The position numbers and the translations under genes were made by a program. From Candidatus Poseidoniales archaeon (lineage in GTDB: Archaea > Thermoplasmatota > Poseidoniia > Poseidoniales > Poseidoniaceae): DNA of 27,438 nucleotides. Under the pieces are notes generated by a model. That model did no database searches. It was not told the origin of the DNA and worked only from the letters and a program-made list of their open reading frames with translations. The stretch is from the NCBI GenBank assembly GCA_012959845.1, contig DUCL01000092.1, positions 1-27,438 of the forward strand, in the 5' to 3' direction. Of this stretch, positions 1 through 27,438 are shown one piece after another; positions within the stretch are counted from its first letter, which is position 1; each line of letters starts with the position of its first letter.

Positions 1-3000
1 GCCTGTTCCTTGTAAGTGAAATTAAGTCTTGGTCTGCTATCAACATCTGCGGATTCACTACTGTGTAATGCATAAGACCCCATCGCGGTTGTTCCATCTT
101 GCTCACCTTGGAGAATTAGAGAGATTGTACTTTGACCATTCTGAATTGCTGCTTGAATCGCAGCAGTCATGTTCCAAATGACTATGTCAGTAGAAGAACT
201 AATCCATTCACCTTCTGTAAATGGGATGTCACTATCAGCACTTTGATGTGCCCCCGGTGCTAACCAATTTACTGTAGATGATGCACCGACCCATTGAGAA
301 GATTCATTCCAATAAGTATTCATCACTGATACTGAAGTATATACTGAACCTGAACCAGAAGCAACTGTCATTTCTAAAGTAGCGTTTTGAATCTCATAGG
401 CACTTGGTAGAGGAAGGACTCCTAGATCAAACGAAATAAGTGTGTTAGCATAATGATTATTTGACAAAGAACTTCTTCCAACATGCAGTACTCCAGCATT
501 GCCAAAACTATTGAACCGATTACCGCTATCAAGGTAGGTATCTTCCGTAATTGCAGGATATCCTAATGGCTCCACATATGCACCTTCTTGAAGCGATACC
601 CATGCTGTAGTTGAATCAACTTCGCCACTCTTTTCCTCCGGAATATGGAATACTGTAGAGGTACTACGTGGACCGAACATCTCATCCACAATTGGTTGTA
701 CCATCCAACGTACTTCGCGGGTATGACTAATGTCAGTTCCAGGTGTGAATGTAAGGTTTGTTAAGTCAAATAATTGCGGATGTGTCCTAGAATCATATGT
801 GGTTAACCCTTCCATTTCCTCGTTTGCATCAGCCATAATGTGAATTCTCCAATCATCAATATTTGCTGAATTAGAATGAGTCCAAGACATAGTTGGTTTG
901 TATTCTGGTATTACTGCATGAGAAGACGTATTCCAAGTAATCATGTTATTGATAGGGCCAGTATTGCTTCCTGCCACTGTTGGTATTGTAGCACTACCAT
1001 TAGTCCAAGTCAAATTAAGCCATGGTTTGTCTGATGAAGTACTATCCGTTGAAATAAATTGAACATAATCTTGAGTCACTGTTGAAGATGCATAAATCAT
1101 CAATGATAGTTCGCTAGAACCGGCGGCTTGTGCTGCTTGTATTGCTTCAGTAACATCCCAAGTCATCCAATCAGCAGACACACTGTCTTGAATATCTACA
1201 TAATTTCCAACATCTAAACCGATATGCCTTCCACCTAATGCTGACCAATTGTTAAGTCCATCATATGTTGTGTCATTTGCGTCTGCATTCCAATTTTGCA
1301 GAACTGGCCTAATTGCTAATGGCTCGCCAATCGCTGAACCAAATAATGAGTATAGACTCAAATCTGCATTTGTGATTCTTGCATTACTCGGATTTGGTAA
1401 TTGATTGAGTGGTATTTTTATCAATCCTGCAGACTGATATCCTGATGACATTTCCCCAACATAAATGTAACCCGACGCATCATATGTTGAACTTGAACCA
1501 CTTCCACCTTCGAGCACATATGTGTCTGTGAAATCGGGAATGTTGAGTGCTGGCATTGCCTTTCTGTGACGCAATTCTACTGCTGCACTCTCTGAATCAA
1601 TAGACCAAGTAGTAATATCTGGTAAAAGGAAATTAAAAGTTTGAGACCAATTACCAAGTTGGTTGGTTGTGGAAATTGCTCTTACTCTCCAATACCAAGT
1701 AGTAGCATTATCCAAATTACTTGAAGGCGTAAATGTGAGGTTTGTTGTATCGAAACCAGAATCTAACCATGATGTAATCATCAATAGATCTGGAGAACTG
1801 AATGATGTAGACTTGTCCAATTGGACTGCCCAGCCACCAATACTCATGCTACCATTGAACGTCCATCCTAATTCGGGTCGATGTTCAGGTGCGGTCTCAA
1901 TGCCTGGGGTAATAGACCAAGAACCATTCAATGGAGTGGTTGGAACTGGGTTATCCGGTAATGCGTCAGAACCTGGGACATACACAAAGGAAAGTTGTGG
2001 CCTATAACTCTCTGTAGAAGTAGAACCAGGATATATCATCATATCACGGTCACTACCAGTTCCAACACCAGTCACACCAATGAGGAAATCCACAGCCCTA
2101 TCTTCGCGCATTGCATTTTGAACACCTAATGTCACATTCCATTCAACAGTATCACCTGCTGTATAGGAACTGCCAATTGTTGCTGAATCGATAAGAGACC
2201 CTCTCTCCCAACCCTTTGCACCAGCTAATCCCCAATTGTTGACCCCATCGTATGTTGTCCAAGTTGCATCTTCTGCTGACCAATTATGCTGCCTACTTTC
2301 CCAAACGGCAACATTTGGTGAACCAAGTGGGTAATCTGCTAATTTAACGCTTAAATGGGCAGACTCAACTGCATAGCCATTTGGCAATAAATTAGCAACA
2401 AGATTGCAATTAAACAGTACGCTTGTTTCACTAGGCCAAGTGTTGTATGAAATTTGCATTTCTGTTTCACCATCATAGTTGGTATTTGGAGAGCCACTGT
2501 CAATGTATGTGTCGTCACATTCTGGGTAAAGGCCATCGGTAGTTCCATTTCCATCTCTGAGTCTAAACTCATATCTATCATCTCCCAACCAAGTGCTTGA
2601 TAATCCACTTACTAGGAAATTGGAATAACTCCATTCACCTCGTAGTCCATCGTTGTCAACATGTGACATTCTCCAGAAATACATATTTCCAGTAGTTAAT
2701 TCATCAACTCCAGTTAAGTTGAAAATTCCTTGGCTAGAAGTGAAGTTTGAATCTGTTCTAGTATCTACTTGGTTTACTATATCGCGGAAAAATTGGTCGG
2801 TTGCTATTTGGAATAATATGTCATATGATGTACTTGGAGGAAGAGGAGGGCTTGAACTAGCCCAAGTAAGAGAAGGAGTTGAATTTCCGGATAGATTGTG
2901 CCCTACTTGGTCCCATACCGCTTTTCCTTGCTCTGGTCCGGTTAGTGTAGGTGTACCAATTGTAGTGTTAGAACTCCAACTATATGTTAATTCAAAATTT

Positions 3001-4628
3001 GGCTTCTTAGCATCGTCACTACTCTCTGATGAATAGAAATTGATTCCTTGTAATCCGCTAGATGAATATGACCCAGTATCACTTCGACCAATCACCATGA
3101 AATCCTTGGAGCCTGAAGCACCATCTCGAATCCATCCCTGAATTGCATCAGTGATTTCAAAGGATTTATCTGTTGAAGATGATGTACCGACCATCGTGTC
3201 GCTAGAAACTGAAAGCAAACCTCTTCCCCCATCATCCCATAGTGTTGATGAATCAGAACGTCTCCAAGTTGTATCATCTTCAACCCAAACACCTTCAGTA
3301 TTCACTTCATGAATAGACAATTCCGGCGCACCTGAAGTTGAAAATCTAGTTAAATTAATTTCCGCACTTTGTATTGTTGCATTACTATGCAATCCAATTT
3401 GGTCTAAATGTAATCTCATATGAACTAATGATTCTTTGTTGGTTGACATCATTACTTCCATTTTATCATTTGAACCAAATTTCTGATTGATGGAACGTTG
3501 GTCAACTTGTGCATCCTCAATGAAATCATCAGTCAAGCCCATGTCATCTGCATCAATTTCAATCGTTGCAGTACCGTCGCCATTATCGGTAACCAATAAT
3601 GTAGGTAGCAAGAAATAACTATCATTCCAATCGCTAAGAGTATCAGTAGAATCAATCGAACGCACACGGTAGAAAACCACTGAGCCATTGGATAATTCAT
3701 CCCCACTTGGGACGACAAAGGTTCCAGACCCGCTAGATGTTGAGAAAGAATTTTGCATTGTGCTATAATGCCATGAAAGGTCTGCAAATGCCTTGAAGTC
3801 TGGATCCAATGATAATTGGAATTCCACACCATCGCCCACCAATGAGTTGTAGGATAATGTTGGGTTCTTTTCCGCCATTAGGATGAAATCTCCAGTCATC
3901 AATGCCGCACCTTCTTCAACGAAATCTGCTGAAACACTTCCGCCATTGCCGGCTGCTGAGGATGATGTGTCCAATATTAGAGATGGTCTGTCGGCTATTA
4001 TAGTTGAATCATTCATGGCACAGGAATATTCTTCCCCCTCAGACGCGATTAAGAGTTCAAGTGTGTTTTGATTACTAGAAGCTGCTTGCTGTGCATGTGC
4101 GGTGACATTTATCAGCATTGTTCCATTTGCTGCTGCACGGTGTGGCGGTTCCCAAACACCACGCTCAGTTGAACCATCAGCACCAGGTGAATTCCACAAA
4201 ACATTTGTTGCAGAATTCATCCATGTAACCTCGGATACATTCCATGAAGAAGTGATTGCTGCTGAATAGATAGCGATATCGGTAGAACCTGTTGCATCAC
4301 TCCCACACTTCAAACTCAATGTTGCAGAATGGATTGTATCGGTAGAGCCAAAACTCATATTGAAACTGAACAATAAGCGTGTTGGAGAACTAGTTCCTCC
4401 CTCGAGTGTACCATTTTGTGCTTGCTCAAAATTATCGGTTGGATTAAATGAATCAATGTAAGTATCTGCTGCCGGTGAGACATTAGAAATGACTCTGTTT
4501 ACTGAAGGTGAATTTTCCAATTCCTTCCATTCCGGTATTGCACTTGGCAATGCTAAATCAGCAAATAAAAATAGAACAATCAATAAAACGGCTACCGAAG
4601 TTTGTGGTTTTTTGTTATCGCGTAGCAT
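1..4628 (-). CDS. Giant secreted repeat protein, >=5 DNRLRE (CBM96/TGF-beta-propeptide-like) modules alternating with FnIII/Ig-like domains; 3'-truncated at window start
   Basis: Manually translated from ATG 4628: MLRDNKKPQTSVAVLLIVLFLFADLALPS (signal peptide-like). The frame reads open to base 1 (..SESADVDSRPRLNFTYKEQ); it is absent from the ORF track because there is no stop. Repeated DTY(I/L/V)-type motifs at ~4460, 3510, 2510, 1520, 540 and (R/K)PxL-type module ends at ~3990, 3000, 2000, 1030, 30. Confidence 0.85.
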   Translation of the reverse strand, partial: MLRDNKKPQTSVAVLLIVLFLFADLALPSAIPEWKELENSPSVNRVISNVSPAADTYIDSFNPTDNFEQAQNGTLEGGTSSPTRLLFSFNMSFGSTDTIHSATLSLKCGSDATGSTDIAIYSAAITSSWNVSEVTWMNSATNVLWNSPGADGSTERGVWEPPHRAAANGTMLINVTAHAQQAASSNQNTLELLIASEGEEYSCAMNDSTIIADRPSLILDTSSSAAGNGGSVSADFVEEGAALMTGDFILMAEKNPTLSYNSLVGDGVEFQLSLDPDFKAFADLSWHYSTMQNSFSTSSGSGTFVVPSGDELSNGSVVFYRVRSIDSTDTLSDWNDSYFLLPTLLVTDNGDGTATIEIDADDMGLTDDFIEDAQVDQRSINQKFGSNDKMEVMMSTNKESLVHMRLHLDQIGLHSNATIQSAEINLTRFSTSGAPELSIHEVNTEGVWVEDDTTWRRSDSSTLWDDGGRGLLSVSSDTMVGTSSSTDKSFEITDAIQGWIRDGASGSKDFMVIGRSDTGSYSSSGLQGINFYSSESSDDAKKPNFELTYSWSSNTTIGTPTLTGPEQGKAVWDQVGHNLSGNSTPSLTWASSSPPLPPSTSYDILFQIATDQFFRDIVNQVDTRTDSNFTSSQGIFNLTGVDELTTGNMYFWRMSHVDNDGLRGEWSYSNFLVSGLSSTWLGDDRYEFRLRDGNGTTDGLYPECDDTYIDSGSPNTNYDGETEMQISYNTWPSETSVLFNCNLVANLLPNGYAVESAHLSVKLADYPLGSPNVAVWESRQHNWSAEDATWTTYDGVNNWGLAGAKGWERGSLIDSATIGSSYTAGDTVEWNVTLGVQNAMREDRAVDFLIGVTGVGTGSDRDMMIYPGSTSTESYRPQLSFVYVPGSDALPDNPVPTTPLNGSWSITPGIETAPEHRPELGWTFNGSMSIGGWAVQLDKSTSFSSPDLLMITSWLDSGFDTTNLTFTPSSNLDNATTWYWRVRAISTTNQLGNWSQTFNFLLPDITTWSIDSESAAVELRHRKAMPALNIPDFTDTYVLEGGSGSSSTYDASGYIYVGEMSSGYQSAGLIKIPLNQLPNPSNARITNADLSLYSLFGSAIGEPLAIRPVLQNWNADANDTTYDGLNNWSALGGRHIGLDVGNYVDIQDSVSADWMTWDVTEAIQAAQAAGSSELSLMIYASSTVTQDYVQFISTDSTSSDKPWLNLTWTNGSATIPTVAGSNTGPINNMITWNTSSHAVIPEYKPTMSWTHSNSANIDDWRIHIMADANEEMEGLTTYDSRTHPQLFDLTNLTFTPGTDISHTREVRWMVQPIVDEMFGPRSTSTVFHIPEEKSGEVDSTTAWVSLQEGAYVEPLGYPAITEDTYLDSGNRFNSFGNAGVLHVGRSSLSNNHYANTLISFDLGVLPLPSAYEIQNATLEMTVASGSGSVYTSVSVMNTYWNESSQWVGASSTVNWLAPGAHQSADSDIPFTEGEWISSSTDIVIWNMTAAIQAAIQNGQSTISLILQGEQDGTTAMGSYALHSSESADVDSRPRLNFTYKEQ

Positions 4629-4833
4629 GGGACTCGTTCCTCTCACCTCGTCCCCTTTATACTGTCTTTTCCCTTAATGGTCATGAAAAACTGGTTCAAA
4701 ACGACATATTCTCCCTACGGGAGAGTAAATGATGTTAGTTGATGATATCCCCAAATATCTGGACTATATTTCTAATCATTTCAAATCTGAAGCAGGCCAA
4801 TGTTGAAGGAGGCTCGCCACAGAGGGGATACCT

Positions 4834-5793
4834 ATGAGCGACTTATGGGTTGAAAAACACCGCCCACAATCAGTTCGAGATATCCGTGGACAATTGCCCG
4901 TAGTGCAACGATTAACTATCTATTCAGCGAATAAAGAATTCCCACATTTGCTATTTGCGGGGCCTCCTGGAACTGGAAAGACCACTGCTGCCATGGCCTT
5001 GACCAAAGATGTGTTCGGAGAAGAATATCGACAGAATTTATTGGAAATGAATGCATCGGATGAAAGAGGATTGGAAAGTATTCGTACCAAGGTTAAGCAA
5101 TTCGCTAGAACTGCACCCTATGGCAGTGCAGATTTCAAAATTATTTTCCTTGATGAAGCCGATGCTTTGACCAATGACGCACAGGGTGCGCTTCGCCGAA
5201 TCATGGAACAATATGCTCAAACTTGTAGGTTCATTTTATCATGCAATTACTCTTCAAAAATCATTGAACCAATTCAGTCTAGATGCGCAGTTTTTAGATT
5301 CCGCCCACTGGCAGATTCAGCAGTGAAAAATCAAGTAATTCATGTTGCAAAGGAAGAGAAAGTAAATCTCACTGATGATGCTGCTGAAGCATTGACTCGA
5401 ATCAGTCAAGGTGACCTTCGAAAGGCGATTACTGCTCTTCAAGTTGCTGCTGCATTAGACAATGACATCACAAGAGAATTGATCTATGAAACTTCTGCTA
5501 CAGCACCACCTGAATCACTACATCAATATTTGATGGCATGTAGAGATGATGGCTTCCACGCGGCAAGGAGAAGACTGAAAGAATTACTCGACAAATATGG
5601 ACTCGCTGGAACTGACTTCGTCAACCAATTGCATCGTGAATTATATGCTGCTGATTTCCTTAGCGAATCGGCAAAATTGGATTTAACTGAATGGATGGCA
5701 GAAGTTGATTATAGATTGGTTGAAGGCGGTGGAGAACATATTCAACTCGATGCTCTAACCGCACGATTCGTCACACATCTAAAAAAGGAATGA
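4834..5793 (+). CDS. rfcS: Replication factor C small subunit
   Basis: WVEKHRP N-terminal box, Walker A GPPGTGKT, LEMNASDERG, Walker B FLDEAD, SRC motif; 319 aa. Confidence 0.97.
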   Translation: MSDLWVEKHRPQSVRDIRGQLPVVQRLTIYSANKEFPHLLFAGPPGTGKTTAAMALTKDVFGEEYRQNLLEMNASDERGLESIRTKVKQFARTAPYGSADFKIIFLDEADALTNDAQGALRRIMEQYAQTCRFILSCNYSSKIIEPIQSRCAVFRFRPLADSAVKNQVIHVAKEEKVNLTDDAAEALTRISQGDLRKAITALQVAAALDNDITRELIYETSATAPPESLHQYLMACRDDGFHAARRRLKELLDKYGLAGTDFVNQLHRELYAADFLSESAKLDLTEWMAEVDYRLVEGGGEHIQLDALTARFVTHLKKE

Positions 5794-5800
5794 TTAGATA

Positions 5801-5819
5801 TTTTCACTTTCACTTTTCC
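5801..5819 (+). terminator. Pyrimidine/T-rich archaeal terminator-like tract after rfcS
   Basis: TTTTCACTTTCACTTTTCC begins 8 nt after the rfcS stop. Confidence 0.4.
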
Positions 5820-6038
5820 AATAGGGTGTAGGGAAATGACTGGTATCAAGTCCCTTCAGCAAGGATGTATGACAGTTAAACAGCACCTAATAGATGCCGC
5901 ATGTTGGACGCCAATTGCCCCACTAATTCGTAAATACCGAATTTCAAAATTGATAGCAATTACCAATGAAAAAAGAGATATTAAGAAAATTTCAGTTATT
6001 TTAAGCACGATAATGGCGGCTCATTCAGACTTACTATC

Positions 6039-6944
6039 TTAGACTTGTACGATTTCCTTGACGATTATTAAGTTCCAGTTGTAAGTTCTATGATTTACCC
6101 AAGGGTCGCCCTGTTCAATGATTTCAACAGATATTGAATGCTTACCTTCGGGGAGGTCTGCGCCCAATTTTATTGCGAAGGGTTGGTCTTTATCGCCATG
6201 AGGGGAGAAGTTTGGAATTGTGCTATTCGTTGTTGTTGTTGAATTTAGCAATCTTTGTTCGTTATCAGTCCAAAATGAATCGGTTGCTGAAAGTTCCCTG
6301 CTTCCATTATTGTTGGTAAGTGTCACAATTACTTCTGCACCATCAGAGTTCACATTGTCTGCCAATCCGAATAACAACCAAACTTGTCCATTCAATTTAC
6401 CATTGGAATCAACAGTCCAAGTGATTGTATTTTTCTTGGTTCCGTCATCAAATAATAACTCAACCCCATCATCTGTTGCAATTGACCACTCGTTGGACAA
6501 TTGAGGGGCAACAATATCTCCAAGTGGAGGATTTACCAATAAAAATGACATCGCTAAAAAGGTGAATGTGTGCAAAAATCCTGCCTTGACCCAAGTTCCT
6601 TTGGTGAAATGCTCAAGATATTTTTCTGGCAATATTGTGCGGTGTATTTGTGGAATTAAAATCATCGCTGTTAGAGGAAGAAGATACAAAATATCGGTTT
6701 TTTCTTCGGATGTACTTGGCATCAACACATAGCGCATTAGTAGTGAAACAATTAGAGTAAATGTTAGTACAAGCCACATTGATATCGTATCTGCCTTTTC
6801 CTTCTCAGCATATTTGGCAGGGTCAAAAGGCTCTAACCCAAGATCGGCCCCACTTCGACGGATTTTCTTTTCTTTTTCTTCCCCTTCAACACGCTTTCGA
6901 CGCTCTGTTGCAGCCGCTGCCATCGCAGTGTTTAGGTCCACCAT
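6039..6944 (-). CDS. Hypothetical membrane protein (about 3-4 TM helices, charged N-terminus, extracellular Ig-like C-terminal domain)
   Basis: 305-aa ORF from TTG 6956; ATG 6944 preferred because a TTTATT box lies ~25 nt upstream. Hydrophobic segments WLVLTFTLIVSLLMRYVL, ILYLLPLTAMILIP, FLHTFTFLAMSFLLVNPP. Confidence 0.75.
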   Translation of the reverse strand: MVDLNTAMAAAATERRKRVEGEEKEKKIRRSGADLGLEPFDPAKYAEKEKADTISMWLVLTFTLIVSLLMRYVLMPSTSEEKTDILYLLPLTAMILIPQIHRTILPEKYLEHFTKGTWVKAGFLHTFTFLAMSFLLVNPPLGDIVAPQLSNEWSIATDDGVELLFDDGTKKNTITWTVDSNGKLNGQVWLLFGLADNVNSDGAEVIVTLTNNNGSRELSATDSFWTDNEQRLLNSTTTTNSTIPNFSPHGDKDQPFAIKLGADLPEGKHSISVEIIEQGDPWVNHRTYNWNLIIVKEIVQV

Positions 6945-7043
6945 ATTGACGGCCAAATGTTGGCAGTGAATAAAGGCTACAATGGACTACTCATCATAGA
7001 CGACCCGTATCATTCAAAGGGAGAGTGCGCGACGACGGGCTAA

Positions 7044-7177
7044 GCCGGGGTGGCGTAGTTGGTGGCGCGTCGGACTCATAGGGCAGCCTACAAGGCAATC
7101 GTATGACGTGCAAACAATCCCATTGTGGTGTCTGAGACATCCGAAGGTCGCGGGTTCAAGCCCCGCTCCCGGCACCA
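7044..7177 (+). tRNA. tRNA-Met(CAT), probably elongator, with 58-nt intron at canonical 37/38 (7081-7138); CCA encoded
   Basis: Acceptor GCCGGGG/CCCGGC, anticodon stem TCGGA/TCCGA, loop CT-CAT-A^A, T-arm GCGGG-TTCAAGC-CCCGC. BHB: central helix CTCA(7075-78)/TGAG(7133-36), bulges TA^G and AC^A. Confidence 0.93.
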
Positions 7178-7320
7178 AATTGAAGTTGTATTATTCTTAA
7201 TATTCAATTTGGTGACGCTCGCCGCGAGAACGGTTGTACTGATGTTTGATGTTCAGTTCTCACTTGGTTATTGTTTTAGTTTTATATTGATTACAGGCGG
7301 TTCAACTAAGCCCGAATAAC

Positions 7321-7337
7321 CCCCGCTCCCGGCACCA
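7321..7337 (+). repeat. 17-bp perfect direct repeat of the tRNA-Met 3' end (att-like)
   Basis: CCCCGCTCCCGGCACCA at 7161-7177 and at 7321-7337. Confidence 0.9.
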
Positions 7338-7445
7338 GTCAGTAGTTTTTCTAAGATTTGACTACTGTAAATTAATCTTCAAAACAACTAATGACAAGTA
7401 TTAGATTCCGATGTCTTGATGTGCCTTCACTTGATGGAGGTCTTC

Positions 7446-8804
7446 ATGGTTGATGTGCCTGACGCTGGTAGTCGCGTCCATGTAGAGGTGGAAAGTCTCA
7501 ACGGCTCCACCACTATTGAAGGAATCGTATTACCGGCAGCATCTGCAGGTCACATTACAATAAAATTAGTTAATGGATATAATGCCAGTTATTCTATTGA
7601 CTCGATTACCAGTTTAGAAGTTATTGGAAATGTCGTTGAACAGCCTTCAACAATTGAGTCTGCTCAGCCAATTGTGAATGAATCTTTACCGACTGTAAGA
7701 ATTCTACACACCGGCGGAACTATTGCCAGCAAAGTCGATTATGCAACCGGCGCAGTAGTAGCAAGATTTGAGCCGGATGAATTAATTTCATCAATACCTG
7801 AACTAAAGAATATTGCAAATATTGAAGCCATAAAATTAGGCAATATGTTTTCAGATGATATGAGACCACAACACTGGAACAAAATCATAGAAGCATCAAG
7901 GCAGGCTTTCGCTGATGGAGTTGATGGAGTTGTCATTACTCAAGGAACCGATACACTCCACTACACCGCCGCTGCTCTTTCATTTTCATGGGCAGGTTCT
8001 GGTGGCAAAAGCCCAAGGCCAATTGCCATTGTTGGCTCGCAACGCTCTAGCGATAGAGGGTCTTCTGATGCTGCTGAAAATCTACTTGCTGCTGTACATT
8101 GGGCTGCAAATGCACCCTCCCCAATCGGTGGAGCAGGGGATTCAGTAGTCGTAGTAATGCATACCAGTTCAAATGATGGGGAATGTTCAGTCTATCCAGG
8201 AATTGGCGTTAGAAAGATGCATTCAACTCGCCGAGATGCATTCAAAGGAATTAATACGCAACCTCTTGCAATAATCAGTTCTAACAATGGTAAGCCTTCT
8301 CATCAATTAAATGAAGCATATTCTGCTGAATTGGAGTTGCCAAATACGAGAACGGTGACTTCCAAACCGGACAAATATGAAACGGAGATTCGTATTCCTC
8401 AGTTCATTGCCGGACCATGGCTAATCTCAGAACACATTGATGCAATTATGAATATTGGTTGCCAAGCAATCGTAATACATGGTACAGGTTTAGGACACCT
8501 CCCAATAGATGACCCTGAAGGCGATGCTCCAGAAAATCTATTGCTTTGGAGAAGTATTACAAGAGCAGTAAATCGTGAAGTCCCCGTAGTAATTGTCAAT
8601 CAATGCATTAGCGGACCTGTTGATATGAATGTATATTCGAAAGGGCGAAAACAAATAAAAATGGGGATTTTGGGTCATGGCATTATCGCACCTCCTGAAA
8701 CGGTTGTCGCAAAGCTACACTGGGCTCTTTCTAATGGCAAAAATATCAATTCAATTATCGCCGCTGATTTATGCGGAGAGGGGCGCGCAACCCTGATGGA
8801 ATGA
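7446..8804 (+). CDS. gatD: Glutamyl-tRNA(Gln) amidotransferase subunit D
   Basis: N-terminal Sm-like domain, then asparaginase motifs TGGTIASKVDY.TGAV, GTDT, GSQRSSDRGSSDA, VRKMHSTRRDAF. ATG 7446 follows a GGAGG SD (track starts at TTG 7416). Confidence 0.95.
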   Translation: MVDVPDAGSRVHVEVESLNGSTTIEGIVLPAASAGHITIKLVNGYNASYSIDSITSLEVIGNVVEQPSTIESAQPIVNESLPTVRILHTGGTIASKVDYATGAVVARFEPDELISSIPELKNIANIEAIKLGNMFSDDMRPQHWNKIIEASRQAFADGVDGVVITQGTDTLHYTAAALSFSWAGSGGKSPRPIAIVGSQRSSDRGSSDAAENLLAAVHWAANAPSPIGGAGDSVVVVMHTSSNDGECSVYPGIGVRKMHSTRRDAFKGINTQPLAIISSNNGKPSHQLNEAYSAELELPNTRTVTSKPDKYETEIRIPQFIAGPWLISEHIDAIMNIGCQAIVIHGTGLGHLPIDDPEGDAPENLLLWRSITRAVNREVPVVIVNQCISGPVDMNVYSKGRKQIKMGILGHGIIAPPETVVAKLHWALSNGKNINSIIAADLCGEGRATLME

Positions 8805-8841
8805 GCGCACCAATCAAGAACTGACAACGGGTGGGGTAAAC

Positions 8842-10404
8842 ATGGCAGACAAACAGAGCGAGGCTGTTGTCAATTTGCGCAGTATGCGTGAAAAGTCTCG
8901 CTTAGGAGGCGGTCTAAAGGCTCAAGAAGCAATTCGTGTTTCTGGAAGAGGTACTGCTAGAGATAGAATCAGTCTGCTTCTAGATGAAGGCTCTTTCATC
9001 GAAATAGATGCTTTCATCACTCACCGAACTACCGACCATGGAATGTTTATGCACCATACTCTTGGAGATGGAGTTGTTGCTGGGCATGGGACAATTAATG
9101 GAAGGAGAGTCTACTGTTTTTCTCAAGATTTTAGTGTTCATGGAGGTAGTATGGGTGAAATGCATGCCAAGAAAATCGCTAAGATTGTAGAGATGGCAGA
9201 CAAAGCAAAAACTCCAATTATTGGCATGTGGGATGGCGGAGGTCAAAGGGCTCAAGATGGAGTCAATGGCTTAGCAGGTACTGGTGAATTACTAGATCGC
9301 TTTGTTCAATGTAGTGGGCGTATTCCGATTATTAGTTTAGTATTGGGACCTGTTGTTGGCGTATCTGCCCTCGCAGCAAGTTTAGCAGATTTTACTATTT
9401 TAGGAGAAGAACATGGACAATTATTCCTCTCTTCACCGATTGAAACACCTGAGGTCATTTGTGGTGAAGTAGATGCCGCAGGATTGGGCGGAGCAAACCT
9501 TCACGCCTCTCGTTCTGGTATCGCTTGTCAAATTGCAAGCGATGAAGAAGATGCTTGTTTATTGGCAACTGAGATTCTATCCTATCTTCCAGACAACTGT
9601 ATGTGCGATGCACCATTTGAGCAAACTGCAGACCCGATTACAAGATTGAATACCAGTTTGGAGACACTTGTCCCTGATAATCCAAACAAGCCATATGATA
9701 TGGTCAAGGTTGTTGAAGAAATAGTAGACGATGGAATTTTTGTTGAATTATTTGAGGCATATGCTGATAATATAATTATTGGATTTGCGCGGTTGAATGG
9801 TATGCCTGTTGGAATCGTTGGTAATCAACCGAAGGTTTTAGCAGGATGTTTGGATATTGACGCATCGATAAAAGCTGCTCGATTCATTAGAACTTGTGAT
9901 GCCTTCAATATTCCATTAGTGACTTTTGAAGATGTACCTGGATTCCTTCCCGGCGTAGTTCAAGAATGGGGCGGGATTATTAGGCACGGTGCAAAATTAT
10001 TATTCGCATATGCTGAAGCAACGGTTCCAAAACTTACTTTGATCACAAGAAAGGCTTACGGTGGTGCATATTTGGCAATGTCATGTAAGCATTTACAGAG
10101 TGATTATAACGTTGCTTGGCCGACTGCAGAATTGGCAGTAATGGGTGCAGAAGGTGCGGTCAATGTTATTCATCGCAGAGAAATAAACGCAGTAGATGAC
10201 GAACATAAGGAAGAAGTTCGTCTTCGCTTAGTTTCCGAATACAAGAATAAGTTCGGAGACCCATATGTCGCTGCACGAAATGGATGGTTGGATGATGTTA
10301 TCGAGCCTGAGGAATCGAGGATGCGTTTATGCCGTGCATTGAATATTATCAAATCTAAGCGCGAATGGTCTCCACCTAAGAAACACGGCAATATTCCATT
10401 GTGA
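8842..10404 (+). CDS. Acyl-CoA carboxylase carboxyltransferase subunit (PccB/MmdA family), N-domain motifs divergent
   Basis: DGVVAGHG, QDFSVHGGSMG, DVPGFLPG, IRHGAKLL, RKAYGGAY, WPTAELAVMG, KKHGNIPL C-terminus. Confidence 0.92.
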   Translation: MADKQSEAVVNLRSMREKSRLGGGLKAQEAIRVSGRGTARDRISLLLDEGSFIEIDAFITHRTTDHGMFMHHTLGDGVVAGHGTINGRRVYCFSQDFSVHGGSMGEMHAKKIAKIVEMADKAKTPIIGMWDGGGQRAQDGVNGLAGTGELLDRFVQCSGRIPIISLVLGPVVGVSALAASLADFTILGEEHGQLFLSSPIETPEVICGEVDAAGLGGANLHASRSGIACQIASDEEDACLLATEILSYLPDNCMCDAPFEQTADPITRLNTSLETLVPDNPNKPYDMVKVVEEIVDDGIFVELFEAYADNIIIGFARLNGMPVGIVGNQPKVLAGCLDIDASIKAARFIRTCDAFNIPLVTFEDVPGFLPGVVQEWGGIIRHGAKLLFAYAEATVPKLTLITRKAYGGAYLAMSCKHLQSDYNVAWPTAELAVMGAEGAVNVIHRREINAVDDEHKEEVRLRLVSEYKNKFGDPYVAARNGWLDDVIEPEESRMRLCRALNIIKSKREWSPPKKHGNIPL

Positions 10405-10407
10405 GAC

Positions 10408-13203
10408 TCATATTTTCTTCGCTCTTGCTAGCAGGCCGGTTGAACCTGTTTCTGAATCACTTTCTGAATCCTTTTCTTCATCATTATCTGATATATCATT
10501 ACCGACTTCTTGTTCTACATCCAGTGATTCCTGGCGGAGTAAGTGCGCATTAGAATTCGAATTCTTGTTGATGAATATCACAAGTGCAATGATTAGTAAT
10601 ATTCCCACCATTGCGATTATCATTTCATTAGAAATAGAATCACTTTGAATGTTTTCAGATTCTTCAGCAGGTGGCTTGAGATTCATGTCCAAGGTATATT
10701 CTATTCCGACTGTTTGATTTAATTCTAAGTCAGTGACGCGAATAGTGATTGTAATATTCCCATCGTGCTGTTGTGGCAATACGAGCATTGTAACACATTT
10801 GGATATGTGATTAGTTTCATCATTATTACATGATGAAGTGACATTCTGTGAAATGTTTTCAAGATAGAAAGTAACATCTGCTGATAGTTCTTCATCCAAA
10901 TCAATGAGGTCCCATTGAACTGTAGCAGCCGTTTTGTCAATCAGATTTACATTGCCAATCGTAATAGTAGGCAAATCTGGTTGGGGATTGATTGTTACAT
11001 TTAATGTTGCAGAATAATGGCTATTTCCATCGCTGACATTCAGATTTTGAGAATTACAAATTCCATATTTATCTGGTTTCATATTGATCAATAAGTCATT
11101 GCCAGCGATGACAAAATTGCATTTAGAAGATTCAATACCCTCAATCGACCAAGTCAACGGGTCATCATCAATATCATAAGCAAAATCACGCAAATCTAGA
11201 ACCATTGATTCGTCTTCTGTAGCATTAATGTCCCATGCGGTGTTATTGGTCACCAATATGTCGTCAACCGCTAGTACATTTATAGGAATATCTAGGTTTA
11301 ATGCGGGATTAAAACCATCTCCAACCAGCATATGAATCACTACTGCACCATTTTGATTTGCAAGTGGTGTAATTGTTACGAAACCATCTGCAATGTTTAC
11401 TGAAACTGGGCCTAATTGTGAAGATGCATTGGTATTGATTAGGCCAGCAATTTCCTCACCTTCCGGGTCAAAAACATATTCAGATAAATTCAATATAACC
11501 GGTGCTGAATCTTCATCCATCACCTGCAATGGTATATTTTTAATCAAAATAGCAGGGTCATCAACTGGCATTACGCGCAGTGTTATTTCTGCTGTTGCTT
11601 CGTCAATAGTTTGACCACCCGCACTTAATTCAAGCCTTAGATTATTCAGGCCAGTCCATTCTTCATCTAAACTATGGAACACAGTAAATCCGAGGCTATC
11701 AGAATCAATTTGGAAGTGGAAATGTTGGGAGTTTTGGCCAACTAATGTTGCATTTTCAACAAATACACTCTGTCCATCAGGGTCATACGCTATTAGACCA
11801 TTTTCAACATGAGTGCTACCTCTTTGAGGAATGTCGATAATTGCAGGTGGAGTCAATACAACCAATGGTGAATCTGTTCTAATAATGTTCAGGTGTCTAT
11901 GAGAAGGAGCCCCTTCAACATATACGCTAATTGTCAAACGATTCTGCCCCGGTTGAACATCAGCCATTGGGAATAAACAAATTGCCACACCACCACTGTT
12001 AATTTGTCCGAGGGTTGTATTTTCTGCGGAATCAATAGCACAATTCACAGTTACATTCCATTCACTGGGCAACTGTGAATAATTTAATCCATTACGTAAA
12101 GTCCAATCCATTTTCAAATTCACTGTATCTTCTGGACCCATCGATTCATTATTATTAGGCACCGACCAAATAGCACCAACTTTGAGCCAATCTGCAGAAG
12201 ACAGATTTTCAACAACATAAGAATCTGGGTCGGCGACAATACTTGATGAGACCGGCCTATTGAAAGCATCACGGAAACGACTGTGATCTCCCCTTAATGC
12301 TGCATCCAAATAGGCAACAATATGAGTTGCACTCAAATCCAATTGTGCCTCTTTACTCATTGTAGCATCACCATCATCATTTTCAAAAATTGAAGTTGTG
12401 TCCTGGAATTGGTAGTGATTTGCACCCAATAAGTGCATCAATTGCCATGAAAAATCTTTGATTGTGTGAAGTCTGGTTATTGCATCCGATGCAGGAGCAA
12501 CTTCATCGGTAGTTCCAGTAATGAAGAATCCTGTATTTGGTGCAGGCGCCTGCCAATCCGTTGTTGAGAATGCTCCAACTTGTTGATTCCATGAAGAAAA
12601 GTCGGCACCGACTGCAAATATTCCGCTCGGCCCATGTGTTGTATTTCCATTATCGCTTGCTAGCCAATTTGGATAGAGTGATGTTGCGGTCATTGCTCCA
12701 ACTCCATGACCGGCAAGCGCCCAGTGATTTACATCGATATTACCAAATCCTCCTAAAATTACAGAGTGGGAGTTATTTGTGTCATTCATCAATTCAAGTG
12801 CTGTTTGGGCAATCTCAATTCCTTCCGAAAGGTCGTTAGAGTCCTGCATTTCTTGTGTTACCAATACAATGTAACCGCGTTTTACGATTTTACTTGTCAA
12901 TTCCATATAACCATCTTGTGCCTCACCATCTGAACCAAAAAAGAGGACCCAAGGGAATGGACCATTACCGGCCATTTCATCATCGCTCCCACCTATCATC
13001 GCAGGATATATCATCTCAAAACCTTGTGAATTAGGTCCGAAACCAATGCTGATATCACTCCAGCCAATTGGGAAATCAACACCTTCATGTGTTGGCTCAA
13101 AATTATCGTCCTCTTGTAATAATGAAGCGCTAACGAGGGGAAATAATGCCGAAAACATCAGCATTGATAAAATGAATAATGATGATTTTTCAATTCCTCT
13201 CAT
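10408..13203 (-). CDS. Secreted, C-terminally anchored alpha/beta-hydrolase-fold protein with cadherin/Ig-like repeats; nucleophile Ser absent
   Basis: Signal peptide (SSLFILSMLMFSALFPLVSA), YPA..GPFPWVLF..Y..L..RGYIV, elbow GHGVG, ITGTTD, GANHYQF, repeats with VDD/DED/DPEG motifs, TM IIAMVGILLIIALVIFI, acidic tail. ATG 13203 preferred over TTG 13221. Confidence 0.85.
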   Translation of the reverse strand: MRGIEKSSLFILSMLMFSALFPLVSASLLQEDDNFEPTHEGVDFPIGWSDISIGFGPNSQGFEMIYPAMIGGSDDEMAGNGPFPWVLFFGSDGEAQDGYMELTSKIVKRGYIVLVTQEMQDSNDLSEGIEIAQTALELMNDTNNSHSVILGGFGNIDVNHWALAGHGVGAMTATSLYPNWLASDNGNTTHGPSGIFAVGADFSSWNQQVGAFSTTDWQAPAPNTGFFITGTTDEVAPASDAITRLHTIKDFSWQLMHLLGANHYQFQDTTSIFENDDGDATMSKEAQLDLSATHIVAYLDAALRGDHSRFRDAFNRPVSSSIVADPDSYVVENLSSADWLKVGAIWSVPNNNESMGPEDTVNLKMDWTLRNGLNYSQLPSEWNVTVNCAIDSAENTTLGQINSGGVAICLFPMADVQPGQNRLTISVYVEGAPSHRHLNIIRTDSPLVVLTPPAIIDIPQRGSTHVENGLIAYDPDGQSVFVENATLVGQNSQHFHFQIDSDSLGFTVFHSLDEEWTGLNNLRLELSAGGQTIDEATAEITLRVMPVDDPAILIKNIPLQVMDEDSAPVILNLSEYVFDPEGEEIAGLINTNASSQLGPVSVNIADGFVTITPLANQNGAVVIHMLVGDGFNPALNLDIPINVLAVDDILVTNNTAWDINATEDESMVLDLRDFAYDIDDDPLTWSIEGIESSKCNFVIAGNDLLINMKPDKYGICNSQNLNVSDGNSHYSATLNVTINPQPDLPTITIGNVNLIDKTAATVQWDLIDLDEELSADVTFYLENISQNVTSSCNNDETNHISKCVTMLVLPQQHDGNITITIRVTDLELNQTVGIEYTLDMNLKPPAEESENIQSDSISNEMIIAMVGILLIIALVIFINKNSNSNAHLLRQESLDVEQEVGNDISDNDEEKDSESDSETGSTGLLARAKKI

Positions 13204-13205
13204 AC

Positions 13206-13221
13206 TTGCCACATGTGGCAA
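13206..13221. promoter_or_regulatory. Perfect 16-bp palindrome TTGCCACATGTGGCAA, candidate operator
   Basis: Self-complementary. Extends to 13202-13225 with one mismatch. Lies directly upstream of ATG 13203 (- strand). Confidence 0.55.
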
Positions 13222-13249
13222 CTATAAGCCATAGTTCTTTGAATCTTCG

Positions 13250-14308
13250 TCAATTTGCGTATGATTCAAGCACTGCTTCAGCATATGCTAACTTTGTCAG
13301 CAACAATCCAATCGATGGCAACATATCGCCTAAATGTGGTGCCCAAAAATTTGACCAGCATTCTAAATGTTGAGACACAAGCAACCAGCGACCATCAAAT
13401 GGCCCTTCTGCCAACATCTCAATTCTTTCTTCAGCAGTACCTTGCATAAGCGTGTATGGTGCTTTGAAAACAAATTTTGCCTTGTCATGGATTCTTATTA
13501 CATCTTGAATTTCACCAATATCGCTACCATCAAAGTTAATGAAAGCATCTATTTTTCCAGAGTATTCTTTGCTATTAATCCACTCACCTTCAGGAAGTGG
13601 GCGCCGCCCTTCTATCGCAATTACCTTTCCACCCGAATTAATCCATTCATAGGCAGTGCTACGAGCAGCGCCACCTCCACCAAGTATTGCTATTACTGCT
13701 CCATCTGCAACATCGACGCCATGATAATCTGCAATAGAAACTACACCTAATCCGTCAAATGTACCACAAAACCAACCTTGCCCATCCCATCTGAGACAAT
13801 TTACTGATTTAATTTCCATAGAATTGTCAATTGAATTTACCGCATTACTAACCAATGTATGTTTCAATGGCGCGGTTAGGTTTATCCAAACCTCTTCTCT
13901 CAATGCTGATTTAGGTAGTTTTGAATTACCTACTGATTTCATCTTATCCGATATTTCTTGTATTTGTAATTCTAAACTCTTGTTAGTTTTTGATTCCAAT
14001 AGCACTGAACAATCGAGAACTTCTCTTGAAGCTTCAACCGCCTTTTCTAATAACGCAGTTGTTCTATATTTTCCGAATGGTGCCCCAGTCCATTTCCATG
14101 GTAGTGAGTTTGGCATTGAACCTGCGTATCCCCATGCAAGTGCATCCTCAATCACCGTGGTTTCGACTAAATCTAACTTTAATAATTTGAAATCTGCTGA
14201 CACTTTTTGTTTTATTGAACTAATATGATCATGCACAATAGCCAATAGCAGGGGGGATAATGACTGTTCCACAGGAGAGCCTGCTATCGCATAACGTATT
14301 CCTGCCAC
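13250..14308 (-). CDS. aroE: Shikimate dehydrogenase family protein (AroE-like) with ~80-aa insertion
   Basis: SLSP, NLTAPLK, SVNC, TFDG, GGGGAARS and LVSQ motifs match AroE substrate and Rossmann motifs; GTG start. Confidence 0.72.
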   Translation of the reverse strand: MAGIRYAIAGSPVEQSLSPLLLAIVHDHISSIKQKVSADFKLLKLDLVETTVIEDALAWGYAGSMPNSLPWKWTGAPFGKYRTTALLEKAVEASREVLDCSVLLESKTNKSLELQIQEISDKMKSVGNSKLPKSALREEVWINLTAPLKHTLVSNAVNSIDNSMEIKSVNCLRWDGQGWFCGTFDGLGVVSIADYHGVDVADGAVIAILGGGGAARSTAYEWINSGGKVIAIEGRRPLPEGEWINSKEYSGKIDAFINFDGSDIGEIQDVIRIHDKAKFVFKAPYTLMQGTAEERIEMLAEGPFDGRWLLVSQHLECWSNFWAPHLGDMLPSIGLLLTKLAYAEAVLESYAN

Positions 14309-14329
14309 GAATATACACAGTGAGGGTAG

Positions 14330-14383
14330 TTATTGAAACTTGTTCGCTTACAATATCCAAAAAAACGGGCGAGGATTCAATAA
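14330..14383. promoter_or_regulatory. Back-to-back divergent promoter boxes TTCAATAA
   Basis: TTATTGAA at 14330-14337 (TTCAATAA on -) and TTCAATAA at 14376-14383; each box ends 22 nt before its start codon (GTG 14308, ATG 14405). Confidence 0.55.
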
Positions 14384-14404
14384 TGAGTAAACACAGGGGC
14401 TAAT

Positions 14405-14779
14405 ATGCAAGATATCAAGTTCAAGGCGGAAAAATCCACCATCGGCATGTTAACTGGTGCGCTTGGATTATACATGACCGCTGCGATGTGGTTTGAATTT
14501 AATGAGGCTTTGGGATTTTATCTCGGACCTAGTTTGGGAGTGATAATCGGTACTATTGTTTTTTTAATATACCAATCCAACAAAAATGTGAAAGAATTTT
14601 CATTGGGGGGAAATTACGATACTTCTGAACGTACAGCGGGTGTTGAGCAGGCCGATGGTAGAGTGTATCAAACCGATGGCCATATAGAACCGGGAAGAAA
14701 TGCTGTAGGATATATTGCCATAATATATGTCATCATCATTATTCTCAGTGAATTAACTTGGTCAAATTTGATTATTTGA
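14405..14779 (+). CDS. Hypothetical membrane protein (3 TM), first gene of the flotillin operon
   Basis: 124-aa ORF with three hydrophobic segments, co-directional and tightly spaced with downstream genes. Confidence 0.75.
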   Translation: MQDIKFKAEKSTIGMLTGALGLYMTAAMWFEFNEALGFYLGPSLGVIIGTIVFLIYQSNKNVKEFSLGGNYDTSERTAGVEQADGRVYQTDGHIEPGRNAVGYIAIIYVIIIILSELTWSNLII

Positions 14780-14788
14780 GGTCATATA

Positions 14789-15043
14789 ATGTCAGGCCTA
14801 CTTGATGTTTTCATGATGAAGGAAAGAGTGAATGACGGTTCAAATCCCATCTTGATCGTCTTAGAAAAAGCTTCGATGATGTTGTCACTATTTATTATTG
14901 GAACTATTGGTTATGGATTAAAACTCCCTGGTTGGGGAATTGGGGTACTAGTTGGCGCTAGTTTGGGCCCTGTGGTGTATATTCATTACTACATATTATA
15001 CATTAGACCTCTAAAAAAGAGGGGCAACATTGATGGCAAATAA
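14789..15043 (+). CDS. Small hypothetical membrane protein (2 TM)
   Basis: 84-aa ORF with GAGGT SD upstream, 9 nt after the previous stop. Confidence 0.7.
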   Translation: MSGLLDVFMMKERVNDGSNPILIVLEKASMMLSLFIIGTIGYGLKLPGWGIGVLVGASLGPVVYIHYYILYIRPLKKRGNIDGK

Positions 15044-15069
15044 CTAATCTCACAGATTGAGGCGGAAAT

Positions 15070-15699
15070 ATGAGTGGACTCTTTTCTTCAATATTAGGAT
15101 TTTTAGGCTTAGAAGCCATTACTGGCGTAGACTTATTATTTGCAGGTTCTGCAATTGTGGGCACTATACTATTTTTGATATATTTTGTTCTGGTTCTAGT
15201 TGGCGGTGTTGCGGATGGGGCAATGGATGCTTTAGGCTTTGACATTGACTTGGATGTCGGGGCTGAAGGAATATTCCATATGCTAACAATACAAGGATTA
15301 CTGAGTTTCATGATGATGTTTGGTATTTTTGGACTAGGTGTTTCTCAATCAAATGATAATGTATTGTACGCAATTGGTGCAGGTACAATCGCCGGTATAG
15401 GCTCTATGTGGGTTATTGGTAAAGTATTCCAATTGATGAAAAGTTTAGAGACCGATGGTACTGTAAAATATCACGAAGCAATAGGGGCTAAAGGAAAAGT
15501 GTATCAAACAATTTACCCTGGAGATTCTGGTCAAGTTCAAGTAGAATTCACTGGAGCCCTTAGAACTGTCTCCGCAGTTAGCCAAAATGAAAAGGAAGAA
15601 ATAAAAACTGGAAAATTCATTCAAGTGGTTGACCACATTGGTGAAACTCTAATTGTAAAAGCAATTTCAGTCACTGTTTCTAATGATTCTGAAGAATAA
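15070..15699 (+). CDS. NfeD-like membrane protein with C-terminal OB-fold (YuaF/YqiJ-type flotillin partner)
   Basis: N-terminal TM helices, then IGAKGKVYQTI.PG..GQVQV.......AVS......G..I.VV...G.TL.V typical of NfeD-C; adjacent to flotillin. Confidence 0.85.
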   Translation: MSGLFSSILGFLGLEAITGVDLLFAGSAIVGTILFLIYFVLVLVGGVADGAMDALGFDIDLDVGAEGIFHMLTIQGLLSFMMMFGIFGLGVSQSNDNVLYAIGAGTIAGIGSMWVIGKVFQLMKSLETDGTVKYHEAIGAKGKVYQTIYPGDSGQVQVEFTGALRTVSAVSQNEKEEIKTGKFIQVVDHIGETLIVKAISVTVSNDSEE

Positions 15700-15749
15700 G
15701 GTTCAACATAATCGGGTCAAGACTCATAAAGGAGTGCTTGCATGGCTGT

Positions 15750-17147
15750 ATGAGTACTATGGCATCAGGAGCATTGTTTCTTTTAGGAATTGGATTATTT
15801 GTAGCAGTTGTAATGGGGACAATCTATATCGCAACATCAAGATATAAGTTGGCACCATCTGACAAGATTTTGGTTGTATATGGTAATGTAAAGACTGGTG
15901 GAGCGGCCGCCTGTTACCACGGTGGTGGACGAGTCGTTTGGCCTCTAATCCAGCATTATGCATATTTAGATCTAAAACCTATGACTATTCTAATCAATCT
16001 TGAACACGCACTTTCGTCACAAAATATCCGTGTTACTGTGCCTTCAACATTTACTATTGGTGTGTCGACAGAGCCATCAATTATGTCAAATGCTGCAGAG
16101 CGTTTACTTGGATTAAACCAGCCACAAATTGAAGATATGGCTAAAGAAATTATTTTTGGTCAACTACGTCTTACAGTTGCATCTCTTTCAATTGAAGCAA
16201 TCAATTCAGACAGAGAGGCTTTCTTGCGAGATGTTTCATTAAATGTTGACACTGAACTGCACAAGATTGGACTTTACCTAATCAACGTTAACATCATCGA
16301 TATTACTGATGAATCAGATTATATCAAATCCATCGGTGTTGCTGCTGCTACAGAGGCTATTGCTAAAGCGGATATTGCCCGTTCAACCGCTGAGAGAGAT
16401 GGACGCATTGGTGTATCTAATCAAGAGATGGAAATGAGAACTCAAGTTGCTAATAACGATGCAGAAGCTGTGAAAGGTGAGAAAGATGCTGAAACAATGA
16501 AGCGTATTTACATCAACCAACAAGAAGCACTTGCGGTTGAAGGTGAAAACGTTTCAGCGGCATCTATCGCTCATTACAATGCTGATCTTGCTGAGAAAGA
16601 GGCTGAAGCACTTCAACGTTCAGAAGTTGCAAAGCGTATGGCTCAAGTAAATATTCAGAAGGCTCAATATGAAATGGAAGGAGAAAGACTCCGTGCTGAA
16701 GAAATTGCTCGTGAAGAAATTGCTAAGGAACAAATCGAAATCGCTGCTTCTGCTGAAGCAAGCAGAGAACGCCTAATCGCACAAGGTCAAGCGGATGCTA
16801 TTCTTGCGCGATATAATGCAGAGGCTGCTGGACAACAAGCAGTATTAGAAGCAAAGGCTGTTGGTTACGCACAACTAGTAAAGAGCGCTGGTGGCGACGC
16901 AAAAGCCGCTGCTACCTTGCTAATGGTTGAGAAGATTGAAACATTAGTTGCAAAGCAAACTGAGGCAATATCTAACCTGAAGATTGACAAGATTACTGTT
17001 TGGGATTCTGGTAATGGAGGAGAATCCGGAGGTTCAACTGCGAACTTCATCTCCTCTCTAATCAAGTCTTTACCACCGGTACATGATGTTGCAGCAATGG
17101 CTGGCGTTGACCTTCCAGATTACCTTGGAACTGTCAAAGACGAGTGA
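15750..17147 (+). CDS. Flotillin-like SPFH/band-7 protein
   Basis: N-terminal TM, ILVVYG, GGGRVVWP, SPFH core (GQLRLTVASLSIE.IN.DRE.F), AE/EA-rich coiled coil, IDKITVWD and LIKSLPP end. Start ATG 15750 or 15759 (track TTG 15738). Confidence 0.93.
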   Translation: MSTMASGALFLLGIGLFVAVVMGTIYIATSRYKLAPSDKILVVYGNVKTGGAAACYHGGGRVVWPLIQHYAYLDLKPMTILINLEHALSSQNIRVTVPSTFTIGVSTEPSIMSNAAERLLGLNQPQIEDMAKEIIFGQLRLTVASLSIEAINSDREAFLRDVSLNVDTELHKIGLYLINVNIIDITDESDYIKSIGVAAATEAIAKADIARSTAERDGRIGVSNQEMEMRTQVANNDAEAVKGEKDAETMKRIYINQQEALAVEGENVSAASIAHYNADLAEKEAEALQRSEVAKRMAQVNIQKAQYEMEGERLRAEEIAREEIAKEQIEIAASAEASRERLIAQGQADAILARYNAEAAGQQAVLEAKAVGYAQLVKSAGGDAKAAATLLMVEKIETLVAKQTEAISNLKIDKITVWDSGNGGESGGSTANFISSLIKSLPPVHDVAAMAGVDLPDYLGTVKDE

Positions 17148-17172
17148 TTTGACTAATTTCAAAGACCCGACA

Positions 17173-17191
17173 AATGGCTATTTCAGCCATT
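17173..17191. terminator. 7-bp hairpin between flotillin and fhs (terminator or operator)
   Basis: AATGGCT-ATTTC-AGCCATT. Confidence 0.3.
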
Positions 17192-17236
17192 AAATGAAGC
17201 GAGGGATTGAAAGGTGGTTGTGCGCGCAAGCAACAT

Positions 17237-18952
17237 ATGGCTAGTGACTTAGATATTGCAAGAGCTGCGACTCCGGAGCCAATAGAAGCAATTGCTTGGA
17301 AATTAGGCATCTCATCCCACGAATTAACTCCTGTTGGAAATGGAATGGCAAAAATAACCTGGGAGGCTATCTGTGAGAGATTCAATCGCCCTCAAGGAAG
17401 CCTTGTATTAGTTACATCAGTCAATCCAACTCCATTCGGTGAAGGGAAAACTGTCACTACGATTGGATTAACGCAGGCGTTATGTGCAATTGGCTCTAAA
17501 GCCACATGTGTAGTTCGCGAACCATCTATGGGTCCAGTGTTCGGAATCAAAGGTGGGGCTGCTGGTGGCGGACATTCTCAAGTATTGCCAATGGAAGATA
17601 TCAATCTCCATTTCACTGGTGATATGCATGCGATTACATCTACTCACAACTTGCTGAGTGCATTGATTGACAATCATCTGAAATTTGGTAATGATTGCAA
17701 AATAGATACTGAGCGAATTGGTTGGCCTCGAGTCATTGATATGAATGATAGGTCTCTACGCCAAATAGTAGTTGGATTAGGCACTGCAGCAAATGGAAAT
17801 GTACGACAAGACCGTTTTGATATTACTGCTGCAAGTGAAGTGATGGCTATTTTGGTATTAGCAAGTGACTATGCAGATCTTCGTAGAAGACTTGGTGAGA
17901 TAGTAATCGGTCCTTCATTTGAAGGAAATCCTGTCAAGGCTGAAGATATTGGTGCTGCCGGTGCCATGGCATTATTATTGAGAAATGCATTTCTGCCAAA
18001 TCTTGTGCAAACCTTAGAAGGAAATCCTGCATTTATTCATGGCGGTCCCTTCGCAAATATCGCCCATGGCAATTCCAGTATTATCGCTGATAGAATCGCT
18101 CTTGGAGCGGCGGATATTGTTGTCACTGAAGCCGGTTTTGGTTCCGACATGGGTGCTGAAAAATTCATGCATATCAAAGCCGCCAATTCTGGTAAGGCTC
18201 CAGACTGTGTTGTGATGAATGTCACTATTCGTTCGATGAAATTACATGGCGGTGCCTTTGGAGATAAAGGTGGATATCGCCCAACTGCTGAAGAATTGGC
18301 TGCTGAAAATGTTGAGGCCGTGGTGGCGGGTGCAACTGGTAATCTAGATAGGCATATCAAAAATATGGCTGGTTTTGGAATGCCGGTTATTGTTTCAATC
18401 AATCGCTTTTCTACAGATACTGATGCGGAACTTGCTGCATTGGATGAAGCCGCTAGAGCAAGTGGAGCAACTGCTGTCAAAATCTGTGAAGTTCACGCAA
18501 AGGGAGGAGCGGGAGGTGAAGAACTTGCAAGGGCTGTCGTCTCTGCAGTTCAAGACCATGTTGCTGCTGGAAGACCATTCACTCCTCTGTTCATGCCCGA
18601 TGCAACCATTAGAGAAAAGATTGATTCAATCGCAACAAGAATCTACAAAGCAGAAAGAGTACGAATTGAGGCTTCTGCTGCAAAACAATTAGCACAGATT
18701 GAGAAATGGGGATATGGTACACTTCCAGTCTGTATGGCAAAAACACAATATTCATTCTCACACGATCCAAACCTTCTGGGTTCACCTTCAGGATTTACCA
18801 TACCGATTAAGGAATTCCGCCTAAATGCTGGTGCAGGATTTGTCGTTGCGATTTGTGGAAATATGATGACGATGCCAGGATTACCTAAGCGCCCTGCTGC
18901 CCTCGACATGGACATGGATGAGAACGGCAACTTAATCGGCGTATTTGGGTGA
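17237..18952 (+). CDS. fhs: Formate--tetrahydrofolate ligase
   Basis: TPFGEGKT P-loop, REPSMGPVFGIKGGAAGGG, HGGPFANIAHG, TEAGFGSD, CMAKTQYSFS, MTMPGLP. ATG 17237 (MASDLDIA) preferred. Confidence 0.97.
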   Translation: MASDLDIARAATPEPIEAIAWKLGISSHELTPVGNGMAKITWEAICERFNRPQGSLVLVTSVNPTPFGEGKTVTTIGLTQALCAIGSKATCVVREPSMGPVFGIKGGAAGGGHSQVLPMEDINLHFTGDMHAITSTHNLLSALIDNHLKFGNDCKIDTERIGWPRVIDMNDRSLRQIVVGLGTAANGNVRQDRFDITAASEVMAILVLASDYADLRRRLGEIVIGPSFEGNPVKAEDIGAAGAMALLLRNAFLPNLVQTLEGNPAFIHGGPFANIAHGNSSIIADRIALGAADIVVTEAGFGSDMGAEKFMHIKAANSGKAPDCVVMNVTIRSMKLHGGAFGDKGGYRPTAEELAAENVEAVVAGATGNLDRHIKNMAGFGMPVIVSINRFSTDTDAELAALDEAARASGATAVKICEVHAKGGAGGEELARAVVSAVQDHVAAGRPFTPLFMPDATIREKIDSIATRIYKAERVRIEASAAKQLAQIEKWGYGTLPVCMAKTQYSFSHDPNLLGSPSGFTIPIKEFRLNAGAGFVVAICGNMMTMPGLPKRPAALDMDMDENGNLIGVFG

Positions 18953-18953
18953 A

Positions 18954-20021
18954 ATGATGAAGATTGTCAAGCGTCAACAAATGTTGTGGAGAATTCGAAT
19001 AGAATCTCAAGATGACTTATGGTCTATCGCACGATTAGCGCGCAAAGGCATGTCAGTGGCAATGCTCGGTGAAAGAAGAGACCAAACTACTGTAGGAGAA
19101 ACAGGTGGACGAGCAAAGTCTGCTGAAAGAAAAAAAATGTGGATTCAATTGCGGATTGAATCAACAGAGTATCAAACATTTTCAGACACATTAAGAATTC
19201 ATGGCATAATTGAAGAGGCTCAATTTGATTTGGGATTGCATCACACTCACATTGTCGGAGTAAAGGACGAAATAGAAATCACATCTCTTACTCCCTTTGA
19301 TGCGACTGATATTGACTTATTAGTCCAAAGTGAAAAAGCCAGTAAAGCAGTTCAAGTCGCTCTACTTGTTGTTGAAAATGACGAAATGATTCTGTATTTT
19401 ATTACTGGAAGAGGGTTACGTGAAAGTGCTATGTGGACAATGCGTGGAGGAGGTAAACGTGGAGATTTGAAGACAACTTCTAGCGTGGCTTCATCCTTTA
19501 GAAAAAGTGTAATTTCCGCTATATCTTCTCAGTTAAATGATGAGATTCCACTGATTTTGTGCGGACCTGGCCATGCAAAGGACGTATTACTACCTGAACT
19601 AAGAGATAATGGTCATAGTAGATTCATTAAATCAGTCGCCACTTCAATGGGAGGTCGCTCAGCCGCTAATGAAGTGATAAGAGATGGTTTGGCTGAAGAT
19701 TTACTTGGTGAGCATGCAATATCAAAAGAAGTAAAACTGTTAGAAGAAGCATGGACAAGGCTATCCACAACCGGCACCGTAGCCTATGGCAAGGAACAGT
19801 TGGATAGAGCATTGAGTGAAGGGGCGATAGAAACATTACTCATAACTGCAGATTTACTGAGAAATGAAGAAGATACTATTGCTGGGAAATCATGGCCGAT
19901 ATGGTGTAGAGGTCTTTCTAAAATTTCTGCAACACTAGTTCAATGTTCAACCGACCATGATTCAGGCCAACAATTGCTAGGAATGGGTGGAGTTGTTGCC
20001 CTGCTACGTTACAAAATGTAA
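18954..20021 (+). CDS. pelA: mRNA surveillance/ribosome rescue protein Pelota (Dom34)
   Basis: IESQDDLW, LRIHGII, HHT, CGPGH, VAYG, A.ETLLIT, LLGMGGVVALLRY eRF1-like domains. ATG 1 nt after the fhs stop, with GGGTGA SD. Confidence 0.92.
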   Translation: MMKIVKRQQMLWRIRIESQDDLWSIARLARKGMSVAMLGERRDQTTVGETGGRAKSAERKKMWIQLRIESTEYQTFSDTLRIHGIIEEAQFDLGLHHTHIVGVKDEIEITSLTPFDATDIDLLVQSEKASKAVQVALLVVENDEMILYFITGRGLRESAMWTMRGGGKRGDLKTTSSVASSFRKSVISAISSQLNDEIPLILCGPGHAKDVLLPELRDNGHSRFIKSVATSMGGRSAANEVIRDGLAEDLLGEHAISKEVKLLEEAWTRLSTTGTVAYGKEQLDRALSEGAIETLLITADLLRNEEDTIAGKSWPIWCRGLSKISATLVQCSTDHDSGQQLLGMGGVVALLRYKM

Positions 20022-20037
20022 AACGGGAGTATTTACG

Positions 20038-20355
20038 ATGGAAGATAAAAACTCTTTCAAATTCGCGTGGTTTAGTCAATTCAAGGATATTCCTCGCGAC
20101 GAACTTCGCCAATCATTGCGAGGGTTGCGTTGGGTATTACTCAACGCTGAAGATTTGCCGAATGCAACGGCTGTTTGGATGTTTGCAGAACTTGATGGGT
20201 TTTTTATCGCTCTAGACCATAGAGGGAGTGAATATTCTTCAGGCGTTCACAACAGAGCCATCCACTTGCTATTAATTGATGAACAACAGGAAATACGTGG
20301 AATTTCAAAGATTATTTGTGCCGCAACTGACTCAATTGAAAATCATCTTTGGTAA
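20038..20355 (+). CDS. Hypothetical protein (105 aa)
   Basis: ATG 20038 after GGGAG; protein-like composition; fills the gap between pelota and tRNA-Val. Confidence 0.65.
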   Translation: MEDKNSFKFAWFSQFKDIPRDELRQSLRGLRWVLLNAEDLPNATAVWMFAELDGFFIALDHRGSEYSSGVHNRAIHLLLIDEQQEIRGISKIICAATDSIENHLW

Positions 20356-20373
20356 AATACCAATCTTCAAAGG

Positions 20374-20447
20374 TGGGCTCGAGGGGATTCGAACCCCCGA
20401 TCAACGCCGTGTAAAGGCGCTGTCATAACCAGCTAGACCACGAACCC
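20374..20447 (-). tRNA. tRNA-Val(TAC), intronless, CCA not fully encoded
   Basis: Reverse complement GGGTTCG...GCGCC-TT-TAC-AC-GGCGT...GGGGG-TTCGAAT-CCCCT-CGAGCCC-A, followed by CCT. Confidence 0.95.
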
Positions 20448-20530
20448 GTGCTCCGACCCTATGGCAAGGGGTTTTTCAATTAACCGCATAGCCACTAACC
20501 TCAAAACCATTCAGCGCTAGCCCCGTATAT

Positions 20531-21226
20531 ATGGATGAAGATGTCCAAGCGACTGCAGCGAGGTTAGTTCGTCGCCTAAAAGAAGGAAATCACACTATTA
20601 CTGTGGCGGAATCTTGTACTGGTGGTTTGCTTGCCAGTGCATTTACCGACATTGCTGGTGCAAGTCAGTGGTTTCGCCAGTCTTGGGTGACATATTCCAA
20701 TGATGCTAAGATAAAGGAACTCGGAGTAACAGAAGAGGCATTGAAAAGAAGAGGTGCAGTTTCAGCAGAAGTTGCAATCCAAATGGCTCAAGGCGCTCGG
20801 ATTAAGGCGGATGCGAGTATTGCACTATCTATCACAGGAATTGCTGGACCAAATCATGATGGAAGCAAGAAAAAAATCGGTACAGTGTATGTTGGAATAG
20901 CATCGGAAAATTGGGCCAATTCTGACATTACTGAAATCGGAGGTAATCGCGCAGAAAATAAAATTGCCTTCGTTCATTTCGCATTGCTAACAGCAATCAA
21001 ATATTGGGACAAGGCAATGGCTGATGCAGAAGTCGCAAGAAAGGAAGAAGAGGCAAGAATTGCTGCGGAAGATAATGCCAAACTGATGTTCGAAGAAGAA
21101 AGAGCAAAGCGTGAGGCAGAGGCAAAAGAAAGTGACCCTTGGCAAGAAGATGCGCAGGGTGGAAATGAAAAATCATCACGCTCAAAAGAAAGTATGAGTA
21201 ACGAAATCAATTGGGATAAAGAGTAG
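20531..21226 (+). CDS. CinA C-terminal domain protein (NMN deamidase PncC-like) with charged C-terminal extension
   Basis: VAESCTGGL, TYSNDAK...LGV, GAVS.EVA.QMA.G, SITGIAGP, GTVYVG. Confidence 0.88.
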   Translation: MDEDVQATAARLVRRLKEGNHTITVAESCTGGLLASAFTDIAGASQWFRQSWVTYSNDAKIKELGVTEEALKRRGAVSAEVAIQMAQGARIKADASIALSITGIAGPNHDGSKKKIGTVYVGIASENWANSDITEIGGNRAENKIAFVHFALLTAIKYWDKAMADAEVARKEEEARIAAEDNAKLMFEEERAKREAEAKESDPWQEDAQGGNEKSSRSKESMSNEINWDKE

Positions 21227-21275
21227 AATTGTATACTCGTTATTATGAAATTGTAGTATCCTTGTCGCACTGCTT

Positions 21276-22940
21276 ATGTGTATCCGCTGTCACCTTCGTC
21301 TTATGGGTGGCGATGCAGCAGATATCTGGCAGCATTTGGCCAGTCGCAAAATAATGTTATTTCAATCAATGAAGCAGGCTGTTCAAGAACTTGAAGACCC
21401 ATATGCTGTGTTTTCATTTGCTCAAGAAATAGGCTTTGAATCGGGACTATTGACTCAAGAGATTTTGGATAAAATGGTTACAGCCTACAATTCTTCTCAA
21501 GGTAATCAAATAGCAATAGAGGAAAAGGAGACTCCAACAAAACCGCATATCAAAGAAGAAACCATCGCCAATACCTCTGCAAATGAACTGGGGAGAACGA
21601 TTGCACCAATTGCACAGCATGAGCCTTTTGATGTCCGCTTTCGTAACAACTTACCCGATTGGAGCGTAAATGACTTTAGCGAAAATGCAAGTGATGCTGC
21701 GAGCGAAATCAAAGTTCATTATGACATCACTGGAAACTCGGTTACTGAAGGAAAAATGTCCGATATTAACTCATGTTTTTCTGACCGATTAGAAAAAATT
21801 AGAAAAATGATAATTGCAAATTCAAACCTACCAAAACCACCACAGGAAATAGCAAGACTGAATTCTGAATATTCCCGCTATCAGGGATATGAAAATACAG
21901 TGGTTGCAATCGGTTTGGTAAACGACCCACGCTATACAAAAAATGGCCACTTAATGTGGGGTATTGAAGATGTTACTGGAGAAATGACTTGTCTACTAAC
22001 CAAGCGGCAAGGAGATGATAGAGATAGAGCGCAGGAAATGATTCTTGAATCTGGGCTAATGCCTGATGATGTATTGGGTGTTTCTGGCTCATTTAGCCAA
22101 ACTGGGGATGTATTTTATGTCTCAGATTTGTTTTTCCCGCTAAAACCAAAACATCAGAAATCTAGTTCCGAACATGGAGTTAGCGTAGCATTCATCTCCG
22201 ACATTCATGTCGGTTCAAAGACCTTCTTAGAAGCGCAATGGCACAAAATGGTAAGATGGTTTCACACCGACCCGCTTGCAAAGACAATCAAATATCTCAT
22301 ATTATCAGGAGACTGTGTCGATGGAGTTGGAATTTATCCGGGACAAGATAAAGAATTGGCAATACCTGATTTGTATGGCCAATACACAGAATTTGCCAGA
22401 CTTCTTGAGTTATTACCCGACTGGGTTGAATGTGTAATGTTGCCAGGAAATCACGATGCTGTTCGTCCGGCAGAACCACAACCAACATTTGAGAAGGATA
22501 TTCAACAGGATTATAATTCAACAACATTTGTTGGAAATCCTTGTGACTTTTCTTTGAATGGTGTGCGCGTGTTATCTTACCACGGAAAATCAATTGACGA
22601 TTTCGTTGCTGGTTTGCGAACTGTGACATACTCAGATCCGGTTGAAGCGATGCGACAAATGTTGAGAAGAAGACACCTTGCGCCACAATGGGGAGGCAAA
22701 ACTCCACTTTCTCCTGAACCTGAAGACGGTTTGGTTATCAATGAAGTGCCTGATATTTTTGTTACCGGTCACGTCCATGGTCACGCGTGCGTTGATTTCA
22801 AGGGTACGACATTGATTTGTTCAAGTACATGGCAAGACCAAACTTCATACCAAAGAATGCTTGGTTTCCAGCCGAAACCATGTATGTTAACCATTGTAAA
22901 TCTAAAGAGTCATGCGACTACTGCAATTCCATTTGCATGA
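21276..22940 (+). CDS. dp1: DNA polymerase D small (proofreading exonuclease) subunit DP1
   Basis: OB-fold region plus calcineurin-like phosphoesterase motifs SDIHVGS, GDCVDG, PGNHD, YHG.SIDD, RRHLAP.WG, TGHVH. Alternative start ATG 21303. Confidence 0.96.
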   Translation: MCIRCHLRLMGGDAADIWQHLASRKIMLFQSMKQAVQELEDPYAVFSFAQEIGFESGLLTQEILDKMVTAYNSSQGNQIAIEEKETPTKPHIKEETIANTSANELGRTIAPIAQHEPFDVRFRNNLPDWSVNDFSENASDAASEIKVHYDITGNSVTEGKMSDINSCFSDRLEKIRKMIIANSNLPKPPQEIARLNSEYSRYQGYENTVVAIGLVNDPRYTKNGHLMWGIEDVTGEMTCLLTKRQGDDRDRAQEMILESGLMPDDVLGVSGSFSQTGDVFYVSDLFFPLKPKHQKSSSEHGVSVAFISDIHVGSKTFLEAQWHKMVRWFHTDPLAKTIKYLILSGDCVDGVGIYPGQDKELAIPDLYGQYTEFARLLELLPDWVECVMLPGNHDAVRPAEPQPTFEKDIQQDYNSTTFVGNPCDFSLNGVRVLSYHGKSIDDFVAGLRTVTYSDPVEAMRQMLRRRHLAPQWGGKTPLSPEPEDGLVINEVPDIFVTGHVHGHACVDFKGTTLICSSTWQDQTSYQRMLGFQPKPCMLTIVNLKSHATTAIPFA

Positions 22941-22952
22941 ACAGTGATAGCG

Positions 22953-23645
22953 CTATTCAAGGCCTAAGAGTGGCCTCAGCAAGCTCAAGTCCTTTTCAGT
23001 CACGATTTCAACACCTGCCTTTTCGAATGCTAATAGCGAAGAATCTCTTGATGGATTGAAGCCAATGAAATTACTACCTTCAATCTGCATACTCAAATCC
23101 ATTTCAGAATCCCCAATCGAAACTACACCAGATGAGATAATACCATTCATCTCGCATAATTTTTTGATTACCTCGCCTTTGCCACCGGCATGCAAACGGC
23201 AAATACCTTCATCTGTTAAGGAGTCGTCATCTGCAAATTCAAAACCATTTGCAATCCAATCATCAACCTTTAGCATCGATGCAATCGTTGAAACAAAAAT
23301 ATCTACACCTGCAGAAACAATTGCTACAAATACTCCGCGTTGCTTCAATTCAGCAACAAGTTCTCTAGCACCAGGCATCAATTTCACACCGGAATATGCC
23401 CTAAACAGGTCATCCTTGAATATCGGGTTTTGCTTGTTCTTCCATAATTGTATATCAGAGCGCATAAACTCAACATCACTCAATTCACCATCGATAAAAT
23501 GTTGCAAATTTTTAGCATTATCAGTTCCGAAATGATCGTGAAGAGTTCTCCATGACGAGACTGCATCAACCAAGACTCCATCACAATCAAAAACAACACA
23601 GGCAGGTAATTTCGCCTCAACTGAATTGCTAGGACCCGTTACCAT
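22953..23645 (-). CDS. HAD-superfamily hydrolase, subfamily IB (phosphoserine phosphatase-like)
   Basis: Motif I FDCDGVL, motif II IVSAG, motif III K, motif IV IGDSEMD. ATG 23645 follows GGAG (track starts at GTG 23717). Confidence 0.88.
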   Translation of the reverse strand: MVTGPSNSVEAKLPACVVFDCDGVLVDAVSSWRTLHDHFGTDNAKNLQHFIDGELSDVEFMRSDIQLWKNKQNPIFKDDLFRAYSGVKLMPGARELVAELKQRGVFVAIVSAGVDIFVSTIASMLKVDDWIANGFEFADDDSLTDEGICRLHAGGKGEVIKKLCEMNGIISSGVVSIGDSEMDLSMQIEGSNFIGFNPSRDSSLLAFEKAGVEIVTEKDLSLLRPLLGLE

Positions 23646-23730
23646 GTGTCTCTCCAATACCTCACAGGAGGACTCTTGTTTGAAAGGCTTCGCAACAATT
23701 GAGATAGAACTCAGCACAGGTTACTGAAAG

Positions 23731-23876
23731 AAAAAAAGGGGAAGCGAAAAACTGGAGGGGTTCAAAGAACCCCAACCAGCGTTCGCATCGTCTCAACCGT
23801 CTCCGCAGAGTACGGTTTTCTCGAAAAGCAAGAGGGCAGAGGGCCGCAGCCCTCCAACCCTAATGCGTCCTTTTGC
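23731..23876 (-). ncRNA. Structured 3'-UTR or sRNA with three hairpins (two cUGCGg tetraloops) ending in a U7 terminator
   Basis: Stems 23839-44/23849-54, 23795-803/23808-17 and 23757-63/23767-73, with outer extensions; A7 run at 23731-37 on + strand. Confidence 0.6.
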
Positions 23877-23888
23877 ACTTACCTAAGT

Positions 23889-26800
23889 TCAAGCCTTGAG
23901 GTCGTATGCCAATCCGCTCCAGGAGCGAAGTAGAGCACCTTGCGCATTTGCCGGAGCATATGACATGGTGATCGTGACATCGGTCAAAGGTGTACCATCA
24001 GGTGCGTGGGTGCGTACATAGACTTCATCACCAGTGTTGAAGGTAGAAATCGACTTGGTTCCTTCCTTATTCACTTGGTCTACGAATGTGACGAAAGCGT
24101 CACTGTTTGCAGGGTTGAACCCGTAAACATCGTTAGTATCAGCCAAATTGGCAGTGAAGGTCTGGGGAGACCCACTTGCATCCACATAGAACACACGGAC
24201 TTCAACAGCTTGAGTTGCCAAGTCTGTTTCAGATTGTGTCACTGAGATTCTCCAGTGACCTTGATCCGCGTCTCCACCATTGATATCCTCAATAGAGAAG
24301 GTGACTCTAGGGACACCCTTGACATCAGTTTCAGCTAGACTAGAAGCCCACACGTAGATTACACCTGATAGAACCACTGTGATAGCGACCATTAGAATGG
24401 TTGCGATAACAGGGGATACTGCAAGTTCATCTTCTACGATAGACTCTTCCAATGCTTCCTCGTCCTCATCACGGCGTCCGGAAAGTGCAAGAGCACTGAC
24501 AAAGACACCAGCAAGGCTCACAGCAATAATGCTAGGAGCGAAGGAAGGAACTGCACCTGCGCCGATTGTACCGACTACAGTTGGCAGATCTTGTCCACTT
24601 GCCTCAAAGGTTGAAGATGGCTGGTTAGCGTGTGCACATGTTGCTGCAGTACCAAGACTGGACATCATGTTGTTACACCAGTTGCTGTCTTCAAGTAGAG
24701 GTCGGCGTTCAGAGGTCTGTGTAGCATTGCTACCGTATTGACCAGGCTTGGACCAATCTGCTCCTTGTTGTCCTTGGTTGTTAGAACGGTGGGAAGCAGG
24801 GCTATCAGTCTGGAAACGCTCAGTAGCAGGTGCTAGCACGTCACAAGGGTTAGCCATACAGGTCTTGACATCCATCTCGACCCAAACGTTTGTTGTATCC
24901 TTTGTGATGTACACATCTTCAGTGATCGCAACTGATGTTCCATATGCTGGTACAGCGTAGTAGCGTGTTTGCTCAACTTCAGAGTGACCGTCTGTGTGGT
25001 AGGTAATCGCCAACATGTGGTCGTAGGTGTAAGGACCTTCATCTCCGCCAGCAGTAACATCAACAGTAACTGGTACATATGTTCCAGTCATGATGTTGCT
25101 AACTCCATTGAAGGAGAATCCTGTATTTGCACTGAATCCGTAGTCAGCAACAAGCTCACGTACTCTTTCAACACGGATACCAATCTCTTGTGTAGCAACA
25201 CCTTGCGAATAATCTGCAATTGGCATCAAAGCAGTATCGTAATTAGGAACATACGATGGTGCAGATGCTGTGTCACGTAGTACCAAACGGATTTGACAGT
25301 AGTCAGATCCGGTCGGTCCGATTTGGTGGATACCGTTGTCGTTCAAGTAGTCAACTTCCCAATCAAATCCATTGGTTGTTGCATCTTCAACTAGGTCCAA
25401 GACTAAGTCATCACCAACAATTGATGCAGCGAAGTAGTTACCGTATACACACTGGTCTGTAGACTCAATTTCCCAAGTCAAATCAGAGTCCTCGTGGTCG
25501 ATATCGTCCTTCATTGCAGCAAGACTGAATGTCAAGTTGGCAGCAGTGGTATCGTCTTCCATGACTGAAAGCTTCCAAGGGATTGTGTTAACAGATCCGT
25601 TGTCTGGATTCACTGAAACAGTTCTTCCTTCATCATCGGTCATCGATGCGTTCCAGTCAACAATAACTGGAGCGTCGTTAACAGGTGATACTGAGAAATC
25701 AACATCAAACGCAATTGCATCTTGGTCCCCTACTCCATCATCGGATAGAGTCAGAGTAACCGTACAGGTGCCTCCAAGTTCGTTGTTTGTGTTCTCGGAA
25801 AGAACCAACTCGTTGAGTGAGTTCACTTCAGCAGTGAAGGCAATACATGTTGAAGGTACAGATGCACCCCATGTGTAGACTTGTCGTACTGGCGCTTGCT
25901 CGTTAGCCATGTCACGGATGTATGAACGTGTTGCATTGCTTACATCTCCCAAGAACTTGGTATGTGAACCGAATCCTTCTGGCAGAATGTTGTTGAATGA
26001 CACATCCTCAGAGAAGAGAGGCATACAGTCTATTTCATCAATATTACAAATCACTGGTGCGTCATTGACGTTTTCAACTTCGAATGTTATGTTCTTAGAA
26101 TCAGTCAATCCGTTGCTGTCAGTTACTTCGAAGCTGTAGGTCATAGTACCGAACTGGTTGTCAAGAGGTGTGATAGTTACTTGGTGACCATTTTGGTTCC
26201 AATCAACTAGTATGCCGTCGTGAGCAACAAGGTTACTTTCAGCAGATGTCCAGGACATTGTTGCCTCATCGTCTTGCAAGTCATCAGCCATGTTAGTTAG
26301 GCTGAATGAGTAAGCACCTGAGTCTTCGTTGACAGTGATGTCATCGAGAGATGTTCCAATAACAGGACAAGCACGCTCCATATCTAGGTTGAGGTTAGCA
26401 TTGGTTGCCATTGATAGGTCCTCAGTAACAGCCCAGTCATATGCACAGTCTGCAGAGGTCTTGATCATTACATCGTAGGCCTTTGCAACACTTGGTGTGC
26501 TAGATCCCTTGTATGTGCGGTATACTAGTACTTCATCAGCAATTGAACCGGTTAGCAAATCATTGTGCGTCAACTCAACAGTGATGTATTCACTGAAGGT
26601 TTGCAAAGTGCTTCCGCTGTCAATTGTCTGAGTTGGGTGAACAGTGCTGACATCAGCAGTGCTCTCACCTTGTACTATTGCAACAATGTCAACTTGACTT
26701 GGTGTTCCACCCATACGGCTGAACGGTATTGAAATCTCAGCAAAACTGCCAGAGAAGTCTACCGAAATAGCGTCTTGACTCAATGATGTTGGTCCCCATC

Positions 26801-27438
26801 CAAGGAAACCATATGAGTACAGGTCGTATGATGAATCACTGTCTGCCCATAGAACATAATTCGCAGGTACAGGTAGTGTATGTGCACCGCCCATTCCATT
26901 GTATCCAGTTGTAGATCCACTTCCATCAGTACTGATGTAAATCAGTAGGTCAGAGTTAGATAGATCCTCGCCGGTCAATCCGAAGTATAGGTTATCGCCT
27001 TCAATATATGTCATAGACATGTCATTGGTACTGTCACCGCTCATTACACCTGGCATTGCATATCCAGATGGGTTCAGAGCGTTTCCACCGTTCCAGTCAC
27101 TGTCGTCACCGTCAACAACCATGTTTTCTGGTTGGAAACTTGTGGACACGTAAGAAGCACGTGTTCCGTCAGTGGACTTGATGAGAAGAGCAACTTCGTT
27201 CGATGGAGTAGCAGTCAAGTGAGTGCTGTCCATTGTGAAGAGGTTTGCTTCATCAATTGTTGCGGTAGAATCAACGATCAACTTAGATGCGTTAAGAGAG
27301 TTACCAATAGAGGTAATGTATGCGTTTGAACCTGCATCAATTTGTGTTGTTGAAGTCCAAGTCATGTTCTCAACTGTTCCTACTGATTCGTCGACCTTCA
27401 ATGCGGTAGTTGCATCAGCAGTACCACCATCCCAACGG
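23889..27438 (-). CDS. Giant cell-surface protein (DOMON/CBM9-like and cadherin/Ig-like domains) with sortase-type TM and C-terminal archaeal type IV pilin domain; 5'-truncated
   Basis: Frame is open past the track start to the window edge (RWDGGTADATTAL..). Contains DGDDSDW, VNDAPV repeats, VPSFAP-TM-GRR and AVSPVIATILMVAITVVLSGVIYVW; stop TGA at 23891-23889. Confidence 0.88.
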   Translation of the reverse strand, partial: RWDGGTADATTALKVDESVGTVENMTWTSTTQIDAGSNAYITSIGNSLNASKLIVDSTATIDEANLFTMDSTHLTATPSNEVALLIKSTDGTRASYVSTSFQPENMVVDGDDSDWNGGNALNPSGYAMPGVMSGDSTNDMSMTYIEGDNLYFGLTGEDLSNSDLLIYISTDGSGSTTGYNGMGGAHTLPVPANYVLWADSDSSYDLYSYGFLGWGPTSLSQDAISVDFSGSFAEISIPFSRMGGTPSQVDIVAIVQGESTADVSTVHPTQTIDSGSTLQTFSEYITVELTHNDLLTGSIADEVLVYRTYKGSSTPSVAKAYDVMIKTSADCAYDWAVTEDLSMATNANLNLDMERACPVIGTSLDDITVNEDSGAYSFSLTNMADDLQDDEATMSWTSAESNLVAHDGILVDWNQNGHQVTITPLDNQFGTMTYSFEVTDSNGLTDSKNITFEVENVNDAPVICNIDEIDCMPLFSEDVSFNNILPEGFGSHTKFLGDVSNATRSYIRDMANEQAPVRQVYTWGASVPSTCIAFTAEVNSLNELVLSENTNNELGGTCTVTLTLSDDGVGDQDAIAFDVDFSVSPVNDAPVIVDWNASMTDDEGRTVSVNPDNGSVNTIPWKLSVMEDDTTAANLTFSLAAMKDDIDHEDSDLTWEIESTDQCVYGNYFAASIVGDDLVLDLVEDATTNGFDWEVDYLNDNGIHQIGPTGSDYCQIRLVLRDTASAPSYVPNYDTALMPIADYSQGVATQEIGIRVERVRELVADYGFSANTGFSFNGVSNIMTGTYVPVTVDVTAGGDEGPYTYDHMLAITYHTDGHSEVEQTRYYAVPAYGTSVAITEDVYITKDTTNVWVEMDVKTCMANPCDVLAPATERFQTDSPASHRSNNQGQQGADWSKPGQYGSNATQTSERRPLLEDSNWCNNMMSSLGTAATCAHANQPSSTFEASGQDLPTVVGTIGAGAVPSFAPSIIAVSLAGVFVSALALSGRRDEDEEALEESIVEDELAVSPVIATILMVAITVVLSGVIYVWASSLAETDVKGVPRVTFSIEDINGGDADQGHWRISVTQSETDLATQAVEVRVFYVDASGSPQTFTANLADTNDVYGFNPANSDAFVTFVDQVNKEGTKSISTFNTGDEVYVRTHAPDGTPLTDVTITMSYAPANAQGALLRSWSGLAYDLKA

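Follow-up and report, generated by a model that had tools for sequence, protein, structure and literature searches.

A single open reading frame of the Poseidoniales encodes a surface precursor of about 4,500 residues together with a pilin-type C-terminal module, and this fusion of a giant protein to a pilin is real and has been kept across the order. The organisms concerned, Marine Group II archaea (Poseidoniaceae), belong to the most common archaea in the surface ocean and are still uncultured. The window that we analysed is the whole of one contig (DUCL01000092.1, 27,438 nt, assembly GCA_012959845.1) of a MAG that is 78% complete, and on its minus strand the frame is open throughout, from the contig end (27437) to a stop at 23889-23891. 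Read in order and with no stop, it comprises a V-x-S-F-x-P-S motif, a membrane helix (TM1), an Arg-Arg pair, a 16-residue acidic linker, the junction A/VSPVIATILMVAITVVL and a 146-residue beta-sandwich (Table 1); the window otherwise contains housekeeping genes, with no archaellum operon around the giant gene. The coordinates given in the preliminary description all proved correct when the frame was read again: VPSFAP, helix and GRR occupy residues 963-989 of the protein P0001 (nt 24551-24471), Ala(-1) is encoded at 24422-24420 and Val(+1) at 24419-24417, and 176 residues run from that Val to the stop.

Table 1. Features of the giant gene and its pilin-type tail in the window
Feature	Position	Strand	Remarks
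Giant surface-protein gene, 3' part	23889..27437	-	1182 codons + stop; 5' end missing at contig end
Pre-anchor motif L-P-x-V-V ... S-V-x-S-F-x-P-S	24531..24587	-	P, V, V, S, F, P invariant (n=78)
Membrane helix TM1 (IIAVSLAGVFVSALALSG), out to in	24477..24530	-	Hydrophobic run; AF2 helix 32-58 of model
Arg-Arg stop-transfer pair, cytoplasmic side of TM1	24471..24476	-	R in 99% and 95% (n=78)
Acidic linker, predicted cytoplasmic (DEDEEALEESIVEDEL)	24423..24470	-	16 aa here, 16-20 aa in orthologues
In-frame TTG, candidate internal start	24450..24452	-	Behind GAGGA repeats; ATG in closest relatives; not conserved
Predicted class III signal-peptidase site Ala(-1)/Val(+1)	24417..24422	-	Scissile bond between nt 24420/24419
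Pilin H-domain, first 30 residues of would-be mature pilin	24330..24419	-	Pilin_N and TIGR02537 above cut-off
Globular beta-sandwich of pilin module, 146 aa	23892..24329	-	AF2 pLDDT 70-86

At full length the orthologues measure 4,510-5,507 aa, and one of them (L030:1128-14684, 4,519 aa) carries a secretion signal at its N-terminus, followed by a giant ectodomain in which some parts are Ig/cadherin-like and others beta-helix-like. The pilin signal does not stand at the N-terminus with a short leader in front of it; it is preceded by the giant ectodomain and a membrane helix, so that the predicted class III site falls at about residue 4,343 of about 4,520 in that orthologue and at residue 1006 of the 1182 in the window. 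The secretion signal of the full-length orthologue, the Arg pair after TM1 and the standard orientation of prepilins together argue for the membrane topology that had been put forward earlier, namely outside, TM1, cytosolic linker, second helix, outside.

Within the genus the same unbroken frame occurs in 35 of 36 genomes, it recurs in three families of the order, and none of the 76-78 distinct junction sequences drawn from public Poseidoniales MAGs contains a stop. Ectodomain and pilin are invariably found in one frame and are absent together. Contigs from four independent RNA libraries cross the junction without an indel or a joint. A sequencing or assembly error that deleted the stop between two genes, which the check on continuity was to reveal, is hence a negligible possibility, refuted by the recurrence of the open frame in 78 distinct species-level sequences and by the RNA contigs. 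The fusion is undescribed in the full-text literature searched, which included Rinke 2018 (PMC6461757), Hou 2016 (PMC5069720), a survey of archaeal T4F systems published in 2026 (PMC13705601) and Kreutzberger 2023 (PMC10334743), and a precedent for internal A24 cleavage behind a membrane helix was likewise not found there.

The giant protein and the pilin are also transcribed as one unit, from a gene that is highly represented in marine RNA libraries. Depth over the pilin part and upstream of it was 283 vs 230-190 in one case and about 1057 vs 916-979 in another (mean contig depths, in which transcript starts are invisible), the gene next to the giant gene having a depth of 0; since depth is equal on both sides of the junction, there is no abundant pilin-only transcript. 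A scan for sigma-70 promoters and terminators around the junction, ill-suited to archaeal promoters, returned nothing beyond what shuffled sequences gave.

By profile search the C-terminal module belongs to the pilins, as had been proposed. Pfam Pilin_N (PF07790) matched residues 1006-1069 with 35.3-40.2 bits (E 2e-8 to 6e-10; curated cut-off 25.2 bits) and residues 4342-4406 of a full-length orthologue with 37.8 bits, and TIGR02537 scored 32-36 bits on the module (cut-off 20 bits). The amino-acid entropy of the H-domain is 0.14 bits, vs 1.43-1.47 for the ectodomain, the linker and the globular part, and from Ala(-1) to +30 no fewer than 25 of 31 positions are invariant (n=78), despite the saturation of synonymous sites across the orthologues; such constraint, judged from the alignment, is typical of a working pilin rather than a plain anchor. 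With the free major pilin encoded on contig C22 of this genome the H-domain shares 27 of 30 residues, and that pilin likewise has Ala at -1 and D/E at -3, while three free pilins (P0050, P0073 and P0141) align with the entire module at 30-40% identity. In the module the H-domain varies as little as it does in the free pilin that forms filaments; no lineage-specific co-variation of fused and free H-domains was seen, both being near-invariant and the M-to-L change of one family being unmirrored. A near-unchanged H-domain is common to the paralogous pilins of a cell, here as in PilA1-6 of Haloferax volcanii, for which Esquivel et al. are said to have described in 2013 an H-domain almost unchanged among the paralogues.

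The AF2 model places a helix, a disordered loop corresponding to the linker, a second helix and a beta-sandwich in that order, and predicts a pilin-type fold for the C-domain, as the preliminary description had assumed. Its structural comparison rests on VIA re-alignment, in which FlaF (Z 8.2), archaellins (7.0-7.3) and a pilus subunit of the Thermoplasmatota (Cuniculiplasma, 6.9) were the nearest neighbours, although generic Ig folds likewise reach Z 6-7 against the globular domain. The Foldseek ranking against the PDB was set aside: the extra helix and the unconstrained angle of the helix kept TM-scores low (0.2-0.5), and the matches included Kir channels, which combine a helix with an Ig domain. 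That the FlaF family, the best neighbour, is unprocessed counts against a cleaved module. By sequence, the closest solved chains are the PilA2 filaments of H. volcanii (8FJ5) and Natrinema (8GI2), with alignments that span the leader end and the helix (PMC10334743).

The haloarchaeal adhesion pilins (Pilin_N/DUF1628; H. volcanii PilA1-6, 8FJ5, 8GI2) are indeed alike in several respects, with the same acidic leader end, the same Ala and the same VSPVI(A/G)xILMVAITV helix, in the same HMM family and with a helix followed by a beta-sandwich. They differ in that their signal is N-terminal behind a leader of about 10 residues, whereas in the giant protein it lies about 4,340 residues in, with a second helix before it and a giant exported "leader". 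At the junction itself, the sequences before VSPVI (DDSA in 8FJ5 and EERA in 8GI2) resemble the end of the linker, and Ala(-1) and Val(+1) occur without exception in 78 of 78 sequences, each of them written with all four of its codons. Across the orthologues (n=76-78) position -7 is always I, M, L or F, -5 is D/E, -4 is D and -3 is D/E, with acidic residues at -3 to -5 in 93-97%. The Leu at -2, which had been raised as a caveat, weighs little, since this position is variable across the orthologues and is Ser or Arg in the two solved chains. The free pilins of the genome have E at -7 and K/R at -5 in their leaders, and the linker agrees with them only at -1 and -3; this unlikeness, together with the strong divergence of the candidate peptidase, also counts against cleavage.

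Enzymes that could process such a precursor are encoded in the genome. A direct search with Peptidase_A24 (PF01478) returned nothing in this genome or in four near-complete relatives, a blank that we ascribe to sensitivity, because a weak match led to a 333-aa protein with an orthologue in the genome itself (C67:4216-5235). This divergent candidate reaches 33.0 bits with Arc_PepC_II (cut-off 29.9) and only 10.7 bits, below the cut-off, with PF01478, and it bears WMDHKERRVKN and HGGADAK motifs of catalytic type. A complex prediction of the peptidase with TM1, linker and pilin scored 0.02 against a mark of 0.32, which lends no support to an interaction but by the tool's own statement is not evidence against one either. 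Three pairs of assembly ATPase and T2SSF platform protein (C10, C170 and C45) complete the inventory, along with archaeosortase A (C169; 93.4 bits with TIGR04125, cut-off 75) and a second archaeosortase that is unclassified (C255), both located with the TIGR04178 and TIGR04125 models; an Exosortase_EpsH match on C144 (17.6 bits) was rejected, the 223-aa frame being unlike an archaeosortase.

We therefore consider, with about even confidence and on evidence that is comparative throughout, that a class III signal peptidase cuts the precursor in two, a giant protein that stays anchored and a pilin that takes its place in the filament of the major pilin. A Sec-type signal would export the giant ectodomain until transfer is halted by TM1, with the Arg pair and the acidic loop of 16-20 residues remaining in the cytoplasm; the pilin helix would then cross the membrane again and place the beta-sandwich outside. 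This would be exactly the topology of a prepilin, in which the giant protein and TM1 stand for the short leader. The divergent A24 peptidase would presumably cut after the invariant Ala, and leave on one side the giant protein, held by TM1 and ending in a short acidic tail, and on the other a mature pilin, probably a low-copy (minor) one at one per giant protein, that could enter the same filament because the H-domains are almost the same. As to origin, a stop may have been lost between a surface-protein gene that ended in motif, helix, Arg pair and acidic tail and a pilin gene downstream; we infer this from the tails on further surface proteins of the genome and on the upstream neighbour at orthologous loci, which run through a PGF-like motif, a helix, an Arg pair and an acidic tail to a stop. 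Under such an origin the hydrophobic residue at -7, often Met, might be a relic of the old start codon. In the modular type IV pilins of bacteria (Streptococcus sanguinis PilB and PilC), adhesive modules are displayed on the pilus. They too unite a pilin and a bulky functional module in one chain, but there the module sits on the C-terminal, outward end and stays attached, whereas the bulk of the giant protein lies N-terminal to the signal, so that an extra membrane helix is needed and probably also a cut.

Alternatively, the tail might never be cut, and TM1, loop and pilin helix would form a two-helix anchor that holds the beta-sandwich beside the giant ectodomain, a reading that we deem somewhat unlikely. 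The pilin helix would then owe its conservation to packing partners within the membrane (pilins, the platform protein or the peptidase), and the hairpin might hold the giant protein at a pilus base or be the last, membrane-retained subunit of the pilus, in the manner of FlaF/ArlF and FlaG/ArlG. Linker features that are strictly conserved (the hydrophobic residue at -7 and D at -4) are missing from the free-pilin leaders, and cleavage by an A24 peptidase at an internal site lacks known precedent; we know of no class III signal peptidase (A24) that cuts internally behind a membrane helix. Likewise in favour of an uncut tail, it is the soluble domain of FlaF that the globular part matches best in structure, and FlaF and FlaG, which derive from a pilin or archaellin by duplication, remain unprocessed and membrane-retained at the base of type IV filaments (PMC10334743). 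These proteins share the pilin-derived helix and beta-sandwich with the module, but they are small and free-standing, whereas the module retains an invariant site and a Pilin_N score and lies outside any archaellum operon. Against an uncut tail speak, further, the invariance of Ala(-1) over 78 species in spite of saturated synonymous sites and an H-domain as invariant as that of a pilin that forms filaments. An unreleased module could also be specifically the last, membrane-retained subunit of the major-pilin pilus, the filament being covalently tied to the 4,500-residue protein through the hairpin. We rate this more specific proposal as rather improbable; it draws on the FlaF-like fold, on the linker's own features and on the argument that, for steric reasons, no subunit but the basal one could bear an N-terminal extension.

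A further question concerns the anchor, which had been labelled an archaeosortase signal. Archaeosortase substrates end in tails such as PGF-CTERM, processed by ArtA (as in the S-layer glycoprotein of Haloferax volcanii), or VPXXXP-CTERM, processed by ArtB, and the C-terminal position of the signal is a defining trait. The anchor of the giant protein has the three-part form, S-V-x-S-F-x-P-S, 18-20 hydrophobic residues and an Arg pair, with V, S, F, P and R invariant and a TM1 entropy of 0.68 bits (n=78); the likeness to these substrates extends to the large surface protein that precedes it and to the presence of ArtA in the genome. The label itself fails the model tests and is not supported: no CTERM sorting-signal model of NCBIfam matched the whole protein or its last 253 residues at E <= 1, the second Pro of "VPxxxP" is P in only 81% and otherwise A/T, the motif reads V-x-S-F-x-P-S instead, and some 193-195 residues follow the Arg pair. 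Neighbouring surface proteins do bear PGF-like tails. It is possible that the motif serves for sorting or for packing.

If it were a sorting signal after all, the precursor might be processed twice, an archaeosortase cutting at V-x-S-F-x-P-S outside TM1 and lipid-anchoring the giant protein, and a prepilin peptidase trimming TM1 and linker off the pilin. Such double processing, the full model of the preliminary description, modifies the cleavage reading rather than strictly competing with it, and we think it unlikely. The form of the anchor, the invariance of V, S, F and P in 78 species and the two archaeosortases of the genome would fit it, as would the recurrence of the same VPSFAPSIIA, helix and Arg-pair tail, in this genome and in relatives, at the true C-terminus of an unrelated CARDB-like protein of about 620 aa (on C33), after which no pilin gene follows. 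The second archaeosortase, moreover, shares the giant protein's distribution over genera, with one genus (g11) in addition. On the other side, PGF-CTERM, VPXXXP-CTERM and the other CTERM models are silent and the signal is not C-terminal; the motif is carried by only two proteins per genome, the giant one and the CARDB-like one; and the genus-level co-occurrence is not specific and rests on a small number of independent losses, in streamlined genera that have no pilins at all.

It had also been suggested that the TTG in the linker could allow internal initiation. The pilin would then be made mainly alone, from a linker codon behind SD-like runs of the GAGGA type, as an ordinary prepilin with a leader of 7-11 residues, the fusion arising as a by-product of read-through between overlapping genes that lack a stop. 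The free pilin genes of the organism are preceded by GGAGGAC, 6-7 nt and ATG, GAGGA runs stand before the TTG or ATG in this clade, and 57 of 76 orthologues have an in-frame ATG in the linker, often at -7, -2 or -11. Nevertheless, 14 of the 76 (6 of 21 in a smaller set) have no ATG, GTG or TTG there, many clades write the linker in GAA/GAT without GAGG, and the Glu/Asp codons of the linker are at maximal synonymous entropy, so that no SD sequence is selected for. With equal RNA depth on both sides of the junction, and with stop loss leaving the module on every full-length chain in any case, internal initiation is unlikely as a conserved route, and we regard this account of the pilin as quite improbable.

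To our knowledge, a class III signal peptide is always taken to be N-terminal, and tools for finding pilins look for it only there. Here a signal of class III type lies about 4,340 residues inside a protein and is under strong selection across an order. If the tail is left uncut, the giant protein would represent a new kind of pilus-linked anchor, and if the module is the terminal subunit, a giant adhesin and a pilus would be coupled as one mechanical unit with a built-in pilus terminator and anchor, an arrangement to which neither bacteria nor archaea offer a counterpart known to us. If the tail is cut, A24 (GxGD) peptidases would act as internal endoproteases on substrates with two helices, and the giant adhesin and the pilin would constitute a polyprotein at a fixed 1:1 ratio. 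A pilin would then be made or docked in a new way, which may offer a handle on the attachment of these cells to particles and algae.

The window comprises all of contig C92, which belongs to a MAG of 1.87 Mb that is 78% complete. Beginning at the contig end (27437), the minus-strand frame of the giant protein contains no stop until 23889-23891. On re-reading, all coordinates assigned to its last 220 residues in the preliminary description proved correct, and the part from Val(+1) to the stop comprises 176 residues.

Positions of the features discussed (C, contig of the genome of the window; G, related genome)
Feature	Sequence	Position	Strand	Remark
VPSFAP, hydrophobic helix and GRR	window	24551-24471	-	sequence reading
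Acidic stretch DEDEEALEESIVEDEL	window	24470-24423	-	sequence reading
Ala followed by VSPVIATILMVAITVVLSGVIYVW	window	predicted cut between 24420 and 24419	-	sequence reading
CARDB-like protein L047	C33	5979-6773	-	ends ...GLVPSFAPSIIA, helix, RRSND, stop
Peptidase L044	C67	4216-5235	-	
Pilin tail in a shorter frame	G032, C1	462030-462770		
Pilin tail in a shorter frame	G008, C1	145653-146381		
Pilin tail in a shorter frame	G003, C1	482661-483386		
Pilin tail in a shorter frame	G018, C2	162604-163314		
Two tail copies	G028, C20 and C15	1107-1835 and 19684-20409		94% and 73% identity to window
Surface protein, 937 aa	window	10408-13221	-	
Second very large secreted protein	window	3-4646	-	
Small membrane protein, then flotillin	window	15070-17147	+	

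Among 61 related genomes searched with the last 243 residues, the same unbroken frame was recovered in 35 of the 36 genomes of the genus and also in each of the three families sampled, with an open frame of 4,510-5,507 aa wherever the gene is complete. A stop between the anchor helix (TM1) and the pilin in orthologues had been named as the mark of an artefactual fusion; none occurs in 76-78 distinct junction sequences. Ectodomain and pilin tail always lie within one ORF, and both are absent together from the small-genome genera. The GTDB species genomes added 80 loci of the giant-protein tail, 79 of them in MAGs labelled Poseidoniales, Poseidoniaceae, Poseidonia or broader archaeal groups, which identifies the organism as Marine Group II (MGII). 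Furthermore, contigs from four independent RNA libraries span the junction with neither indel nor joint; over 800 nt, one of them is identical to the window. Because their depth drops to zero at the neighbouring gene, they represent transcription and not carried-over DNA; the depth of the pilin part is about equal to that upstream (283 versus 230-190, and about 1057 versus 916-979).

Several loci deserve separate mention. L097 (NZEQ01000026.1), a 22-kb contig with the tail of this Poseidoniales gene, was assigned to a Verrucomicrobiales MAG, probably by misbinning. The frame that contains the pilin tail measures just 715-2,480 aa in some near-complete, few-contig relatives, versus about 4,500; the gene could truly be split there, or a frameshift or long-read assembly error could be responsible. 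The two tail copies in one relative could be paralogues or two strains binned together.

The match of the C-terminal module to pilins is beyond chance, with the proposed Pilin_N affiliation scoring 35-40 bits on residues 1006-1069 (Pfam cut-off 25.2) and TIGR02537 32-36 bits (cut-off 20). The pilin fold expected of this domain is likewise supported by an AlphaFold2 model of the tail, computed from 21 aligned orthologues, in which TM1 (helix 32-58) is followed by a disordered loop, the pilin helix (74-100) and a beta-sandwich (pLDDT 70-86). The highest-ranking structural neighbours come without exception from the archaeal type IV filament superfamily: the soluble domain of FlaF reaches Z 8.2, archaellins 7.3 and 7.0, and a Cuniculiplasma pilus subunit 6.9, with generic Ig folds next (Z 6-7). 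Sequence comparison puts two solved chains nearest, PilA2 in the H. volcanii pilus 8FJ5 (Kreutzberger et al. 2023, PMC10334743) and PilA2 of Natrinema (8GI2). When 1.8 billion representatives were searched exhaustively without a profile, all strong full-length matches (E < 1e-19) were C-terminal ends of 4,372-5,559-aa proteins or fragments thereof, and ordinary free pilins of 160-180 aa aligned to the whole module at 30-40% identity. The module belongs by HMM to the Pilin_N adhesion pilins and would work like them; unlike theirs, for which an N-terminal position is a defining trait, the signal of the giant protein is not N-terminal.

Mean amino-acid entropy across 78 distinct sequences is 1.43 bits in the ectodomain, 0.68 in TM1, 1.47 in the linker and 1.43 in the globular pilin domain, and 0.14 in Ala(-1) plus the first 30 residues of the would-be mature pilin (H-domain), where 25 of 31 positions are invariant. 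Since synonymous codons in this stretch are near saturation, the invariance reflects protein-level selection, not recent ancestry; a merely membrane-spanning helix would drift like TM1, which the H-domain does not. The H-domain shares 27 of its 30 residues with the free major pilin encoded on contig C22 of this genome. The leader of that pilin is an ordinary one of 10 residues, M-x-N-E-x-x-N-[DE]-[EQ]-A, and the pilin itself hardly varies across the order. In 76 orthologues, whose loop spans 16-20 residues, the junction carries Ala at -1 (100%), D/E at -3 (97%), D at -4 (93%), D/E at -5 (93%) and always I, M, L or F at -7, resembling the leader ends of the 8FJ5 (...NDDSA-VSPVIGVILMVAITV) and 8GI2 (...DEERA-VSPVIGVILMVAITV) precursors. 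Since these solved pilins have Ser or Arg at -2 and the orthologues show free variation there, the caveat once raised over Leu(-2) carries little weight.

With PF01478 alone, no peptidase was found in this genome or in four near-complete relatives. Following up a weak match revealed a membrane protein of 333 aa that carries the motifs WMDHKERRVKN and HGGADAK and scores above cut-off for Arc_PepC_II; its orthologue in this genome (L044) shares 64% identity and reaches 33.0 bits (cut-off 29.9). The genome also encodes three ATPase/platform pairs (C10, C170, C45), at least two free pilins, archaeosortase A (TIGR04125, 93.4 bits; cut-off 75) and a second, unclassified archaeosortase; both enzyme types suggested for a check, prepilin peptidase (in a divergent A24-type form) and archaeosortase, are thus encoded. 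Additionally, free major pilin genes (L045 on C22, L055, L059, L050, L052-L054) share a conserved 5' region: some 55 nt upstream there is a TATA-like box, GGAGGAC stands 6-7 nt ahead of the ATG, and the leader contains a C-rich hairpin (CCCCCG, 4 nt, CGGGG) that may be regulatory. A DUF1628 gene of MGII is reported to have a very strong start site (Hou et al. 2016, PMC5069720).

A full-length orthologue carries an N-terminal secretion signal, so the giant ectodomain lies outside and TM1 must run from out to in, from which the topology initially proposed (outside, TM1, cytosolic linker, second helix, outside) follows. RR and the acidic loop would be cytoplasmic and the pilin helix would run from in to out, thereby placing the Ala-Val bond where A24 peptidases cut prepilins. 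Given the pilin-grade constraint on site and H-domain and the presence of the machinery, the most likely course appears to be that the precursor is cleaved and the pilin enters the major-pilin filament, a reading with about an even chance of being correct. A predicted complex of the peptidase with the tail scored 0.02 against a mark of 0.32, which for this method speaks neither for nor against cleavage. The main rival, an uncut hairpin working like FlaF/FlaG at the filament base, would account for the linker's own conserved features and for the absent precedent of internal cleavage but explains the invariant Ala less well, and we consider it rather unlikely, though a serious contender. Initiation of the pilin within the linker seems highly improbable: 57 of 76 orthologues have a linker ATG, and GGAGGAC-type ribosome sites are demonstrably used before the organism's free pilin genes, but 14 of the 76 have no linker start codon, GAGG is absent in many clades, the linker Glu/Asp codons show no constraint and RNA over the pilin part is not in excess.

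Additional archaeosortase processing of the giant protein is unlikely, the anchor failing two of the four tests for this family. The anchor had been read as an archaeosortase signal; its layout of motif, helix and RR was seen correctly, but CTERM models gave no match to it and the second Pro of 'VPxxxP' is just 81% conserved (78 distinct sequences), the conserved residues being V, S, F and P of S-V-x-S-F-x-P-S and L-P-x-V-V twelve residues earlier. The VPSFAPSIIA-helix-RR tail recurs at the true C-terminus of the CARDB-like protein L047 in this genome and relatives (orthologues of about 605-637 aa in five); no pilin gene lies downstream of it on C33. Other surface proteins of the genome, and likewise the gene directly upstream in orthologous loci, end in a PGF-like motif, helix, RR, acidic tail and stop. 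Because the first half of the linker (RR-x-DDEEE) resembles such an acidic tail and the second (a hydrophobic residue, often Met, at -7, then x-[DE]-D-[DE]-x-A) a short pilin leader, we infer that a stop codon separating the gene of an anchored surface protein from a pilin gene was lost long ago.

Elsewhere in the window, the surface protein of 937 aa carries Big_9/cadherin-like repeats and closes with one membrane helix plus a long cytoplasmic tail rich in Ser, Asp and Glu, another of this genome's 'helix plus acidic tail' anchors. The second very large secreted protein has a signal-like helix at its N-terminus and numerous N-x-S/T sites; at least 1,548 aa long, it runs off the contig start. 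The small membrane protein has no Pfam match, and the gene after it encodes a flotillin (Band_7 and Flot). According to Rinke et al., citing earlier work (PMC6461757), MGII transcribes flotillin at a high level.

No description of a surface protein-pilin fusion was found in the literature searched in full text, including a 2026 survey of archaeal type IV filaments. The fusion is real and conserved; it represents a variant of the type IV pilin precursor that has apparently gone undescribed, with a proposed mechanism of processing. The lineage's class III signal peptidase scores only about 11-17 bits with PF01478, the archaeal C-terminal domain PF06847 alone passing, and MGII would be scored as being without this enzyme in surveys relying on PF01478.
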